Positions 1-64,000 of a stretch of DNA of 64,000 nucleotides are shown here, in pieces (within the stretch, counting starts at the first letter, position 1; every line of letters begins with the position of its first letter). The stretch is from the NCBI GenBank assembly GCA_003193925.1, contig PSPG01000002.1, forward strand, positions 32,001-96,000, written 5' to 3'. This stretch comes from Candidatus Thalassarchaeum betae (lineage in GTDB: Archaea > Thermoplasmatota > Poseidoniia > Poseidoniales > Thalassarchaeaceae). The notes below the pieces were generated by a model that worked only from the letters and a program-made list of their open reading frames with translations, was not told where the DNA came from and did no database searches. The position numbers were made by a program, and so were the translations under genes.

Positions 1-242
1 TCTCTGGCATGGGGACCTGGCAGGCCATGCGCGACATGTACGCCACCACGGGGACCGCGCTGCTGCTGTCAGCTGGTACGACGATCTGCGGATTCCTTGT
101 ACTGATGCTGTCCCCGATTCCGGTCATTCAGGACTTCGGCATCGTGAGCTCGATCTCGGTTCTGTTCTCGCTGATGATGGCGCTGCTAGTGCTCCCCGGC
201 CTGCTGGCCGCCGAAGTCCGCTCAGTAAACGACTACAGCTGA
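1..242 (+). CDS. MMPL/RND-family transporter, C-terminal fragment (5' truncated by window)
   Basis: TGTALLLSAGTTICGFLVLMLSPIPVIQDFG...LALLVLPGLL matches the last TM helices of MMPL/RND proteins. Confidence 0.8.
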   Translation, partial: SGMGTWQAMRDMYATTGTALLLSAGTTICGFLVLMLSPIPVIQDFGIVSSISVLFSLMMALLVLPGLLAAEVRSVNDYS

Positions 243-243
243 G

Positions 244-855
244 TCAGGCCTCTATGGCTAGGCTGACTTCGTGCATGTCCAGACCCTGCTCCCGGGCAAC
301 CAACGCGAGCGCCATCCACAGGGTCACCGGGCCCAGCGCTCTTCGCTTTCGCTGGGCCCGACGCATGACCTCCTTGTTGTCCAGACCTGACTTCTCGCCT
401 ATCATGGATATTAGGCTCGGTATGCTGCCTTCTGCCCCGTCGGGCGGCATGGAGGTCGGCTTGGGGTCGGATATCAGTGGCATGGGCTGCCGCTTGGGCA
501 GTGGCGGCTCGACTGCCGCCTCACTGGGTCCCGGGGGCTTCTGGGGCGCTTCCATCCGGAGGGGTGGTCGCTCGAAGTGGGGCGGGTCGGCCATGCTCCT
601 CGCTATGGGACGCCAGCCCAATGGCGGACGAGCGAGTTCGAGACCCGCAACTGGTGCCAATCTGCCTTCAACCTCAACGAGCCAGCCCCTCTCGCAGAGC
701 ATGCCTGTTATCAGATCGGCCTCCTCGGGCGTGAACCACTGCAGTTCCAACGACCAGATGCGTGAAAGTTCCTCGCGCGCTGCAGAATCCCGTGGGAGTC
801 CGGCCATGCTCATCTGCAGCAGGCGCCCGATCTCCTGCTCGTGGCCTTGTGACAT
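244..855 (-). CDS. DUF2240-like protein
   Basis: SLELQWFTPEEA..LCERGWL resembles DUF2240; C-terminal LWMALALVAREQGLD; start at ATG 855. Confidence 0.65.
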   Translation of the reverse strand: MSQGHEQEIGRLLQMSMAGLPRDSAAREELSRIWSLELQWFTPEEADLITGMLCERGWLVEVEGRLAPVAGLELARPPLGWRPIARSMADPPHFERPPLRMEAPQKPPGPSEAAVEPPLPKRQPMPLISDPKPTSMPPDGAEGSIPSLISMIGEKSGLDNKEVMRRAQRKRRALGPVTLWMALALVAREQGLDMHEVSLAIEA

Positions 856-971
856 CAGCCCCTCCGGAGGGGTGACTGAGTCGAGGCGCTGTTTGATGGT
901 TGCCTCTGTAATTACGCACGATATTGCATTCCATTCAAGAGAGGCGGCGCATTGCGCGGGCCGAGGCGAAG

Positions 972-2183
972 ATGGCGAGGGAATACATCGCGCGTGACCC
1001 ACGCACGGACAGACCGATCAGGAGGCAGCGATTGGATGGCCATGTTGACATCCGCGGGCTCCTCCCCAGTACCGGCCCGTGGCAGAGGATTCCGGTTCAC
1101 GAGATTCTTCCATTGGCCCGAGGAGAGTCGGATGGCTTGGAGTTGTCTAGGAGCGCCGGAGGGGGATTCGTTCGCAGGAGTGATGCGATCAAAGCACTTC
1201 ACCGGGTCTTTGAAAGCCAGGTCGATCTGGCCCATCAGACTCTGCTGGATGCCCTCGATGACGATGATTCCGAGATCAGGATAGCCTCTCTGGAGATTCT
1301 GCCGATCTTCGCGCTGAAGAAGCACGAAAATCTTCTGCACTGTCTCTCCGACCGTCTGCTCGAGGATGATCCACAGGTCATAGCGGCGGCTCGAGAGTGC
1401 TTCATCAGGGTCGCCCCGGTGTTCCCCTCGGGCTGTGAGAACATCCTTCGCAGGGAGTTGCGTGACACGAGGACGGATCATCGCGCCAATGCCTTCGAGA
1501 CCCTTCGTCGGACTGCCGAGAACTGGCCAGAGGCAGGGTGCCTTCACCTCGACGAGCTGATTCGCGAGGAGGACGTCGACCTCCGAAGGCGCGGCTCGCT
1601 CATTCTGAGGGCCATCGCCGCCAATGCAGGTGCCACTGGGTGGGACCTGATCGGATGGTCACTGGAGGACGAGGACGCCCAAGTGAGAAGGAACGCCTCC
1701 TATACCCTCACGACCCTTACCAGAACCGAGCCCAGAATAGCGACTATCTTCATCGAGTCCGCCATCATGGACGACGACGCGGGAGTGAGGAAGTCGGTCA
1801 TAAGAGCGCTGAAGAGGCTCGACATGCAAAATCCCCGGGTTACCAAGATGATTATCGATGGTGCCAGAAGCAGGGATTACACACTGCGCAAGGCGTGCAT
1901 CGACCAACTGTCGATCATGCTGAGCGGTGACACGCTGAGGGAGACGGCTGCCGAACTCCTGCGCCATGAGACCCGCCCCGACCTGTGCAAGAGGCTGACC
2001 TCGCTGGCGAAGGACGTGGAGATGGAGGGCTCCGAAGAGGAGAAGAACCGGTTCCTAGCCCCCCTGGACAAGGTGGAGCCATTGGTAGAGGAGTTCGATG
2101 CACCGCGCAGCGGTGAGGCCACTCCAGAGGGCGAACATGATAAACAGCGGTCAGGTCGGCCGCACAGCGAGGACTCAGCATGA
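972..2183 (+). CDS. HEAT-repeat protein
   Basis: Repeated LxDxDxxVRxxA motifs (DDDDSEIRIAS, EDEDAQVRRNA, DDDAGVRKSV). Confidence 0.85.
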   Translation: MAREYIARDPRTDRPIRRQRLDGHVDIRGLLPSTGPWQRIPVHEILPLARGESDGLELSRSAGGGFVRRSDAIKALHRVFESQVDLAHQTLLDALDDDDSEIRIASLEILPIFALKKHENLLHCLSDRLLEDDPQVIAAARECFIRVAPVFPSGCENILRRELRDTRTDHRANAFETLRRTAENWPEAGCLHLDELIREEDVDLRRRGSLILRAIAANAGATGWDLIGWSLEDEDAQVRRNASYTLTTLTRTEPRIATIFIESAIMDDDAGVRKSVIRALKRLDMQNPRVTKMIIDGARSRDYTLRKACIDQLSIMLSGDTLRETAAELLRHETRPDLCKRLTSLAKDVEMEGSEEEKNRFLAPLDKVEPLVEEFDAPRSGEATPEGEHDKQRSGRPHSEDSA

Positions 2184-2464
2184 GCGACGAGTTTGATGAC
2201 AAGCTGGAGTGCTTCGAGCGTCTCTGGGAAGGCGTCACACCGAAGGGAGTGAACCGCAGCAAGGGGCTGAAGTTCAGGCAGTACATGCGCCAGCACGTCC
2301 TCCAGAAGTTTCACAAGAGGAGGAAGAACCAGTTCGCATCCGCCGACAAGGGCCACTACAATCATAGTTTTTCGAGCAAGGATCAGTATCTCACGAAGGA
2401 GAACTGCCGCAAGTACTGGATGGGCGAGCTGCAGAGGGAAATCCGCGATTCGGAAACCTTCTGA
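2180..2464 (+). CDS. hypothetical protein (94 aa)
   Basis: ATGA overlap with upstream gene, host-like codon use, fills operon gap. Confidence 0.75.
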   Translation: MSDEFDDKLECFERLWEGVTPKGVNRSKGLKFRQYMRQHVLQKFHKRRKNQFASADKGHYNHSFSSKDQYLTKENCRKYWMGELQREIRDSETF

Positions 2465-2473
2465 GGCGATACT

Positions 2474-3898
2474 ATGAACGCTGCCAAGGCCGGTTTCAGC
2501 AGTTGGGACCTAGAGGCTCCGATCGCGGCTGCCATCGAGGCGCTTGGCTGGACCGAGCCGACCGAGATACAGCGAGAGGCACTCCCTCTTGCTCGACAGG
2601 GATTGAATGTCATAGGACAGGCGATAACCGGCTCGGGCAAGACAGCCGCATTCGGGATTCCGATTCTCGAGAGCTGCTCGCCCTCGGGCTCCCCCCAGGC
2701 CATCGTCCTCTGTCCGACCAGGGAGCTCGCCGTCCAGGTCGCCGAGGAGATGGATAGCCTACAAGGAGACAAGGGGCTCTCGATCCAAACCGTCTACGGG
2801 GGCACTGACCTCGAGAAGCAGGCGAAGAAACTCGACAAGGGCGCCGACATCGTCGTCGGGACCCCCGGACGGGTGATTGACATGACCAAGAGGGGGCATC
2901 TCAAGCTCGGAGGCATCAGGCTCTTCTGCCTCGACGAGGCAGACCGTATGCTCGACATGGGATTCTTCCCGGATGTCCTGTGGATCTTCGAGAAGACCCC
3001 CAACCGGGAGCAGACCATGATGTTCAGCGCCACCTTCCCCCAGGAGGTGCTCGATGCTGCTGAAGAGTTCATGGTCGACCCTGTCCACGTGATGAGCGAT
3101 GAAATGGAGGTCGAGATACCGGAGATCGAGCAGTATGCGATTCGAGTCGGGCGTGCCAACAAACTCTGGGCCCTCGGACGCATCATAGCGCACATGGGCG
3201 AGGGCGATCAGATGCTCATCTTCGCCAACACCAAGCGAATGGTGGATATCCTCTCCGAGAGACTCGGCAAGTTCGGGATTCGAGCTATCGGGCTGCACGG
3301 CGACCTGCCTCAAGGCAAGAGAGAGAGGATCCTCAACTCCTTCAAGGGTGGAGGTGAGAGCATCGTGGTCGCCACCGACGTGGCAGCCCGGGGTCTGGAC
3401 GTGGACGGCATCACGCACGTCGTGAACTATGACCTGTCGATTGACACCGAGTCATACGTCCACAGGATCGGTAGGACCGGTAGGATGGGGAGAAAGGGCG
3501 AGGCCTGGAGCTTCGTCACCCGCGAGGACGGGCGGCTCATCGAGAAGATCGCATCGACGTGGAACCTCACCATCCCCTTCGTCGATGCTCCCAGCCTGCC
3601 AGAAGGCATGGACAGAGACCCCATCGGCAGGAGAGACGACTGGGAGGAGGTCTCGGACCCATTCGGAATGGTCACCGTCAAACTCACCCTGGGCAAGTCG
3701 GACTCCACCAAGAGGGCCCTGGCAGACTGGATCGCTCGGGAGGCGCGGGTGCCTGACATCGTAATCGGGGAGATCGCTCAAGGCGAGGACGAGACGCACG
3801 TCGAGATCCACGTCGACAAGGTCGCCTACGTGATCGATGTGATCAAGGCGCGTGAGTTCAACGGTCGCTCGCTAGCGCCTTCCATCATGGGATCATAG
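2474..3898 (+). CDS. DEAD-box RNA helicase with DbpA-like C-terminal RNA-binding domain
   Basis: Q motif PTEIQ, TGSGKT, PTRELA, DEAD, SAT, HRIGRTGR. Confidence 0.97.
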   Translation: MNAAKAGFSSWDLEAPIAAAIEALGWTEPTEIQREALPLARQGLNVIGQAITGSGKTAAFGIPILESCSPSGSPQAIVLCPTRELAVQVAEEMDSLQGDKGLSIQTVYGGTDLEKQAKKLDKGADIVVGTPGRVIDMTKRGHLKLGGIRLFCLDEADRMLDMGFFPDVLWIFEKTPNREQTMMFSATFPQEVLDAAEEFMVDPVHVMSDEMEVEIPEIEQYAIRVGRANKLWALGRIIAHMGEGDQMLIFANTKRMVDILSERLGKFGIRAIGLHGDLPQGKRERILNSFKGGGESIVVATDVAARGLDVDGITHVVNYDLSIDTESYVHRIGRTGRMGRKGEAWSFVTREDGRLIEKIASTWNLTIPFVDAPSLPEGMDRDPIGRRDDWEEVSDPFGMVTVKLTLGKSDSTKRALADWIAREARVPDIVIGEIAQGEDETHVEIHVDKVAYVIDVIKAREFNGRSLAPSIMGS

Positions 3899-3906
3899 GT
3901 GGAAAT

Positions 3907-4149
3907 ATGGTCGATGTGCCAGTTACCACACTGAACCTCCTTGGATTCTTCTGCCCTGTCCCGATCCACGAGACCAGGAAGGCGGTCGAGGCATCGGAGG
4001 AGGGCTCGCTGTTCGAGGTGGTCTGCGACGACCCAGAGACCCTGCATGACATGCCAGCGCTGTGCGACAGGATCGGGATCGAGCTGCTCGCTGTGAGCGA
4101 GGAGTCGGGCGAATACACCTTCCGCATCAGGAATTCAGCGCGGACGTGA
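3907..4149 (+). CDS. TusA/SirA-family sulfurtransferase
   Basis: LLGFFCPVP (CPxP) and DDP motifs, 80 aa. Confidence 0.9.
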   Translation: MVDVPVTTLNLLGFFCPVPIHETRKAVEASEEGSLFEVVCDDPETLHDMPALCDRIGIELLAVSEESGEYTFRIRNSART

Positions 4150-4178
4150 GAGATTGTTCAAAGGGAGTGTGCTTCTCG

Positions 4179-4823
4179 ATGGGTTCCGTGGCTAGTGAGA
4201 CCGGCATCACCGAATTGGGGGGGGTTCCCGCCGATGCTCGCCTGCCGACCAACTACGGTGACTTCAGGATTCGCGTCTTCCACGAGGAGAGTACGGGATT
4301 CGACCATGTCGCGCTGACTCTGGGAGACCTGACTGGGCCCGACCCGGTTCTGGTCAGGGTCCATTCGGAATGCCTCACAGGAGATGCCTTCGGCAGCCTG
4401 AGGTGCGATTGCGGCGCCCAGCTCGATGCTGCGATGAGGCAGATACAGGATGTCGGCTGGGGCTGCCTCGTCTACTTGCGCCAAGAGGGGCGTGGAATCG
4501 GGCTGCACGCCAAGATCCAAGCTTACAACTTGCAGGACAGGGGAGCTGATACGATGGATGCGAACCTGTTGCTCGGCCATCCTGTGGATGCCAGGGACTA
4601 TCGAATCGCATCAGAGATCCTGCGTGCCTTCGAGATAGATGGGGTCTGCCTCCTGACGAACAACCCAGACAAGGTCAGACAACTCGGCCAGCATGGGATC
4701 GATGTAGTCGAGACAATGCCGTTGGTGGCAGGCGTGGGGGACGAGAACAGGGAGTACCTGGCCACCAAGATTGACAGGATGGGTCACGAGATAGGAGACG
4801 ATGACCTCGACGGCTCGCAGTGA
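4179..4823 (+). CDS. ribA: GTP cyclohydrolase II
   Basis: VRVHSECLTGD, RCDCG, QEGRGIGL, LLTNNP motifs. Confidence 0.96.
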   Translation: MGSVASETGITELGGVPADARLPTNYGDFRIRVFHEESTGFDHVALTLGDLTGPDPVLVRVHSECLTGDAFGSLRCDCGAQLDAAMRQIQDVGWGCLVYLRQEGRGIGLHAKIQAYNLQDRGADTMDANLLLGHPVDARDYRIASEILRAFEIDGVCLLTNNPDKVRQLGQHGIDVVETMPLVAGVGDENREYLATKIDRMGHEIGDDDLDGSQ

Positions 4824-4828
4824 GTCAA

Positions 4829-4904
4829 TGGGGCCGTGACCGGGACTCGAACCCGGGCCGGCGGGACCACAACCCACCGTGCTAACCGCTACACCATCAC
4901 AGCC
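4829..4904 (-). tRNA. tRNA-His(GUG), G-1 and CCA encoded
   Basis: Reverse complement G-GCTGTGA...GTGGG-TTGTGGT-CCCGC...GGTTCGAGTCC...TCACGGC-C-CCA folds as a cloverleaf. Confidence 0.95.
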
Positions 4905-5012
4905 GTATGTGAAACGGGGGGGGGAAGGCCTGTTTATCAACCGTTAGCGTGATTCACACGGACGCACCGAAGACCAACGGATTGAAGCCATGCACTCCGC
5001 CATTGCCGGGAC

Positions 5013-7391
5013 ATGAGGACTCGTTCAGGTGTGGCGATTATCCTCCTGTTCCTTGTCTCCATGGCACCGGTGGTGCCATTTGCCGCCGCTGACACCGTCA
5101 TCGGCGCCGAAGGGGTCGAACTCCTCGAAGCGGGAGATTTCTCGGACGCCGAGCAGTGGGAGGTGTCCGCCACCGCCGGATTCTCCAGCGAGCAGGCCGA
5201 GCATTCGGGGGGGATGGTCGCCGACGGTGAGCTGTCCTTCACCCACGACAGGCCGGACAACTTCGCGCAACTGACCTCCTGGGCCACATACAGCCCGACT
5301 TCGTCGAACGCCACCCTAGGCCAGCCGGACTCGTACTACACCTGGTCCAAAGGCCCGAACATCACTATGAACGGGTACGACTTCGCGGGACTGCACGGCA
5401 TGCAGATCGCGAACGTCTCCATGGTCCTGCACTTCTCCATCCCCGATGAGCTCTACCAGGACTCGGTGAGGGTCATCCTGCAGAATCACGGCTCCGACAA
5501 GCTGGTGGTGACCTTCGCGAGGACCTTCGGCCCGATTCACAGGATGTCCAATCCCCTCGTTCTGCCGCTGGAAGAAATTATTCAGATGGACTGGGGTTCT
5601 CTCGAGGGCACCCAGTTCACAGTCGACTACGTCTCTCAGGGGACGAGTGACGACTCCGAGATCAGAGTAGATGCGGTCGGGCTGCGGGTCAAGTACCACC
5701 AGCCCTGGTACTCCTTCGAGACCACCAAGGCCATTCACACCGTCACCGGGGTTGATTCGCCGGTGATTGACCACGATCCCTATGACGGGGAGATCGTGGG
5801 GCTGTCACAGGAGAACTGCGGGCTCACCCCCGACGGGCCCGGAATGGGGTACTGGACCTTCGACGTCGAGGTTCCCCCACTGCAGCAATTGGGGCGAATA
5901 CATGTCTATGGGACCGGGAATCACACAATCTGGGCTCTGCCTGACGGAGTCGACGGAGACTACAGCGAGAAGCAATCGGGGGAACTGCTAGATAACCCCG
6001 ATTCCACCCAGCAAATCCGCATCGACATCGAGGACGGATGCATCTCCCTAGCGAGAGTGGATGTCAACGACCCGCACCTCGTGGTCCATGGGGTCGTTTC
6101 AGGGGAGCTCGGAGGCCTAGCCGGCACGAGTTACATTCGATTCGCCATCGGCAGCGATTTAATCGCCAGCATACCGATGGAGGGCGGCGCCTTCGTTATT
6201 GATGTCCCTGTGGGTTACGCTCTGCCTGAACAGTGGGGGGAGATGGTCGCCGGGGTCGCTGCGAGGTTCCAATGGTCCTCGAACGGGACCGCCGAGACCA
6301 CCGTGGTGCACATCCACTCGATCTCCATCACTGGTGGCTACGATGTCGAGTGGGACCTCGACCCTGAGTGCATGCCGCTAGAGGACATGTCATTCGACGA
6401 GGATGACGCGGGTGTACACATCCCGATGGACGTCAGGTGCAGCGACGACATCACCGCACCTGAAGACCTAGCACTGAGCGCAGTCAGCGGAGACCCGACT
6501 GTCATCGAGGCGACCATCGTCGACCAGTATGTCAGGATCCAACCAGTCAGGGACGCTTGGGGCGAGACTACTGTCGAGGTCAAAGTCGAGGACGAACGCG
6601 GCAACATCTGGACGGGTGAGATGAGCATCACGGTGAACCCGATTGAGGACCCTCCGGTCCTCGAGGGGCTCCCCCTCACAGTTTACATCGAGTTGGGCGA
6701 GACGATGGTCGTCGACATCACCGTGAAAGATTCCGACACCCAGTCTCTAACCCTCTCGGCCAGCCGCTCCTGGGCTACTTTCGATGCCGCTGACGATCTG
6801 GTCCTGACTCCGGTTATGGACGGCACCCACATGGTCGAAATCAGTGTCAGCGACGGAACCAACCACATCTCCCAGGTGGTCGAGGTCATCGTGACGGCAA
6901 AACCCGACCTCTTGATCGATTCTATCGACGTGAGGCGGGACGGACTGACCGTTTCGGAGCTGGTACACGGGGATGTCATCGAGATCTACGCCTATGTCAG
7001 GAACGAGGGGCGAGGAGTAGCCGATGCCGTATACGTCAAGTGCACGGTCGGGGGAATCCTGGTCGGTGCTGTCATGGTCGATTCCATAGCACCTGGCGGA
7101 TTAGGCGTAGCAGTCTGCGATGCGCAGGTCTCAGGGCCCGACGATGCCTTGGCCATCGAGGTCATGGCTGACGGCACCGCATCGATAGACGAGACCTCCG
7201 AGAGCAACAACGTCCGCTCGATCACAATGATAGTGAACGAGAGGAAGACCGATTCAGGCAGTGGCCTGATGGACTCTATTGATCGGGGTCCCGCAATCGT
7301 CTTCCTCGCCATAGGGGTCAGCCTGATCGCCCTCACAGCGCTGTATTTCAGCCCCGGCAAGGTGCGCAAATCGTACGAACGCGAAAAGTAG
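5013..7391 (+). CDS. secreted, membrane-anchored surface protein with cadherin-like Ig repeats and CARDB domain
   Basis: Signal peptide; FDED...ITVNPIEDPP cadherin-like motifs; KPDL...VRNEG...IDETSESNN CARDB; C-terminal TM plus basic tail. Confidence 0.85.
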   Translation: MRTRSGVAIILLFLVSMAPVVPFAAADTVIGAEGVELLEAGDFSDAEQWEVSATAGFSSEQAEHSGGMVADGELSFTHDRPDNFAQLTSWATYSPTSSNATLGQPDSYYTWSKGPNITMNGYDFAGLHGMQIANVSMVLHFSIPDELYQDSVRVILQNHGSDKLVVTFARTFGPIHRMSNPLVLPLEEIIQMDWGSLEGTQFTVDYVSQGTSDDSEIRVDAVGLRVKYHQPWYSFETTKAIHTVTGVDSPVIDHDPYDGEIVGLSQENCGLTPDGPGMGYWTFDVEVPPLQQLGRIHVYGTGNHTIWALPDGVDGDYSEKQSGELLDNPDSTQQIRIDIEDGCISLARVDVNDPHLVVHGVVSGELGGLAGTSYIRFAIGSDLIASIPMEGGAFVIDVPVGYALPEQWGEMVAGVAARFQWSSNGTAETTVVHIHSISITGGYDVEWDLDPECMPLEDMSFDEDDAGVHIPMDVRCSDDITAPEDLALSAVSGDPTVIEATIVDQYVRIQPVRDAWGETTVEVKVEDERGNIWTGEMSITVNPIEDPPVLEGLPLTVYIELGETMVVDITVKDSDTQSLTLSASRSWATFDAADDLVLTPVMDGTHMVEISVSDGTNHISQVVEVIVTAKPDLLIDSIDVRRDGLTVSELVHGDVIEIYAYVRNEGRGVADAVYVKCTVGGILVGAVMVDSIAPGGLGVAVCDAQVSGPDDALAIEVMADGTASIDETSESNNVRSITMIVNERKTDSGSGLMDSIDRGPAIVFLAIGVSLIALTALYFSPGKVRKSYEREK

Positions 7392-7538
7392 CCCAGTAGC
7401 CCGGTTTTCCCTGTTGTCGACCCCCTCTCAGGCTGATAATCAGTCATTTTCAGGGAATAGTTATACCTATCGCAAACCCGAAAAGTCACGCCGCGCGAGG
7501 GTGCCTCAGGGTGTTTGGGCCGGTGGTGTGTGATTGAA

Positions 7539-7604
7539 ATGATGAAACTGAAGATTCGTCTGGAGACAGAAGAGTGGATCTACGAAGAGCATGAGATGGC
7601 CTGA
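7539..7604 (+). CDS. putative 21-aa small protein MMKLKIRLETEEWIYEEHEMA
   Basis: GGTGGTG RBS-like motif and upstream GTTATA box in a 217-bp gap between convergent genes. Confidence 0.4.
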   Translation: MMKLKIRLETEEWIYEEHEMA

Positions 7605-7608
7605 GCCC

Positions 7609-8586
7609 TCATTCCCTGGACCAACTCTGAGGATACGTCCCCGTCTCCATCATCACTGCGCGAGCAACAGCTACTTCTCCGGACTTCATTTCAGGCAGGG
7701 AGTCGGTGTCCACGGTCATCCTCGCCACAGAGACCGCTTCTCCCTTGATGCTCTGTAGCAGCACCGTAGCACCTTCAGGAACGCCTCTCGGCGCACGGAC
7801 GACGCCTGGCCTTGCCAGAGGGGCCCCGTGGGAAAGAGCGGCGGCGGCGCCGTCCTTCACGGTAATGGCCGGAAGGCCGGAGAGTAGGGTCTCGACTGGG
7901 GCTATCAGCTTGATCAGGGCGCTGTCGTCACCGTGCTCCCTAGACAAGAACGAAGCATCGGCGAGTTGCTGCATGCTGCATGACATGCTCTGGTCGAAGT
8001 TGCCTGTCCGGTCCCTGTGGAGCTCGGTCAGTTCGCATCTCGTACCCAGCAGCAAGCCAATGTCCTTGGCGAGTGTCCTGACGTAGGTCCCGGCGCTGCA
8101 GGACAACTCGAAAGCCGCGATTCGCGAGTCGGGGTCGGTATCCAACAGCATCAGCGAGTGTATCGTCCTCGTTCGGACCTGTATCTTGACTGCAGACTCC
8201 AATGGCGGGACGTTGTATATCACCCCCGTCAGCTCCGAGAAGATGGCCTCGATCTCAGTCTCCTCCACAGCACGGCCGAAGCGCAGGACACCGACGTACC
8301 TCTTGTCGACCTTGAGGGCCATTTCTGTGAGCTTGGTCGCCTTCCCGCAAAGCAAGGTCAGCAGGCCTGTGGCGAAGGGATCCAGCGTCCCACCGTGTCC
8401 TAATCTGCTGATTCCGAGCAACTCACGGGCCCATGCAGCCAGTTGGTGGCTCGTCGGGCCCCGTGGCTTTTCGACGAGAACTATCCCAGCCGCCAGGAGC
8501 TGCTCCAGCGAGCGTTCGCTGGGATTCGAACCGAAGTTGGGATTAGTTGATGCGGTTGCCAGCTCCCAGTAACCCCCCTCGCCCAT
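7609..8586 (-). CDS. cbf5: H/ACA RNA-guided pseudouridine synthase Cbf5
   Basis: KPRGPTSH, GHGGTLDP, GTYVRTL, C-terminal PUA domain. Confidence 0.95.
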   Translation of the reverse strand: MGEGGYWELATASTNPNFGSNPSERSLEQLLAAGIVLVEKPRGPTSHQLAAWARELLGISRLGHGGTLDPFATGLLTLLCGKATKLTEMALKVDKRYVGVLRFGRAVEETEIEAIFSELTGVIYNVPPLESAVKIQVRTRTIHSLMLLDTDPDSRIAAFELSCSAGTYVRTLAKDIGLLLGTRCELTELHRDRTGNFDQSMSCSMQQLADASFLSREHGDDSALIKLIAPVETLLSGLPAITVKDGAAAALSHGAPLARPGVVRAPRGVPEGATVLLQSIKGEAVSVARMTVDTDSLPEMKSGEVAVARAVMMETGTYPQSWSRE

Positions 8587-8595
8587 CGGATCACA

Positions 8596-9129
8596 TCAGT
8601 CAACCAGTTCGGAACTCACCATGCGGAACACCTCGTCGGCATCCAACTCGTCGGCGTCAACCACCAGTGAATAGGGGGCCATGTCATTGAGGTCGATGTC
8701 GTACAGCACGCAGTACCTAGCCATGTCATCCCTCTGCCTCTGCTGAGACAGGGCTAGACAGGTCCCGTAGTCGCCGCCCTCGCGGTTCTGGATCCGGCTC
8801 GCTCTCTCCTCGTCGGATACCGCGACCCAGACCCTGAGGCATTCCAAGCCGAGTTCATGAGCCCACCAGCCGCATAGCCTGCTCTCCACGACCTCAGGAC
8901 CGTCAAGGTCGGTCAGCACCTGTTTCAAGAGCGTGTCCAGAGAGCGGTCGACGTCAAGGTCCTGCTTGCACAGAGCGCTGAACCCCTCGACAGAGAGGCC
9001 TCGCCGTGAGGCCTCCTCCCTGAAGACGTCGCCACCGTTGATCGAGGACCACCCCCGCTCGTCGCACAACTTGCTGACTAGGGTCGAGGTGCCGCTGCCG
9101 GGTGGTCCGCTGACTGTCAGTCTGAGCAT
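8596..9129 (-). CDS. cmk: archaeal cytidylate kinase
   Basis: SGPPGSGTST P-loop, GDVFRE, ESRL; canonical position before cbf5. Confidence 0.9.
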   Translation of the reverse strand: MLRLTVSGPPGSGTSTLVSKLCDERGWSSINGGDVFREEASRRGLSVEGFSALCKQDLDVDRSLDTLLKQVLTDLDGPEVVESRLCGWWAHELGLECLRVWVAVSDEERASRIQNREGGDYGTCLALSQQRQRDDMARYCVLYDIDLNDMAPYSLVVDADELDADEVFRMVSSELVD

Positions 9130-9132
9130 AGG

Positions 9133-10062
9133 TCACCTCCATTCATCCCGGCACACTTCGCACCTCAGCCTGCCCTTTGAGGTCCTTGAGACCATGTTCG
9201 AGTCGCAGGACGGGCAAGTGGTTCCCGACTTGGGAGGCGCTGAATGCACGTTGCCGCCTCTCCTCCTCGCTGCTGCGGCGGCTTGGCCCCCCGTCTTGCG
9301 CGGTCCAGCCCTCCTGCGCTGGGCTCTGCGGACCCTCACGTCGTCGCTCGACTTGGCCTTCTCCTCCTCTAGCAGATACAGGAGAGGCTCGGGGATCGGG
9401 TCTCCGGCGACGACGAGCGGATGGCTCCGGTAGCGGAAGAGCTTGATGTGCCGGTCGATGATTCGTCCCAAAGGCGCGCTCATCGTGATGTAGGTGGCAA
9501 TCCAAGCGGGGAATATCCACATCACCCTGTCGTTGAACTCCCACATCGGCACCCAAGGCAGGCTGACGAAGGCCACTCTGAAGGTCTCCACCTCACTGGC
9601 CATCCAACTGAAGATTGCGATGATGAAGACCATCGTGAACATCATCGGCCTCATCATCGCTGACTGCATGGCCATCTGCTCGGGCATCAGTTCCATCTGC
9701 AGCTTCTGCATCTTGTCCGCCCGGGCTGTGTCACGGGCCATCTGGGCCTCTCTGAGTTGCTTACTGACCTGGCGTTGGCGGTGACTGAAATGAGCCTGTC
9801 TCAAGGGGTCCATGAAGAAGGACCGGATGATAGTGTTCACAACCATGATGCTGGAGCCGACGATGAACACCGTCGGAACGAAGTACAACGAGTGGAACGG
9901 GAGCAGGGGTATGAGGACGTAACCCGCCCCGTCGGCCAATGCTATCCGAAGGCTTGGGTTGAGCATCAGCACCACCATCATCACCAGGAGGAAGAGCATT
10001 GGAAGCATCATCGAGGACATGGCCTCGGCCTGCGAGTCGCTGCTGGTGCCCGCTGATGCCAT
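9133..10062 (-). CDS. DUF106 / EMC3-TMCO1 (Oxa1 superfamily) membrane protein with C-terminal Zn ribbon
   Basis: TM, Met/Gln-rich coiled coil, RPMMFTM, WIATY; CPSC...CEVC tail; next to cmk. Confidence 0.85.
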   Translation of the reverse strand: MASAGTSSDSQAEAMSSMMLPMLFLLVMMVVLMLNPSLRIALADGAGYVLIPLLPFHSLYFVPTVFIVGSSIMVVNTIIRSFFMDPLRQAHFSHRQRQVSKQLREAQMARDTARADKMQKLQMELMPEQMAMQSAMMRPMMFTMVFIIAIFSWMASEVETFRVAFVSLPWVPMWEFNDRVMWIFPAWIATYITMSAPLGRIIDRHIKLFRYRSHPLVVAGDPIPEPLLYLLEEEKAKSSDDVRVRRAQRRRAGPRKTGGQAAAAARRRGGNVHSAPPKSGTTCPSCDSNMVSRTSKGRLRCEVCRDEWR

Positions 10063-10131
10063 GTACCCTCGCTCCGCCAGAACAGGATGAACGCTTCGGT
10101 GGACGCCAAAGGCGTCCAATCGGTTCCGCAA

Positions 10132-12723
10132 TCAGAGGGAATAACTGCAGACGACGCATACCGATGCGCCTATTTCCGCCTCGGAACCGCATATTGGGCA
10201 GACCTCGCCCCCAGGCGCACCAGCCGCTTCCTCCTCCTCTGGCTCTTCTTCCTGCGGCTCTGGCTCCCCTTCCTGAGACTCTTCTTCCTGAGGCTCTTCT
10301 CCCTCCGGCTCTGGCTCCTCGGGTTCTGACTCTGGCTCTGGCTGTCTGGGAAGTTCGGGGACCCTCTCCGGGTCCACCCACTCTGGAAGGTTAGGCTCCT
10401 CGTCGACCTCTGCGCCGAAGGTGGCGCCGTGGAAGTCCTGAGCGTCAGAGACCTTGTACTCCGACTCGGGGTCCCCTTGGATCTCGTATGTCACCTCTAT
10501 CCTCTCTCCCCGCTCAATCCTGCCAATCTTCCACTCGGTATGGGTCCCCTCGGGGGCTGCCTCCTTCTTCATGCGCACATCACGCTCGCCGTCAATCGAA
10601 GAGCGCACCGTGGAGTCCTCGATCGAGAAGGTCCCGGGAACCACGTCATGTAGAGCGAGGTCGTCGAGGGCGCTGTCGGAGTTGTTCTCGAACATCAGCA
10701 GGACCTCGTACCTGCCGGCGTTGCCAGCTGGAAAGACCTCCTTTCCAGTGCTCACGTTGCGCCGGCGGTGGACGACTCGCATCTGAGGGGGTCTCTCTAC
10801 GACCCTGGTCGCCACAGGACCAAACTTCTCGGAACCGAAGTCGGCCCTGATGGGGGCTGCTAGGAGCTCGTTCGCCGGAGAGGGGTCTGGTGCATGCAGC
10901 GGATACCTGATCACCATGGTCTTGCCGGGCTGGAGGCCGAGTGGGGCAGAAGTGCCTACGGTGATTCTCAGTCCGTGGCCTTCGCTGTCTGGGGAGATCA
11001 TCCTCTCTTCCAGCTGAATCCCGTTGATCACCTCTATCAGGTACTGCTCCTCATTGAGGTCGGTACCCCCGATCTCGATGCTCACGTCGTCCTGCGAAGG
11101 GGGGTCGAAGATCCCCGGGACGTCATCCAGCAGACGCATGACGTTAATCGGGGCCGAGCCGTTGTTCTCAATCGATATCGTAGCCTCGATATCAGAAGGC
11201 ACGAACGACTTGATCCTAGATTTATCATACTGCTTGAGCAGTACTGCGTCCAGCACGGTCAGTTTCTGCTCCTTCAAGTCGATCGATCCCCTTGACTCGA
11301 CGGCCACACGAGGCAGGATGGAGGACCTGAACTCGTGGGTGAAACTGGGGCTGTCGGCCTCCACCCTCTTCTCCATGGAACTCCAGCTCCCCTCGGGAGG
11401 GACGTCCTGACGGAGGTCAGAGATGTCCAGTATCGGATTTTCTCTGCCGGACTGCCAGACAGTCACCCCCGACAGTGTAACCACGAAGGAGGATCTGTTC
11501 TCGAACACGGACTTGCAGTGCCAGATCCCGGGTCTGTCATCCTCGACCTTGTCGACTCTCATCATGTGTAGGGTGGAGCCGGAGACGCGGTCGAAGTCGG
11601 CTCTCGAGACCGTCGCCTCAGCAGTGTAATTCGCGGAAGCGACGCCGGCGGAAATCTTGTCGACCCCCCCGGTGGTGACTCTGGGCGAGAGGGCGAGCAC
11701 CCTGCTCTCACCGACGTTGAGCCTGCCGATCTCCCAGGAGATATATGAATCCCCGACGCTGTACTCAGGGCCGTCGGGAATGTGGAAGTTGTCCGGGAAG
11801 GTCCTGCTGACCTCGACCTCCAAGAGAGGGCCGGGCGAGATGTTCTCGACCTCGAGCTGCAACTCAATCTCCTGTTGCTCCTCGGAGAAGACCAGTGACA
11901 GACTATCCTCCTGGTCCCTCTCCGGGTTGGTGTCGATGGATTCCTTCAGGACCAGCATCCGAGGACCGCTGGCGGAGTATGGGATTACCGTGTCCTCGGT
12001 GGCCTCGAGCTCCCTCACGGATATCGAGCGCCCTCCGATGTCTGTGGCGCTAGTTGATGAGAGTAGTACCTCTATGTCCCATGCCCTGTGCTTCTTGCTT
12101 GCGTTTCGCAGTATCAGTTCGCCTTCTATGGTCTGCCGCCTGATCGAGCCGTCGGGATTCAGGGTGGAGGTCTCCACTTCGCTCAGGGTGGCGTGTAGCT
12201 TGTCGCCCGGGATCGCGTCCACCTCCCTGGCGGACCTCAGGTGGGGAGAGGAAGCCGGAGCCACTACCGCCTTGGATAGGGCGTCGGCAATGGGGGAGTC
12301 CTCTTCAGAGTCCAAGGAGTCCACGGAGGACTCGGGTTCAGCCCAGTCTATCTCGTCGGCCTCCTGGCTATCTCCCGCACCGCTCAGCGCGGCTAGCGAG
12401 TCCTGTAGAGAAGCAGGCTCCTCAGACTCCTCATCCGGGACATCCAAGCCGGGGGGAGGAGGTGGCGGTGAGTCGGGTCCGGATGGAGTGGGGGAGGGGG
12501 CGTCGAAGCCGGGAGGAGGAGAAGGGGCCTCCCCAGGCTCCTCATCAGGCTCACCCGAAATCTCCCTGTCCTCGAGTTCCATCAAGCCCGGTGGCGGAGG
12601 AGGTGGCGAGGGCGCTTGTTCGCCCTCCGAATCGTCATCCTCCTCTTCCTCGAAACCGGGTGGGGGGGGCGGAGGAGGAGGGAGGGGGAACCCTGAAGGA
12701 GGGGGAGGGGGCTCTTCTGACAT
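10132..12723 (-). CDS. large acidic, proline-rich hypothetical protein with tandem beta-sandwich (DUF11-like) domains and C-terminal Zn ribbon
   Basis: PPPPG repeats; WEIGRLNVGES and WKIGRIERGE strands; CPIC...CVVC; no signal peptide. Confidence 0.8.
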   Translation of the reverse strand: MSEEPPPPPSGFPLPPPPPPPPGFEEEEDDDSEGEQAPSPPPPPPGLMELEDREISGEPDEEPGEAPSPPPGFDAPSPTPSGPDSPPPPPPGLDVPDEESEEPASLQDSLAALSGAGDSQEADEIDWAEPESSVDSLDSEEDSPIADALSKAVVAPASSPHLRSAREVDAIPGDKLHATLSEVETSTLNPDGSIRRQTIEGELILRNASKKHRAWDIEVLLSSTSATDIGGRSISVRELEATEDTVIPYSASGPRMLVLKESIDTNPERDQEDSLSLVFSEEQQEIELQLEVENISPGPLLEVEVSRTFPDNFHIPDGPEYSVGDSYISWEIGRLNVGESRVLALSPRVTTGGVDKISAGVASANYTAEATVSRADFDRVSGSTLHMMRVDKVEDDRPGIWHCKSVFENRSSFVVTLSGVTVWQSGRENPILDISDLRQDVPPEGSWSSMEKRVEADSPSFTHEFRSSILPRVAVESRGSIDLKEQKLTVLDAVLLKQYDKSRIKSFVPSDIEATISIENNGSAPINVMRLLDDVPGIFDPPSQDDVSIEIGGTDLNEEQYLIEVINGIQLEERMISPDSEGHGLRITVGTSAPLGLQPGKTMVIRYPLHAPDPSPANELLAAPIRADFGSEKFGPVATRVVERPPQMRVVHRRRNVSTGKEVFPAGNAGRYEVLLMFENNSDSALDDLALHDVVPGTFSIEDSTVRSSIDGERDVRMKKEAAPEGTHTEWKIGRIERGERIEVTYEIQGDPESEYKVSDAQDFHGATFGAEVDEEPNLPEWVDPERVPELPRQPEPESEPEEPEPEGEEPQEEESQEGEPEPQEEEPEEEEAAGAPGGEVCPICGSEAEIGASVCVVCSYSL

Positions 12724-12847
12724 GGCGCTAACACCCCGATGGGTGGTCGCGGACGTGGCTTGGATTGGTATAACCATTACTTGTCGGACACTGAGCCGAT
12801 GGCAGGGCGTCACGAATGGTTGAAGTTCTCTCGCCCTTGGCGAGAGC

Positions 12848-13690
12848 GTGAGCAATCAGGACGGGACAGCGCCTCCAGTGCTGTTCGTCGTCGGTACCGC
12901 AGGTGCTGGAAAGAGTTCCTTGGTGACTGCCTTCCAACGGTGGGCGCGATTCCTCGAGGTCGATGTACTCGCGATCAACCTCGACCCCGGGGCCGAGAGG
13001 GTGCACTACGACGCGGAGTACGACGTCAGGGACCTCGTTTCGCTGTCTGACGTCATGGTCGAGTACGACCTAGGCCCTAACGGCGCTCAAATCCTGGCCG
13101 CTGACCTGGTGGCGGCACAGGCGACCGAAGTCTTCGACGAGATCGAGGGGCTGTCGTGCGATCTGCTGATTGTCGACACGCCGGGCCAGGTGGAACTGTT
13201 CGCCTTCAGAGAGGCCTCCAACCACCTCGTCAGCGTGATAGGCCAAGGCAGGGCCTGCCTAATCTTCCTGTTCGACCCGATGCTCTCACGGACTCCGAGC
13301 GGCTTCGTGGCGCAGATGCTCCTTTCGGCAATCGTGCACTTCAGGCTGGGGCTCCCTACAGCGAACTTCCTCTCCAAGTCGGACTTATTGGAGCCGGAGA
13401 CCCTCGAGAAGGTGATGGAGTGGGGCGACAACCTGGAGGCGCTGGAGGCCGCGTTGTACGAGGAATCGGCCCAGCAAGCCCTCGACAGCCAGTCCGGCAG
13501 CCAAAGGGCCGAGTTCGCCATAGGCCAGCTCAGGATGATGCAGCACGCGTCGATACAGCCTGGCTTGGTGCCCCTTTCCAGTGAGGAGGAGGAGGGACTT
13601 GCCGACGTGCTGACCTTCGCACAGTCAGTATTCGGCGGAATGGCTGATGCCAGAGACGGATTTGCAGGGGACATAGAGCATGAGAGGTAG
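12848..13690 (+). CDS. GPN-loop GTPase
   Basis: GTAGAGKS, NLDPG, LGPNG, DTPGQ, SKSD. Confidence 0.93.
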   Translation: MSNQDGTAPPVLFVVGTAGAGKSSLVTAFQRWARFLEVDVLAINLDPGAERVHYDAEYDVRDLVSLSDVMVEYDLGPNGAQILAADLVAAQATEVFDEIEGLSCDLLIVDTPGQVELFAFREASNHLVSVIGQGRACLIFLFDPMLSRTPSGFVAQMLLSAIVHFRLGLPTANFLSKSDLLEPETLEKVMEWGDNLEALEAALYEESAQQALDSQSGSQRAEFAIGQLRMMQHASIQPGLVPLSSEEEEGLADVLTFAQSVFGGMADARDGFAGDIEHER

Positions 13691-14639
13691 TGATTCGAAG
13701 CGGGACTTGATGGCGATAGACGATGTGAGCGAGGAGTTGTCCGAACTCATCGCCTGGGCCATCGCCTTCAAGCACGCGGGCGACATCAACTACGAATTCA
13801 AACCGCTTGACGGGATGTCGATAGGCTCGATCTACGAGAAGCCGTCGACGAGGACCAGAGTGTCCTTCGAAGTAGGTGTGAGCAGACTCGGCGGCCACCC
13901 TCTGACCCTGTTGTCTAATGACATCCAACTCGGCAAGAGCGAATCCATCGCCGACACCGCAGCCGTCCTCTCACGGTACCTCGACGGGATCACGTACAGG
14001 TGCTTCAAGCACGGTGACGCGGAGGAACTGGCCAGACACGCCACCGTCCCGGTGATCAATGCCCTCTCTGACCTACACCACCCCTGTCAGGCGGCTGCTG
14101 ACCTGATGACCATAGCCGAGCACGGCGAGAGCGTCAGCGGCCACATCGCTTGGGTCGGCGATGGCAATAATGTGTTCCACGACCTGCTGCTTGCCGGCGT
14201 CGCGCTCGGACACGACGTCTCTTACGCGACGCCTGCGGGCTTCGAGCCCGATGAATCCGTGATGGATAGGGCTCGCAGGATCAGCGCCACCACAGGTGCC
14301 ATCATCAGCGGCTCCAACGACCCCGTCAAGGCCGTAAGTGGGGCTGGGGTCGTCTACACCGACATCTTCGTGTCGATGGGAGAAGAGCACATGGAGGGCA
14401 AGTTCAACGCCTTCGATGGCTTCCAAGTCAACGAGGAACTGGTTTCGAACGCTAACCCCGACTACCTGTTCATGCACTGCTTACCGGCGCATCGTGGCGA
14501 GGAGGTGACCGATGCGGTCATCGACTCCCCTAACAGCGTTGTCTTCGAGCAGGCCGAGAACAGAATGTGGGCACAGATGTCACTGCTCACTTACCTCTGC
14601 AACGAAACTGCTTGGCACGCATTCAGGGAACTCGAGTGA
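13680..14639 (+). CDS. argF: ornithine carbamoyltransferase
   Basis: STRTR, HPCQ, GDGNN, SMG, HCLP motifs. Confidence 0.95.
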   Translation: MRGSDSKRDLMAIDDVSEELSELIAWAIAFKHAGDINYEFKPLDGMSIGSIYEKPSTRTRVSFEVGVSRLGGHPLTLLSNDIQLGKSESIADTAAVLSRYLDGITYRCFKHGDAEELARHATVPVINALSDLHHPCQAAADLMTIAEHGESVSGHIAWVGDGNNVFHDLLLAGVALGHDVSYATPAGFEPDESVMDRARRISATTGAIISGSNDPVKAVSGAGVVYTDIFVSMGEEHMEGKFNAFDGFQVNEELVSNANPDYLFMHCLPAHRGEEVTDAVIDSPNSVVFEQAENRMWAQMSLLTYLCNETAWHAFRELE

Positions 14640-15545
14640 TCAGGCCAACAGAGAGCTACCTAGGAGTGCCGCGAGGCACAAGTACATTGATTTCTTGATC
14701 AGCTGCTGAGCGGCATGATCCTCAGAGAGTACCAACTTCGGCTTGGCCAGCATCAGCACCACCACAGCCGGAATCACTCCAACAAGGTGCAGTTCGGGAA
14801 AGATTCCTATTGCGAAGGGCAGCAGCATCGAGGCGAGAGTGAGCAGGAGGAGCGCCCAAGCTAATGTGCGGGCTCGTTGTGGCCCGACTTGCATGGCGTA
14901 GGTGCTTCTCCCCTCGTCGCCCTCCATGTCCTCGACGTCCTTGACTATCTCCCGAGCGAGGGTGTACAGGACTCCGATGACGAACATGGCCCACGCACGG
15001 TGGTTAAACGGCTCGAACACGCCGGCAGCGCCGAACAGCACGACCATGCCGACGGAAAGGCTGATGGCGATGTTCCCAGACAGGCCCCTCTCCTTGAGGC
15101 GCAGGCTGAACGGGGCCGCGGACTCGTAGTTCGTCAGCAGGAAAAGCGCGCCCAGCCAAATCGCCAGTGAAGGGTACCATCCCTCAATTCCCCCCACCGT
15201 GCCGCTCGCAGTCGCAGCAGCGCCTGCAATCGAGACCACCGAGAGCGTCATCATCAGGGCTATCCCCCTCTTTGCCGAGGCCTCTGAGATGGCACCGGAG
15301 GGAAGCGGTCTGTTGGGTCGGTTGACGCGGTCAATCTCCAAGTCGAGGTAGTCGTTCAACGCGTTCCACGAGCACATGAAGCTCCAGACCGACAGCGCTT
15401 GCAATACGGTAATCAGGGCGAAATCGCCCTCTGGCAGCCCGCCCAGAGCCATCATGGCCCCCAGGAAGACCCCGAACACCCCTACGGTCGAGTTTCCCGC
15501 CCTGAACAGGACCCACCATGGCCCTAGTGCACCGCCTCCACCCAC
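14640..15545 (-). CDS. UbiA-family prenyltransferase, probable digeranylgeranylglyceryl phosphate synthase
   Basis: NDYLDLEIDRVNRPNRPLPSG and REIVKDVEDMEGD motifs; multiple TMs. Confidence 0.88.
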   Translation of the reverse strand: MGGGGALGPWWVLFRAGNSTVGVFGVFLGAMMALGGLPEGDFALITVLQALSVWSFMCSWNALNDYLDLEIDRVNRPNRPLPSGAISEASAKRGIALMMTLSVVSIAGAAATASGTVGGIEGWYPSLAIWLGALFLLTNYESAAPFSLRLKERGLSGNIAISLSVGMVVLFGAAGVFEPFNHRAWAMFVIGVLYTLAREIVKDVEDMEGDEGRSTYAMQVGPQRARTLAWALLLLTLASMLLPFAIGIFPELHLVGVIPAVVVLMLAKPKLVLSEDHAAQQLIKKSMYLCLAALLGSSLLA

Positions 15546-15586
15546 GCCCTGACTCAGGGCGGCTGGGCCTTCATTCCTTCCCCGGA

Positions 15587-15841
15587 CTAAGCTGTGGCCT
15601 GCAATGCCTGCTGGCTGAGGCTCCAGACGCAGACCGTGTAGGTACTGCCTCTGAACAGCCCGCGGACGTGTCCGACCTTGGAGAATCTCCTGTCCTTGGC
15701 AAGTATGTTACCGACCTGGTTCATCGTGGCTCCCCACCGGAACCTGCCGTTCAGGTGATCGAAGATCTCGACGGTGTTGGCGGTGTCGTTCTCCTCGAGG
15801 TAGACCCGGACCTCCTCACGGAGCCGTCCTGTCCTGGACAT
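15587..15841 (-). CDS. DUF3860-like winged-helix protein
   Basis: RLREEVRVYL..NTVEIFDHLN..GATMNQVGNILAKD..YTVCVW resembles DUF3860; GGTGG RBS. Confidence 0.75.
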   Translation of the reverse strand: MSRTGRLREEVRVYLEENDTANTVEIFDHLNGRFRWGATMNQVGNILAKDRRFSKVGHVRGLFRGSTYTVCVWSLSQQALQATA

Positions 15842-16116
15842 CAGGCCACCACCGTAGGGGCTGCGCAACTGGCGTGCAGCCTCTCGCGCAGCCCAGCCCA
15901 ACTCGATGGGCTGACGTTAATCTGCGCGGCCATGCGCGGCATTGGCCCCCATGAATCGGCCTCAGAGACCACTCCAGCGTAGCTGACCATTGTGGTAGGT
16001 GCGGGTTGCGGCACGGGTCCGTTCGTTCTTCGCAGGGTCGCGAGAGAGACCACCCTGCATGGTTCTGGACGCTTCCTGTAGAGGAGCGTCACTGTGTCGT
16101 TCGCTTGTCCGTTCAT
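15841..16116 (-). CDS. hypothetical protein (91 aa)
   Basis: Stop overlaps the next start (TGATG), suggesting translational coupling; no recognisable motif. Confidence 0.45.
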   Translation of the reverse strand: MNGQANDTVTLLYRKRPEPCRVVSLATLRRTNGPVPQPAPTTMVSYAGVVSEADSWGPMPRMAAQINVSPSSWAGLRERLHASCAAPTVVA

Positions 16117-16249
16117 GGTGGTATGTCATGACTTCTTCATATCAAGCGAGGCAATAGTCCCGAGAGGTGAAGGTGAAAGTGAACGGAGACCCCCCATAGG
16201 CTCTCAAGGCATTGTTTTCTTAAGCGGGTGTCCGGTGGCCGGAAAACAC

Positions 16250-16327
16250 GCTCGTGTAGTGTAGTTCGGTCCATCATGACGGACTCTCGATCCGTCGACC
16301 CGGGTTCAAATCCCGGCACGAGCACCA
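16250..16327 (+). tRNA. tRNA-Glu(CUC)
   Basis: GCTCGTG...ACGGA-CTCTCGA-TCCGT...GGTTCAAATCC...CACGAGC-A-CCA; upstream TTTTCTTAAG TATA-like box. Confidence 0.96.
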
Positions 16328-16382
16328 CTATTGTCTCTCATAACGGTCTTAAGCGGTCCTTCGTTGGCGTAGTAAGGTCTCG

Positions 16383-17435
16383 ATGCGCGTTGAGCACGAT
16401 GTGAAGATGACCTTTGACGATGTTCTGATACGACCTAAGCGCAGTACGCTGGTTTCTAGATCGGATGTGACTCTGTCGAGGGACTTCAAGTTCCGCCATT
16501 CCGATGAGATCTGGAGCGGGGTGCCCATCGTGGCGGCCAACATGGACACCACCGGCCTGTTCTCGGTGGCCAAGGAGCTGCAGGAGCACGGCATGCTCAC
16601 CTGCCTACAGAAATTCTACTCGACTCGCGAGTGCGCACGAGCGTGGGAAGACGGGGTGGACCCGGGCTTCGTCGCAGTCACATGCGGCTCCACGGACGAG
16701 AGCTTCGAGCTGCTGCAGCGCAAGATGGCGACCGATGACGGGATCAAGATGATCTGCGTAGACGTCGCCAATGGCTACCGCGAGGTGTTCGTCGAGTTCG
16801 TCAAGCGGGTTCGCGACAAGTTCCAGAGCAAGATTATCATCGCCGGCAACGTTGCCACCAGGGAGATGACAGAGGCCCTCATCCTCGCCGGTGCGGACAT
16901 AGTCAAAGTCGGCATAGGACCGGGCTCGGTCTGCACGACCTGCAAAGTGGCAGGCGTGGGCTACCCTCAGCTCTCGGCCATCGCGGAGTGCGCTGACGCA
17001 GCGCATGGCCTGCTGGGTCACGTGATGGCTGACGGTGGATGCTCCTCACCGGGCGATGTCGCGAAGGCCTTCGGCGCGGGTGCGGACTTCGTCATGCTGG
17101 GCGGCATGTTCGCGGGACACGACGAGTCCGGTGGGGAGCTCATCAAGGGCGATAACGGCAGGATGTACAAGTCGTTCTACGGAATGTCATCGAGCAAGGC
17201 GATGGAGTCGCATTACGGTGAGGTCGCCGGGCACAGGGCCCCCGAGGGCAAGGAGGTCAGGGTGCCTTACAGAGGGGAGCTCGGCCTCACCGTGCAGTCC
17301 GTTCTTGGGGGAGTCAGGTCGGCCTGCTCGTATGTTGGTGCTCGCAGGATCAAGGACCTTCCCAAGTGCACCACCTTCATCCGGGTGTCGCAGACCAGCA
17401 ACGAGGTCTACGAGCGCTTCAACGTCGGGGAATGA
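16383..17435 (+). CDS. guaC: GMP reductase (type 1)
   Basis: [45 protein letters not shown]; no CBS domains. Confidence 0.95.
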
Positions 17436-17439
17436 CCTC

Positions 17440-17919
17440 TCAGATGTCGAAGATGACCTGTGCCATCCACCCAGGACCCTCGAAGGCCGGTATGTCGGGC
17501 TCTATCCCGGGCACCATTTCCCCGGCGGCTACCTCGCGCAGTGCCAGCTGGTGCAGGGTCACCGCCTTGACCTCGACCTCGCGCTCGACGAGATCCGAGT
17601 CGACCCAGGAGGCCTGTGCTTCGATCCTACCTCCTCCGTCTATCCTGATTGCCGCCTCAACGAGCCACTGGCCTTCGGCGGAGCCGCGATAGAGGACCTC
17701 CTCAAGCCACAGTACCATCCCGCGCTCGAGGTCCCCCCCGGGCGCTTGGACGACCCATTCGCCGGTCGAGCGAGGCAATGTGGCGAGTGCGGCGGCGCCG
17801 TTCTCAGACAGCTGGATTGATTGGAGGCCCATGGTCGCCTCGAGGATCGCATCTTGAGCCGCCATCGAGAATGCACGCAGGCCTATGTCGGCCGTAGTAG
17901 GCAGAATCCACCAAGACAC
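17440..17919 (-). CDS. archease (RtcB cofactor)
   Basis: TADIG N-terminus, EVKAVTLHQL, C-terminal VIFDI; GTG start after GGTGA RBS. Confidence 0.88.
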   Translation of the reverse strand: MSWWILPTTADIGLRAFSMAAQDAILEATMGLQSIQLSENGAAALATLPRSTGEWVVQAPGGDLERGMVLWLEEVLYRGSAEGQWLVEAAIRIDGGGRIEAQASWVDSDLVEREVEVKAVTLHQLALREVAAGEMVPGIEPDIPAFEGPGWMAQVIFDI

Positions 17920-17966
17920 GGTCTCACCGACCCGTCCGAGCGGTCCATCGTGCAAGAATGCAGGGG

Positions 17967-20900
17967 TCAGTCGAAGTCGCTGCACAGCTCGCCCTGACTG
18001 GGAAAGCTGACTGCCGACTTGGGGTTGGTGTTCCACTTGTTCTCGCACTTGTTGAGATACCCGTCGCCGTCCGAGTCGATGTTGGCGTCGGCCGGGTCAA
18101 ACGGATCGAAGCCGAAGTAGTACTCCCATCCTGACCACATGCCGTCGTCGTCCTGGTCCTGGTGATACACCTCCGAGCCATCGAACCACTGATCGCCGTC
18201 TGTATCCGGGTCGACGGGATTCGTCCCGTTCTCGAACTCCTCGTAGTTGGTGAAGTTCTCGAGGTCGTCGTAGAACCTCCTGCCGTTGTCTGTGGTCGGG
18301 TCGATGTGGCACTCGGAGTTCTGCGGGTTGTCCCATCCGGGGCAGTAGCGATACAACAGGTGCGTCCGATTGAGCCCGTCGCCGTCGAAGTCCTCCTGGC
18401 CGTCGTCGATGCCATCGACGTCCGAGTCGAACATCTTCGGGTCCATCGGACCGCGGGCTCCGACGGCGCTCAGGGTGTTGTTGTCGACCAGCCCCAGGCT
18501 GAGTGCTATCTCCGAGTAGTAGACCTCCCAGCCGTCGGGAAGCTTGTCCCCGTCGGTGTCGTCGTCCACTGGGTTGGTGTCCCAGCGGTCAGGGGCCTCG
18601 AGAGAGTTCATGAGTGTGTCATTGTCGATGTCGAAGGCCGAGTCGGGAAGCGAGCCCCATGCCGGGTTGAGGGCCCATCGTCCGCTGGCGGGTACGGTGA
18701 AACCTGACAGGTTCATCTCGTGCAGGAAGTACTTCGGATCCATGTCGCCGTCGCCGTCTCGGTCCCCGGAGGTCGAGAAGCCCGCGAGGTAACTGCTCCA
18801 GACCCAGCCACCGGGCCCGAGTCCACACTCGAGCATCGAATCACAGCCCGGCGGTAGCCAGTCGGTGACGCTGATCCAGAGGCTGTGGCTCTTCGTGTTG
18901 TGCTGGACGGAGAAGACCTGCATCTCCCAGCCATCGGGCTGACCGTCGCCGTCAGTGTCGTTGTTCAGTGGGTTGGTGGCACCCTGCCAAGGCCGTGGGA
19001 TGTTGAGTACCTCGCTACCGTCGAACAGGCCGTCGTCGTCACTGTCGGGGTTGTTGGCGTGGGTGATGTACTGGTCGAGGCCGTCGATGACCTCCTCCCC
19101 GTCGGACAGGCCGTCGAGGTCGGTATCGTGCGAAGAGGCATTGGTGAAGTACACCGAACCGTTCCATACGAAGCCGTCAACGGCCTCGGTGAAGTCCTCG
19201 AGACCGTCACTGTCGGTGTCCCTGTCAGAGGCATTGGTGAAAGTTTCGTAGTACTCGACAGCGTCGGACAAGCCGTCCCTGTCGGTGTCGTAGGCACCCG
19301 GATCGCTCCTTACTAAGACATCCCTCACACCCTGATCGACGATGCGAATGGTCCAGCCGATCACCTCGATGCCGTCGATGAGTCCGTCTCCGTCGGTATC
19401 GGCGACCAGCGGGTCGGTCGAGCGGCCGTCGACGAAGCCATCGCCGTCCCGGTCCCTCGCATTGTACTCGTCGAGGTTGGTGAAGCGCTCGTGCTCCTCG
19501 ACGACTACGGCGAGGTCCTGTAGACGGCTCGTGACCTCCTGGCCGATCTCGACGTTGATGTGGTAGATCCAGCCGGCGATCAGGGTCTTGATCGGGATGT
19601 TGACGTACTGGCTCTCCTGGACAGTCCTGACCCAGAGGATGGTGCTGTTGACCTGCACGTAGTCGCCGATCTCGACCGAGATGGCATGGATGGTGGTCAC
19701 GCCAACGAGCCCTGTGTATCGCACGCCCCCGTCGCCGTCGGCGTCGTAACCGTCGAAGTCGGGGTCGTCGTCAGCGTTGCTGCCGTCGTTCGGATGGATT
19801 CCGCTGAGGTGCTCCCACCCGTCGGGCATGCCGTCACCGTCGGTGTCGAACTCCAGCGGATTGGTGAAGTTCTCCGGACCCCAGGTGTAGGCGACCTCGT
19901 ACTCCTCGACGTTGTTCAGCCCGTCCCCGTCGGGGTCGCCGTAGGCGTCGGTGGCGTTGGCGGGGTTAAGGAAGCGGTCGCCCGAGGAATCGAGGCTGTA
20001 GCAGTACTCGAAGCCGTCGGGCATGCCGTCGCCGTCGGTGTCCCAGTCGCCCGGACCGTTGAGGCGGCCGTCGTTGTCCATGTCCTGCTCGAACCAGGTC
20101 CGGTCGCCGTGGCCGCTCATGTACTCCGTGTACGGCGCTTGCAGGGTCAAGGTGCCGAAGACGGGGACGCCGCAGTGGACGCCCAGTTGGATCTGCCCGT
20201 AGGCGATCTCGTACCTGTCTGCAATGAGGTCGCCGTCGCTGTCCTCCTCGAGCGGGTTGGTGTCGTACCTCTCCTCGACGTAATTGCGCAGACTGTCGGG
20301 TTCGGGCTGCTCGAGGTCCAGCAGGGCATCGCACGAGTGGCCGAACTGGCTGCCCATCTCCTCCCACTCGCTCGAGCCGATGTCCTGCTCGATCTGCCCC
20401 TGGACCTCGGGAGTCAACAGGTAGCAGTCCCAGTTGCCGTCGAGTGGGTCGAGTAGGGTGATTGACCCCGAAGGGGTCTCGATAACGAAGGTGTACTCGG
20501 ACTCCCAGCGGTCATTCAGACCGTCGCCGTCGGTGTCCCTGAGATTGGGATTGGTGCCGAGGAGCATCTCCTCGGTGTTGGTCAGGCCGTCCCGGTCCGG
20601 GTCTCCGAAGGGCCCGTTGTCCGGATTGGGGAAGGTCTCGTTCTGCTCCCCAGTCTCCTCCTCGTTGTCGGGGGAGTTGTGGGATATCTCGCTGAGGTCG
20701 GGCTCGCCGTTGTCCAGGGGATCCAGCCCATTGGCTATCTCCCACCCGTCGTCGAGCCCGTCGCCATCGGTGTCGGCCTCCCTCCAGTCGGTTCCGTAGA
20801 GCGTCTGCTCCATCCTGTCCGGCAGTCCGTCGCCGTCGAAGTCCTCCCCGCCGACGTGGGTGTCGTCGCTGGATACGATGTCCCCCGCTGCTGGTTCGAA

Positions 20901-21011
20901 GCCGCCGGAAGTGGTGGTGGACAGGCCGGCGTCGATGATGGTGTAGAAGCCGGCCAGACACAGCGTCGCTGTGATTGCAAGCACCGCATACTGGTTGTGA
21001 TTCAGAGCCAT
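17967..21011 (-). CDS. membrane-anchored protein with many DxDxDG (thrombospondin type 3-like) Ca-binding repeats
   Basis: N-terminal TM; more than 15 D[TS]DGDG[LM]xDGxE...[DN]P repeats. Confidence 0.88.
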   Translation of the reverse strand: MALNHNQYAVLAITATLCLAGFYTIIDAGLSTTTSGGFEPAAGDIVSSDDTHVGGEDFDGDGLPDRMEQTLYGTDWREADTDGDGLDDGWEIANGLDPLDNGEPDLSEISHNSPDNEEETGEQNETFPNPDNGPFGDPDRDGLTNTEEMLLGTNPNLRDTDGDGLNDRWESEYTFVIETPSGSITLLDPLDGNWDCYLLTPEVQGQIEQDIGSSEWEEMGSQFGHSCDALLDLEQPEPDSLRNYVEERYDTNPLEEDSDGDLIADRYEIAYGQIQLGVHCGVPVFGTLTLQAPYTEYMSGHGDRTWFEQDMDNDGRLNGPGDWDTDGDGMPDGFEYCYSLDSSGDRFLNPANATDAYGDPDGDGLNNVEEYEVAYTWGPENFTNPLEFDTDGDGMPDGWEHLSGIHPNDGSNADDDPDFDGYDADGDGGVRYTGLVGVTTIHAISVEIGDYVQVNSTILWVRTVQESQYVNIPIKTLIAGWIYHINVEIGQEVTSRLQDLAVVVEEHERFTNLDEYNARDRDGDGFVDGRSTDPLVADTDGDGLIDGIEVIGWTIRIVDQGVRDVLVRSDPGAYDTDRDGLSDAVEYYETFTNASDRDTDSDGLEDFTEAVDGFVWNGSVYFTNASSHDTDLDGLSDGEEVIDGLDQYITHANNPDSDDDGLFDGSEVLNIPRPWQGATNPLNNDTDGDGQPDGWEMQVFSVQHNTKSHSLWISVTDWLPPGCDSMLECGLGPGGWVWSSYLAGFSTSGDRDGDGDMDPKYFLHEMNLSGFTVPASGRWALNPAWGSLPDSAFDIDNDTLMNSLEAPDRWDTNPVDDDTDGDKLPDGWEVYYSEIALSLGLVDNNTLSAVGARGPMDPKMFDSDVDGIDDGQEDFDGDGLNRTHLLYRYCPGWDNPQNSECHIDPTTDNGRRFYDDLENFTNYEEFENGTNPVDPDTDGDQWFDGSEVYHQDQDDDGMWSGWEYYFGFDPFDPADANIDSDGDGYLNKCENKWNTNPKSAVSFPSQGELCSDFD

Positions 21012-21093
21012 GGAGGCACATCCGGCCCCAATGGGGCCGTCCGCTTGAATTTGGGTCCGGATATAATGTTTCACGGCAACCGAGCACGGGCAA

Positions 21094-22227
21094 TCATCCC
21101 GCTATCTCCCTCGAAGAGCGTATCTCGAGCGTCAGTCTGCCGTCCTCGAACGAGGTCGAGACGTGTCCATTTCTTCCGTATGCTCGTTCCCAGCAGCCTA
21201 GCAGTACCCCACTTGCGATCGCCGGGTGAAAGACGGACGCGAAGACCAGCCTGACTCCGCCGTGCTCATCCGCCTGCGAGGTACTTTCGATCCCACCGAG
21301 TCCGTGCGAGCTGAGGTGCCGACGAGTGATGCTCACCCAGTCTGAGTGAGCCCGGACGAGGACGTGATGGCCCTCAGAGACGAACCTCTCCCTCGCCGAG
21401 TCGGCGGCTGCCGTCCACCACGTGGAGCGCTTGTCGTCGAGTCCTTCCCATCGATAGTCCTCGTCCCTGCCCTCGTGGACCACATCCAGATAGGGGAGGC
21501 AGTAGTCCTCGAATCGCAGGATGAGGTCGCGGTGCAGGAACATCCTGCGCTCGTTCATTATCGACCAACACCCAGAGGATTCAACTCGCAGATCAGCCCA
21601 CAACTCATCAGTCGACTCTTTGCCGAGATCACAGCCAATCTCCTGATCCCCCCAACTGGGCCTGCGGGGCTTCGGTACGGGGACTTGGGTGTCATCTGGA
21701 GTGAGTGTGATGACCAGTCCCTCACCCGCACTCTCCGACCACAGGAAGCGGTGTCGCTTGCCCGTAGCCCTCTCCCACGCTGCGGCGACCAGCCCCGAGC
21801 AGATCGGGCCCGAGGCAGGGCGGTCGATGAGGATCCGCGTCTCCTCGCCGTCATCTAGGAGCTCGAATCGGCCAAGGCCCCTGGACTCCCAGTCTTGGAT
21901 GGTACTCGACCAAGAAGCGGGGTCGCGTCCAGAAGGAGCGTCCCAGCCCTCGAAACCCATCATGTGCTCCTCGTACTCCATGGCAGCATGTGCTAGGCGA
22001 CGGCCGAGACTCTGCCCGGTCCTCTGTTCGAGCCTCTGGAACCACGACTCGAACCAGCCCACGCCGACTCGCCAAGCGAGCTTGTATGGGTCGTAGTCAC
22101 GAGCCATGTCGCTGTAGGTGCCGTCATCAATCGGCATCCATCTGAGTTTCATTTGGTTTTCGGGGGACAACGGATCTCCGTAGAAGTGCTTGAGGAAGAA
22201 GTTCCCGAGGGCATCGAACAGGCCCAT
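21094..22227 (-). CDS. hypothetical protein with two V4R-like repeats
   Basis: Duplicated GLG..E...SG[LV][VL]xxxWERAxG motif. Confidence 0.7.
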   Translation of the reverse strand: MGLFDALGNFFLKHFYGDPLSPENQMKLRWMPIDDGTYSDMARDYDPYKLAWRVGVGWFESWFQRLEQRTGQSLGRRLAHAAMEYEEHMMGFEGWDAPSGRDPASWSSTIQDWESRGLGRFELLDDGEETRILIDRPASGPICSGLVAAAWERATGKRHRFLWSESAGEGLVITLTPDDTQVPVPKPRRPSWGDQEIGCDLGKESTDELWADLRVESSGCWSIMNERRMFLHRDLILRFEDYCLPYLDVVHEGRDEDYRWEGLDDKRSTWWTAAADSARERFVSEGHHVLVRAHSDWVSITRRHLSSHGLGGIESTSQADEHGGVRLVFASVFHPAIASGVLLGCWERAYGRNGHVSTSFEDGRLTLEIRSSREIAG

Positions 22228-22229
22228 GC

Positions 22230-23432
22230 TCAGCCCCGCAGAAACGCTTCGATGCGATCGAAGGCCTCGGCGAGGACCTCGACGGGCGGCAGGCACACCA
22301 TCCTGAAGTGGCCCTGTCCGAACTCAGGCGAGAAGCCCGAGCCATGGACGAGCAGGACGTGGTACTGGTGCAGCAGGTCGAGCACGAAGCGCTTGTCGTC
22401 CGCGGCCATCTTGGGGTTGGTGATGCTGACGAACAGGTAGAACGCGCCGCCCGGTGCCTCGCAGTCCAGCCCTTCGATGGTCTCGATCCTGTCCAGGCAG
22501 TAGTCCATCCTCTTCCTGATTGTGGCACGATGCCCCTCCAGCCAGCCGGTGTCGTCGGTCAAGCCCGCGAGGAAGCCGTGCTGTGCTGGCGTGGAAGCGC
22601 AGAGTCGGCTGCGGAGCAGCCGCTCGACACCATCGCGAACAAGTTCCAGCCTTCCCTGAGGGTCATGCCAAGCCATGTAGCCGACCCTCCAGCCGGGTGC
22701 GAAGTAGACCTTGGAGGCCCCGTTGAGTACGATGACCGGTACTTCTTCCGAGCGTGAGGCCACCGAGCACTGCTGGCCAGTGAAGTCCAGTCCGTCGTAA
22801 ATCTCGTCGGCGATGATGGTGCACTTGGGCCATAGGCTCGCAATCTCGATGAGCGCGTCGACCTCCTCGGGGGTGGCGACGTTGCCTGTCGGGTTGTTGG
22901 GGTTGATCAGGACCAGCAGGCGGACGCTGTCGTCCATCTTCGCGCTGATGTCGTCGAGGTCGATGCGCCAGCCGTCGTCCGGGTCCAGCCGGTACTCCAC
23001 GGTCGTTCCCCCGTACATCTGCGGGTAGGCCATGTAGGGAGGGTAGTGCGGCCCAGGTGCGAGGACGGTGTCGCCCTCTTCGAGGAAGGCTGCGAAGATG
23101 ATCTGCAGGGCCTCGGTGACGCCGTGTGTGACATAGACGTCATCAGTCGAGCAGTCCCATCCTTTCGAGCGCTCTCTGGAGGTTATGGCGTGGCGCAGTT
23201 CTGGTATTCCATAAGACGGGCCGTAGCCGTTGTCCTGCCGGTCAAGAGCCGCCTTGAAGGCGGTGACCATGTGGTCTGGAGTGGGCAATCCGTCGTAGGC
23301 CAGCGGGTCACCGATGTTGAGTCGGATTATCTCGTGGCCCTGTGCCTCGAGCTCGACGGCGGGAACCACGACGTCTCGGATGGCGTACTCTATCGCGGCG
23401 GCGCGAGCCGAGACATCAACCTGTTCGACCAC
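22230..23432 (-). CDS. PLP-dependent aminotransferase class I/II (alanine aminotransferase-like)
   Basis: YAIR, LNIGDP, INPNNPTG, DEIY, SKVY..PGWRVG. Confidence 0.92.
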   Translation of the reverse strand: MVEQVDVSARAAAIEYAIRDVVVPAVELEAQGHEIIRLNIGDPLAYDGLPTPDHMVTAFKAALDRQDNGYGPSYGIPELRHAITSRERSKGWDCSTDDVYVTHGVTEALQIIFAAFLEEGDTVLAPGPHYPPYMAYPQMYGGTTVEYRLDPDDGWRIDLDDISAKMDDSVRLLVLINPNNPTGNVATPEEVDALIEIASLWPKCTIIADEIYDGLDFTGQQCSVASRSEEVPVIVLNGASKVYFAPGWRVGYMAWHDPQGRLELVRDGVERLLRSRLCASTPAQHGFLAGLTDDTGWLEGHRATIRKRMDYCLDRIETIEGLDCEAPGGAFYLFVSITNPKMAADDKRFVLDLLHQYHVLLVHGSGFSPEFGQGHFRMVCLPPVEVLAEAFDRIEAFLRG

Positions 23433-23507
23433 GCTCGTGCGTGATGCGGTTCGGCCATCAAATCGACGGATGAACAAAGTCAAGCCCGGGCCCTCTCAGG
23501 GGCCGGA

Positions 23508-23885
23508 GTGGGCGAGGACCCGGGAACTTTGTCGAAACTGACCGCACTCGGCTTGGTGCCGATGGGCATAGTGCTCTCTGCGGTGCTCTTCGAGATGCCA
23601 GCTGACGGGCAGCAGAGGTTCACGATGGCCATCTTCTCTCTCGTAGTGATCATGCCGCTGTGCGCGGCATTCAGTCTGGTGCTGAAACTGAGGCACTGGG
23701 GCTTGGAACACGGCACACGACCGAAGTGGATGCCTAGGTCAAGGGTCTGGCATTTACTGGCAATGCTGGTGTTGTTCGCGCTCCTCGCCCTGATGATTAC
23801 CTCCCAGGGGGACGTGCTGGGTTTCCACGGGATGCTGGGCGCATGGCTCGTGATCTGGATTACCGCATACCGGCTGATTAACTGA
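23508..23885 (+). CDS. small membrane protein (about 4 TM)
   Basis: Four hydrophobic segments; fills gap between genes. Confidence 0.65.
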   Translation: MGEDPGTLSKLTALGLVPMGIVLSAVLFEMPADGQQRFTMAIFSLVVIMPLCAAFSLVLKLRHWGLEHGTRPKWMPRSRVWHLLAMLVLFALLALMITSQGDVLGFHGMLGAWLVIWITAYRLIN

Positions 23886-26754
23886 TACCTAGCAACGAGC
23901 GCGCTGCATCGAGCGCGGCCGGGATGCCATCGGGCTTCGAGCCGCCGCCTTGGGCGATGGTGGGCCTGCCGCCGCCCGCTCCCCCGATGTGACCTGCTAT
24001 CGCATTGAGGATCTCGACGGCGTTGTGGCGCTCTGCTGCGACACTGCCCTCGGTGGAGGCGACTATGAGGGTCCCTCCGCCCTCTCTGCTGCCTAGCACT
24101 GCGAGGGTCGGCGTGGATGCGTCGCGAGTCAGCTCTCCGAGCATCGCCATCATCTGCTTGGCATCCCCTCCGGATTCCATCACCACGTACCTGACGCCCT
24201 CCTTCTCGACCGCAGCATCACCGCCGCCATCGGTCCGCAATCTCACGATCTCGGCCTCCAGAGATTCGATGCGCTTCTGCTGCGACTTCCACTCGCCGAA
24301 GAAGCGCGAGACGGTGCGCGGCAGGTCGTCCGGCTGCACCCCGAGGATCTCTGAGGCGTCACCGAGAAGGCGCTCCTGGCGCCGGGTGTGCTCGCGTGCC
24401 GTCCCCCCTGCCACGATCTGCAGACGCTCCACTCCGTCTTGGACTTGACTCGACCTGATGATGAGTAACTCCCCGATTTCGCCGGCTTCGTCATGGTGCG
24501 TGCCCCCGCATGCCTGGGTGTCGTAGTCGCCGATCTTGATGATGCGAATCTGGCTGTGCTTGGGCGGTCCGCCCTGATAGATGTCGAAGCCGAAGGTGGC
24601 GTCGGCGTCCGCTCTATCCATCACCAGCTTCTCGATCCCAGGATTCGCCTCGACGATCTCGTTCGCCCTGTCCTCGATGGTGTCGAGGACCTCCCTGGTG
24701 AGTCTAGAGTGGTGGGTGATGTCCAGCCTCGCGTAGCGTGCGCCCTTGTTCGAGCCGGCCTGCCAAACATGGGGGCCGAGGACCTCTCTGGCGGAGCCGC
24801 CGACGATATGGACCGCCGTGTGGTGGTCCATCAGCTGCTTGCGGCGCTCCCAGTCGACAACCCCCCTGGCTGAGCCCCCCTCAAGTGGGGCGTCGGTGAG
24901 ATGCAGGATTACACCGTTCTCGACCCGGGTGTCGACCACGTTGGCGGCGGCGCCGTTCTGAGCCAGCATGCCTTGGTCACCGAGTTGCCCGCCCCCCTCG
25001 GGATAGAACAGGGTCCGATCTAGAACCACGGCGTGCGTAGGTACTCCGAAGACCTCGCTAGAGAGGTTCAGAGATTCTACCTCCTCGCTTGACAGAGGGG
25101 CGCAGTGCAGCACTTCGGCAGTGAACTCGGTGGCGCTGGTGTCGGCGTAGTAGTCAGGTGAGGTAGCGGGCAGCGCTGCCACCTCGAAGACGCTGTCCAT
25201 GGCCTTCGCCTTGGCCGCCACCTTGGTCATCTGCGCGTTGCGGGCAGCCATGTCGGCTGCGAACCCGACGCGCACGGACAGGCCCTCCCAGCCGAGCTCG
25301 TGCGCTATCGAGACGACCATGTCGGGATTGAGGCCTCTCTCCTCAGCGAGGCGAAACAGGGTCTCGTCAGGAGCCATGGCGACGTCCTTGGGAAGCGACT
25401 TGAGGGCGGTACGCACCGCTGCCTCACCTTTCCTCAGCATCTCGTGGTAGCGCACCTCCTCGAGCTCGAGTATCCTCAGTACGCCCTCGCGCGACTGCAC
25501 GAACGAGCCCATGTCGAGATGGGTGTCCATGTGGTGCGCGCCCAAGTCAGCGAGACTGATGGACGCGCCGAGGTCGTCCTTCATGCGGCAGACGCGGCGG
25601 GCCAGCATGCGAGCCAGGTAGCCGGCCTTGGAATTGCTCGGCACTAGGCCGTCGCCCAGCATGTTGCACAGAGCGTGCATGTGATCTGGTATGGCGTAGA
25701 TCGAGGACAGCGGCTCAGTCACTTGTTTCAACTCGTCAACGGAGAGATTGATACCGGTCTCGTAGAGTCGTTCGACCAACTTGTCGTACAGTGCTTCGAC
25801 ATCGGTTCCGACATCGATGTTGAGTATCCCGGCGAGCCTCGAGAGCTCGCCCAGCAGCGAGTCGATGCCGACCGCCATCCCGAGGGAGGATGCCATCGAG
25901 TCGAAGCCGCTCAGCTCCTTGAGCCAAGCCACCGACTCGGGGTAGATTGCCTCGTAGATGGTAGGGGTACCGGCGGCGGCCCAGCAGAATCTCTCGAGGC
26001 CGTAGCCGGTGTCGATGATCTGCAGGTCCATCTCCCTGTATCGCAGGCCCTTGATCTCGATGTCGCCGTCATCGGCCTCCTCGAGGTTCATGAAGACGAG
26101 CGTGGCGAGCTCCAGCCCGCCCACTATGACCTCCAATGCTGGTCCGGCGTTGCCGCCTCCAGACCAGGGGCTCTCGACGTAGGTGAGTTCCTTGGGATCG
26201 ATGCCCAATGAATCGACGAGCATCTCGTCGCAATAGCGAACGCACTGGTCGATCCAGTAGACGACATCGTTGTCCCCAGGCCTGTTGAAAGCGTGGTGCG
26301 CCATCATCTCGAATGCCGAGAGATGCCTTCCAGAACGGCCTACTGCGGCCAGGTCTGTCAGCCTGATGCACGGCTGACTGATACCTAGGGGGTTGGCCGG
26401 CGGCGGAACTTGGCCGCTGGTGACATGAGGCTGGAAGTCAGCTATGCTGGCGATGGTCAGGTGGATGTCGTCGCGCCATCTGGCGATGATCGGGTACGGC
26501 TCCACTCTCGTGTGACCGTGCTTGTCGAAGAAATCGAGGAAAGCTTCCCTCATGGCGTCCTTCAGGGCTTTCCCAAGCATCGGAAAGCCCTCGATGACCG
26601 GGTTGCCGATGAAAGTGTACGGGTCCTCGGTCGAATCACCGCACGTAGTGCGGCTCTCGTCCCTTGTCCAGAAGCGGACTCCGGTCACCCGGCAAGTCTT
26701 GCAGATGTGTCCCGACTCCTCCCAGAAGGGGATGTGAATCTCGCCGAACGCCAT
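23878..26754 (-). CDS. alaS: alanine--tRNA ligase (archaeal type)
   Basis: TIASIADFQP, FEMMAHHAFN, IDTGYGLER, HHTAVH and ACGGTH editing motifs, GGG-rich C-Ala domain. Confidence 0.98.
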   Translation of the reverse strand: MAFGEIHIPFWEESGHICKTCRVTGVRFWTRDESRTTCGDSTEDPYTFIGNPVIEGFPMLGKALKDAMREAFLDFFDKHGHTRVEPYPIIARWRDDIHLTIASIADFQPHVTSGQVPPPANPLGISQPCIRLTDLAAVGRSGRHLSAFEMMAHHAFNRPGDNDVVYWIDQCVRYCDEMLVDSLGIDPKELTYVESPWSGGGNAGPALEVIVGGLELATLVFMNLEEADDGDIEIKGLRYREMDLQIIDTGYGLERFCWAAAGTPTIYEAIYPESVAWLKELSGFDSMASSLGMAVGIDSLLGELSRLAGILNIDVGTDVEALYDKLVERLYETGINLSVDELKQVTEPLSSIYAIPDHMHALCNMLGDGLVPSNSKAGYLARMLARRVCRMKDDLGASISLADLGAHHMDTHLDMGSFVQSREGVLRILELEEVRYHEMLRKGEAAVRTALKSLPKDVAMAPDETLFRLAEERGLNPDMVVSIAHELGWEGLSVRVGFAADMAARNAQMTKVAAKAKAMDSVFEVAALPATSPDYYADTSATEFTAEVLHCAPLSSEEVESLNLSSEVFGVPTHAVVLDRTLFYPEGGGQLGDQGMLAQNGAAANVVDTRVENGVILHLTDAPLEGGSARGVVDWERRKQLMDHHTAVHIVGGSAREVLGPHVWQAGSNKGARYARLDITHHSRLTREVLDTIEDRANEIVEANPGIEKLVMDRADADATFGFDIYQGGPPKHSQIRIIKIGDYDTQACGGTHHDEAGEIGELLIIRSSQVQDGVERLQIVAGGTAREHTRRQERLLGDASEILGVQPDDLPRTVSRFFGEWKSQQKRIESLEAEIVRLRTDGGGDAAVEKEGVRYVVMESGGDAKQMMAMLGELTRDASTPTLAVLGSREGGGTLIVASTEGSVAAERHNAVEILNAIAGHIGGAGGGRPTIAQGGGSKPDGIPAALDAARSLLGIS

Positions 26755-26859
26755 GCTACCGCGCCTTACCTGCGCTCGAGCCATCGGACAGGCGGTCTTG
26801 AAGGCAATTGTACGAGAGACGCCCGTTGCGTTGAAAGCGAGAGCGCAACAGGGTTGCCC

Positions 26860-28332
26860 ATGACGGCTGAGTGGAGGGATTTCCTAGAGTCTGATGGCCC
26901 AGGAAGGATGCGTATCTCGAGGCATGGGGACATGCTGACTGACGCCATACTGATCGCTGATGAGCGGCACATGTCCGAGCACTCGGACGACCGCTCGCCC
27001 GGGCAACTGGTCAACACCGCTGCCCTGCCCGGAATCGTCGGCGAGGCCTGGGGAATGGCGGACTGGCACTTCGGGTACGGTTTTCCTATTGGCGGAGTCG
27101 TCGCCACGGACATCGAGGCAGGCGAGCAGGGGGGCGCCATCTCTCCGGGAGGTGTCGGCTTCGACATCAACTGCGGAGTCAGGCTCTGCGCCACCGAGAT
27201 GAGCATCTCCGACCTCGATCCCAAGCGACTCGCAGCGAGGCTATCGCGCTCGATCCCAGCGGGAGCCACCTCCAAGGGCGGCGTCAGCCTCGGCGATGGC
27301 GAGATGGAGGCCGTCCTGTCCGAAGGCGCCGGCGCTGCCGTCGAACTGGGTTGGGGCGAGGCCCGGGACCTCGATGCCATCGAATCGAACGGCCGCCTCG
27401 ACAGCGAGGAGAGGGCTGTGAGCGAGCGAGCCATGAAACGCGGCTCCACCGCACTGGGAACGCTCGGCTCTGGCAACCACTTCCTAGAGCTCCAGGTCGT
27501 AGAACGCGTCGTCGACGATGCTGCTGCGGCCGCCTACGGTCTGAGGGAGGGACAGGTCACAGCGATGATCCACACCGGCTCGAGGGGGCTAGGACATCAG
27601 GTCTGCTCCGAGCACGTCGCTGCCATCGAGTCGAAGTATCGCAAGGCAGGGAGCGCTTGGCATTCACCCGAGTGGGGAATCACGCTAGCAGACCGGCAAC
27701 TCGCAGCCGCGCCGATCCACAGCCCCGCAGGGGCTGCTTACCTCGATGCGATGAGCGCGGCTGGCAACTACGCATTCGCCAACCGCTCGGCACTGACCCA
27801 GCGTCTGCGCAACGTGCTGCGCGAGCAATACGGCCAAGACGGCGATCTCGAGGTGGTCTACGACGTCTGTCACAACATCGCCAAGATCGAAGATCACATG
27901 GTGCACGGGGTGAGTTGCAGGTGCTGCGTCCACCGCAAGGGAGCCACTCGGGCACTGGGTGGGGACCATCCCGAGCTCGCCTCTAGGTTCTCCGGGATCG
28001 GCCAGCCGGTCCTCGTGCCGGGGGACATGGGAACCGCTTCGTGGGTCCTAGCGGGTCCTGCGAGGGGGGCCAACGACGCCTTCGCCTCGTCGTGCCACGG
28101 CGCGGGACGCCGCTTGTCTCGCACGGCTGCTCGCAAGAGAATCGACTCGGTCTCGCTCAGGGAGACGCTGGAGTCAAAGGGCATCCACGTCCATGCCAAG
28201 ACCCCCAACGTGCTCTCTGAGGAGGCTCCGGACGCCTACAAGGACGTGGACGAGGTGGTCCGCCTCACTGCGGAGGCCGGGCTGGCGAGACCGGTCGCAC
28301 GTCTGAGGCCGATAGCCGTGATCAAGGGCTAG
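26860..28332 (+). CDS. rtcB: RNA-splicing ligase RtcB
   Basis: DWHFGYGFPIG, GFDINCG, GSGNHF, HTGSRG, HRKGAT, CHGAGR, YKD. Confidence 0.97.
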   Translation: MTAEWRDFLESDGPGRMRISRHGDMLTDAILIADERHMSEHSDDRSPGQLVNTAALPGIVGEAWGMADWHFGYGFPIGGVVATDIEAGEQGGAISPGGVGFDINCGVRLCATEMSISDLDPKRLAARLSRSIPAGATSKGGVSLGDGEMEAVLSEGAGAAVELGWGEARDLDAIESNGRLDSEERAVSERAMKRGSTALGTLGSGNHFLELQVVERVVDDAAAAAYGLREGQVTAMIHTGSRGLGHQVCSEHVAAIESKYRKAGSAWHSPEWGITLADRQLAAAPIHSPAGAAYLDAMSAAGNYAFANRSALTQRLRNVLREQYGQDGDLEVVYDVCHNIAKIEDHMVHGVSCRCCVHRKGATRALGGDHPELASRFSGIGQPVLVPGDMGTASWVLAGPARGANDAFASSCHGAGRRLSRTAARKRIDSVSLRETLESKGIHVHAKTPNVLSEEAPDAYKDVDEVVRLTAEAGLARPVARLRPIAVIKG

Positions 28333-28820
28333 TCTGACTTGTCGCGATAGTGTATCTCGATGACGTCGTTGTTCTTCATCGCGTGGCTGCCGTACTCATC
28401 GTTGAGCTCCCCATTGACGTACATGACGACCTCGCTGTCCTCGTCGGCGACGCTGTTGAGGATCTGGTTCTCGTTGAACGTCTCGCCCCAGATATCGAAG
28501 AAAGCTCCTACTGGGGCCTCCATCGTCCGAGGAGTCTCTATGTGCAGTTTGCCAGTGCCGTCGTGAGTGTGAATGCCCCTCAAGCCGTCACAGGAAGCGT
28601 CGTCGATGCCGATTTCCGCAGCTATTGCGACCTCGGAGCCGTCGAGAAATATCCTGAGAGTAGAGTGTTCGTGGGAGACCAACTCGTTGTGACCGGCGAG
28701 GCAGACATCGACGATCTCCCAGTCTTCATCGACCAGCGCATTGGGGGAGAACACCACCACTGCGAAGAATGCCGCGGTCATCACAGCGGCCCCGACCATC
28801 AGCCATGACTCTGATTTCAC
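28329..28820 (-). CDS. membrane-anchored protein with HEH/HTHD/HIE His motifs and a beta-grasp-like C-terminus
   Basis: N-terminal TM, HEH, IHTHDGTGKLHIE, YVNGE; start uncertain. Confidence 0.7.
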   Translation of the reverse strand: MKSESWLMVGAAVMTAAFFAVVVFSPNALVDEDWEIVDVCLAGHNELVSHEHSTLRIFLDGSEVAIAAEIGIDDASCDGLRGIHTHDGTGKLHIETPRTMEAPVGAFFDIWGETFNENQILNSVADEDSEVVMYVNGELNDEYGSHAMKNNDVIEIHYRDKSD

Positions 28821-28871
28821 GCTAGGCGCACAGAGGCAGTCGTCTTGAACCATGAGGCTCCGCATTCGCCC

Positions 28872-29501
28872 ATGCCAGAGCCCGGAGCGGTTCCCGAGTA
28901 CTGGGAGGAGGCGAAGGCGAGGTTGTCCCGGACAGACCCCGTCCTAGCCGGGGTGATCACATCGCGCGAGGAGTCGGTGCTGACCTCGCGGGGGGACATG
29001 TTCCTCACGTTGACGGGCTCGATCATCAGCCAGCAGATCTCCACGAAGGCCGCCAAGTCGGTCTGGTCGAGATTCGAGGGGCTGGTGGGAGAGGTCACCC
29101 CCCGGTCCATCCTGTCGCACTCGCACGAGGAATTGCGGGGCTGCGGGATGTCCGGGCGCAAGGCGGAGTACATCGGCGGCATCGCCGAGGCGTGGACCAG
29201 CGGCTACGAAGACATCCTCTGGGAGGCGCTGAGCGACGAGGAGGCTTCGGAGAGGTTGATTGCTCTGAGGGGTGTGGGAGTCTGGACTTGCGAGATGATC
29301 CTGATCTTCACACTGCTCCGCCCCGACGTCTTCCCTGTTGGTGACGTCGGAGTCGTACGGGCCATGGAGATGATGTACAACGACGGCGAGGAGATGAGTA
29401 CGGAGGATCTGCTCGGCAAGGCCGAGGGGTGGAGGCCCTGGAGGACCGTTGCGACGTGGTACCTGTGGCGTAGCATAGACCCGGAGCCGGTGCAGTACTG
29501 A
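28872..29501 (+). CDS. DNA-3-methyladenine glycosylase (AlkA/HhH-GPD)
   Basis: IISQQIS, LRGVGVWT, FPVGD, WRPWR. Confidence 0.92.
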   Translation: MPEPGAVPEYWEEAKARLSRTDPVLAGVITSREESVLTSRGDMFLTLTGSIISQQISTKAAKSVWSRFEGLVGEVTPRSILSHSHEELRGCGMSGRKAEYIGGIAEAWTSGYEDILWEALSDEEASERLIALRGVGVWTCEMILIFTLLRPDVFPVGDVGVVRAMEMMYNDGEEMSTEDLLGKAEGWRPWRTVATWYLWRSIDPEPVQY

Positions 29502-29672
29502 TCACATGCAGTATCCGCGCTTTGGCTGGTCGGGGATGGACGGGGCCGCTCCCGACTGAACGCCGTCGGCCTCCTCCATGATGATCGTCAGCAGTGTGTT
29601 GACGAGCGCTTTGAGGTCCTCGACCTCGTCCCTGAGCTCTTCCACCCCACTGGCTTCGCTGTCCTCGGGCAT
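29502..29672 (-). CDS. small coiled-coil hypothetical protein (56 aa)
   Basis: VEELRDEVEDLKALVNTLLTIIME; upstream TTTATA box. Confidence 0.6.
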   Translation of the reverse strand: MPEDSEASGVEELRDEVEDLKALVNTLLTIIMEEADGVQSGAAPSIPDQPKRGYCM

Positions 29673-29795
29673 CCGCGCATCCCATCCGAGGAATCGCTTC
29701 CTCAAGGCGGCGAGCGCCGTCCTGTGGCCTATAAACACGGGAGGTTTGGCGTAAGCGGAAGTGGCGGTTCCGCGGGGCCGCGCGAAGGGCCGGAC

Positions 29796-32700
29796 TCACT
29801 CGCCGCCGTCTTCCTCGCCTGCCTCGTCGTCGCCGTCCCACGAGTCGTCTTCGTAGTAGCCCCCTTCGTCATCGTCGTAGTAGAAGTCCTCGCTGTCGCG
29901 GCCTCGCATCATGAACATCGCGATGCCTAGGACAGCGAGTAACAAGACCCCTCCGATCAGCAACATCTGCGAGCTCTCGCCTCCCTCGTCCTCGGTTGGC
30001 GGAGGCTGCACGTTGATCCCGGTGATAGGCTGGTAGGGGTTGTCGAAGTCACCGTTGACGATCAGGTACAGGTTGGGCTGTCCCGGCTGCCACGACTCCC
30101 ACCGGAACTCGGCGTGGACGCTCGAGCTCTCGGCAGGCAGTAACAGCATGATATCGCCATTAGTCGCCGTCGAGAGTGACATCCTCCACTGGCCGTCGAC
30201 CAGCTCGTAGAGGCCGACTTGGAGTTCTCCTTCCCTCTTCCCTTGGTTCTCCCAGAATGTCTCGATGGTCAGGATTTCTCCCTGCAGCGGCGTCTGGGTC
30301 GGGTTGATGACAGCGCGCGTGTACTGGCCGAGGAACTCCATGATCCTCATGGTGACCTGCCTAGGGGCGACTTCGCTGGCGGCTCCGACGATCTCGTTGC
30401 CGGACTTGTCGGTGGAAGTCACCCAGAACCAGATGTAGTCCCCAGACTCCACCCTCATGCCATTCAGCGGATTGAGGTCGAGGACGGATTGGTAGACGTC
30501 GTTGGTGTCACCGTCGGAGATCATCACGAGCTCCCCTGTTACCTCCGTGCCGGGCACCGGCGCGTTGTCCCTGACATAAACCCAAGCGACCTGCAGCGGG
30601 CCGTCGACCATGCCGATCTCGTCGACCATGGTCACGGTCACGGTCACGTCGTCCAGCATATCGGAGTCGAGGATCGTCAGTGACGAGTCCGGGTACTCAG
30701 CCATGTTGAACAGAACCTGCGGTGACTTGCTGTCCACGACCACCGAGGCGTCGCTGTTCACACCCGAAGAGCCCGCCCCAGGCACGTTCAGCACGGTGGT
30801 CGTCACTACCATCTCCGGGTTCAGCGGCACTCTGGCAGGCAGAACCATCGATCCCATGAAGGTGCCATCTGGTTCTACATCGACCACGATGTCGATCTCC
30901 TGGGTTCCGTAGATCACCTCGATCTCGACTTGCAGATCGTCAGGGATCTCGCTCGCGACGACTTGGGAGCCTGAGTAGTAGATAGTGCCCTCCATCAGGA
31001 ATTCGTCACCCTGCCTAAGGTACAGTGTGTGCCCCACAGCTTCGATTTGAGGCGGAGTGAGGTCCTGCATCGAGTCCGGGACCGCCATGAAATTGTTGTC
31101 AAGATCCCAAGTCAGCTCGCCTATGTTGTTCTGGTAAGCCACGGTGCTCAGGTCATCCTCGATGCTGATGCTGGGCTTGCACCCCAACTGTCCTTCTGCC
31201 CACGGGTAATCCCATGAGAGCTTGAATCCGAGACTGAGCTGGGTTATCGCCGACGTCACCTCGGCGGTCTGGGCGCTCAACGGGGAGACCATGCTGTCAT
31301 CGGCGGTCCACAGGGTCCCCCTCGATGGGTCGTAGGTGAACTTGCCGAGGTTGGACGGACCGTCACCGCAGAGCATGATGGTGACGTTGTCCAGTGTGTG
31401 TATCCCGTTGAGCTCGTCGATCTGCATGGTGAAGGTGTGTGGGACCCCAGCGAGCAGGTAGCCGAGCTCGCGGTCGAGATCGAAACCAGTCGGGACGATG
31501 TTGGTGGGCTCGTCGGTGGCGATCACTACGGTGGACCAGGCGTTCTCGGCACCCGGACCCCCCCCGGTACCTCCGTCCTGGTAGGAGTAACCTGCCCAGT
31601 CTGTGCCCTCGATGTACATGTGGACCATGCTGTTGAAGGGCAGTGCCGCGACGTCGATGCCGACGAATTGCACCTGCTGCTGGCCCGTCATGCCAGAAGT
31701 CAGAGGCTGCTGCTGGGACAGGTACTCGTCCTCGTCAGCGATACCGTCCATGTTCACGTCGTCGACGGTCTCGCGCCAGTAGCGCAGGGCGATGATCTCG
31801 CCTCGGGCCTCTGCCTCATCTATGGTGACGAACACCGTGAGGGGGTTCTGGGGCTCCCACACCTTGCCGTGCGCTGGCTGCAGGCCGATTGCGGTATTGA
31901 CCTCTATCGGTCCGGCGGTCGGCGGGTTGGAATCGACCCTGATGATGACCTGCTGCGCGAGGCCGGTCACGTCCTCGGCCCCGGTGGACGAGCCGGAGGG
32001 GCCGACGGTGAGCATCATCGGAGAAAGCGTCAGCTCGGTGAGAGAGGCCGGCGGAGCGATTGTACCAGCGTATCCGCCTCCCTCTTCCGAGGCTAGGGCG
32101 AACAGGTTGCCAGACAGGTTCAGTCCGACTGAGTAGTCACCGGAGTCGGGTCGCCTGTCGGTCGAGTCCTGGAAGCGGACGGTTCCGGTGACGTTCACCT
32201 GACCGCCATCCATGATCGGGAACGGGTAGAACGGCGAGAACAGGTTGGACAGTAGTCTTCCGGACTCGTCCCGAACCTCGAACGAGTCGACCTGCAGATC
32301 GTTCTCGACCGCTTTGGCGCCGGACTGGCCGCTGAAGGACACAGCAGGCCACACAGTCTCCCCCGTCGAGTCGAATGCCTGGGCGACCCAGCGAATGCTG
32401 TCGACATCGTCCCAGTTCCAGCTGATATCGAACATCCAATGCACTGCCACGTCGGTCCAACCGTCGTTGTCCACGACGTTGTCGATGTAGCTCGACGTCT
32501 CGTCCAGCATAGCGGAGTTGCTTCCTGAGGGCTGGCTGAACAGCACGGGTACCGAGGAGTCCCAGTCGGCCATCGGGTCCTTGGTGACCTCGAACTCGAG
32601 TATCTCCCCGTCCGAGGCGGTTCCCCTCAGTGTGATCTTCACAATCTCGGAGTTGTCGTACAGGTGATGGTGCATGGTGGTGATCTCAACGAGCTCTCGG

Positions 32701-35700
32701 TCGGGGTACAACGTGTTGGGGACCTGGAAGTCTCGGTTGGTCATGATGTAGTCGTAGTCCAAGTCGCCGTCGATGGATATCGAACCCATGTCCGCGGAGA
32801 CGTTCACGGGTATCGAGACCTCTTCAGGAGGTGGGTCGTCCTGAGTCTGCGAGTCGTGGTAGGCTGCGACGGATGTGGCTAGCCCGGAGACGTTCTCGAA
32901 GATCATGTAGCCGATACCCAGACGCGTCAGAGTCACGATCTGTGCGGTGCTGGAGTCGATGGTCAGCGTGACCTCCCTCCACTGCCTGCCGGTGTCGGGG
33001 TCGGTGTGGCTACCTGGCAGTGAGTTGATAGCCAGAATCTGAGCGCTGTCCAACATGTTGTGGAACAAAACGTCTCCCGAGCCACTCGACTGAGAGGCGC
33101 TGCCGATCGATACCGAGACGGGCGCGTCGAAGCCGTCGGAGTCCGGTGCGATGGAGATGATCCCCGCATTGACCACGCCGGCTGCGGGAATCCGCAGCGT
33201 CATCGTCGAAGGCGCGAAATCGCCGATGCTGACGGTGGTGCTGGTCACCGTGCTGCCCATTCCGGAGAGCATCGACTGCCAGCCGTAGTGGCCGTAGTCG
33301 TCGCCCATCGGGAAGCTCCATTCGTGGGTCTCGTCGCCGAGCACGTCGATTTCCGGATTGAGCGCTGGTTCGGCGAAGATCGCGGTCAGCACCATCTTGT
33401 CGATCCAACCGTTGGTCGGAAGCGATATCGAGACGCCGAAGCCAGGTTGTGGGTAGGTGAAGGCGAGGCCGCCCTGGGACATGGTGCCCAGAGTTCCGCC
33501 CGAGGGGCCGAGGAGATTGATTACCAGACCACTGGAGAAGTTCCCGGAGAGCCCGACGCTCTTGATTGGCCTCGAGGAGTGGAGGTAGTCCGAGCTGATG
33601 GTGCCTGCGACTCCGGTGGCGTTGAGCAGCCCGTCGATCAGACTGACGCTGGCGCTGAAGTCCCAGCCATTGCCCTCCAGTGCGGCGGCGCTGAGCACCC
33701 TCTTGCCACCGATGTGGATCTTCATGACCCGAGGGGTCTCCTCCTCGTTGTTCGTGTCCATGTGAAGCTCCAGCCGCATCTGTGGCGTCGTCGTGGTGTC
33801 GACGCCCGCCAGGGAGATTGGGAATGACACATTGGAGTAACCGGGCACGACCTCGCCGGTGTAGGTGTCTATGAGCGAGGCGCGGACCCAGGTATCGGGT
33901 GATATCGATGCGTCGATGTCGATGAATCCGAGGTTGAAGTCGTGGATGTCGGAGGCATCGAAGACGGGGCTCAGCCAACTCCCTCCGTTTCCGTAGTTGG
34001 CGATACGGACCCCGACGTTATCGAGATACCAGCCGCCGTAGTTCCAGATCGTGTCCGAGCCGCCGTGGAACCTGAAGCGCACGTTGTCCCCAGCGTACTG
34101 CGCGAGGCTGGCCTCCTTGCTATCCCAAGTAGTGTCTGTGACTGTGTAGGATGCTCCTGCACCAGTACACTTTACTGGACCAAAGTAGTTCGAGCCGGTC
34201 GGGATGGCAGTGTAGCCACCGATTCCGGTGTGGGGGTAGAAGCCGCTGCCGGGGTCCCAATAGTTCCAACTGCCACCGTTGACCTGGATGAAGATGCCAG
34301 CGCCATCCCAGTAGGCCTCGAAGCACGCCCAGTGATCGAAGACCATGGTGGCACTCGAATTGGCGGGGAGGCTGTACGTCGGCGAGTACAGATTGGCATT
34401 GAGATTGCTGCCGTATGGCCCAGCTAGATTGATCGCCATGGCGTATGGAAAAGACGGTTCGTCATTGCCCGCCCCTGAGGACGAGGTAACCTGACCGTAT
34501 GACCACTTGTTGGTGTTCGAACCGGTGCTGGGGCTCCTGGTCCAACCTGACGGCATGGATGTGGAGGGACTGCTGGCTGTCGAGTCCTCGAAGCCTTTGA
34601 GGATGTCCTGGCCCCCGCTCACGAAGACGTAGTGGTCCCAGTCGTCGACTCCAGCCTGGGTGTTGGATGACGGGTTGGGCCAGACCGCGCCGTAGTGGTA
34701 CATCGAGGTGGTGGTCTCTAGGTCGTCCTCGAACAACACGTTGCCAGAGCCGTCGACGATGCGGATTTCGTCGACGGTCAGGCCCTCGAGGTCATCGGCG
34801 TAGTTGCCGCCGTATTGGGGGATGAAAGAGTCAGAGTCGACGATGAACCGGATGTGGACGTTGGCCTGGTTCTGGAACGAGGTAGGGATGTCGAAGGAGA
34901 CGGTCCTGATCCCGTTGCTCTCGTCACCGCTCACTCCGTCGTAGCCGCTGACGCCCGGAATCGCTCCGGCCCTGTCCTCGCAGTTGTAGGCGGTGCTGGA
35001 GCCGGAGGACGAGATGTCGATCCATGTGTTGTTGTTCAGAGAGAGCTCTACGCAGGCGTTGTCCGAGTACGAGCCGGCCAAGTCCCATTCCATGTCGACC
35101 TCGATCTCGTGGGTGCTGTTGGTCCCGGTCAGGTTGAGCGTTCTCTGCAGGGCGCCGTACTGGTTCGCAGAGTAGGTGCAGGTGGAGCCGGGTGCGTAGC
35201 AGCCGCCATGCCAGGCGCCGAACTCGGTGCCATCGTTGTGGAAGTCGAAGTTGTCGAGGAACCACCCTGGCCTCTCGTTGGTTGAATTGGGGTCGGTCCA
35301 GATGTGGAACCTGAACTGCACCTTGCTGGCGTTTTCGATGTCCGGTATCGACGACAGCGAAATGTTGCTGCTGACCCAACCGCTGTAGGTCGGCGAGGCG
35401 AACACCGGGACCGCCCCGGTGGATGGCGCTCCCTCCGGGGTCGGGGCGCTGGTCGACATGGTGCTCGGGTAGCCGCCGTCAGGCGCGATGTAGGACCAGT
35501 TGGTCCAGCTGCTGGTGACCATCCTGTACTCGACCCATGCCCCATCCCCGCCGCCGGCGGCGGTGCTGTCGAGATGGTACCAATGGTCGAAGGTCATGTA
35601 GTAGCCGTTGACGTCCTCGTCATCCGGGACGTCGACCTGAGGCAGCTGGAAGTAGCCAGAGGACCCTGCGGGCACGGGCGAGCCGGGCATGGTGCCGACG

Positions 35701-36521
35701 GCGACTATGCCTTCGGCGGCAGATGCTGGGACCACCCCGTGAGACAGCGTCTGCGTGTCACCGTATATGGTTCCGTTCAGATCGGTGAAAGTGGTAGCCC
35801 CCCAGAGCTTGTGCTGATGGCAGAGGTACGTCTGATTGGAGATCTCATTGGTGTCCAGCTGATTGTCGCCATCGAGGTTGAGTCCCGCCTTCATCAGGTT
35901 GCCGCCGTAGGTGCAGTTGGTGGAACCGGCGGACACTGGGAAGAAGGAGAACAGGTAGTACACAGTGGTGCCATTCACCACTGCGTCGCAGAAGTACTCG
36001 GTCCACAGCACCTCGTCGCTGTCGAGGTTCTGGTCGAAGTCGCTGTCCCAGCCGCGCTCGAGGGAACTGCCGTTATCGCCGTTGCAGGCTGAGAGGCCAG
36101 AGGAGACGTATGTCGTGGCGTAGACGTGCCTCCAGCCGGGGGAGTACTTGTAGACGCTGTTCAGGTTCACGGTGATTTCGCCCTCGTCGAAGGTGCTTAT
36201 GTTGGATCTGGTCCCGTCGTCCTCCAACCTAATCTCCTCCTCGAGGAGTTCGGTGCCGTAGAAGGTCCCCGACGAGAAGTCAGTGCCTTCCCAGACTATC
36301 CCATCGTCGAGCGAGGTCGCCATTGGGGAGTCGGTCACATGGAGCCACCCGTCTAGGATGGTAGCGTTCCCTGGCACCCTGAACCCGGTCAGGGTGACAG
36401 CATCGCCCTGGGGGTTGACCGAGGTCGGTCCGACCCAGCTGGCGTTCCCTGCAGCGGCAATTGGTGCTAGAAGCATCAGGAGCACGAGGACCCCTGCGAG
36501 TCTCTTGCGCTCGGCTGGCAT
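29796..36521 (-). CDS. giant surface-anchored protein (about 2240 aa) with jelly-roll repeats
   Basis: Signal peptide, Cys/DxDxD repeats, three FRF...GWxxD-type sandwich domains, C-terminal TM and acidic tail. Confidence 0.9.
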   Translation of the reverse strand: MPAERKRLAGVLVLLMLLAPIAAAGNASWVGPTSVNPQGDAVTLTGFRVPGNATILDGWLHVTDSPMATSLDDGIVWEGTDFSSGTFYGTELLEEEIRLEDDGTRSNISTFDEGEITVNLNSVYKYSPGWRHVYATTYVSSGLSACNGDNGSSLERGWDSDFDQNLDSDEVLWTEYFCDAVVNGTTVYYLFSFFPVSAGSTNCTYGGNLMKAGLNLDGDNQLDTNEISNQTYLCHQHKLWGATTFTDLNGTIYGDTQTLSHGVVPASAAEGIVAVGTMPGSPVPAGSSGYFQLPQVDVPDDEDVNGYYMTFDHWYHLDSTAAGGGDGAWVEYRMVTSSWTNWSYIAPDGGYPSTMSTSAPTPEGAPSTGAVPVFASPTYSGWVSSNISLSSIPDIENASKVQFRFHIWTDPNSTNERPGWFLDNFDFHNDGTEFGAWHGGCYAPGSTCTYSANQYGALQRTLNLTGTNSTHEIEVDMEWDLAGSYSDNACVELSLNNNTWIDISSSGSSTAYNCEDRAGAIPGVSGYDGVSGDESNGIRTVSFDIPTSFQNQANVHIRFIVDSDSFIPQYGGNYADDLEGLTVDEIRIVDGSGNVLFEDDLETTTSMYHYGAVWPNPSSNTQAGVDDWDHYVFVSGGQDILKGFEDSTASSPSTSMPSGWTRSPSTGSNTNKWSYGQVTSSSGAGNDEPSFPYAMAINLAGPYGSNLNANLYSPTYSLPANSSATMVFDHWACFEAYWDGAGIFIQVNGGSWNYWDPGSGFYPHTGIGGYTAIPTGSNYFGPVKCTGAGASYTVTDTTWDSKEASLAQYAGDNVRFRFHGGSDTIWNYGGWYLDNVGVRIANYGNGGSWLSPVFDASDIHDFNLGFIDIDASISPDTWVRASLIDTYTGEVVPGYSNVSFPISLAGVDTTTTPQMRLELHMDTNNEEETPRVMKIHIGGKRVLSAAALEGNGWDFSASVSLIDGLLNATGVAGTISSDYLHSSRPIKSVGLSGNFSSGLVINLLGPSGGTLGTMSQGGLAFTYPQPGFGVSISLPTNGWIDKMVLTAIFAEPALNPEIDVLGDETHEWSFPMGDDYGHYGWQSMLSGMGSTVTSTTVSIGDFAPSTMTLRIPAAGVVNAGIISIAPDSDGFDAPVSVSIGSASQSSGSGDVLFHNMLDSAQILAINSLPGSHTDPDTGRQWREVTLTIDSSTAQIVTLTRLGIGYMIFENVSGLATSVAAYHDSQTQDDPPPEEVSIPVNVSADMGSISIDGDLDYDYIMTNRDFQVPNTLYPDRELVEITTMHHHLYDNSEIVKITLRGTASDGEILEFEVTKDPMADWDSSVPVLFSQPSGSNSAMLDETSSYIDNVVDNDGWTDVAVHWMFDISWNWDDVDSIRWVAQAFDSTGETVWPAVSFSGQSGAKAVENDLQVDSFEVRDESGRLLSNLFSPFYPFPIMDGGQVNVTGTVRFQDSTDRRPDSGDYSVGLNLSGNLFALASEEGGGYAGTIAPPASLTELTLSPMMLTVGPSGSSTGAEDVTGLAQQVIIRVDSNPPTAGPIEVNTAIGLQPAHGKVWEPQNPLTVFVTIDEAEARGEIIALRYWRETVDDVNMDGIADEDEYLSQQQPLTSGMTGQQQVQFVGIDVAALPFNSMVHMYIEGTDWAGYSYQDGGTGGGPGAENAWSTVVIATDEPTNIVPTGFDLDRELGYLLAGVPHTFTMQIDELNGIHTLDNVTIMLCGDGPSNLGKFTYDPSRGTLWTADDSMVSPLSAQTAEVTSAITQLSLGFKLSWDYPWAEGQLGCKPSISIEDDLSTVAYQNNIGELTWDLDNNFMAVPDSMQDLTPPQIEAVGHTLYLRQGDEFLMEGTIYYSGSQVVASEIPDDLQVEIEVIYGTQEIDIVVDVEPDGTFMGSMVLPARVPLNPEMVVTTTVLNVPGAGSSGVNSDASVVVDSKSPQVLFNMAEYPDSSLTILDSDMLDDVTVTVTMVDEIGMVDGPLQVAWVYVRDNAPVPGTEVTGELVMISDGDTNDVYQSVLDLNPLNGMRVESGDYIWFWVTSTDKSGNEIVGAASEVAPRQVTMRIMEFLGQYTRAVINPTQTPLQGEILTIETFWENQGKREGELQVGLYELVDGQWRMSLSTATNGDIMLLLPAESSSVHAEFRWESWQPGQPNLYLIVNGDFDNPYQPITGINVQPPPTEDEGGESSQMLLIGGVLLLAVLGIAMFMMRGRDSEDFYYDDDEGGYYEDDSWDGDDEAGEEDGGE

Positions 36522-36636
36522 GTACCGCACGTCGGTTGCAAGTATTATGAATGAATTGGTCCTGTTCTACGAACAGCTGGCTCTGGGCTGGATTTCATCC
36601 CGAACCCCCGCTGTGCTGCAGCCGTTCGGGGTTCGA

Positions 36637-36711
36637 TGGAGCCACTGGGGGGAATTGAACCCCCGACCTTCGCCTTACCAAGGCGACGCTATACCCCTAA
36701 GCCACAGTGGC
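36637..36711 (-). tRNA. tRNA-Thr(GGU)
   Basis: Reverse complement GCCACTG...TCGCC-TTGGTAA-GGCGA...GGTTCAATTCC...CAGTGGC-T-CCA. Confidence 0.96.
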
Positions 36712-36819
36712 AGTGGAGGGCCATCGGTGGACTCGATTTAACCACTGCGGATTAGGCGGTTAGGAGGACGTGCGAGATGCAACAGGCTCAAGTCGAGGAT
36801 ATCGCTCGGTGACTCGCCT

Positions 36820-36905
36820 GCCGAGATCGCATAGCCCGGTATTGCGCATGACTGGAAATCATGTGGGATTTTCCCTCGGGAGTTCAAATCTCCCTCTCGG
36901 CGCCA
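36820..36905 (+). tRNA. tRNA-Ser(GGA)
   Basis: GCCGAGA...CATGA-CTGGAAA-TCATG, long variable arm GGGATTTTCCC, GTTCAAAT, TCTCGGC-G-CCA. Confidence 0.96.
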
Positions 36906-36955
36906 CTCCCCGCTATCGCCCCGGAAGTCGCTGAACCCGGCGCGTCCCTTATGCG

Positions 36956-38122
36956 GTGCCTCGATTCGCCGCATCCGTGGAAAGGGAAGTCGGCGGCTCC
37001 GCCATTGAGCGTGATTCAGATTCAGAACCGCTGCGGCTGACCGACGTCGAACTGCCATGGAGCTTCGCCGAGCGGGACGAGAGGCTCGCCTTGCTCGACA
37101 CATTCCTGGAGGATTTCGTATTTCACGCGGCTGTTATTAGGAGGCAGTGGGGATTGAGCGAGCTCACCTGCCTCGGGCTGGCCTTCGCCGGGATGGTGCT
37201 GGGAGCGTGGGACCTCGGGATAGGCGAGCTGGCCGGCGGGGGCGACTACAACCGCGTCGGGTTCAGCGGCTTCAGGAGCCTCGCCGACTTCTCCCTCATA
37301 CTGGCTCTCCTCTCGATGATAGCATGGGTGGGGGTGTTGATCACGTTGTGGTCGAGGTACCCGATTATGCGTGAGAATCTGGTTTACCTCGGAATCGCCA
37401 TGCTGGCAGTCCAGATGGGATCGATCAGCGCGCACGCCCAGTCGCCCGACTTCCCCTACGGGTCGGTCGCCAGGGACTGGGCCATGCTGGGAATGGCCAA
37501 TCTGGTGCTATTGTTCCTGTCTATCGTGGTCGTCCACCGTGCTGTGATAGAGACGCGTGACGTACACGTCGAGGAGCGTCACGCCCACCCGGACCCACGC
37601 GTGGTTCAGAAGGCCTGGAGGGACCACAGCCTGAGAGCGTGGAGTCTGAGTCTCGGCTCGTGGATGATACTCGTCAACCTCATGGCGTGGTCTGGGGCGC
37701 ATGCGATATCCGACCGGCCCCCGATAGAGGACTACAGCAATCTCGTGGTAGCGATGTTCGTCGTGACCGGTTTCCTCTCGGCCGGCTTCCTGATGCACAT
37801 CCTGTGGTTCCCGCAGTTCATGCTCGGTGCAGTAGAGGACCGGATACAGTCAGTCAGGGCTAGGGAGGTTGCGGGAGAGGTACCCGAGGCCAGCCCCAAG
37901 GCCGAGCAGGGCAGGTGCCCCATCTGCGGTGACGACACCCCTGCGGTCCGGCACGCCACAGGGAGGATCGAGGTACCGTGCACCTCCGATTGCTCGGGAC
38001 TGGGCAAGCCCGGCACCCCCTGCCCGGAATGCGACTCCCTGCTGCCTACGAGGATAGCGTGCCCGAGCTGCAGCTCGAACACGACTATAGTCAGTCAGTT
38101 CAGCAGATCAGAGGCGTGGTGA
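36956..38122 (+). CDS. polytopic membrane protein with Cys-rich C-terminal Zn ribbons
   Basis: About 6 TMs; CPIC, CTSDC, CPEC, CPSC; start uncertain. Confidence 0.8.
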   Translation: MPRFAASVEREVGGSAIERDSDSEPLRLTDVELPWSFAERDERLALLDTFLEDFVFHAAVIRRQWGLSELTCLGLAFAGMVLGAWDLGIGELAGGGDYNRVGFSGFRSLADFSLILALLSMIAWVGVLITLWSRYPIMRENLVYLGIAMLAVQMGSISAHAQSPDFPYGSVARDWAMLGMANLVLLFLSIVVVHRAVIETRDVHVEERHAHPDPRVVQKAWRDHSLRAWSLSLGSWMILVNLMAWSGAHAISDRPPIEDYSNLVVAMFVVTGFLSAGFLMHILWFPQFMLGAVEDRIQSVRAREVAGEVPEASPKAEQGRCPICGDDTPAVRHATGRIEVPCTSDCSGLGKPGTPCPECDSLLPTRIACPSCSSNTTIVSQFSRSEAW

Positions 38123-38180
38123 GCTCACCGACCCGACCGCGGGTGACGAGCATTGAAGGGTCGCGCGTCCCCGATGGAGC

Positions 38181-39536
38181 ATGAGGACGATGGCGGAGAG
38201 GAATCGGTGGAAATCCTCCGATGATGATATCGCCGACGTAGCGGAGGCGTTCGAGGCCGAGCACACCGAGGGCGAGCCCGTCCCATCTTTCGATGGCACT
38301 GACGAGGATGCGCAGGTCAGGGACGCGCTGGGTATCGTGATCGGCGTATCCGCCGGCCTCATCGTCCTCCTCAGCGTCGCTGTCGTCCTGCTGTGGTTCT
38401 GGGCCGGGATGCAGGGCGTCAACATCGGGGGCCCCCCCGCGTCGCTGCTGACATGGGAGGAGGAGTATCGCGACCTGACGGGGCTCAACGATGTCGAGGG
38501 AGACGGTACGGGAGTGGTGCTCTGCATAGTCGACTCGGGCATCGACCTCGGGCATCCTGACCTCGAGCAGCTCGAGCTGGCTGGGTGGATGGATGCCGTC
38601 GACGGGGTCGAGCAGCCATACGACAACGAGGGGCACGGGACTGCGATGGCCGGCATCATCGTGGCCCAAGATGGCCTGCAGGGCATTGCCCCCGGAGTGA
38701 GCCTGCTGGTGGCCAAGGCGATTGGGGAGGAAGGCACGGGTAGCGATGACCAGATTGCCGACGCAGTGGACTGGTGCGTTGAGCAGCAGGCGGACGTCAT
38801 ATCGCTGAGCCTGGGTGGCGACCAGGGGTTCGGCTCCGGCTTATTCTCCACCGACGCGCTAGAGCAGGCTGCAGAAGACGCCATCGACCAGGGGGTGTAC
38901 GTCGTGGCCGCGGCTGGCAACGACGGCGAGGACGATGACGGTGACGTGGAGTCACCTGGTTCGGTCGAGGACGTGATCTGCGTGGGCGGCATCACGAGGT
39001 ACGGCAACATCTGGGTGGGAAGTTCCGAGGGCGACAACAATGGCAGGATATGGCCGAACCCGATCCTACCGCGAGACGACCCGGACAAGAAGCCGGAGTT
39101 AGTCGCGCCCGGGCACGAAGTGCCCGTCCTGATGGCAGGCGGCTTGGAAAGCGGCACTTGGTGGGGCTGGTCGAGCGGGACCTCGGCAGCCACGGCCTGG
39201 GTCTCGGGGGCTCTGGCTGTGGTCCTCGAGGCTCATCCCGAGATGCAACGCGAAGGAGCGTCGGGCGGAGCTGGAGCGGTAGCTCAGATGAAGGCCGTGA
39301 TAATGGAGAACTCACAGATGAAGGATGGTCAGAGCGAGCACGATGACCACAATGGTTACGGGCACCTCAGGGTCGACCTGCTGCTCCAGGCTCTCGGGAA
39401 CTCGAGCGCTGACTCATCGGGGTTCGAGGCGAGCGCTGATTCGACGAGCGAGCGGCCCCTGGCTGACGAGCTTCAGGTTGCCCGGCGAAGCACTGCAAGA
39501 GAGCCGCCGGTCAACTCGACGAAGCCCAGCGAGTGA
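38181..39536 (+). CDS. membrane-anchored S8 subtilisin-like serine protease
   Basis: VDSG, HGTAMAG, AAAGN, SGTSAA catalytic motifs; N-terminal TM. Confidence 0.93.
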   Translation: MRTMAERNRWKSSDDDIADVAEAFEAEHTEGEPVPSFDGTDEDAQVRDALGIVIGVSAGLIVLLSVAVVLLWFWAGMQGVNIGGPPASLLTWEEEYRDLTGLNDVEGDGTGVVLCIVDSGIDLGHPDLEQLELAGWMDAVDGVEQPYDNEGHGTAMAGIIVAQDGLQGIAPGVSLLVAKAIGEEGTGSDDQIADAVDWCVEQQADVISLSLGGDQGFGSGLFSTDALEQAAEDAIDQGVYVVAAAGNDGEDDDGDVESPGSVEDVICVGGITRYGNIWVGSSEGDNNGRIWPNPILPRDDPDKKPELVAPGHEVPVLMAGGLESGTWWGWSSGTSAATAWVSGALAVVLEAHPEMQREGASGGAGAVAQMKAVIMENSQMKDGQSEHDDHNGYGHLRVDLLLQALGNSSADSSGFEASADSTSERPLADELQVARRSTAREPPVNSTKPSE

Positions 39537-40267
39537 GACTCGCTCGTCTGCTTCACGAAGTCTATCCACCGGTTGAACGACTCGACCTTCATCTGGGCTG
39601 GCGTCGGCTCCGAGCCCTCTTCGGCGACTCCGACATCGCCGGTGGGCACCTCGGGCTCCTGTACGAGCAGCACCCCTCCCGGGGACAGCATCTCGAATGC
39701 TGCCGACGAGGCGGAGGCGCGCTCGGACTCGGGCATGTCGATGATCACCAGGTCCAAAGGTAGTGGGAGCGGGGATGGCTGAGCGGATTTCGGCAGTGCT
39801 GCGGTGGCTGCAGACCATGAAGCTGACTCGGCGGCCACCTCCTGCCACGGCATTGCTATGACATGCGTCCAGGACTCAGCCCCGTGACGGCGTATCAGAC
39901 GGTCGATGATGACGCCGAACCTGCCCCCCGGCTCGACTATCCTGAATGAGTCCGGCCTCTTAGGAGGCTGCTCGGGGGGATCAGCGGGGTCGCCGCACCA
40001 CAGATCCAGCAGCCATGCGGCCAGATGCCCGATTCCACCGCCCACCAGAACGGCGTTGCTCGCAGGGACTCTCGCTGAGATGTCCCTGATTCTAGCGCGC
40101 ATCGAGCGAGGCAGCGGCAGGAGGTTCATGTGCAGCATCTGCTCGCCTATGCTAGCTGCTATGGCAGGCTCGGCGTCGTCTCGCTCGGCGCCCTCCGAGA
40201 GGAGTCTCCCGAACATCTCGCGCTCTGACATCTGTGGAAGCCCGATGCCGCCGCCATCAGTGCTCAT
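39473..40267 (-). CDS. SAM-dependent methyltransferase-like protein
   Basis: VLVGGGIG motif I, DLVIID, LSPGGVLLV. Confidence 0.6.
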   Translation of the reverse strand: MSTDGGGIGLPQMSEREMFGRLLSEGAERDDAEPAIAASIGEQMLHMNLLPLPRSMRARIRDISARVPASNAVLVGGGIGHLAAWLLDLWCGDPADPPEQPPKRPDSFRIVEPGGRFGVIIDRLIRRHGAESWTHVIAMPWQEVAAESASWSAATAALPKSAQPSPLPLPLDLVIIDMPESERASASSAAFEMLSPGGVLLVQEPEVPTGDVGVAEEGSEPTPAQMKVESFNRWIDFVKQTSESHSLGFVELTGGSLAVLRRAT

Positions 40268-40346
40268 GCGCGCTGCTCTGGGGAGCAACTATTCAATCAT
40301 CGCATACGTGGATGGCTTCAAGAGAGTGGTGCATTCCGGAGCGCTC

Positions 40347-40955
40347 GTGCAACCTGATGACCAGACTGATGTCGCGGATGTCGCGATATGCCCGAACTGC
40401 TCGGGCTTGGCCGAGCACGAGGTTCTCCGCAGAACCCCCCGGGGCCCGGGAGAAGACCTGCTGGCGAAGTGCATGGATTGCGGCGTGGTCCACACTATCG
40501 AGTTGCGACCTACCAAAGGAGTGGGGATCACAGCCACCCTCTCCGACGGTCAGCTGAGCACCTCTGATGTCATCGAGGCTGACGAGGACGAGGTGATTTC
40601 GGTCGGTGACCTGTTCAAGCATGACGAGGCGGACTGGGAAGTCACTCGAATCGACGGGGGGGCTTCGCGTCCCTTCGACAGGCTGCCTGCAGGCGAAATC
40701 AGGGCTCTCTGGGCCGTGCGCAAGGACAAGGCCGTCGTGCGACTGACGATGACCGAGGGAGAGGACAGCGTCGCGTCAAGCATCGAGTGCGAGCCTGACA
40801 GGGTGTTCTCCTGCGGCAAGATACTGGATGTCGACGGGCGCAGGTGGAGAATCAGGGCCCTGCATACCGGAAGGGGGAGGACCCTGAGTGGGAGCAGGGC
40901 GGCCTCAGAGCTCCGCAGGATTTACCTCCACCCGGCCGAAAAGCGCTGGAACTAG
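40347..40955 (+). CDS. archaeal zinc-finger protein (HVO_0476-like)
   Basis: CPNC..HEVL..CMDCGVVH N-terminus; GTG start. Confidence 0.8.
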   Translation: MQPDDQTDVADVAICPNCSGLAEHEVLRRTPRGPGEDLLAKCMDCGVVHTIELRPTKGVGITATLSDGQLSTSDVIEADEDEVISVGDLFKHDEADWEVTRIDGGASRPFDRLPAGEIRALWAVRKDKAVVRLTMTEGEDSVASSIECEPDRVFSCGKILDVDGRRWRIRALHTGRGRTLSGSRAASELRRIYLHPAEKRWN

Positions 40956-40956
40956 G

Positions 40957-41934
40957 TCACCGACGATTGGTCCAAGGCATCAGTAGAGCCTTCGCCACGT
41001 GCGAAGCTACCTCAGGATTCTCCCGCAGCCTACGCATGCTGTATTCGTACCACTTGGTTCCGTACGGCACGTAGACGCGGGTTATGTGACCTTCGCCGGC
41101 AAGGCGCCTGCGGACGTCACCCCTGACGCCGAGGAGGAACTGGAACTCGTAGCCGGGACCCTTGTCTGCAGAGCGGGTGACTTCGGTCTCGTGCCTCGGG
41201 TCCGCCTTCCCGGGACCCATCCCCCGCGACTCCAGAGCGCTGAGGGAGTGCTCGATGACCGGGGTGTCGTGGGATGCGATGGCGGTGTAGGCGCCGGAGT
41301 CGAGCATGAGGTCGATGGCCTTGTTGGTGGCATCGACTATCGCCCTGTAGTCGGAGTGCGCGATGTCGCTGGGTTCGAGGTAGATTCCCTTACAGATGCG
41401 GAAGTCCGTGGCTGTACCGGTGGCTTCGCTGATTTCGGAGATGTCAGAGGAGGTCCTGAACAGCCTCCCCTGCAGTACCACCCCTATGTTCGTCAGGCCC
41501 TTCTCGTGCATCGCCAGAGCCACGTCGATGGTGCCCTTGGTGACGCGATGGTCCTCCATGTCCAAGCGGACGAAGATGTCGTGTCGAGCGGCCTTGTGGA
41601 GTAGGCGCTCGATGTTCGCGTGGGCCACCGAATCGTCAATCAGCAATCCGAATGCGGTCGGCTTGATGGAGAGGTTCGCATCCAAACCGCTGTCCGCTAT
41701 CGCATCGATTAGCCTGCTGTACTCGTCGATGAAGAACTGCGACTCGTCCAATGTGGCGATCTCCTCGCCTAGGACGTCTACGGTGAAGCAGGCGTCCTCG
41801 GCGCTCATCACACTCATCAGACGGATGGCGCTATCGAGGTCGGGGCCGGCGACGTAGCGCTTGGCGACCCAGTTGATGATGAACCTGGGGGTGAAGGGCA
41901 TCATGCCCACGATGACTCGCCCGAACAGGCCCAT
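40957..41934 (-). CDS. monofunctional proline dehydrogenase
   Basis: RYVAG, LDMED, CKGIY, ASHD, YVPYG..WYEYSMRRLRENP. Confidence 0.93.
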   Translation of the reverse strand: MGLFGRVIVGMMPFTPRFIINWVAKRYVAGPDLDSAIRLMSVMSAEDACFTVDVLGEEIATLDESQFFIDEYSRLIDAIADSGLDANLSIKPTAFGLLIDDSVAHANIERLLHKAARHDIFVRLDMEDHRVTKGTIDVALAMHEKGLTNIGVVLQGRLFRTSSDISEISEATGTATDFRICKGIYLEPSDIAHSDYRAIVDATNKAIDLMLDSGAYTAIASHDTPVIEHSLSALESRGMGPGKADPRHETEVTRSADKGPGYEFQFLLGVRGDVRRRLAGEGHITRVYVPYGTKWYEYSMRRLRENPEVASHVAKALLMPWTNRR

Positions 41935-41977
41935 CTGTCAGTGGCAGAGTCCGACGAGCCTTCACAATTGCTGAGGG

Positions 41978-42907
41978 CTAATTTAACTCTCGGCCTCGGC
42001 GCACGGGCACATCCAACTCACTCAGAAGCTCGAGGATCGCGCTTCGCTGCCAGCCCTTGAACGACTTCCTGTCGAGGTGGGCGAACAGGTTGCCACCCGG
42101 GAATGCCTCCCGGGTCGCTCGGACCGAGACCTCCAGGGAATGACGCCACGCACCCGCAGGGGCGGAGTCCCCGTCGGGTTCCTCGAAGGGCAGGGCGTAG
42201 TTCGCTAGGATGTGGCCGACCCACAACTCGGACTCGGATAGCACTGCCTTGTGACGCGGGGCGTAGTGGCCTCCTCCCAGCCCGATCATCACATCCCCGC
42301 CGGGCTGCCATTCGACCGGCGGCTGACCCGAGAGGCCTAGGTTGCGCGAGATTACTTCGGCCCAGACATCGGCGGCTTCCTGCCTCTCCCACTGCTCGAT
42401 GGTCGAGCCTATTTCGATGTATAGCGTCGGTCTCTCAAGCAGAGGACCGTGATGTGTGGCCTCCAGTGTGAGGTCGAACTCCTCGTCCAGCCCGCGCGCG
42501 CGAGCGAGGTCGAGCATCGCTCGGTATAGGGGGGCGAAGCGTGGGGACGGCGGGACTACAGCGCCCTTGAGACCGCCTGCCTGACCAGGCTCGCCGTGGG
42601 GGGTCTCGCCGGGCACGCCGATTGCGTGCAGCGTCAGTGCGGGGGTCTGGCTGGCCGAGACGTGGCGAGACAGCACGAGGACCTCGTCCACCGTCTGGCC
42701 AGTCTCCTCCTCGTGAATAGCATCAATCCCGTCGGCCTTGATGTGGAGTTGGTCGATCAGCAGGAGATGTGCCGGGCGCTGCGAGTGCGTTCGCACTGTT
42801 CCATGCTCCATCTCGACCGCTTCGCCCCATCCCCCGAGACGGAGCACGGCATCATGGAGATTGACAGAGGCTACATCTCCCCTCGATGCCAAGAGCAAGG
42901 TGACCAT
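41978..42907 (-). CDS. dtdA: D-aminoacyl-tRNA deacylase (DTD2)
   Basis: SRH, LEATHHGP, IEIGS, GGGHYAP. Confidence 0.92.
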   Translation of the reverse strand: MVTLLLASRGDVASVNLHDAVLRLGGWGEAVEMEHGTVRTHSQRPAHLLLIDQLHIKADGIDAIHEEETGQTVDEVLVLSRHVSASQTPALTLHAIGVPGETPHGEPGQAGGLKGAVVPPSPRFAPLYRAMLDLARARGLDEEFDLTLEATHHGPLLERPTLYIEIGSTIEQWERQEAADVWAEVISRNLGLSGQPPVEWQPGGDVMIGLGGGHYAPRHKAVLSESELWVGHILANYALPFEEPDGDSAPAGAWRHSLEVSVRATREAFPGGNLFAHLDRKSFKGWQRSAILELLSELDVPVRRGRELN

Positions 42908-42964
42908 GTGCACGCGAGGGGGATTGAGCCTTAATCCTCTCAGCCACACCTTCAAGCATGAACG

Positions 42965-43891
42965 ATGACGGGACGCAGCATGGGCGATGCGCCTCTCGGC
43001 TTCGCGCCGATGAGAGTTGACAGAGGTGGCTCGAGTCTGGTCGTGGTAGGCAGCTCCGGGGAGCTTGTCAGAGTCACCTCCGACGGCAGTCCGATGCACC
43101 CGGCTGTAAGGCCCTTCCCGGCCTCAGTCACCGGAGGTGCGGTCCTCGATGAGGTCTGGGTGGGCACCTGGGTCGAGCGTGAACTGCAACAGGCTAGGAT
43201 GGCTGCCCTGCCCCTCGAGGGGGATTGGGGGGATGGTGCAGGCAGGGAGATTCTCAGGAATTCAATCAACTCAGCGAGGGATGTGATGCCATCCTCCTCG
43301 GTATGGTCCGAGGTCCTCGACGCAGAACCCCTCGCCGTCTCCAGAGTCGGCGACGGCCTCGTCTTCGCCACACTCGGCAGAGGGGTGTACAGGACCGATG
43401 CGGATGCCGGGGAGATCTGGCGAGCGCCGTATCCAGAGTGGCCGGGCCTCTCTAGGGTCGCCTCCAGAGACGCCCTAGTCTCGTCGAACCAATCGGAAGA
43501 TGGAGTGGTAGTCTGGTCCGAGGCTGGCGGAATGGCAGTCCTCGACTGCGATGACGGTTCGTCACTGCTGAGCAGGGAGCTGTCGTTGCCGGACAGACTG
43601 GAAGGCGTCAGGAGCTCAGATGACGGAGAGTGGCTGCTGATGCTGAGCGGCGGGGGAGTCATTCTGCTGGGAAGTCTGGAATCCGAGCCCGAATTCATCC
43701 GGACCCCAGGTCCGGTCATGGATGCGGTGCATGACGGCAGCCATTGGAGATGGACCGGATGGCGCCACGACGGTGGACTCTTTGATGGAGCGTCGTTGGC
43801 CAGATGCGTAGCAAGGGACGAGGTTGGTGTCGCACTGATTGGCGATAGGGTCCTGACCAACGACGGCGGATGGGATGATATCCGAGTCTAG
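42965..43891 (+). CDS. hypothetical protein, probable beta-propeller
   Basis: Repeating beta-rich segments ending in D-G...W; host-like codon use. Confidence 0.65.
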   Translation: MTGRSMGDAPLGFAPMRVDRGGSSLVVVGSSGELVRVTSDGSPMHPAVRPFPASVTGGAVLDEVWVGTWVERELQQARMAALPLEGDWGDGAGREILRNSINSARDVMPSSSVWSEVLDAEPLAVSRVGDGLVFATLGRGVYRTDADAGEIWRAPYPEWPGLSRVASRDALVSSNQSEDGVVVWSEAGGMAVLDCDDGSSLLSRELSLPDRLEGVRSSDDGEWLLMLSGGGVILLGSLESEPEFIRTPGPVMDAVHDGSHWRWTGWRHDGGLFDGASLARCVARDEVGVALIGDRVLTNDGGWDDIRV

Positions 43892-43892
43892 C

Positions 43893-44063
43893 TCACTCGG
43901 ACGGGGCCGAATGGCCGCACTTGCCGCACACTTTGCGGTCCTCGTGCACGCCGAGGAACACACCCGGGCCGCAAGACGGGCAGAACTCGCCCTTCCTGAC
44001 CAGTTCACCGTCCTCTACGGAGTACTTCGAGTGCTTCCCATTGGGATTGGGGCCGTCTCCCAT
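43893..44063 (-). CDS. rps27ae: 30S ribosomal protein S27ae (missing from ORF track)
   Basis: Manual translation MGDGPNPNGKHSKYSVEDGELVRKGEFCPSCGPGVFLGVHEDRKVCGKCGHSAPSE; coupled to rps24e. Confidence 0.93.
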   Translation of the reverse strand: MGDGPNPNGKHSKYSVEDGELVRKGEFCPSCGPGVFLGVHEDRKVCGKCGHSAPSE

Positions 44064-44452
44064 CACTCATCACCGCCCTCGGGTTCCCCTTCTGCGGGCT
44101 CCTCAGCCGACTCTTCGACTGACTCGGGCTCGCTGGCGGGCTTGACTTTGGGCGCCTTCTTGTCTTTGGGCGCCTTCTTGTCCCCGCTGTGCCTGTCCCT
44201 GACGAAATCGGGCTCGAGGGCGGCAGACTCGGCTGTGCCGTAGACAAGAACCAGGCCGGTGGTCTGTGGCCGGCCAAATCGGGTGTTCACTTCCTTGACG
44301 AAGACGAGGTCTTCCTTGGCTCCCGGCTCCGCCTTCGCGGCGGCTGCGACCATCTCCTTCAGAGAGGGGGTCGGAGAGTTGGTGTGCTCCCATCGGAACC
44401 TGATCTCGACGCGGTCGAGCAGCGGGTTCTCCTTCCTCTCGATGACTTCCAT
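44063..44452 (-). CDS. rps24e: 30S ribosomal protein S24e
   Basis: ENPLLDR..H..SPTPS..T.FG motif; gene context. Confidence 0.93.
   Translation of the reverse strand: MEVIERKENPLLDRVEIRFRWEHTNSPTPSLKEMVAAAAKAEPGAKEDLVFVKEVNTRFGRPQTTGLVLVYGTAESAALEPDFVRDRHSGDKKAPKDKKAPKVKPASEPESVEESAEEPAEGEPEGGDE
44146..44181. repeat. 18-bp tandem duplication encoding DKKAPK x2 in the S24e tail
   Basis: ctttgggcgccttcttgt repeated twice. Confidence 0.8.
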
Positions 44453-44464
44453 TCGACTCCCTCC

Positions 44465-44683
44465 CTATCTGATGTTGACCTTCAGGGCATAGTTCCCAGG
44501 CTGAGTGACATTGAGCCTCTTGGCGACCTCTGAGCGCTCGGGGTGGAGAATCACGACGAAGCCCTGCCAGTCGGTGGTCACCGGGGCACTCGGGCAGTGG
44601 GTGCACTGGGGCGGGTCGCTCCTCTTCTCGGGGTCGGGGAGTATCCTGTTGCACTCGCCGCAAGCGAAAGGCTGCTTGACCAT
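44465..44683 (-). CDS. spt4: transcription elongation factor Spt4 (RpoE'')
   Basis: ACGEC..CTHC..WQG.V.I..PERSEVAK..PGNYALKV. Confidence 0.95.
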   Translation of the reverse strand: MVKQPFACGECNRILPDPEKRSDPPQCTHCPSAPVTTDWQGFVVILHPERSEVAKRLNVTQPGNYALKVNIR

Positions 44684-44684
44684 A

Positions 44685-45233
44685 TCAGTCAGCCTCCTCT
44701 AGCCAGTCGAAGGCGCCGAGGCCGTCCATCTTGCAGTTGAGGCCTATCTTAGAGGAGCGGGGGTCGTTCTGGTTGATAGACTTCGAGACTATTCTAGAGC
44801 GAACCGGAGTCCCCTCCTCGAGGTGCTTGCCGCTCTTGGAACCCTCGATTCGGCGGATACCGAGGTTGACCTGCACCGGCTCGTCAAGAATCTGTGACTT
44901 GTGGAGGAGCGCCTCGACAGGACCGATTCTGACGAATGCACCGTACTCGGAAATCTCAGAGACGGCCCCATCGACGACCTCGTTGTTCTCCATGGTGAAG
45001 ATGAGGGCCTTGAATCGGACGTTCTGGTAGATTGCGCCGTCGCCGTGGATGATCTTGCCTCGGCCGACGGCCTCGTGATCGAAAGTGAGCAGGGTGTAGT
45101 CCTCGTTCTCGTCGAAACGGCCTTCGAACGCATCGAGGGCCAGCTCGTCGATGTGATCCTCGAGCTTGCGCCCCTGGCGTATGTACTCGGCCGGGATTCG
45201 GATGGTATCATCGCGGGTCACTAGACTGTACAT
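44685..45233 (-). CDS. rpoE1: DNA-directed RNA polymerase subunit E' (Rpo7)
   Basis: MY...DTIRIP, IIHGDG, GAFVRIGP, LLHKSQI, GLG..DW. Confidence 0.96.
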   Translation of the reverse strand: MYSLVTRDDTIRIPAEYIRQGRKLEDHIDELALDAFEGRFDENEDYTLLTFDHEAVGRGKIIHGDGAIYQNVRFKALIFTMENNEVVDGAVSEISEYGAFVRIGPVEALLHKSQILDEPVQVNLGIRRIEGSKSGKHLEEGTPVRSRIVSKSINQNDPRSSKIGLNCKMDGLGAFDWLEEAD

Positions 45234-45250
45234 CGGTTTCTTCCTCCGTA

Positions 45251-45333
45251 ACGGACCCGCTCCGAGGCCGGCAGGAGGAAGGGGGGTCACCCTCCCGTCC
45301 CTCATCGGCCATGCCTCTGGAGGAGAGGTCCGT
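45251..45333 (-). promoter_or_regulatory. structured 5' leader (long hairpin with GUGA tetraloop) of the rpoE' operon
   Basis: Nested inverted repeats ACGGACC/GGTCCGT, CTCC-GAGGC/GCCTC-GGAG, GGGAGG-GTGA-CCCCCC; CTTATA box about 25 nt upstream. Confidence 0.55.
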
Positions 45334-45477
45334 GCGCCCGGCGACCGACCCCCCCGGTATAAGCACAACGGATGACAGCCGTGTTCCGGCTACCCATATA
45401 GGGCGTTCAGACCATAGGTCTGGATGAGTATATAGGGCGAATGTTCAAGTGGATTCGGAAGGCCATCTCCAGTTCTG

Positions 45478-48400
45478 ATGGTAGCGTGTGCTTCGTCTGG
45501 AGACCCGTCACGGCTGCGTGAAGCAGCCCTTGGCGTCGCGCTGATGCTGCTGATGTCATTGTCTCCTGTACTCATGCAGTTCGATGCCCACGTCCGGATG
45601 CAGACCGGGGACGGCACCCAGAGCCCATGGTCCGACGGTGGTCAGCCATGGCCGCAGTCGGGCAGGACGCCGGGCAGGGTAGCGGATGTCCCGGCGCACA
45701 GCCCTGACGGGGGTGCTGGCAACGGTACGCCGGCCGACGCGGCTGAACTGATGTCGATAGTCGAGCCAGCGGTGAACTGGGTCTACGGCTCGTACTCCAT
45801 CAGCACAGACGCGCTGGCCACCCCGATTGCGGACCTGTCTGCATCGGTGACCAAGGACGAGGCGGCTGCCGAGCGCTGCGGTGGCAGTTCACTGTTCACC
45901 ATCCTAGTCCAGACCGATTCCAATTCGGATCACACATTCCTCAGGATCGTCGAGGGCGAGGATGCCGACCTCGCTTGGTCGGTCGACTTGGGTTTGACCG
46001 AGTACGTGAAGGCTGCCCCCGTAGTAGTCGACGTCGATGGCGACGGGATGCAGGAGGTCCTCGTCGCATACGACGCCTCTGGAACCCTCTACCTCGACGC
46101 CTGGGCTCCTAGGCTGACCTGCTCGGTCACGGGATGGTCCCCTGGAGGGCATGGGGGAGAATTACTGTGGTCTTGGAGCGACGAGTCCCTGATGATTAGC
46201 AGTAATCAAGGGCCTTACTCGAGCAGCGCCCTCGGGGGGCACAAGCCGACAACCCAGCCCCTCCTCGCCGATCTGGACCTAGACGGGGATGCCGAAATTG
46301 TAATTGCCGCCATAGACGAGGTCTCCGGGGAACCGGTCGTGGTCGCCCTAGGGCTGTCCGAAAGCGGGGCCACCCTGCTTTGGGACGCTGCATTGGACAA
46401 GGGCAGTCACCCCTCTGACCCGGCCTTCGCACAGACCGATGATACGACGGGGTACGTGCTCCTGACGACGACCCAGCACAACAGTGGAGCCATGTGGGTT
46501 TGGAAGTTGGACTCAGCGAGCGGCGATTCCAGTTGGGACGGGCTGTCCCTGACGAACTCCGATGGCGACACGGACGCCCCGCACATCAGGCTACCCGGGC
46601 CCGTGATAGCTAATCTCGACAGCGACTCAGCTCCTGAGATGGTGCTCACGATACCGACGGACTTCGACGGCTCAGGCTCTGTCGACGGGGCGGAGTTCAT
46701 CGGAATGGAGATTGGCAACGGCGACGTGCTCTGGGACTTCGAGGCATCGAACGGCTACGCCGACGCCCCTCCTGTGGTGATTGACACCGATGGAGACGGT
46801 CAGCACGACAGGGTGTGCTGGGTGACTTGGTCCCAGGAGACCACATGGGCCAGACATGGCCATGCCGGCTGTCACGACGTGAGTGGTTCCAGCCCGGATC
46901 AGGCCTGGCAGAAGAGCCTTGAGCAGAGCAGCGGCTATCCGAACGACGAGATAGCCGTCGCCCCCCCGACATGGATGGACATAGACGGCAACGGCGAGCA
47001 GGAGCTACTGGTCGCCTACGGCCGCTCGCTGTGGGCCTTCGACGGTGACGATGGCTCGACTTTCGTTTGGGGTGGATCCATCGATCTGCCCCATAGGACT
47101 TGGTCCGCCCCCGCCCTGGCTGACATGGACGGAGGTGCGACTCTCGATCTGGTTCTCGGTGACACGGTCGTGTCGCACGCCCTGGCTGATGTCAGGCCCC
47201 TGCTGGACCAAAGGGGCATCGAGTTCAGCCCCAGCGAGCCCGATCCCGGCGAGGCTGTCACCGTGACTGCGCTGTTCGAGAACTCGGGGACTGCCGACAC
47301 TGATGATGAGACCGAGGCCAAGCTGTATGCGAACGGCCAGCTGATAGCCAGCTACGAGGCAGGCACCATGGAGCCAGTTGGCCCAACCGGCGGGGGCTCC
47401 TTCGAGTCATTCAGCGTAGAGTGGAGTGGGCCGCTGGGCGAGCACGTCTTCGAACTGGTCCTCGACCCCTACTCCAACGTCTCTCAATCAAGGCGCGACA
47501 ACGACGCCCAGACCACCACGCTAGCTATCGTGGCACCCTACAACGCGACTTTCGAGATACCTACCGAGCCAATCAGGGTAACTCCCGGGGAAAGCGCGCT
47601 GGCGGCCCCTAACATCCGCTCGACGGGCAGGCTTGCAGGAACCTGGAGTCTTGCCGTGGACGACTCTTCGCTACCTGGAGGCTGGACTTGGAGCGACGAG
47701 TCTGGCGGGGGCCTGAGCGGAATCGAGATAGACGTCGATGCGGTATGGGCCCCCCATCTCCGCATTCATGCCCCAGCTGACGCCTTGGGCTCGGATGCCG
47801 GTCACCTCGGCCTCACTCTGACTCTGGACGACGACCCGGACAACGTCAGTGTGTCGGCTTCCCTCCCCATCGAGGCCAACCGGACCCGTGGACTATCCCT
47901 GCGTGGACCCGATGGAACCGCTGCGAGCACCGGTTACGGCCTGCTGGGCGCCGACGCACAGGCTTGGATGCTGCTCCAAAACCTCGGTAACGCCCCTGAG
48001 AACCAGATTACGATTTCGTGGAGCGGCACCGCATGGGGCACGGATCTCAGACTGTACGACATGGCTGGTATCGAGCAGCCGGCACTGTCTCTAGCACCAG
48101 ATGAGGTGCTGCTTCTGACAGCGAGGATGGAAGTCCCGGATGATGCTAATCTGGGCGACTCTGTGGCCACTCCTCTGTCTATGTGCGTAGGCAGTGGAGA
48201 GGAAGAGACCTGTCAGACGATCTCACTCACCTTCGAAGCGGCGGGGGTCGTGACAGATGTCCACCAACGCAGCGTACCTGCGCAGGGTTTGGAGTGGGCC
48301 GTCCACGCTGATATGCCCATCGGGGCGATGCAACTTACCTGGTCGCTCGCCGACGCTGGGATGACCGTACAGGGATGGTCCTGGAGCGCGAGTGGTAACC

Positions 48401-51069
48401 TGTCGATTGCCGGTGACACGGTCATCATGACAGGGGCAATCGGTTCCCAGGCCTTCGGGACCCTGACCCTCGGCCTACCCGATGACTCCCCTCCGGCCTT
48501 CCACTCCTTCTCTGACGCGAGCGACCAATCGGCTAATCACGTCCTCAGGGTCTCTCTCGAAGTCCTGCAGATATACAGGGCCTCGCTATTGGTGATCTCG
48601 CCCACGGAGCAACCTCACTTGGTCGAGGTCAATGAGGAGTCTCTGGTCATGGTCCGCCTCGAGAATCCTGGCAACGGCGACGACACTTACCACTTGACTT
48701 ACGAAATCCTCCTCGACGAGAACATCACCGAGGACCCGGGTGTGGGGGTTGCCTTCTCCAATGACATGGTGTCCTTGGGCGCAGGTAGTCTGACGAACAT
48801 ACCTGTGACCGTTGTACTACCTGACACCACCCCTGCTCGTGCCCCCGTCAGTATCGAAATCCACATGACCTCGATGGGAGACCAGTCAGTCAGTGACTCG
48901 GACGTCGTGATCCTCGAGGCTAGTCAGGACCACCGATGGAACATCACTGCGAGCGTCGGTGAGTCCATCGCCGATGGAAACACCTTCGCCGTCGCACCCG
49001 GAGGAACTCTGGAGGTGAGCGTCGAAGCGAAGAATGTCGGTAATCTGATCGATGACCTGACTCTGACAGTGAGTTACGAGGTTACCTTGGCGGGCGATGA
49101 CGCCTCACAAGGCTGGGACTCCCAAGGAGATACAGTGGTCGACATCGGAGTGAACCAGACTGCACTGATGACGGTCAACGCGACCGTGCCTGCAGACGCT
49201 TGGAACGGCTCTACAATGCAAGTAACCGTCACCGCCACTGCTCAGGATGAGGAGGTGGGTTCGTTCACTTTCGGCATCGAGGTGACTCATGTGCCAGCTT
49301 GGTCGGCCTCGGCAGACCAGACCTACCTCGATATACACCCCAATGGCTCAAGCATAGAACTGACCGTGATTCAGCAAGGCAACTCCCCCACGATGCCATA
49401 TGCTACAGTGTGGGTGAGCGGTGAGAGCGGTTGGCATATTGTCGTCTCCGACGAACTCCCTGTCCTTTCCCCCGGTGAGACTGCTCCGATGATGCTCAAC
49501 ATCACCCCGCCTGACACAGCGCAGCATGGCAGGGCAGTGGAACTCCACGTCAAACTAAGGGAAGGCGACGGTAGCGGAGAGACAGAAATCACTCTGCCTC
49601 TGCGTGTCGCCATCATCAACGACTTCAATCTGAGCGGGCAGGGGCCTTGGTTCATCTCTGGCGATGGGGGTCACCCAATCGCGGAACTTCAGAACCTCGG
49701 TAACGCCCCCACTACCATCGCCCTGCAGGTCCTGAGCCTGCCTAGCGGCTGGATTGTCGTCGGGCAGACCGAAGTCGTCCTCGGGGTCGGTGAGATTAGA
49801 GGTGTTCCCCTGGAGGTGATTCCGTCTGCTGACTGGGACGGCAGCGCCCAGACCGTACGCATCCTCGCCGAGGATGCAGACGGGAACCAGCGCGAGGTCT
49901 CCCTGAACACCGAGCAATCGTCGTACTCCTGGGCATCTTCCCCCGTGATAGTGGTAATGATGGGTGACCATGCGCTGCTTCAGATCCACGGCACCACCTC
50001 TGCTTCCAGTGTCGTTGATTCCGTGTCCGGACAGTTGCAATGGGACGATAGGGGCGGTTGGGCGTTGCCGGCAGTGGCCAGTGGGAATGGCTCCTTGAGC
50101 GTGGACTCATCCAGCCTCGACTACGTCTCCCACGTCGTCGAGCCGTCCCTCAGGTCTGCTGAGTGCGAGATTCTCGGCAGTTTCGAAGAGGTAGTCGCAT
50201 ATTGCTCTATATTCAACGGGACGGAGCCGTTCTCATACTCGATTCTCCTAATCGACGACCAGGGGGCGATGCTGAATTTCGCGTCCGGTCACGTCCCTGC
50301 CAACTCCCCCCACGGCCCGATCAACCTCAGTGCCGAGGGCTGGAGTCCGGAGCCGGGCAGCAGGACCCTGACGCTGAGACTGCTAGATGAGAGGGGTTTC
50401 CAAGTCGCTTTTGATGAGGCTAGCTTCCAAGTCAGAAGGAGCGACTGGAACATAGGCGTAGTGGAACTAGAGCTTGACGGGGAGGGCTCAAACCAGGAAG
50501 TCAAGGTCCTCACTCGAAGGACCAATTACCAACTACTGACTGATGCCGACTGCCATCTCTCGCTAGTCGCAGGGGAGCATTCCTCAACCCACCGAGTGGA
50601 TTGGAGCAGCACATTGGCCCCCATCTTCAGAATTGACCGTCCCGATGTCGATGATGGCATCGAAATCGTCGTGACTATCGGGTGCGAGTTCCCCTGGGAC
50701 TCAGATTCCGACCCGAGCGACGACGAGGCCAGACTGATTCTCTCGGGCGGCTCTATGGAGCTCCCGGAGTTCGACATGGGGACCGCAGTAGTTGCAGCCC
50801 TGCTGGTGATCGGTGCATCTGTGGCCTTCGCGTGGATGCTCAGAAACTACCGCGAGGGCAAGGAGCTCATGGAGATGGCCATGGCGACGGCAGAGGAGAG
50901 GGCAGCCAAGAAGAGTATCGAGCCAAAGGCCCCTGACACTCCTGAGCCGGTGGCTGAAACACAGGACGAAGGCATCAGCGAAGATGCTGCTGAACCGGAG
51001 TCCGAAGTCGAGGAGGGGGCGTTGGACGACTTCGAGGACAGGCTCGGGCGCCTGATGCGAGAAGACTAG
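45478..51069 (+). CDS. giant surface protein with FG-GAP beta-propeller, CARDB and NEW3-like Ig repeats
   Basis: DVDGDG/DLDLDG/DIDGNG repeats, N[LV]GN Ig motifs, C-terminal TM and acidic tail. Confidence 0.9.
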   Translation: MVACASSGDPSRLREAALGVALMLLMSLSPVLMQFDAHVRMQTGDGTQSPWSDGGQPWPQSGRTPGRVADVPAHSPDGGAGNGTPADAAELMSIVEPAVNWVYGSYSISTDALATPIADLSASVTKDEAAAERCGGSSLFTILVQTDSNSDHTFLRIVEGEDADLAWSVDLGLTEYVKAAPVVVDVDGDGMQEVLVAYDASGTLYLDAWAPRLTCSVTGWSPGGHGGELLWSWSDESLMISSNQGPYSSSALGGHKPTTQPLLADLDLDGDAEIVIAAIDEVSGEPVVVALGLSESGATLLWDAALDKGSHPSDPAFAQTDDTTGYVLLTTTQHNSGAMWVWKLDSASGDSSWDGLSLTNSDGDTDAPHIRLPGPVIANLDSDSAPEMVLTIPTDFDGSGSVDGAEFIGMEIGNGDVLWDFEASNGYADAPPVVIDTDGDGQHDRVCWVTWSQETTWARHGHAGCHDVSGSSPDQAWQKSLEQSSGYPNDEIAVAPPTWMDIDGNGEQELLVAYGRSLWAFDGDDGSTFVWGGSIDLPHRTWSAPALADMDGGATLDLVLGDTVVSHALADVRPLLDQRGIEFSPSEPDPGEAVTVTALFENSGTADTDDETEAKLYANGQLIASYEAGTMEPVGPTGGGSFESFSVEWSGPLGEHVFELVLDPYSNVSQSRRDNDAQTTTLAIVAPYNATFEIPTEPIRVTPGESALAAPNIRSTGRLAGTWSLAVDDSSLPGGWTWSDESGGGLSGIEIDVDAVWAPHLRIHAPADALGSDAGHLGLTLTLDDDPDNVSVSASLPIEANRTRGLSLRGPDGTAASTGYGLLGADAQAWMLLQNLGNAPENQITISWSGTAWGTDLRLYDMAGIEQPALSLAPDEVLLLTARMEVPDDANLGDSVATPLSMCVGSGEEETCQTISLTFEAAGVVTDVHQRSVPAQGLEWAVHADMPIGAMQLTWSLADAGMTVQGWSWSASGNLSIAGDTVIMTGAIGSQAFGTLTLGLPDDSPPAFHSFSDASDQSANHVLRVSLEVLQIYRASLLVISPTEQPHLVEVNEESLVMVRLENPGNGDDTYHLTYEILLDENITEDPGVGVAFSNDMVSLGAGSLTNIPVTVVLPDTTPARAPVSIEIHMTSMGDQSVSDSDVVILEASQDHRWNITASVGESIADGNTFAVAPGGTLEVSVEAKNVGNLIDDLTLTVSYEVTLAGDDASQGWDSQGDTVVDIGVNQTALMTVNATVPADAWNGSTMQVTVTATAQDEEVGSFTFGIEVTHVPAWSASADQTYLDIHPNGSSIELTVIQQGNSPTMPYATVWVSGESGWHIVVSDELPVLSPGETAPMMLNITPPDTAQHGRAVELHVKLREGDGSGETEITLPLRVAIINDFNLSGQGPWFISGDGGHPIAELQNLGNAPTTIALQVLSLPSGWIVVGQTEVVLGVGEIRGVPLEVIPSADWDGSAQTVRILAEDADGNQREVSLNTEQSSYSWASSPVIVVMMGDHALLQIHGTTSASSVVDSVSGQLQWDDRGGWALPAVASGNGSLSVDSSSLDYVSHVVEPSLRSAECEILGSFEEVVAYCSIFNGTEPFSYSILLIDDQGAMLNFASGHVPANSPHGPINLSAEGWSPEPGSRTLTLRLLDERGFQVAFDEASFQVRRSDWNIGVVELELDGEGSNQEVKVLTRRTNYQLLTDADCHLSLVAGEHSSTHRVDWSSTLAPIFRIDRPDVDDGIEIVVTIGCEFPWDSDSDPSDDEARLILSGGSMELPEFDMGTAVVAALLVIGASVAFAWMLRNYREGKELMEMAMATAEERAAKKSIEPKAPDTPEPVAETQDEGISEDAAEPESEVEEGALDDFEDRLGRLMRED

Positions 51070-51074
51070 GCATG

Positions 51075-51809
51075 CTAGAGGGCCAGCCTCAGCCTGTGCA
51101 TGCTCTCGTACAGGGGCGTCGCCTGCTCGAGTATGGCCTCGTGCTCCGGGGTCAATTCGCCACGGCGAGGCCGGTAAGGGGCGAAACCGGTCGAGGACCA
51201 GACAGAATCGTACCAGTGCTCCCCCCATATCCCGTCGCAATGCCTCGGACCTGCTTTCCATGACAGCATCCGATCACTGAAGTCTATCCCGATTTCATCG
51301 CACAGAAGACGCAGTATTCCCCCGGGGTCCTCGAGAATGTCCCTAGAGTCTAAGATCGGCGGGATGCGCCCCGAACTCTTGGCCACGAGCTCCATCAGTC
51401 GTACCTGCTGGGGCAGTCCCGTGGACCACAGGCTGACCTCGTCGGTAATCCTAGCTAGAGAGAGCAGGACCTCCCTCGGGTCGCGCAACAGGAAGCAGTT
51501 GGACAGCGAATCGAGCCAGTCTGTATCCATTCCCGGGAGAATGTGGTGGCACATGTGTTTCTGGTACCATATCGACGCGTCCCCTGGGATATGCCCCGTC
51601 AGGTAATCGACCACCTTGGCCGAATCGGACTCGTAGTGCGCGATCACCTTCCCTGCGCCGGGGTGTTGAATACCGGTCTGCGCCAGGTAGTGCGCGTATA
51701 GCGGCTCATCGATAGCGAAGCAGTCCCGGCGGTTGTCGAACGAGTACATCATCGCGGTTGATATGTTGCGTGGCCCCGACCACATCGCGATGGCGACTCC
51801 ATCAGCCAT
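51075..51809 (-). CDS. sulfotransferase-like P-loop protein (aminotransferase-IV-associated)
   Basis: MWSGPRNISTAMMYSF, DEPLY, QKHM, WYDSV..STGF. Confidence 0.85.
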   Translation of the reverse strand: MADGVAIAMWSGPRNISTAMMYSFDNRRDCFAIDEPLYAHYLAQTGIQHPGAGKVIAHYESDSAKVVDYLTGHIPGDASIWYQKHMCHHILPGMDTDWLDSLSNCFLLRDPREVLLSLARITDEVSLWSTGLPQQVRLMELVAKSSGRIPPILDSRDILEDPGGILRLLCDEIGIDFSDRMLSWKAGPRHCDGIWGEHWYDSVWSSTGFAPYRPRRGELTPEHEAILEQATPLYESMHRLRLAL

Positions 51810-52710
51810 CACACTCACTCCTGATGAGTTCGATGTAGAGGCTCTGGAGAAGTTCACACATCGGGCCTCTCTGGCCCCCGCTCATCGGATCGCCGTCGAA
51901 CTCGACGACGGGGATGAGGCCGGCGAAGGTGCCTGTGACGAAAGCCTCGTCGGCCGTGCTGACATCATTGGTGGTGAAGTCCCTCTCGTGGGCTGGAATC
52001 CCATTGGCGCGGCACAGCTCGAGGACCTTGCGCCGCGTGATTCCGTCGAGGCAGTGCTCGCCCGTCGAGGTCCAGACCTCGCCATGCCTGACGATGAAGA
52101 AGTGCGTGGAGTTGCAGGTGGCTACGTTTCCAGCGGGGTCCAGCATCAGCCCCTCCTCGCCACCCTTGGCGGCAGCGTCCACGCAAGCGGCGATGCAGTT
52201 GTGCTTGGACAGGCTGTTGATCCTCGGGTCCTGGACGTTCTGCTCGCCCCTCCTCACATCCACAGTGACCAGTCTGATTCCTTCGACTGCCCCCCTCTCG
52301 TTTGCCCTCTTGTACTCGGGTATGATCACCAGGGTCGGCGGGCTCGATATCACCCACGGGGCCTGATACGGGGTGGGCTTGAGGCCCCTAGTGACAATCA
52401 GTCGGACGTGCACGCCGTCATCCATGCCGTTGGCCTCGATCACCCTGTTGACTTCGTTGAGGATCTCCTCGCGTGCGCGTCCGATGTCCATGGATATCGC
52501 CTCGGCGCCCCTGAACAACCGGTCCATGTGGTCGTCGGCGAAGGCGAGGGTCCCCTTGTGCAGCCTGAACGACTCCCACACGCCGTCGCCCAGAAGGAAT
52601 CCCGCGTCGAGCACGGAGACCTTGGCTTCCGGGCGCGGCAGCAACTCGCCGTTGATCGAGATGAGTACGCTCTCGTTGCGAGGATCGTCCTCGTACTCGT
52701 GGGTCCCCAT
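51802..52710 (-). CDS. aminotransferase class IV (BCAT/D-amino acid aminotransferase-like)
   Basis: GDGVWE, HMDRL, LDGITR, ADEAFVTGT. Confidence 0.92.
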   Translation of the reverse strand: MGTHEYEDDPRNESVLISINGELLPRPEAKVSVLDAGFLLGDGVWESFRLHKGTLAFADDHMDRLFRGAEAISMDIGRAREEILNEVNRVIEANGMDDGVHVRLIVTRGLKPTPYQAPWVISSPPTLVIIPEYKRANERGAVEGIRLVTVDVRRGEQNVQDPRINSLSKHNCIAACVDAAAKGGEEGLMLDPAGNVATCNSTHFFIVRHGEVWTSTGEHCLDGITRRKVLELCRANGIPAHERDFTTNDVSTADEAFVTGTFAGLIPVVEFDGDPMSGGQRGPMCELLQSLYIELIRSECDG

Positions 52711-52718
52711 CCTACACC

Positions 52719-53630
52719 TCAGAATTCGACACCGGTGAGGCGTTTGTACATCGATGCGTAGAGTTCTGCCGTCTTGTCGATCATCGCCTGCGGAAGCGCG
52801 GGTATCGGCGGCTCCTCGGTGCCCTCGGCCCTAGCGTCGTAGAGCGCCCTGTGATGTCCGATGGCGATGTAGTGCTCGCGGACGAACTCCTTCGACAGCG
52901 AGACTATCTGACCGTTGGCGTAGGTCTCGGCGTCCCACCAGCGGTCCTCGTCCAAGGTTCCGAACGAGTCGACGAGTACCGGCTTCCTGCGCGGCCCCAG
53001 CGCGAACTCCTTCTTGCCGTCGACGTGGATGAGGCCGCGCTTGTCGGCCTCGCGCCCGATAATGGCATCGATCTTGAGTACGGCTTCGAGGATGGAATCG
53101 AACTCCGCCTCGGTGAGATTGGATATCTCAAGTGCCTCCTTCCTGTCGAGGAGCCTGTCGAACGACTCGAACTTGGTAGAGACCTCGAGGTATGGCTCGG
53201 GCAGTTTGCAGCCCTCCTCGATCTGCGTCCCCGGCTCAAAGCCGAACTCCTCGGCCCCGACCTCGCCCTTGGCGTAGCGTTGCCAGCCTGAGCCGGCCAG
53301 ATGATGGCGGCATATCACCTCGAGCGGGACGAAGACGTTCTCCATGTCCTGGGTGATGGCCCCTGGCTCCCTGATGACCTCGAAACGCCTGGCGAGGCAG
53401 CGGTCGGGAGCGCTCATCTCGAGCAGATGCGTGTCGCACACTCCTTCAGCCTCGACCAGATTGAACCAGTGGCAGGTCGTGCGATTCAAACTCTCCCCCT
53501 TGCGGGGGATTAAGGATGGGATGATCTGGTCGTAGACAGAAATCTGGTCGGTGTACCGGAATTCGAGGACATCCGGGTCCTCGGTACTCCATACCTGCTT
53601 GACCTTGCCTTGGTAGAGCAACTCTCCCAT
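52719..53630 (-). CDS. purC: SAICAR synthase
   Basis: YQGKVK, TDQISVYD, STK, VDGKKEF, DEDRWW, SKEFVR. Confidence 0.94.
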   Translation of the reverse strand: MGELLYQGKVKQVWSTEDPDVLEFRYTDQISVYDQIIPSLIPRKGESLNRTTCHWFNLVEAEGVCDTHLLEMSAPDRCLARRFEVIREPGAITQDMENVFVPLEVICRHHLAGSGWQRYAKGEVGAEEFGFEPGTQIEEGCKLPEPYLEVSTKFESFDRLLDRKEALEISNLTEAEFDSILEAVLKIDAIIGREADKRGLIHVDGKKEFALGPRRKPVLVDSFGTLDEDRWWDAETYANGQIVSLSKEFVREHYIAIGHHRALYDARAEGTEEPPIPALPQAMIDKTAELYASMYKRLTGVEF

Positions 53631-53684
53631 GCCTGCACTAGAGTCGATTACGCCGATGAACATTCCTAAGCCTGGGCTTCTGGG

Positions 53685-54665
53685 TCAGTTCCTCCTGACC
53701 AGTAGGATTACTATGAGGACTGACAGGAGCGCGATCGCTATCCAGCGCTGATCGAAGTCGCTCTGTACCCCTTCATCGTTAGACAGGAACAAATCTTGGG
53801 CAGTGTCCAGATGAGGAGACTCGGTCGAGGCCATCAGCACGATGCCCTCTATGTGGTATGGGACCCCTCCCCTCATTCCCTTGGAAACCGCCTTTGAATT
53901 CGTGATTGAGGCCATTACGAAGTCACAGGTGTCGGCCCTCCTGAGATTCTCGATGGCCTCGAACTCGCCGCCGCTGTCCAATGGTCTGAAAGGAATTTGC
54001 ACCTCATAGTGACTCTCCATCCTACTGACGACCATCTTGGAAATCTCGACCTCGTAGCCCTGCATTTCGGCATTGTCGTCTAGGTTCGACATCGGAGAGT
54101 CCTGATTATACATACAGGCCACCAATTCCTTCTCGCCCTCTAAGATACGATAGAGTGTGCCGCCCTCGGTCGGAGTCGGCCAAGCACCAATGACACTGAC
54201 GAAATCGGAATCTTTCAGCTCGGTCTCACCGAGGAACCACGTCAGGTACGCCTGCTGGCCGGTGCTTGAGGAGAATATCCCCCCGAGAGCGGCGTTGATG
54301 GCCTGCAGTAACTCTAGGTTGCCCCAGTCGTCTTGAGTGTCGGATCGGGCCACCGGAACGTACGATTCGGTCTCCTCGACCATACCGAGGATGGAGAGTC
54401 CCGGCAGATTGGCCCTGTTAGCCGGATCGGCGGCGATCAGATTGGATGTCAGCATGAAGTCGATCTCACCGACCATAAGGGCGCGCATCGCGAACTGATG
54501 GTCCTCGTAGCCGGTCTCGATTATGTGCTCGTAAGAGTCGATGAGATGTGATGCGGGAGTCTCCTGAGAAGTTCCGACGTTGTACTGCAATCCACCTGCT
54601 GCAACGGCGGGTGGCGCGGATAGAACCAATGCGCTGAGGCAGAGTGCGACCAATACGCCCCTCAT
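53685..54665 (-). CDS. amino-acid ABC substrate-binding protein (family 3), apparently circularly permuted, with C-terminal TM anchor
   Basis: Signal peptide; both halves of SBP_bac_3 present in swapped order; divergent from permease and ATPase. Confidence 0.75.
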   Translation of the reverse strand: MRGVLVALCLSALVLSAPPAVAAGGLQYNVGTSQETPASHLIDSYEHIIETGYEDHQFAMRALMVGEIDFMLTSNLIAADPANRANLPGLSILGMVEETESYVPVARSDTQDDWGNLELLQAINAALGGIFSSSTGQQAYLTWFLGETELKDSDFVSVIGAWPTPTEGGTLYRILEGEKELVACMYNQDSPMSNLDDNAEMQGYEVEISKMVVSRMESHYEVQIPFRPLDSGGEFEAIENLRRADTCDFVMASITNSKAVSKGMRGGVPYHIEGIVLMASTESPHLDTAQDLFLSNDEGVQSDFDQRWIAIALLSVLIVILLVRRN

Positions 54666-54751
54666 GCCCGCGAGGGCCCGCAGGGCCGACTTAGCATTGG
54701 TGGTCCACGAGACTATATCCGAAGAAGCGCGTCAGGGGGCGAGGGTTCGCG

Positions 54752-57076
54752 TTGTCCGGTGGTATCTCACGACTGCTCCACCCAACGGGGAAAAGTGGCA
54801 ACCGCTACGTCGTCATCCTCTCCTTCTTGATTCTAGCAACCCTGATCACTCCCATCCAGGGAGTCGAGTACAGAAGCGGTTGGGATGTCGCTGACAGTGG
54901 CACCGATGCGGATCTTTTCACGGCGTCCTACGATGGTGAGTCGGTCTTCGCCTTCGGTGCTGGCGGCGTGATTCTCCAGAGCGACGACAAGGGTTCTACC
55001 TGGGTTCAGCTCAGCTCCCCTGCGACGGCCGACCTGCGCAGGTCCGACTCAACAGAAGCAGTCTACGACCCATTCACAGGCGATTTGAGGGAGAAGGGAG
55101 CATTTGCGGTCGTCGGTGACGGTGGGGCGGCCTATCTCCTAGCCGTTGGCAGCGATACATGGCAGAACATCTCCTTAGAATCCGCCGTTGACTTCAGAGG
55201 GGTTGCGATGACCAGCGCTACCTCATTGGTGACCGTAGGACCGAGCGGGGCTATCTGGCAGTACCAGAGCGAGGCTTGGACGCAGAGAGACTCCGGAATT
55301 GCCTCGGATCTCAATGACATCTCCTTCCTCGATGGCAGCTCGGGCTTTGCAGTGGGTGACAATGGCATGATACTGGCCACCGATGACGGCGGACAGAACT
55401 GGGAGTACAGAGAGGCTCCCGAAGGGCTGGTCGCTAACATTGTGGCAGTCGACTACTACAGCGCCATTCGTGCCTATGCGATAACAGACGAAGGGCACAT
55501 AGTCAAGTCAGTCGGAACGCCCACTGGCACTGCTGTCGGGTTTGTCTGGGAACTGGTCGAGATCGAGTCGGAGGGCAGGAACACCAGCCTGGGACTCGAA
55601 CTGAGCTCGATCGACGTATCGTCTGTGAACAAGTTCCTCGTCGCCGGTCCCTCTGGATACGTCGCTCTGTCTCTTGACGGCGGCAACATCATCATCCCCC
55701 AAATGAACCCCCTGCCTAACGTCACGGACTTCAATCACGTCTCGACGCTCAACCTGTTCGATGCTGTGCTCGTGGGTGACGGTGGCGTCATCCTGTACAG
55801 CGAAAATGCGGGAGAGGACGAGTCCATCGGGTTCCAGGTCGTCGACTTCAGTGACTTCGGCCAGTTCGTCGACTACTCCAAAGGCATGCTGATGGACGGA
55901 TTAATCGCCACTATCAAAATCGTCGTATTCGGCATCATGCTGGGTTTTTTCCTAGGAATCACGCTCTCGATGATGAAAACCGCTCCGACCACCCTGAAGG
56001 AAATTGCACAACTCAATCGCTATGCGTTGGTTAGGCTCTTGCTGCTCCCAATCTGCGCAATTGAGGCGGTCACGATTGGTTTGGTGAATGGGCCGATGCC
56101 CGCAACTCGAGAGGCGGGAAGATTGCGTACGCTGTCCGCGACTTCCACGGGGCCCCTCAACACCGTAGCCCTGCGGGTATTCGGATTGGGAATGCTAGGC
56201 TACGGGACGAAACTGCTTCTCGCTGTAGTCCCCGTAGTCAGGGCCCTCAACCTAGACGGTTGGGATTACATCTACGCGCCTATAGGCATCATAAACCCGG
56301 AAGGCGTCACTGGACCGATAAGTTTCGTGCCCTTTCTCAGGGTCCTCTTAGGGATAGCGCTGATCCTCCTGGGCCTGCTATTCATGACCTCGAAGGAATC
56401 ATTCCCCAAGAGAGAGGTACGTCTGCCATTCCGTGGCATCACGGTGAAGTGGAATCCCTGGGGTGTGAGGCCGCTGAACGCTGTCGCGACCGTATACACC
56501 GACATCTTCCGCAACACCCCTCTGCTCGTACAGTTCTTGTTCATCCACTTCGGGCTCCAACTGGGCAAGCTGGTTCAGGGGCCCGCGGAGGCGATGCTAG
56601 CGGGTTCCACCAGTTTCTTGGCAGAATTCATCATTGACGAATTCCTGAGTGACAGGGCCTACATCAGCGCCATCTTCGCCCTCGGCCTCAATTCTGGCGC
56701 ATACCAGTGCGAGACCATACGTGGGGCCATCGCGGCGATTCCCTCTGGCCAGATGGAGGCAGGCAGGAGCATCGGACTGAACTACATGCAGACAATGAGG
56801 CGCGTCATCATGCCGCAGGCAATCAGGATCTGTATACCGCCCATGGGTAACGAGATGGTCAACCTCGTGCTCAACTCGTCGCTCGCCATGGTCATTGGCT
56901 ATGCCGAACTGACACGAAAGGGCAAGCTGGCCATCGCTATTACCTGGCAGGTCTTCTGGGGTTGGGGCATGGTCCTGATCTCTTACTTCATCGTCACTTG
57001 GACACTGGCTCTTCTGCTCAGGTATCTCGAGAACAAGACGAGGATACCCGGACTCGGCATTTCAGGAGGTGCATGA
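54752..57076 (+). CDS. polar amino-acid ABC permease (HisM/GlnP type) fused to an N-terminal YCF48/BNR beta-propeller
   Basis: SDDKGSTW and TDDGGQNW BNR repeats; FRNTPLLVQ; AYQCETIRG..IPSGQMEAGRSIG EAA loop. Confidence 0.9.
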   Translation: MSGGISRLLHPTGKSGNRYVVILSFLILATLITPIQGVEYRSGWDVADSGTDADLFTASYDGESVFAFGAGGVILQSDDKGSTWVQLSSPATADLRRSDSTEAVYDPFTGDLREKGAFAVVGDGGAAYLLAVGSDTWQNISLESAVDFRGVAMTSATSLVTVGPSGAIWQYQSEAWTQRDSGIASDLNDISFLDGSSGFAVGDNGMILATDDGGQNWEYREAPEGLVANIVAVDYYSAIRAYAITDEGHIVKSVGTPTGTAVGFVWELVEIESEGRNTSLGLELSSIDVSSVNKFLVAGPSGYVALSLDGGNIIIPQMNPLPNVTDFNHVSTLNLFDAVLVGDGGVILYSENAGEDESIGFQVVDFSDFGQFVDYSKGMLMDGLIATIKIVVFGIMLGFFLGITLSMMKTAPTTLKEIAQLNRYALVRLLLLPICAIEAVTIGLVNGPMPATREAGRLRTLSATSTGPLNTVALRVFGLGMLGYGTKLLLAVVPVVRALNLDGWDYIYAPIGIINPEGVTGPISFVPFLRVLLGIALILLGLLFMTSKESFPKREVRLPFRGITVKWNPWGVRPLNAVATVYTDIFRNTPLLVQFLFIHFGLQLGKLVQGPAEAMLAGSTSFLAEFIIDEFLSDRAYISAIFALGLNSGAYQCETIRGAIAAIPSGQMEAGRSIGLNYMQTMRRVIMPQAIRICIPPMGNEMVNLVLNSSLAMVIGYAELTRKGKLAIAITWQVFWGWGMVLISYFIVTWTLALLLRYLENKTRIPGLGISGGA

Positions 57077-57829
57077 ATGCCAGAGAATGTTTTGAGGGTC
57101 ACTGATTTGCACAAGATCTACGCCGGAGGGGTCCATGCCGTCCGCGGCGTCTCGTTCGAGGTCAACGAAGGGGAGTCGGTGGCGATCATAGGTCCCTCAG
57201 GAGGCGGTAAGTCGACTGTGCTGCGATGCATCAACCGGCTGATTGAGCCAACCGAGGGAGTCGTGAGGCTGCGTGGCGAGCGGATCAACACCCCTGGAGC
57301 CGATGTCAACGACGTCAGGTCGAGAATCGGGATGGTATTCCAGTCATTCGAGTTGTTCGCGCACCTGAAGGTCCTCGACAACGTTACACTCGGCCTGAGG
57401 CATGTCAGGAAGATGAGCAAAGAAGAGGCCAAGGAAAGAGCTCTGTCGGTGCTCGAACGCGTTGATCTTCTGGACAGGATCGATGCCTATCCTGGCAACC
57501 TCTCTGGCGGGCAGAAGCAGCGCGTGGCAATCGCCCGGGCTCTGGCGATGAGCCCTGAGGTCATGCTGTTCGACGAGCCGACCAGCGCCTTGGACCCCGA
57601 GCTGATGGGCTCGGTTCTGGCTACCATCAGGAGACTGGCTGACGAAGGAATGACGATGGTGATTGTAACTCACGAAATCAGCTTCGCCGAGGACGTAGCT
57701 GACCGTATCATCTACCTAGATGAGGGCGTGATAGCCGAGCAGGGACCCTCCTCGATCATTGAGGACCCGCAGAGCGAGCGGCTCAAGAGGTTCCTGTCCG
57801 CGATTAGCGAGGGGGAGGAATATCAGTGA
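57077..57829 (+). CDS. polar amino-acid ABC ATPase (GlnQ-like)
   Basis: GPSGGGKS, LSGGQKQR, FDEPTSALDPE. Confidence 0.95.
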   Translation: MPENVLRVTDLHKIYAGGVHAVRGVSFEVNEGESVAIIGPSGGGKSTVLRCINRLIEPTEGVVRLRGERINTPGADVNDVRSRIGMVFQSFELFAHLKVLDNVTLGLRHVRKMSKEEAKERALSVLERVDLLDRIDAYPGNLSGGQKQRVAIARALAMSPEVMLFDEPTSALDPELMGSVLATIRRLADEGMTMVIVTHEISFAEDVADRIIYLDEGVIAEQGPSSIIEDPQSERLKRFLSAISEGEEYQ

Positions 57830-57841
57830 GCGAATCGAGAA

Positions 57842-59197
57842 CTAGACCATTCCTTGGGCCTGCATGGCCTCAGCGACCTTGAGGAAGCCGGCGATGTTCG
57901 CACCGGCGACGTAGTTGCCAGGCATGCCGTACTTCTCTGCAGTCTCGAATGCGTTCTTGTGGATGTTCACCATGATGGCCTCGAGCTTCTGGTCGACCTC
58001 GTCGCGAGTCCAGCTCATCCTGAGGCTGTTCTGGCTCATCTCGAGCCCGGATGTCGCGACGCCGCCGGCGTTGGACGCCTTTCCGGGTGCGAACAGGACT
58101 CCGTTGGCTTGGAAGCACTCTACTGCCTCGGGGGTGCAGGGCATGTTGGCGCCCTCAGCAACGGCGGTGACCTCGTTATCGACGAGCATCTGCGCCTCCT
58201 CACCGTTGATCTCGTTCTGGGTTGCGCATGGCAGAGCGATGTCGACATTGACCCCCCAGAGCCCATTCAGGTTGGGCTCGGGCTTGGAGGCGGTGTACTC
58301 GACCCCGTCGAAGTGGTCTGCGAACTCCTTGATGCGCCCCCGGCGGTTGTTCTTGAGGTCCATGATCCAAGCGAGCTTCTCCCTGTCGATTCCGGCAGGA
58401 TCGTGGATGAAGCCGCTGCTGTCGGACAACGTCACCGGCTTGCCACCGAGGTCGATGACCTTCTCGCATGCGAACTGGGCAACGTTGCCCGAGCCGCTGA
58501 TGGCGACCGTGGCCCCCTCGAACGACTTGTCCTTGGTCGCGAGCATCTCGCGAGCGAAGTAGACCAGACCGTACCCGGTCGCTTGGGGGCGGATCAGGGA
58601 GCCTCCGTAGGAGCGGCCCTTGCCGGTCAGGACTCCGGTGAACTCGTTGGCTAGTTTCTTGTACATCCCGAACAGGTAGCCTATCTCGCGGCCGCCGACT
58701 CCGATGTCGCCCGCAGGGACGTCGAGGTCTGCGCCGATGTGGCGCCACAGCTCCATCATGAAGGACTGGCAGAAGCGCATGACCTCACCGTCGGACTTGC
58801 CCTTGGGGTCAAAGTCGGAGCCGCCCTTACCACCGCCCATCGGTAGGCCCGTCAGGCTGTTCTTGAAGACCTGCTCGAAGGCGAGGAACTTCAGTATGGA
58901 CTGATTGACGCTGGGGTGGAACCGGAGGCCGCCCTTGTAGGGGCCGATGGCACTGTTGAACTGGATTCGGAATCCGCGGTTGACGTGGAAGTCGCCGTTG
59001 TCGTCGTACCAAGGCACGCGGAACTGGATGATCCTCTCCGCCTCGACGATGGCTCGGACCACCTGGAGATACTCGGGATGGGCCTGGATCACAGGCACTA
59101 GGCTGTCTAGGACCTCCTCTACCGCCTGATGGAACTCAGGCTGGTTCGGGTCTCTTGCGATTACGCCGTCGTACACTGACTTCATTGTGCTGTCCAT
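57842..59197 (-). CDS. gdhA: NADP-specific glutamate dehydrogenase
   Basis: EFHQAV, GPYKGGLRFHP, GGGKGGSDF, DVPAGDIG, ATGYG, GANIAGF. Confidence 0.97.
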   Translation of the reverse strand: MDSTMKSVYDGVIARDPNQPEFHQAVEEVLDSLVPVIQAHPEYLQVVRAIVEAERIIQFRVPWYDDNGDFHVNRGFRIQFNSAIGPYKGGLRFHPSVNQSILKFLAFEQVFKNSLTGLPMGGGKGGSDFDPKGKSDGEVMRFCQSFMMELWRHIGADLDVPAGDIGVGGREIGYLFGMYKKLANEFTGVLTGKGRSYGGSLIRPQATGYGLVYFAREMLATKDKSFEGATVAISGSGNVAQFACEKVIDLGGKPVTLSDSSGFIHDPAGIDREKLAWIMDLKNNRRGRIKEFADHFDGVEYTASKPEPNLNGLWGVNVDIALPCATQNEINGEEAQMLVDNEVTAVAEGANMPCTPEAVECFQANGVLFAPGKASNAGGVATSGLEMSQNSLRMSWTRDEVDQKLEAIMVNIHKNAFETAEKYGMPGNYVAGANIAGFLKVAEAMQAQGMV

Positions 59198-59301
59198 GGG
59201 CGTCACCAAGGCGAATGAACGATTCCTGTTTGAGGGACCGGGTGCTTGCGCGACTGAGGGGGTCCTTTTGAAGGGTGTCCTTGCCCGATGAGTGCGCGGT
59301 A

Positions 59302-59318
59302 CGGCCCCGTAGGGGCCG
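59302..59318. terminator. 7-bp GC hairpin just after the HD gene stop
   Basis: CGGCCCC-GTA-GGGGCCG; no U tract, so function is uncertain. Confidence 0.3.
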
Positions 59319-59325
59319 ATAATTC

Positions 59326-60642
59326 TCAGCCGAACAGATGCCTTTCGGCCAACTGAGCCACAGTGGACTCATGGCCGGGCAGAGTGATTACATAGGCTGC
59401 TGACTGGCTCACTTGGCGCGTCCTCAGGGCCTCTGCGATGGGCGTGTGCTCGCGCAGCCAGCGAGTGCGTCCGTCGTCGCCTACTATCCTGACATCGACC
59501 TTGGAAATACGAGGCTCGGCCAGCAGGAGTTTCACGTCCGGGACGTCTACCGCGACGTACCCGGGAGGCAGTCCTGCTCGGTTGGCCATGTCGTCCTCGA
59601 ACTGCCTGCGTGAGTCCGCATTGGTGGCGAGCTCGTGCAGGCGTTCGACCTGACCCTCGGAGAGCTCCTCCCTGCGACGACTGGCGCAGACCTTCAGCAA
59701 TTGTCGGTACTTCAGTCTGCGAATCATATCGCGGGCGTAGTCACCAGCACCCCCGAGAGCCTCCCAGATCTCTGCGTCGACCCGGCGCTGCAGGTCGAGC
59801 GAGTCAGGCATCTGGTCCGAACTGCGCTCGACGGCTCTGGACAGCATGACCTCGGTGACCCGGGTGACCCGGTGGAAGTAGACGGCGCTGTACATCAGCG
59901 CTCGAGCCGTCATCATCCCCTCGAGGGCAGGCAGGCCGCCTTCCTCTACGGCGATGTCGCCGCCGTTGCGCTCGAGGCACATGATGAGTCGGCGGTGATC
60001 GACGATACCGTGCTTGACGCCGGTGAAGTGCGAATCACGCAAGAGGTAGTCGAGCTGGTCGCAGTCAACGGGGCCGTGAATCAGATGAGCTAGTGTGAGG
60101 TCTTGGTCCACGAAGTCCTCACGGCCCTCGGTCCACGTCATCAAGGAGCGTTCGCTACCTCCGGCGCCGGGGCCGCGGATGAGGCCTGCTATCTCCTTCG
60201 GGTCCAAGCCGCGTCGCTCGAGTATGTCGTGGACCCTCTGCCTGTCGGGCACCGACGACTCCTCGCCGTCGCGGAGGACGTCGTAGTCGCCAAGGATGAT
60301 GCCCTCGGTGATCGACATGTGGTCCTTGCCACCGCGCTCGTGCAGTATATGCTCGAGCGTGTGCGAGTACGGTCCATGACCTACGTCGTGAAGCATTGCA
60401 GCGGCCTGTACCGTCGCCGTCTCGTGCTCGTCCAAGCCCAGTGACTCCGCCATCATCCCGGCGATGTGCGATGTCCCAAGGGAGTGCTCGAACCTGGTGT
60501 GGTGAGCGCCGGGGAACACCAAATGAGCCAGCCCAAGCTGCTTGATGTGGCTGAGCTTGTTCATCTCCGGAGTCCCGAGCAGATCCTCTCGGACTCCGTC
60601 CAGTCTGAACTGCCCGTGGATTGCGTCGTTGATGACCTTCAT
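59326..60642 (-). CDS. HD-domain phosphohydrolase (dNTP triphosphohydrolase-like)
   Basis: IKQLG, HTRFEHSLG, LHDVGHGPYSH, DCDQLDYLLRD, VYFH. Confidence 0.92.
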   Translation of the reverse strand: MKVINDAIHGQFRLDGVREDLLGTPEMNKLSHIKQLGLAHLVFPGAHHTRFEHSLGTSHIAGMMAESLGLDEHETATVQAAAMLHDVGHGPYSHTLEHILHERGGKDHMSITEGIILGDYDVLRDGEESSVPDRQRVHDILERRGLDPKEIAGLIRGPGAGGSERSLMTWTEGREDFVDQDLTLAHLIHGPVDCDQLDYLLRDSHFTGVKHGIVDHRRLIMCLERNGGDIAVEEGGLPALEGMMTARALMYSAVYFHRVTRVTEVMLSRAVERSSDQMPDSLDLQRRVDAEIWEALGGAGDYARDMIRRLKYRQLLKVCASRRREELSEGQVERLHELATNADSRRQFEDDMANRAGLPPGYVAVDVPDVKLLLAEPRISKVDVRIVGDDGRTRWLREHTPIAEALRTRQVSQSAAYVITLPGHESTVAQLAERHLFG

Positions 60643-60756
60643 GCGCGACCCTGCGGGGCTTCGACATGCCACCTCCCCTTGAATCGCACTATCGTCACGC
60701 TTTGCGAAGCCGGCCGGCCCCCAGTACATCGGACGCCGCAGTGGCACCCATCGTAA

Positions 60757-60790
60757 TTCAATTGTCTTTCAATTGCAATACATTCAAGTG
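60757..60790. promoter_or_regulatory. putative operator: TTCAATTG x2 plus TTCAAGTG
   Basis: AT-rich repeats containing the CAATTG palindrome between the divergent HD and RHH genes. Confidence 0.5.
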
Positions 60791-60826
60791 CCTGAGCCTA
60801 TCTGCCCGGGTCAGGAGGAACCCGAA

Positions 60827-61204
60827 GTGCCCGGCATCAGCCCAATGGTCTCGCTGAGAATACCTGAGGACCACCTGTTGGAAATCGACCATCGAGTGGG
60901 CTACGACGGAATGCGAAACCGCTCCGACGTGATTCGCCAAGCGGTGCGCAGGTATCTCTCCTCGCCCATGCCTATGATTGGGGAGAGGGTGAGGATCGAG
61001 GTCGACCTGGGGCCTGACCTGACTGTGCGAATGCGGGAGTTCTGCAAACTGCACGGCGAGTCTGCGGGCACGGTGCTGCGCCAAGCAGCCAGGGAGCACA
61101 TCCGCAGAGCCACAGTCGAGGATGCGACCGTGGACAGGATCCTCTCAATGCGCATGGACGAGCTCCGGGCGCGCTTCGATGACGATTCGAACGCTATGAG
61201 GTGA
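60827..61204 (+). CDS. ribbon-helix-helix (CopG-like) regulator, probably two tandem RHH domains
   Basis: MVSLRIP..L.EID...NRSDVIRQAVRRYL, then IEVDLG...VLRQAAREHI; GTG start after AGGAGG. Confidence 0.85.
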   Translation: MPGISPMVSLRIPEDHLLEIDHRVGYDGMRNRSDVIRQAVRRYLSSPMPMIGERVRIEVDLGPDLTVRMREFCKLHGESAGTVLRQAAREHIRRATVEDATVDRILSMRMDELRARFDDDSNAMR

Positions 61205-61465
61205 GAGATTGAGCGATGGTGGGATGCACAAAAACGCGGGGGGGCGTCCTCGACGCCCCCTCGCCCAACCTGTCATATGCGGCCTCGAGGCGCTACGAGC
61301 CCGAGCCAAACTGTCCAACGCAGCCGGCTATGATCCGAGCGAGGCTCCGCGGGGTTCTCGTGGAGTCACTCGCAAGACCGATCGCGAGCGCCAATATTGA
61401 CATTAAACACACACCGTCCCGCACATCTCGTGCGGGACACCCCCATCCCTACAGTCTGAAGTTTG

Positions 61466-64000
61466 ATGCAGGATGCTGTCATCCGGTGCCATGGACGGGG
61501 GAATCTCGGACTGGAGCCGGCTTGAGCGGCTCACTCCATTCAGGATCCGCGATGTGCTCCTGGTGGCGAGCCACTTCGATCACTACCTGCTCGAGGAATC
61601 GGGGTACCTCGCCGAGATAATGCGACGGGAGTACTCCGACCTGAGTTTCTCTCAGGCCCCGCGCATTATTCACAGCCCGGAGGCGGGCGACGCGCTCAGA
61701 CTGCTTCGCTCGCGGGACTTCGACCTCGTCATCACGATGACGAGGGTCGGGGAGATGGACGTCAAGGCGTTCGGCAGCGAAGCCAAGCGGATCAGAGATG
61801 GACTCCCTGTGGTCATGCTGAGCCACAACACCCGCGAGTTGGCGACGCTCAGCGCGGGAGACGGCATCGACCGCATCTTCGTTTGGACCGGCGACAGTCG
61901 CATTCTCCTCTCGATCTGCAAGCTCATCGAGGACGAGCGTAACGTGGAGAACGACGTCCGTGACGGGGATGTCCAGGTCATTCTGCTCGTTGAGGACAGC
62001 AGGAGGTTCTACTCGGTCTACCTGCCGCTGCTGTACACTGAACTGGTCAACCAGACAACCCGACTGATGGGGGAAGGCGGCAACCTGTACGAGAAGCTGC
62101 TGAGGCTGCGGGCAAGGGCGAAGATACTCCTCGCTTCGGACATGAACACCGCGAAGTCGATCATCGATCGCTACCATAACAACATCATCGGCATCTTCAC
62201 CGATGGCAAGTTTCCCAACCAAGGAGGGAACAGGGATACTGCCGGGCTGGAACTGATCCAGTACGCACAGGAGGGTCATCCCTACATGCCCATCCTGTTA
62301 CAATCGAAGAACCTCGAGCTCAGGGAGGACGCCGAGGCGATGGGGGTCCGCTTCCTGCACAAGGAGGACTCACAGCTGTACCACAGGATCGAGGAGTTCA
62401 TGGTCGACGAGATGAATTTCGGCGACTTCATCTTCCGCCTGCCCGATGGGACTGAGGTCGCGCGGGCCACCGACCTCGAGGAACTGATAGATGGCCTTGA
62501 GAACGCGCCGATAGAATCCATCGAGTACCATGCCTCGAAGAACCAGTTCTCGCACTGGCTCAGGACACGGACCGAATTCTCCCTAGCCGCCGGCATGAGG
62601 CCGATGACGGTGGAGGACTTCGACACCAGCGAGGGAGTCAGGAAGTACCTCGCTGACTCGGTTCGACAGCACATCTCACAGATTCGTAGGCGCACCATCA
62701 GGGACCATGACGCCAGAGTCGGGGGTGCTGGCTTCCAGAGAATCGGCAGAGGCAGCCTCGGAGGCAAGGGGCGTGGCCTCGCGTTCTTCTTCACCCGGAT
62801 GCCAGACCTCCGCCTCGGGGCGGCCTTTCCGGATGTCGAGTTCATCGTACCGAGATCCGTCGTGATCGCGACAGACGTCTTCGAGGAGTTCGTCGAGAGC
62901 AATGAACTCAGCAGGTACGCCCACGAGGACCACAGCGATCCCGAAGTCGACGAGGCATTCCTCGCCGGCGAGTTCCCGCCAGAGCTGAGAGACGAGATAT
63001 CAGTCTTGCTCGAGAACACCAAGTGGCCTCTGGCGGTTCGCTCTTCGAGCCTTCTCGAGGACTCGAGCCACCAGCCTTTCGCGGGGGTATATGCCACGCA
63101 CATGCTGGCCAACGACCACCCCGATTTGAAAGTCAGGCTCAGGCGACTGCTCGAGGCGATCAAACTTGTATACGCCTCCACGTACCACCGCAGCGCCAAG
63201 GCGTATGTGACGGCCACGCCGAACACAATCGAGGACGAGCGTATGGCCGTGGTCGTCCAAGAGCTCGTCGGCGATGAGGTGAACGGGCGCTTCTACCCGC
63301 TCATCTCGGGGGCTGCGAGGAGTCACAACCACTATCCAGTGGAGCCGCTTGTGGCAGAGGATGGATTTGCAGCCATCTGCATAGGCCTCGGCAGGCAGGT
63401 CGCCACGGGTGGCAAGTGCCTGAGATACAGCCCCGGCCAGCCGAAGAGGGTGCACCAGTTCTACAGCAACCAAGCCATACTCGACACCTCCCAGCGCAAC
63501 TTCTTCGCCATTCCGATGAATCAGGAGGATGGCTCCGTGCACCCCTCCGAGGAGGACAACCTCCTGAATCTGCGTCTGTCTGCGGCCGAGGAGGACGGAA
63601 GCCTCGCTCTGGTAGGCTCGACCTACATCGTCTCGGACGACCGCATGGTCGACTCAGTCATGGTCGATGGCGGCCCCAGAGTCGTCACCTTCGCTCCGGT
63701 GCTCAAGCACGGACGCTTCCCCCTCTCTGAGATCCTGCACCACGTCCTCACCGCATGCCAGAACTACATCGGCTCACCCGTGGAAATCGAGTTCGCTCTG
63801 TCAATCGACCGAGACTCGGGGAGTCAGAAGTTCGCCATACTCCAAATGAGACCGATGATGGAGGAGTCGGTCGACATCGACATCGACCTCGGGGAGGTCG
63901 ACCGGGACAAGGCCATATGCATCTGCAGTCAGTCGCTCGGCAACGGCGTGATAGAGGGCATCAGGGACATCGTGTACGTCCACCCCGGGCGACTCGACCG
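61466..64000 (+). CDS. receiver-like domains plus PEP/pyruvate-binding (PPDK_N) protein, 3' truncated (missing from ORF track)
   Basis: Manual translation of segments: RIRDVLLVAS.FD.YLLEE, ILLVEDS, GSLGGKGRGLAF, AVRSSSLLEDS..QPFAG.Y, MAVVVQE, EIEFA, LQMRP. Confidence 0.9.

Follow-up and report, generated by a model that had tools for sequence, protein, structure and literature searches.

A protein encoded on the minus strand of the window (the whole stretch of 64,000 nucleotides analysed here) very probably contains a genuine mu-homology domain (MHD), related by true homology to those of eukaryotes, as judged from its predicted structure and from the profiles of its family. MHDs, all-beta domains of about 260 residues built of two beta-sandwich subdomains, are seen as typical of endocytic and vesicle-coat adaptors in eukaryotes; the latter recognise cargo with this fold. 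The folded core of the protein (residues ~171-754) is a conserved module of ~600 residues in three parts, the MHD followed by two Ig-like domains (MHD-Ig-Ig). Features of the locus are listed below with their coordinates in the window.

10132-12723, minus strand: whole coding sequence, 863 amino acids from the ATG at 12723, stop at 10132-10134
12232-12723, minus strand: disordered N-terminal arm, residues 1-164, delimited by composition and outside the structure model
11263-12213, minus strand: predicted mu-homology domain, residues 171-487 (model 7-323), from fold search and family profiles
11917-12213, minus strand: first part of MHD subdomain A, residues 171-269, its boundary approximate, read off the model's strand list and not off coordinates
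11584-11877, minus strand: MHD subdomain B, residues 283-380, the Pfam DUF11 stretch, containing WEIGRL
11263-11568, minus strand: C-terminal part of the MHD, residues 386-487, containing the family motif FENxSxF (11485-11505)
10771-11250, minus strand: fourth beta-sandwich, residues 492-651 (model 328-487), pilin/CnaB/cohesin-like
10462-10755, minus strand: fifth beta-sandwich, residues 657-754 (model 493-590), DUF11-like, containing WKIGRI
10210-10371, minus strand: acidic Glu/Pro-rich tail, residues 785-838, from composition
10135-10200, minus strand: C-terminal CxxC...CxxC zinc-ribbon-like motif, residues 842-863, from sequence
12848-13690, plus strand: GPN-loop GTPase, the divergent neighbour (PF03029, 4.8e-52)
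9133-10131, minus strand: EMC3/DUF106-type membrane insertase homologue, the next gene downstream (PF01956, 2.3e-17; start uncertain)

The gene is single-copy in its own genome, and an alternative TTG start gives an ORF of 10132-12855 on the same strand. The first-pass annotation had described a disordered N-terminus, a lack of signal peptide and transmembrane (TM) segment and a divergent GPN GTPase, and all three descriptions hold. Residues 1-164, ahead of the MHD, are acidic and of low complexity (26% Pro, 15% Glu, 14% Ser) and contain the P(n)xG[FL] repeat five times; in 105 of 121 close relatives the module is preceded by one or more PPxG[FLMIVW] motifs. A search for signal-peptide- or TM-like stretches in the protein found none (maximal 19-residue Kyte-Doolittle mean 1.49), and a hydrophobic stretch occurs in only 2 of 304 family proteins. 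At the other end, Glu makes up 46% and Pro 22% of residues 791-840, and the CxxC...CxxC motif, for which no Pfam match was obtained, is found within 45 residues of the C-terminus in 116 of the 121 close relatives and, by eye, in some distant members too. Disordered arms and zinc ribbon are thus retained across relatives. On visual inspection the tails of some MGIIa-type relatives showed an EF-hand-like loop, which was rejected, being without Pfam support at E<=0.01.

Two short contigs of the RNA-Seq library X2 fall on the gene (10332-10504 and 10523-10673, 95-99% alike), contigs of a kind that show neither transcription, ends nor strand. Other fragments of the gene occur in two further runs, one listed doubtfully as 'RNA' and one of unspecified type, most bins being uncovered; the RNA evidence is accordingly thin.

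Predicted structure of the folded core

AlphaFold2 modelled the whole module as a rigid array of five sandwiches (pLDDT 94.4, pTM 0.81) and the MHD alone, residues 165-490, with pLDDT 97.4 and pTM 0.90. Compared by VIA-align with 48,161 PDB chains, the MHD model retrieved exclusively MHDs at ranks 1 to 10, with whole chains spanned: mu2 (three chains, Z 15.8), mu4 (15.3), mu3A (14.8), delta-COP (two chains, 14.2), SGIP1 (13.6), mu1 (13.2) and Syp1 (11.9). These ten alignments (Z 11.9-15.8, rmsd 2.6-3.8 A, 202-224 residues) took in model residues 6-323 as one two-subdomain unit, at an identity of only 11-14%. From rank 11 downward only single sandwiches appeared (Z <=10.8, mostly 100-130 residues). 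The same search with the whole-module model gave an agreeing picture. Similarly, Foldseek with the MHD alone returned E-values of 2e-10 to 1e-8 with probability 1.00 and TM-scores by target of 0.54-0.73, MHDs making up most of the 43 matches listed (ranked 1-50).

Modelling and structure search had been proposed at first pass as the means of telling an MHD from an array of independent Ig domains only; the latter outcome was not seen. The annotation had also read an MHD-like start in the peptide KLHATLSEVETSTLNPDGSIRRQTIEGELILRN, which corresponds exactly to residues 175-207 and 12103-12201. This peptide falls in the first part of subdomain A, as does the family motif NxSxxxRxW[DN] (12076-12105), and both the model and the family profile align with MHDs there; N207 is invariant in the family. 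The two strands likened to MHD W-x-I strands fared differently: WEIGRL (11719-11736) indeed lies in MHD subdomain B, whereas WKIGRI (10516-10533) belongs to a separate C-terminal Ig-like domain and not to the MHD.

In the C-terminal part of the MHD, the fold alignments continue to the chain ends of mu2, mu3, mu4 and delta-COP. The corresponding part of mu2 presumably measures ~40 residues, a figure that reportedly goes back to Owen and Evans in 1998, and we take the archaeal one to be ~60 residues longer. The archaeal MHD as a whole is ~95 residues longer than its eukaryotic counterparts.

The fourth sandwich aligned with Sgo0707, BcpA and RrgB (Z 13-14, rmsd 2.2-3.0 A, 133-143 residues). The fifth was built as strands with pLDDT ~95 and was barely covered by the fold search; in many relatives its counterpart is scored as DUF11.

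Family profiles and the DUF11 signal

The only Pfam domain found on the window protein was DUF11 (PF01345) at residues 283-380, with 34.3 bits against a cut-off of 24.6. In relatives, positions ~120-240 of PF00928, the MHD profile, land on the DUF11-scoring stretch, which also aligns with mu2 residues 303-407. The DUF11 signal is therefore MHD subdomain B and no rival domain. The protein resembles DUF11 proteins (PF01345 / TIGR01451 'conserved repeat domain') in this above-cut-off stretch and in the DUF11 type of the last domain in relatives. It differs from them in that the stretch is part of an MHD and no free repeat, and in having no signal peptide. DUF11 arrays are usually secreted or surface proteins.

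PF00928 matched 28 of 65 family members at E<=0.01, and among the 59 members scanned singly 7 exceeded its cut-off of 31.6 bits, the best with 40.9 bits over profile positions 12-236. One relative, P0148, covers these positions of the 259; since the matches span them, the likeness extends beyond the DUF11-like half. The profile gave no match in 14 control prokaryote genomes, and in the Asgard genome G616 it matched at the three family paralogues. In the reverse direction, a family HMM built from 65 relatives found 31 PDB sequences, of which 28 were MHDs and one a gamma-adaptin ear, with a marginal best E-value of 3.9e-4. The family profile placed the 12103-12201 peptide on the opening strands of the MHD of mu2 (the stretch alone gave 1.7 bits, not significant) and paired the first W-x-I strand with a mu2 strand of like form.

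On the window protein itself PF00928 gave no match even at E<=10. A six-frame search of its genome with the same profile was likewise empty, as were those of the controls, and none of 13 Poseidoniales-clade members of the alignment was matched. The link to MHDs is thus one of transitive family evidence together with predicted structure, and the window protein is accordingly filed as a remote MHD homologue and not as a Pfam-defined member.

Could two domains of an independent DUF11/CARDB-type Ig array pack in an MHD-like way by chance, with no homology at all? Beta-sandwiches recur often, with middling Z-scores common; Pfam reports DUF11 alone on the protein, and Foldseek with the whole module against the PDB returned generic multi-Ig proteins only (integrins, adhesins; TM <0.33). 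We nevertheless consider such a coincidence very improbable, because the two-subdomain matches were limited to MHDs and stood above all single sandwiches, because relatives match PF00928 over nearly its whole length with no match in control genomes, and because the family HMM finds almost exclusively MHDs in the PDB. The observation is more than a chance likeness to MHDs.

Relatives in Thermoplasmatota and Asgard archaea

Among 7999 scored candidates, 796 relatives were obtained at E<=1e-3; the 334 representatives at the same threshold include many that are collinear with query residues ~15-600 at 22-30% identity. Gene trees were built by FastTree. Of 94 genomes sampled from the order to which the window belongs, 86 had full-length matches (32 of 36 and 54 of 58 in its two families), as did 23 of 24 from a second Thermoplasmatota family (f18) and 209 of 251 from Asgard archaea, the latter often with 2-5 per genome. 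Named members, in a by-name survey that left other archaeal phyla outside, are either Asgard (Loki-, Hel-, Sigyn-, Thor-, Njord- and Promethearchaeota) or Poseidoniales/Thalassarchaeaceae. P0148, which is 80% identical to a Lokiarchaeota protein, matched the query over residues 24-599 with E 3.4e-43. Copies were also seen in two MAGs labelled Bathyarchaeota and Deferrimicrobium, bins whose labels may be wrong.

Since the close relatives are named Thalassarchaeaceae or Poseidoniales, the organism, a Marine Group II archaeon, lies outside Asgard. The first-pass annotation had held that a real homologue there would be of note, and had proposed a survey of taxonomic distribution; the present counts answer to both. 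By these results the family is near-universal and single-copy both in Poseidoniales and in the second Thermoplasmatota family, and far commoner in Asgard archaea than Pfam hits suggest.

Going by Table S3 of Eme et al. 2023 (PMC10307638), the prokaryotic MHD relatives reported so far are only sparse Asgard Pfam hits, PF00928 'Adap_comp_sub' candidates given there as eukaryotic signature proteins. The first entry of that table carries the family motifs by eye, and these candidates share with the window protein the collinear MHD-Ig-Ig family of ~600 residues and its common motifs. The window protein differs from these entries by its host, a member of Thermoplasmatota (Thalassarchaeaceae), by being single-copy and by remaining below Pfam detection; it also has a Pro-rich arm, an acidic tail and a zinc ribbon. 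Makarova et al. 2024 report domains of an adaptin-appendage-like kind from euryarchaeal ESCRT loci, which are not MHDs. Our literature search, with most subscription journals outside it, retrieved no report of an MHD in non-Asgard archaea, Thermoplasmatota included, and within the same limits no prokaryotic case under PF00928.

The presence of members in Thermoplasmatota implies that the MHD did not originate in Asgard archaea plus eukaryotes alone, unless it moved between archaeal phyla. The eukaryote/Asgard label of the MHD would then understate how old or how widespread this fold is.

Possible role and gene neighbourhood

A common fold does not prove a common function. The account that we favour as a whole, a soluble cytoplasmic MHD-Ig-Ig protein acting as a stand-alone adaptor or scaffold, has in our judgement an even chance of being right, and the adaptor mechanism taken by itself is more tentative, falling a little short of that. 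The protein would work in the cytosol in a muniscin- or stonin-like manner and outside any AP/COPI tetramer. Its rigid module might recognise either a short motif in peptides or a partner close to the membrane, while the Pro-rich N-terminal arm with its PPPPG[FL] repeats, the Glu/Pro C-terminal arm and the zinc ribbon could recruit or tether other components. To our knowledge, all MHDs characterised so far bind peptides or membranes; motifs taken up by eukaryotic ones include YxxPhi, WxW and DPF, and for muniscin- and stonin-type adaptors DPF, WxxF and similar short linear motifs of partner proteins.

The same domain could instead be a true MHD put to structural use, for instance in a lattice that assembles itself or in a scaffold associated with cytoskeleton or envelope, where the sandwiches would act as rigid spacer and the arms as entropic linkers. 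The rigidity of the five-sandwich model (pTM 0.81) is consistent with this, as is the resemblance of the last two domains to building blocks of pilins, adhesins and cohesins. Repeats of the DUF11 type are a typical feature of structural proteins at the cell surface, and a near-universal, single-copy gene in the order fits a housekeeping structural role. However, there is neither signal peptide nor TM segment here or in 302 of 304 family proteins, which makes a classical surface location unlikely. The MHD is also the only domain with specific, non-generic matches, and it is the domain with the binding record just mentioned. We thus regard a purely structural role as unlikely, though still the foremost competitor of the adaptor reading.

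The gene neighbourhood was compared between loci. The divergent GPN arrangement is kept in all seven Poseidoniales loci examined and the insertase homologue follows downstream in six of them, in the order GPN(-) | MHD(+) EMC3-like(+) cmk(+) Cbf5(+), found in both Poseidoniales families. The insertase homologue has a basic, Arg-rich tail and a zinc ribbon of its own. A dedicated partnership can be imagined on this basis, in which the acidic tail and zinc ribbon of the MHD protein dock on the tail and ribbon of the insertase homologue, or on the GPN GTPase. The MHD module would thereby be coupled to the insertion of membrane proteins or to a GTPase switch. The conserved order speaks for it, together with the opposite charge of the two tails (46% Glu versus Arg-rich) and the CxxC...CxxC with which both proteins end. 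But the adjacency is confined to one order: family f18 has NFACT, an unnamed protein of 382 aa and PfkB as neighbours, and Promethearchaeota have a glycerate-kinase-like gene and a BBS-like beta-propeller, the latter having no counterpart at the window locus and being not found in a search of the own genome either. Moreover, DUF106-cmk-Cbf5 is a conserved archaeal housekeeping string, independent of the MHD gene, so that this gene may merely adjoin it. No neighbour was common to the Poseidoniales, f18 and Asgard loci examined, and gene context therefore gives no common partner. Such a partnership appears quite improbable, both as a docking scheme and as the functional link that would follow from it.

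Returning to the stand-alone adaptor reading, we compared the protein with eukaryotic adaptors. With the AP medium subunits (mu1-mu5) and delta-COP it shares the two-subdomain all-beta fold over the full MHD and a profile similarity that is weak but specific; unlike them it has no N-terminal longin domain (no match to PF01217) and carries two Ig-like domains after the MHD. Genome-wide, PF01217 matched neither in the own genome nor in any control. Searches of the own genome, which is 91.8% complete, likewise returned no match to Adaptin_N (PF01602; 3 of 14 controls matched), Arf (PF00025; 13 of 14) or Snf7 (PF03357), and at this completeness the absence of partner genes is not proven. With no longin domain and no partner subunits found, an AP/COPI medium subunit was ruled out. 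The layout is closer to that of muniscins (FCHo1/2, SGIP1, yeast Syp1) and stonins, in which a long disordered Pro-rich region precedes a non-tetrameric MHD. Unlike these, the window protein lacks an F-BAR, membrane-phospholipid-binding or stonin-homology domain (Pfam: DUF11 only), and its MHD is internal, not C-terminal, with an acidic tail and zinc ribbon added.

A broader scenario, which we hold to be speculative and slightly less probable than the structural alternative, would make MHD-Ig-Ig an ancient, pre-eukaryotic archaeal adaptor for cargo or linear motifs, which Asgard and Thermoplasmatota either inherited in common or came to share through a single early transfer. The MHD of eukaryotic mu, delta-COP and muniscins would derive from it, and the ancestor of its subdomain B would be a prokaryotic Ig domain of DUF11 type. 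In Marine Group II, where no AP, Arf or ESCRT-III was found, it might act alone at the membrane, possibly with the EMC3-like insertase or the GPN GTPase, in sorting or positioning membrane proteins. If true, archaea that rank among the most abundant in surface ocean waters would carry a minimal forerunner of coat adaptors, consisting of a single protein.

For work on how the MHD arose, these archaea now offer a simpler background that lacks AP, Arf and ESCRT-III partners. Being soluble and modelled very confidently, the family is a concrete target for a pre-coat role of the MHD, and hundreds of proteins now called 'DUF11 domain-containing' or hypothetical can be re-annotated.

The gene and its routine annotation

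The minus strand carries a single long ORF, which extends over 10132-12855 from a TTG or over 10132-12723 from an ATG (863 aa). The ATG at 12723 is the likelier start codon, because the TTG start would overlap the divergent GPN-loop GTPase gene beginning at 12848; with the ATG, the intergenic gap to that gene is 124 bases. Public-run contigs on the gene were short pieces only; a single RNA-Seq library supplied two of these, and they do not show transcription. The protein, with its mu-homology domain (MHD) and subsequent sandwiches as predicted below, is laid out as follows.

Features of the MHD protein (window coordinates)
12232-12723, minus strand: disordered Pro-rich arm
11263-12213, minus strand: whole predicted MHD
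11917-12213, minus strand: subdomain A of the MHD, first part
11584-11877, minus strand: subdomain B of the MHD, the DUF11 match
11263-11568, minus strand: C-terminal part of the MHD
10771-11250, minus strand: fourth sandwich
10462-10755, minus strand: fifth sandwich, DUF11-like
10210-10371, minus strand: acidic tail
10135-10200, minus strand: zinc-ribbon-like end

The descriptive features of the first-pass annotation were all found: the peptide it quoted corresponds to residues 175-207 (exactly 12103-12201), the WEIGRL and WKIGRI strands lie at 11719-11736 and 10516-10533, and the GPN GTPase is indeed divergent. The N-terminus described as disordered (residues 1-164) is rich in Pro (26%), Glu (15%) and Ser (14%), with five P(n)xG[FL] repeats. 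At the other side, residues 791-840 contain 46% Glu and 22% Pro and are followed at the C-terminal end by CxxC...CxxC, so that long low-complexity arms flank the module, with a zinc ribbon at the end. Among 121 close relatives, 116 have the ribbon and 105 carry PPxG[FLMIVW] one or more times. As the annotation had stated, the protein is without signal peptide or TM segment, since mean hydropathy never exceeded 1.49 in any 19-residue window; an N-terminal hydrophobic stretch occurred in only 2 of 304 family proteins examined.

The sole Pfam match of the protein was DUF11 (PF01345; 34.3 bits, cut-off 24.6, residues 283-380). PF00928 (Adap_comp_sub) gave no match even at E<=10, and neither NCBIfam nor a single-sequence search of PDB sequences returned anything useful. 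On sequence, routine annotation would thus call it a 'DUF11 domain-containing' or 'hypothetical protein'; named close relatives are annotated 'hypothetical protein' and ESM Atlas clusters carry either name. Of 7999 candidates scored in a word-indexed search, 796 proved to be relatives, and where these carry a name it is that of a Candidatus Thalassarchaeaceae, Poseidoniales, Thermoplasmatota or 'Euryarchaeota' MAG. Exhaustive phmmer against 1.84 billion cluster representatives gave 334 matches at E<=1e-3 (60 at E<=1e-30). Among the matched proteins, many have 590-750 aa and are collinear with query residues ~15-600 at 22-30% identity, and by these alignments residues ~171-754 therefore form one conserved unit of ~600 residues; most of the distant members have little beyond it.

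Fold and sequence links to mu-homology domains

An AlphaFold2 model of residues 165-790, built from a 65-row alignment, reached pLDDT 94.4 and pTM 0.81. Foldseek with this whole-module model retrieved generic Ig arrays only. In VIA-align searches against 48,161 PDB representatives, model residues 7-323 aligned with entire MHDs and residues 328-487 with pilin/CnaB/cohesin-type sandwiches. The best MHD was that of AP2 mu2 (Z 14.4, rmsd 2.7 Å, 215 aligned residues), followed by mu4 (Z 13.3), mu3A (13.1), delta-COP (12.5), SGIP1 (12.3), mu1 (11.5) and Syp1 (11.1).

A second model restricted to residues 165-490 (pLDDT 97.4, pTM 0.90) placed MHDs on top in both programs, in keeping with the resemblance that the first-pass annotation had suggested. 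Foldseek ranked AP2 mu2, mu3A, delta-COP and mu4 highest (E 2e-10, probability 1.00, TM by target 0.54-0.73). VIA-align gave nothing but MHDs at ranks 1-10 of 48,161 (Z 15.8-11.9, rmsd 2.6-3.8 Å), with 202-224 residues aligned to both ends of the target MHDs. Since single sandwiches appeared only from rank 11 on (Z <=10.8), the predicted structure matches whole two-subdomain MHDs and not independent Ig domains only. Compared with its eukaryotic counterparts, the predicted MHD is longer by ~95 residues, most of which would follow subdomain B.

We then considered the sequence link. Among 65 aligned family members scanned individually at E<=0.01, DUF11 was found in 62 and PF00928, the Adaptor complexes medium subunit family (Pfam cut-off 31.6 bits), in 28. 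Seven of the 59 members listed individually exceeded that cut-off: P0148 (40.9 bits), P0211 (40.7), P0226 (39.6), P0163 (35.2), P0169 (34.9), P0197 (34.4) and P0246 (33.3). Four members covered a near-complete profile (e.g. P0148 residues 108-325 against positions 12-236 of 259); most matched positions ~120-240, the stretch also scoring as DUF11, which is identical with MHD subdomain B. None of the 13 Poseidoniales-clade alignment rows matched PF00928. In genome searches it was silent in all 14 prokaryote controls and likewise in the window's genome; the Asgard genome G616 had matches at all three family-profile places, two above cut-off.

An HMM of the 65 members gave 31 matches at E<=10 among PDB sequences: 28 MHD-bearing chains (AP mu2, mu3, mu4 and mu1, delta-COP), one gamma-adaptin ear and two unrelated. 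The lowest E was marginal (3.9e-4), and the delta-COP alignment covered profile positions 35-237. The MHD-like start noticed by eye recurs in this search: the consensus of the family's N-terminus pairs with the first mu2 MHD strands, but the stretch alone is not significant.

Packing of Ig domains non-homologous to MHDs would agree with Pfam seeing only DUF11 and with the Ig arrays retrieved by the whole module. However, MHDs alone occupy the first ten ranks and PF00928 is silent in the control genomes, and we consider such packing very improbable. True MHD homology is highly probable, and the evidence shows a soluble protein in which an MHD fold heads a rigid, conserved five-sandwich module.

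Distribution and published record

The window's genome (1.48 Mb, 23 contigs, 91.8% complete) carries one copy of the gene. In 401 genomes evenly drawn from its phylum, full-length matches were found in 32/36 and 54/58 genomes of two families of its order (f1 and f2), in 23/24 of a family of another class (f18), in 1/2 of f10 and in one genome each of f42 and f44. None was found in 10 genomes of f3, of the same class; the remaining matches (E 1e-6 to 1e-10) were single DUF11-type domains.

Distant named members are Asgard (Prometh-/Loki-, Hel-, Sigyn-, Thor-, Njord- and Hodarchaeota), and 209 of 251 genomes sampled from the phylum of a Promethearchaeota genome matched at E<=1e-30. Asgard genomes G401-G653 often gave 2-5 profile matches, which are partly pieces of one gene and not copy numbers; G616 has three full-length places and Thermoplasmatota genomes one each. 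Two MAGs (L028/G402 and L031/G403), one under the label Bathyarchaeota and one under that of the bacterium Candidatus Deferrimicrobium, gave 2-5 matches; their contigs may be Asgard ones that were mis-binned, or else the family is distributed more widely.

On a FastTree phylogeny of 90 proteins, all 16 known Thermoplasmatota rows fall to the same side of one branch (SH-like support 89), which fits one origin within Thermoplasmatota; the tree is unrooted and compatible with both descent and transfer. For the Asgard rows, the label must change no fewer than 4 times on the tree.

Asgard members are already in print as Pfam hits, because Table S3 of Eme et al. 2023 (PMC10307638) lists 44 PF00928 occurrences, the first listed sequence carrying the family motifs by eye. 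Neither Thermoplasmatota nor Poseidoniales was found mentioned in its main text; its Supplementary Information may cover other archaea, and our literature searches found no paper on MHDs in non-Asgard archaea. Makarova et al. 2024 describe adaptin-appendage-like domains, not MHDs, in euryarchaeal ESCRT loci, and Köstlbacher et al. 2026 mention that homologues of adaptor proteins occur patchily in Asgard. What appears new is the near-universal presence in Poseidoniales and another Thermoplasmatota family, the high prevalence that a family profile reveals in Asgard, the MHD-Ig-Ig architecture with its 'DUF11' stretch identified as subdomain B, and the MGII-specific arms and zinc ribbon.

Gene context and possible role

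Poseidoniales loci share the order UbiA(+), OTCase(-), GPN GTPase(-), MHD gene(+), EMC3/DUF106-like insertase(+), cytidylate-kinase-like(+), Cbf5(+), complete in 6/7 loci from both families and with its upstream half in 7/7. Immediately downstream, the EMC3/TMCO1 (DUF106) insertase homologue (9133-10131, minus strand) carries an Arg-rich tail that likewise terminates in a CxxC...CxxC zinc ribbon, mirroring the acidic tail and ribbon of the MHD protein. Two large, probable surface proteins lie nearby, of 792 aa with CARDB and Big_9 domains (5013-7391, plus strand) and of 1035 aa with bacterial TSP3 repeats (17967-21074, minus strand).

The f18/f10 context is wholly unlike this: in f18 the family gene neighbours a divergent NFACT gene, an unnamed one of 382 aa, PfkB and PcrB, and in loci L018-L023 (f18/f10) the divergent NFACT is RqcH-like and the conserved 382-aa neighbour is without Pfam match. 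Promethearchaeota have a DUF4147/MOFRL gene upstream. Downstream on the same strand, 19 Promethearchaeota/Hodarchaeota-labelled loci (L034-L054) have a ~550-aa beta-propeller, the next ORF call in 18 of them (two small calls intervene in L054); in L042 the family gene is at 7755-9908 and the propeller at 10073-11755, plus strand. It matches the BBS7 beta-propeller model (7.6e-21, 75 bits, cut-off 27), BBS2_Mid and PHTB1_N, and with the MHD protein it could form a coat-like pair in Asgard. Searched with that propeller, the window's genome gave no homologue.

If the MHD protein were a dedicated partner of the neighbouring insertase homologue or of the GPN GTPase, this would explain their adjacency to the MHD gene (6/7 and 7/7 Poseidoniales loci, respectively). 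Against such a partnership, no neighbour is common to Poseidoniales, f18 and Promethearchaeota loci, and we judge it quite unlikely.

The mu2 MHD binds YxxPhi motifs and PIP2, that of delta-COP Trp-based motifs and those of muniscins DPF-type motifs; to our knowledge, the ligands of every characterised MHD are short peptide motifs, a membrane-proximal partner or both, and by analogy the module may bind likewise. The gene is single-copy and near-universal in its order, and AP-type partners were not detected; the 91.8% complete genome gave no match to Adaptin_N, Arf or Snf7, nor to the longin domain PF01217, whose control was equally silent. As a longin domain and a tetramer are both absent, the way the protein works would compare best with the monomeric class (muniscins, stonins), in which a disordered arm and an MHD together form an interaction hub, and the protein might act as a similar hub. 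We propose this adaptor mechanism tentatively, at somewhat less than even chances; a structural scaffold role seems less likely still.

Variant architectures occur among relatives. P0125, P0127 and P0129 have, by eye, a DxDxNGYLxKxE-type EF-hand-like loop before the zinc ribbon, with no Pfam EF-hand match at E<=0.01 in such tails; the loop is absent from the 121 close relatives. The longer relatives with it sit in the Poseidoniales tree clade, P0126 grouping with f2 loci. One Thorarchaeota member (P0236/P0277) has HEAT repeats (PF13646, 8.5e-15) N-terminal to the MHD-Ig-Ig module and another protein (P0306) has TPR repeats fused to it, a solenoid and MHD in one chain that recalls adaptin plus mu.

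Follow-up and report, generated by a model that had tools for sequence, protein, structure and literature searches.

A circularly permuted family-3 solute-binding protein encoded beside a polar-amino-acid-type ABC importer in marine group II archaea

Work on ligand recognition, ABC import, the ligand-binding cores of glutamate receptors and biosensor design commonly takes family-3 solute-binding proteins as its model. Canonical members, such as GlnH, HisJ/ArgT, ArtJ and AncQR (PDB 4zv1), have a two-lobed fold with two hinge strands and are accompanied by a GlnP/GlnQ-type importer. Two described systems come closest to the protein reported here. TpMglB-2 (Tp0684) of Treponema pallidum is a natural circularly permuted binding protein, called 'Type Ic / Cluster Bc' (PMC4990184). 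In that protein, strands one to three of one lobe now lie at the C-terminus and the chain has gained a fourth crossing of the hinge; the permutant still binds its ligand, and according to the authors its homologues are probably tethered (PMC4990184). Within family 3 itself, circularly permuted LAO-binding protein has been engineered for FRET sensors. According to PMC5087393, which cites Okada et al. 2009, it binds lysine and arginine, with a Kd of 107 µM for lysine. Our search of the full-text literature, mostly outside subscription journals, found no published natural family-3 permutant.

The window analysed here is a 64,000-nucleotide stretch of the Candidatus Thalassarchaeum betae genome. 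It encodes a protein, P0001, that shares with canonical family-3 proteins homology over the entire domain, the two-lobed fold, the two hinge strands and a GlnP/GlnQ-type importer alongside. P0001 departs from them in its rotated order, in the replacement of an Arg and an Asp of the binding site and in a C-terminal membrane helix that leaves old lobe 2. Like TpMglB-2, P0001 is an ABC-transporter binding protein that became circularly permuted in nature. TpMglB-2, however, is a type I, sugar-binding protein without sequence homology to family 3, and P0001 keeps two hinge crossings where TpMglB-2 has gained a fourth. P0001 shows no type I Peripla_BP homology, PF00497 (SBP_bac_3) being the only Pfam family that it matches. 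The permuted LAO-binding protein, with its old termini joined by a linker, belongs to the same family as P0001. It is man-made, its binding residues are unchanged and, as described in PMC5087393, it is cut in an inter-lobe linker, whereas P0001 is cut inside lobe 2. In P0001 a well-known fold has been rearranged in a way rarely met in nature; natural permutation was already known in binding proteins from TpMglB-2. The features of the locus are as follows.

53685..54665, minus strand: whole coding sequence, 326 residues plus stop, circularly permuted SBP_bac_3 protein P0001 (ORF list, translation).
54594..54665, minus strand: residues 1-24, putative N-terminal signal peptide (hydropathy; helix 2-15 followed by a low-pLDDT stretch).
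54216..54587, minus strand: segment I, residues 27-150, equivalent to canonical positions 131-240 (sequence comparisons and secondary-structure order of the model).
54444..54446, minus strand: S74 codon, where the family-wide Asp of the LGD motif would otherwise stand (alignment column).
54180..54215, minus strand: linker, residues 151-162, bridging the old C- and N-termini; WPTPTEGGTL comes next in the chain (colinear with the P0080 junction).
53790..54179, minus strand: segment II, residues 163-292, equivalent to canonical positions 1-127 (PF00497 match at 182-285 and sequence comparisons).
53886..53888, minus strand: V260 codon, where the family-wide Arg of the TxTxxR motif would otherwise stand (alignment column).
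53688..53789, minus strand: residues 293-326, acidic tether, conserved FDxRWIAI, membrane helix and basic tail RRN (hydropathy and model).
53700-53747, minus strand: predicted membrane helix, residues 307-322 (hydropathy windows 306-312; model helix 306-325).
54666..54751, no strand: intergenic region of 86 bp separating the divergent genes for the binding protein and the permease (ORF coordinates).
54752..57076, plus strand: permease of 774 residues with an N-terminal Ycf48/BNR-like propeller and a GlnP/HisM-type membrane domain.
57077..57829, plus strand: GlnQ-like ABC ATPase of 250 residues (Pfam ABC_tran, 4.7e-37).

The first-pass annotation of this gene, made from the letters alone, had proposed a circular permutation of SBP_bac_3. 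Swapped halves were indeed recovered in four independent comparisons, and no colinear sequence alignment was found. With phmmer against PDB sequences, residues 191-292 of P0001 matched 22-115 of the AncQR chain and residues 54-144 matched 147-231. A profile of the family (A1) aligned residues 30-144 with chain positions 124-231 (i-E 8.9e-8) and 192-292 with 23-115, the whole-sequence E-value against AncQR being 7.5e-13. BLASTP against the canonical-order domain of P0087 (240 residues) matched residues 27-150 to positions 131-240 (2e-7) and 163-292 to positions 1-127 (1e-12). Jointly the two matches span the P0087 domain minus 3 positions, and what P0001 has beyond them is accounted for by signal peptide, linker and anchor. 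An HMM trained on 23 canonical-order proteins only placed residues 29-148 at its positions 156-267 (2e-4) and 163-301 at 27-156 (2e-9), and the swapped order appeared in all nine family members tested with it. In P0001 each half thus has its homologue in the other half of the canonical domain, and the whole domain is present once with nothing duplicated. The order is rotated by about half a domain, the cut falls between canonical positions 127 and 131, and the usual colinear succession (N-terminal part of lobe 1, lobe 2, C-terminal part of lobe 1) is not followed.

Two PF00497 matches in swapped order had also been predicted. Pfam gave a single one, aligning residues 182-285 with positions 2-96 of the 132-position copy of the profile used (E 1.6e-9). 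At 38.1 bits against a cut-off of 26.4, this match places P0001 in SBP_bac_3. NCBIfam TIGR01096 matched two stretches. The motifs quoted in the first-pass annotation lie at residues 30-34, 59-75, 140-144, 162-185, 203-208, 246-263, 268-274 and 289-293. Public annotations name proteins of the P0001 family ordinary amino-acid binding protein or hypothetical protein, and ESM Atlas feature matches for P0001 merely repeat the family assignment.

Segment I supplies the greater part of lobe 2 together with the second hinge strand, then the C-terminal helices with their WF end. Segment II opens with the N-terminal part of lobe 1, continues through the first hinge and takes in the first strand of lobe 2 as far as the 'DL' motif. 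Around the linker, W162, P163, P165, G169 and L171 are invariant in 18 aligned family members. Mean Kyte-Doolittle hydropathy exceeds 1.8 only in stretches 1-22 and 306-326, both helical in the models; the second peak agrees with the C-terminal anchor proposed at first reading. The signal-peptide region is kept in 17 of the 18 aligned members, the remaining one having a later start, and D305, R307, I309, I311 and L314 are invariant in the C-terminal part. An archaeosortase-type C-terminal sorting signal (PGF-CTERM) consists of a PGF-like motif followed by a C-terminal helix and a basic tail. Canonical-order relatives P0143-P0148 end with PGFE, a helix and a basic tail; the P0001 family has FDxRWIAI instead.

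An AlphaFold2 model calculated with 54 sequences has a mean pLDDT of 87.4 and a pTM of 0.78. It predicts a two-lobed alpha/beta fold with two long hinge strands (91-107 and 271-279), and its strands and helices follow the rotated canonical order. All 50 structural neighbours among the matches listed have the periplasmic-binding-protein fold (Z 8.4-9.7). A single colinear alignment, the observation that the first-pass annotation had set against its own reading, was absent at the sequence level, and structural colinear fits reached only Z 9-10. Across whole chains, colinear structural alignments of model residues 25-295, obtained with order-dependent aligners (Foldseek and VIA-align), have Z values of 8-10, rmsd of 4-7 Å and 6-14% identity. 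True family members align no better in this way than MetQ or HisG, the latter an unrelated member of the fold; fits of this kind are what two pseudo-symmetric lobes would produce. In the homologous register, lobe 1 of TmArgBP (PDB 7a99) fits model residues 170-276 with an rmsd of 2.2 Å and 18% identity. In a Foldseek-independent search the best structural match was PfVFT1 of Plasmodium falciparum (PDB 5jkq; Z 14.6, rmsd 3.0 Å, 157 residues aligned, model 111-275 on chain 26-197). The stretch of the model that matches PfVFT1 is the continuous lobe, with two helices ahead of strand 1, and identity to P0001 is only 10%. PfVFT1 did not appear in the best 60 of 198 or the best 60 of 474 PDB sequence matches of type-C relatives (defined below).

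Taken with the neighbouring genes, these data lead us to favour, with some reserve, the view that P0001 is a working, circularly permuted member of family 3 (type II, cluster F) and serves as receptor for the adjacent importer. The signal peptide would export the protein and the C-terminal membrane helix would hold it on the cell surface. Starting from the second strand of old lobe 2, the mature chain would cross the hinge into the old C-terminal helices, from which the conserved linker would lead directly into the old N-terminus. It would then complete old lobe 1, recross the hinge, add the first strand of old lobe 2 and end in the tether. Old lobe 1 would thereby form one continuous stretch and old lobe 2 would be built from both chain ends, a mirror image of the normal arrangement. 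Because both hinge strands are intact, Venus-flytrap closure should remain possible. Most likely the protein binds a solute and then docks on the neighbouring importer, which is of the GlnP/HisM type and is encoded on the opposite strand at a distance of 86 bp. The role would be that of an accessory receptor; ArgT is such a receptor beside HisJ.

What this solute may be is constrained by the binding site. The first-pass annotation had noted that the canonical ligand-binding Arg is missing. V260 stands there in P0001, and the column holds Arg in 68 of 68 relatives and in none of the eight scored family rows, where V, I, M or P stands instead. Its companion Asp has also been replaced. It is S74 in P0001; the column is D in 97% of non-family rows, whereas 8 of the 9 family rows have S, T or P and one has D. 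Among 28 columns conserved at ≥80%, 17 are changed in the family, namely the Arg, the Asp and 15 of the other 26. We take the Arg (TxTxxR) to hold the alpha-carboxylate and the Asp (LGD) the alpha-ammonium of amino-acid ligands, as in the GlnBP and LAO structures. With all these positions replaced, classical binding of a free alpha-amino acid is improbable for P0001. The permutation does not in itself entail this change, since relatives P0083, P0093 and P0097, which have the same circular register as P0001 (type B), retain both Arg and Asp; register B is thus compatible with an ordinary binding site.

The changed pocket positions would also fit loss of ligand binding. P0001 could then deliver no solute and be a tethered structural or regulatory accessory, touching for example the extracellular propeller of the permease or another surface component. 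We consider this unlikely, though it is the most serious of the alternatives. The replaced positions are themselves conserved inside the family (S253, T255, S231-G232 and SPMS at 190-193), so a remodelled pocket fits these alignments better than a decayed one. Both lobes and the hinge strands are intact in a confident model. No signalling domain has been added, and the cytoplasmic tail has only 3-4 residues.

Distribution and selection bear on the same alternative. Homologues form 78 protein clusters with 35-96% identity, nearly all of 303-328 residues and all from marine group II (Thalassarchaeum-like) archaea. Full-length matches occur in 11 of 121 order-level genomes, distributed over three genera: 6 of 6 genomes in g1, the window's own included, 4 of 8 in g4 and 1 of 5 in g12. 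The patchy presence within g4 would suit such an accessory. So would the selection values when set against the neighbouring gene: dN/dS is 0.15-0.20 (four unsaturated pairs) and 0.025-0.10 for purC in the same pairs, a ratio of 2 to 6. Both ranges are nevertheless well under 1, and the gene is under purifying selection. Independent metagenome contigs match the gene, as well as its junction with the permease gene, without difference, and one run (X8) spans 53701-54996. The RNA-library signal is limited to one 151-nt contig (run X18), from a library that may contain DNA, and gives no measure of expression level; run X24 yielded no contig.

The neighbouring transporter is of the polar-amino-acid type, which uses family-3 binding proteins. 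Its permease matches Pfam BPD_transp_1 (2.1e-15) and PSII_BNR (6e-12) and NCBIfam GlnP (2.9e-35), and scores above the cut-off of NCBIfam HEQRo_perm_3TM. The ATPase matches NCBIfam GlnQ at 9.3e-85, under the equivalog cut-off. A permease and an ATPase of this type therefore stand beside the binding-protein gene. A scan of the intergenic region for terminators and for promoters, the latter of bacterial type only, found nothing. The order purC, binding-protein gene, divergent permease holds without exception in two sets of loci that may overlap in genomes, one of 11 and the other of 14 named MAG loci. In 12 of the 14 MAG loci the ATPase follows the permease, and in the other two the contig ends first.

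The propeller-permease and the ATPase are also found in 44 of 59 genomes of the taxonomic family, widely without the gene, and the transporter is thus independent of the permuted protein. In genomes lacking the gene, purC directly adjoins the permease with nothing between in 10 of the 11 loci examined. In a locus of genus g12 (L031) the permease neighbours neither purC nor a binding-protein gene, and another locus (L034; 678 bases, at a contig end) is too short to read. This independence agrees with an accessory without solute. It also agrees with a working binding protein that serves another translocator, its position being an accident of insertion beside purC. The same genome does encode a second polar-amino-acid-type permease pair with an ATPase, at the start of contig C8, where the contig end has cut off the region upstream of this transporter. 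We find such a partner improbable, however. All 25 loci examined, from sets that may overlap, keep the divergent pairing, in three genera and with protein identity as low as 34%, and binding-protein genes usually lie beside their own transporter. Ligand binding, docking on the adjacent importer and a role in transport accordingly remain the reading that we prefer for P0001, as an interpretation of fold and gene context.

An assembly chimera, a decaying tandem remnant or a canonical order with chance lobe similarity is scarcely credible: the full-length colinear structural alignments that could be quoted for it are loose and serve HisG or MetQ equally well, against the close fit of TmArgBP lobe 1 in swapped register, swapped-order E-values down to 1e-12, an intact reading frame in the 78 clusters and in independent assemblies, and purifying selection. 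The permutation is almost certainly real and the gene alive.

Relatives of P0001 point to how such a protein may have arisen. Besides the canonical order, two other cut sites were found: type A relatives, such as P0080 from the window's own genome, are cut near position 57-66, and type C relatives, such as P0088 and P0100, near position 204. Both types have the same C-to-N junction as the P0001 family, WF ... TAT.YPTPTEGxTL. Residues 115-220 of P0001 align colinearly with 217-321 of P0080 (31% identity, E 2e-13). The shared junction comprises the C-terminal helix, WF, the linker, PTPTEGG-TL, and the first strand and helix. In the canonical-order P0087, its two pieces are the N-terminal prelude and the C-terminal tail of the domain. 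A Cys pair matching C184 and C247 is shared with P0080, as read off the sequences, and a C-terminal membrane anchor is present in types B and C. Unlike the P0001 family, the other archaeal permutants keep the Arg and the Asp.

The first-pass annotation had attributed the permutation to trimming of the outer halves of a tandem protein. The junction, colinear with that of a differently cut permutant, speaks indirectly for this route. The tandem intermediate itself did not turn up: no canonical-order one was found among longer proteins (8000 candidates scored, best 120 of 144 matches). Apart from type-A fusions that include two LivK-like domains, the longer proteins among the matches listed comprise only P0174, the sole two-domain relative seen, which consists of two already permuted type-B domains. 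On the tree the circular register changes repeatedly. It places the P0001 family outside the other archaeal permutants, at the end of a long stem (1.05 changes per column); the AU test (p 0.088) does not reject a grouping of all archaeal type-B rows in one clade. P0082, with 112 columns filled, was left out of both trees, and the long branches P0089, P0150 and P0158 were left out of the careful tree.

A broader reading of these relatives is conceivable, and we put it forward only tentatively. The archaeal clade may be a natural series of permutants, with the canonical order and at least three registers, derived repeatedly from tandem arrays that share one junction. Register B would be a half-turn along the fold's ancient internal repeat, in which the lobes swap their continuous and discontinuous roles, and would have arisen independently at least three times; such a half-turn could explain this recurrence. 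The pocket would then have been rebuilt in the P0001 family for a ligand other than a free alpha-amino acid. If this is true, P0001 is the founding member of a permuted subclass of cluster F in highly abundant ocean archaea.

As a conserved natural permutant, P0001 marks a place where the fold accepts new termini in nature. Together with its sister proteins, cut at two other places and sharing one junction, it offers a natural data set for the duplication-and-trimming route. Uptake in marine group II archaea is inferred mostly from transporter annotations. In the Thalassarchaeum-like members of this abundant and uncultured group, the gene would mark an accessory uptake component.

53685-54665, minus strand: coding sequence of P0001, 326 residues, from the ORF list and its translation

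The hydropathy scan of P0001 revealed one strongly hydrophobic stretch at the N-terminus and one at the C-terminus, before an RRN motif, and no others. The two AlphaFold models fold each of them as a helix. The ectodomain is acidic, with 44 Asp/Glu for 14 Lys/Arg over 276 residues. This layout suggests a putative signal peptide, then a presumably exported domain and a predicted membrane anchor at the C-terminus.

In canonical family-3 binding proteins (SBP_bac_3, PF00497, cluster F), the chain runs through the N-terminal part of lobe 1, lobe 2 and the C-terminal part of lobe 1. The first-pass annotation had proposed that P0001 is a circular permutant of this domain. We made four comparisons, none relying on another's models, and all four found the halves swapped. 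A phmmer search of PDB sequences pairs residues 191-292 of P0001 with 22-115 of AncQR (PDB 4zv1), and residues 54-144 with 147-231. A profile built from 18 members of the P0001 family (P0001 and its close homologues) places residues 30-144 on residues 124-231 of the same chain (i-E 8.9e-8) and residues 192-292 on 23-115, with a whole-sequence E-value of 7.5e-13. BLASTP was run against the 240-aa domain of P0087, the sole relative of the same clade with canonical order. Region 27-150 aligned with 131-240 (2e-7) and region 163-292 with 1-127 (1e-12), showing a complete, single-copy family-3 domain cut between canonical positions 127 and 131. Finally, an HMM derived from 23 proteins, all of canonical order, matches region 29-148 with its positions 156-267 and region 163-301 with positions 27-156; it finds the swapped order in 9/9 family members tested. 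The swapped order is confirmed as an observation, and the proposed interpretation is supported. The two swapped PF00497 matches that had been predicted were not obtained. Pfam sees the second half alone (182-285, E 1.6e-9, above cut-off) because the model copy used has 132 positions. NCBIfam TIGR01096 matches two stretches.

AlphaFold gave a model with a pLDDT of 75.4 from 18 sequences and of 87.4 (pTM 0.78) from 54 sequences, the five models spanning 84-87. Strands and helices follow one another as in a rotated version of the canonical order, and residues 91-107 and 271-279 form long hinge strands. In this model, the old lobe 1 (named by canonical order) would now be continuous and the old lobe 2 assembled from both chain ends, so that a colinear aligner would put each lobe on the opposite canonical lobe. 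Order-dependent structural alignment over residues 25-295 gives Z scores of 8-10, rmsd values of 4-7 Å and identities of 6-14%; genuine members of family 3 (GlnPQ SBD1/SBD2, YtmK, the cystine receptor) do not outscore HisG, MetQ or porphobilinogen deaminase. When the homologous register is used, lobe 1 of TmArgBP taken alone (PDB 7a99) superimposes on residues 170-276 (rmsd 2.2 Å, identity 18%).

P0001 matches 78 protein clusters (identity 35-96%, nearly all 303-328 aa), from marine group II or Poseidoniales where the source is named. An exhaustive search of representatives found only three further close ones, distant relatives coming next. Full-length copies occur in 11/121 genomes of the order: 6/6 in genus g1, which includes the genome of the window, 4/8 in g4 and 1/5 in g12. 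Named MAG records carrying the gene indicate Candidatus Thalassarchaeum. An assembly chimera is ruled out by these many homologous clusters and by contigs from independent metagenome runs, which show zero differences across the gene and its permease-side boundary. In four unsaturated pairs, dN/dS is 0.15-0.20 for the family and 0.025-0.10 for purC. The family is under purifying selection, less strict than that on its housekeeping neighbour. A library of marine metatranscriptome origin yielded one 151-nt contig inside the gene (53938-54088), with one difference. It is only a weak hint of transcription, since the library may contain DNA.

To compare binding sites, HMM-aligned pieces of 77 proteins were merged into canonical column order. 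Conservation reaches 80% or more in 28 columns among the 68 proteins outside the P0001 family; of these, P0001 keeps 11 and changes 17. The claimed absence of the canonical ligand-binding arginine is borne out: the Arg of TxTxxR, present in 68/68 relatives, is V260 in P0001 and is found in no family row. The Asp of the LGD motif (97% of relatives) is S74 in P0001 and is kept in 1/9 family rows. In the GlnBP and LAO structures, these two residues grip the ligand through its alpha-carboxylate and alpha-ammonium groups. The PFE motif of the relatives is PMS in the family. Family members also agree with one another on the residues that stand in these places, and the pocket therefore reads, at the sequence level, as remodelled rather than decayed. 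Permutants P0083, P0093 and P0097, which have the same cut as P0001, retain both Arg and Asp, so this register is compatible with an ordinary site.

A PF00497 search of the window's own genome (92% complete) found two loci only, and both encode circular permutants. Despite at least two polar-amino-acid-type transporters, this model detected no family-3 binding protein of canonical order there. The second locus lies on contig C7 of that genome:

L004:2886-6041, plus strand: P0080, a lipoprotein-like binding protein of 1051 aa

P0080 is cut differently from P0001. The chain begins at strand 2 of lobe 1; strand 1 and helix 1 close its family-3 part, after which come two LivK-like (Peripla_BP_6) domains. 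Next to its gene are encoded a fused permease of LivH/LivM type (1298 aa) and an ATPase, and the P0080 architecture is found in more than 100 metagenome protein clusters of about 1045 aa. Across the junction of old C-terminus to old N-terminus the two proteins are colinear (P0001 115-220 with P0080 217-321, identity 31%, E 2e-13).

All fetched relatives were mapped onto the canonical domain. One junction is common to three circular registers, cut near 57-66 (type A), near 128-133 (type B, that of P0001) and near 204 (type C); canonical-order members also exist. Type C proteins (P0088, P0090, P0092 and P0099-P0113) start with the two C-terminal helices and continue through the shared junction into what is left of the domain; the second hinge strand comes last, and a tether rich in Ser/Thr then leads to a membrane anchor. 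At NCBI, P0112 (type C) and P0121 (type B), both permuted, are labelled Candidatus Heimdallarchaeota. P0174 (924 aa, labelled Thermoplasmatota) has two type-B domains in one chain, a long Cys-/Asp-rich spacer between them and a terminal membrane anchor; multi-domain arrays therefore exist in its clade. Among the relatives searched, it is the one with two domains, and no canonical-order tandem was found. In a structure search independent of Foldseek, PfVFT1 of Plasmodium falciparum (PDB 5jkq) matched the P0001 model with Z 14.6, the next chain reaching 9.4 (rmsd 3.0 Å, 157 residues, model 111-275 on chain 26-197). The sole solved chain clear of the rest, PfVFT1 is matched over the helices, the junction and the stretch of lobe 1, a hint that in this structure too helices come before strand 1; its connectivity may be related and type-C-like.

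A careful maximum-likelihood tree was built from 73 rows; given its well-supported branches, at least three changes are needed for type B, two for type A and two for type C. Within type A sits a protein of canonical order, and two type-B proteins have canonical ones as their sisters. P0152, P0160 and P0170, which share a lipoprotein-like N-terminus, the cut of type B and a junction that is much shorter, nest among canonical rows; outside the archaeal clade, the type-B cut site thus seems to have had an independent origin. The P0001 family forms a single clade (100/100) with a long stem (1.05 changes per column), and its attachment point is uncertain: a constraint uniting all archaeal type-B rows is not rejected (AU p 0.088). 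In the archaeal clade of P0001, the circular register is unusually labile.

The P0001 family gene lies between purC and a divergent permease at 11/11 loci of the genome search and 14/14 named MAG loci. In the window, purC is 21 bp downstream on the same strand.

54752-57076, plus strand: ABC permease, with a Ycf48/BNR-like propeller at the N-terminus and a GlnP/HisM-type membrane domain

The beta-propeller (about 330 aa) is presumably outside the cell. About 150 extra residues with hydrophobic stretches separate the first membrane helix from the GlnP-like core, which is conserved. A GlnQ-like ATPase follows wherever the sequence reaches, in the window itself and at 12/14 MAG loci, two contigs ending first. 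Permease and ATPase are of the class served by family-3 binding proteins. This propeller-permease, its architecture kept, and the ATPase occur in 44/59 genomes of the family-level lineage. At 10/11 loci from genomes without the gene, purC directly adjoins the permease (four in g8, three in g4, two in g6, one in g13); the eleventh, in g12, has other neighbours. P0001 has therefore been lost or gained repeatedly, even inside one genus, as a probable accessory component. Upstream, at 45478-51069 (plus strand), is an acidic surface protein of 1863 aa that has one membrane helix, at the C-terminus, and a charged tail; homologous C-terminal parts adjoin purC in related genomes without the gene. A second polar-amino-acid-type ABC system starts own-genome contig C8 (L035:376-3139), comprising a partial permease, a second permease of 495 aa and an ATPase; the contig end would cut off any gene for a binding protein upstream.

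Our search of full-text literature, its coverage mostly outside subscription journals, found no natural family-3 permutant. TpMglB-2 is described as a natural circular permutation of a type I sugar-binding protein that retains glucose binding and, like P0001, is probably tethered (PMC4990184). An engineered permutant of LAO-binding protein retains lysine binding (PMC5087393). P0001 is a conserved, circularly permuted protein, predicted from its sequence to be a tethered cluster-F binding protein with a rebuilt pocket.
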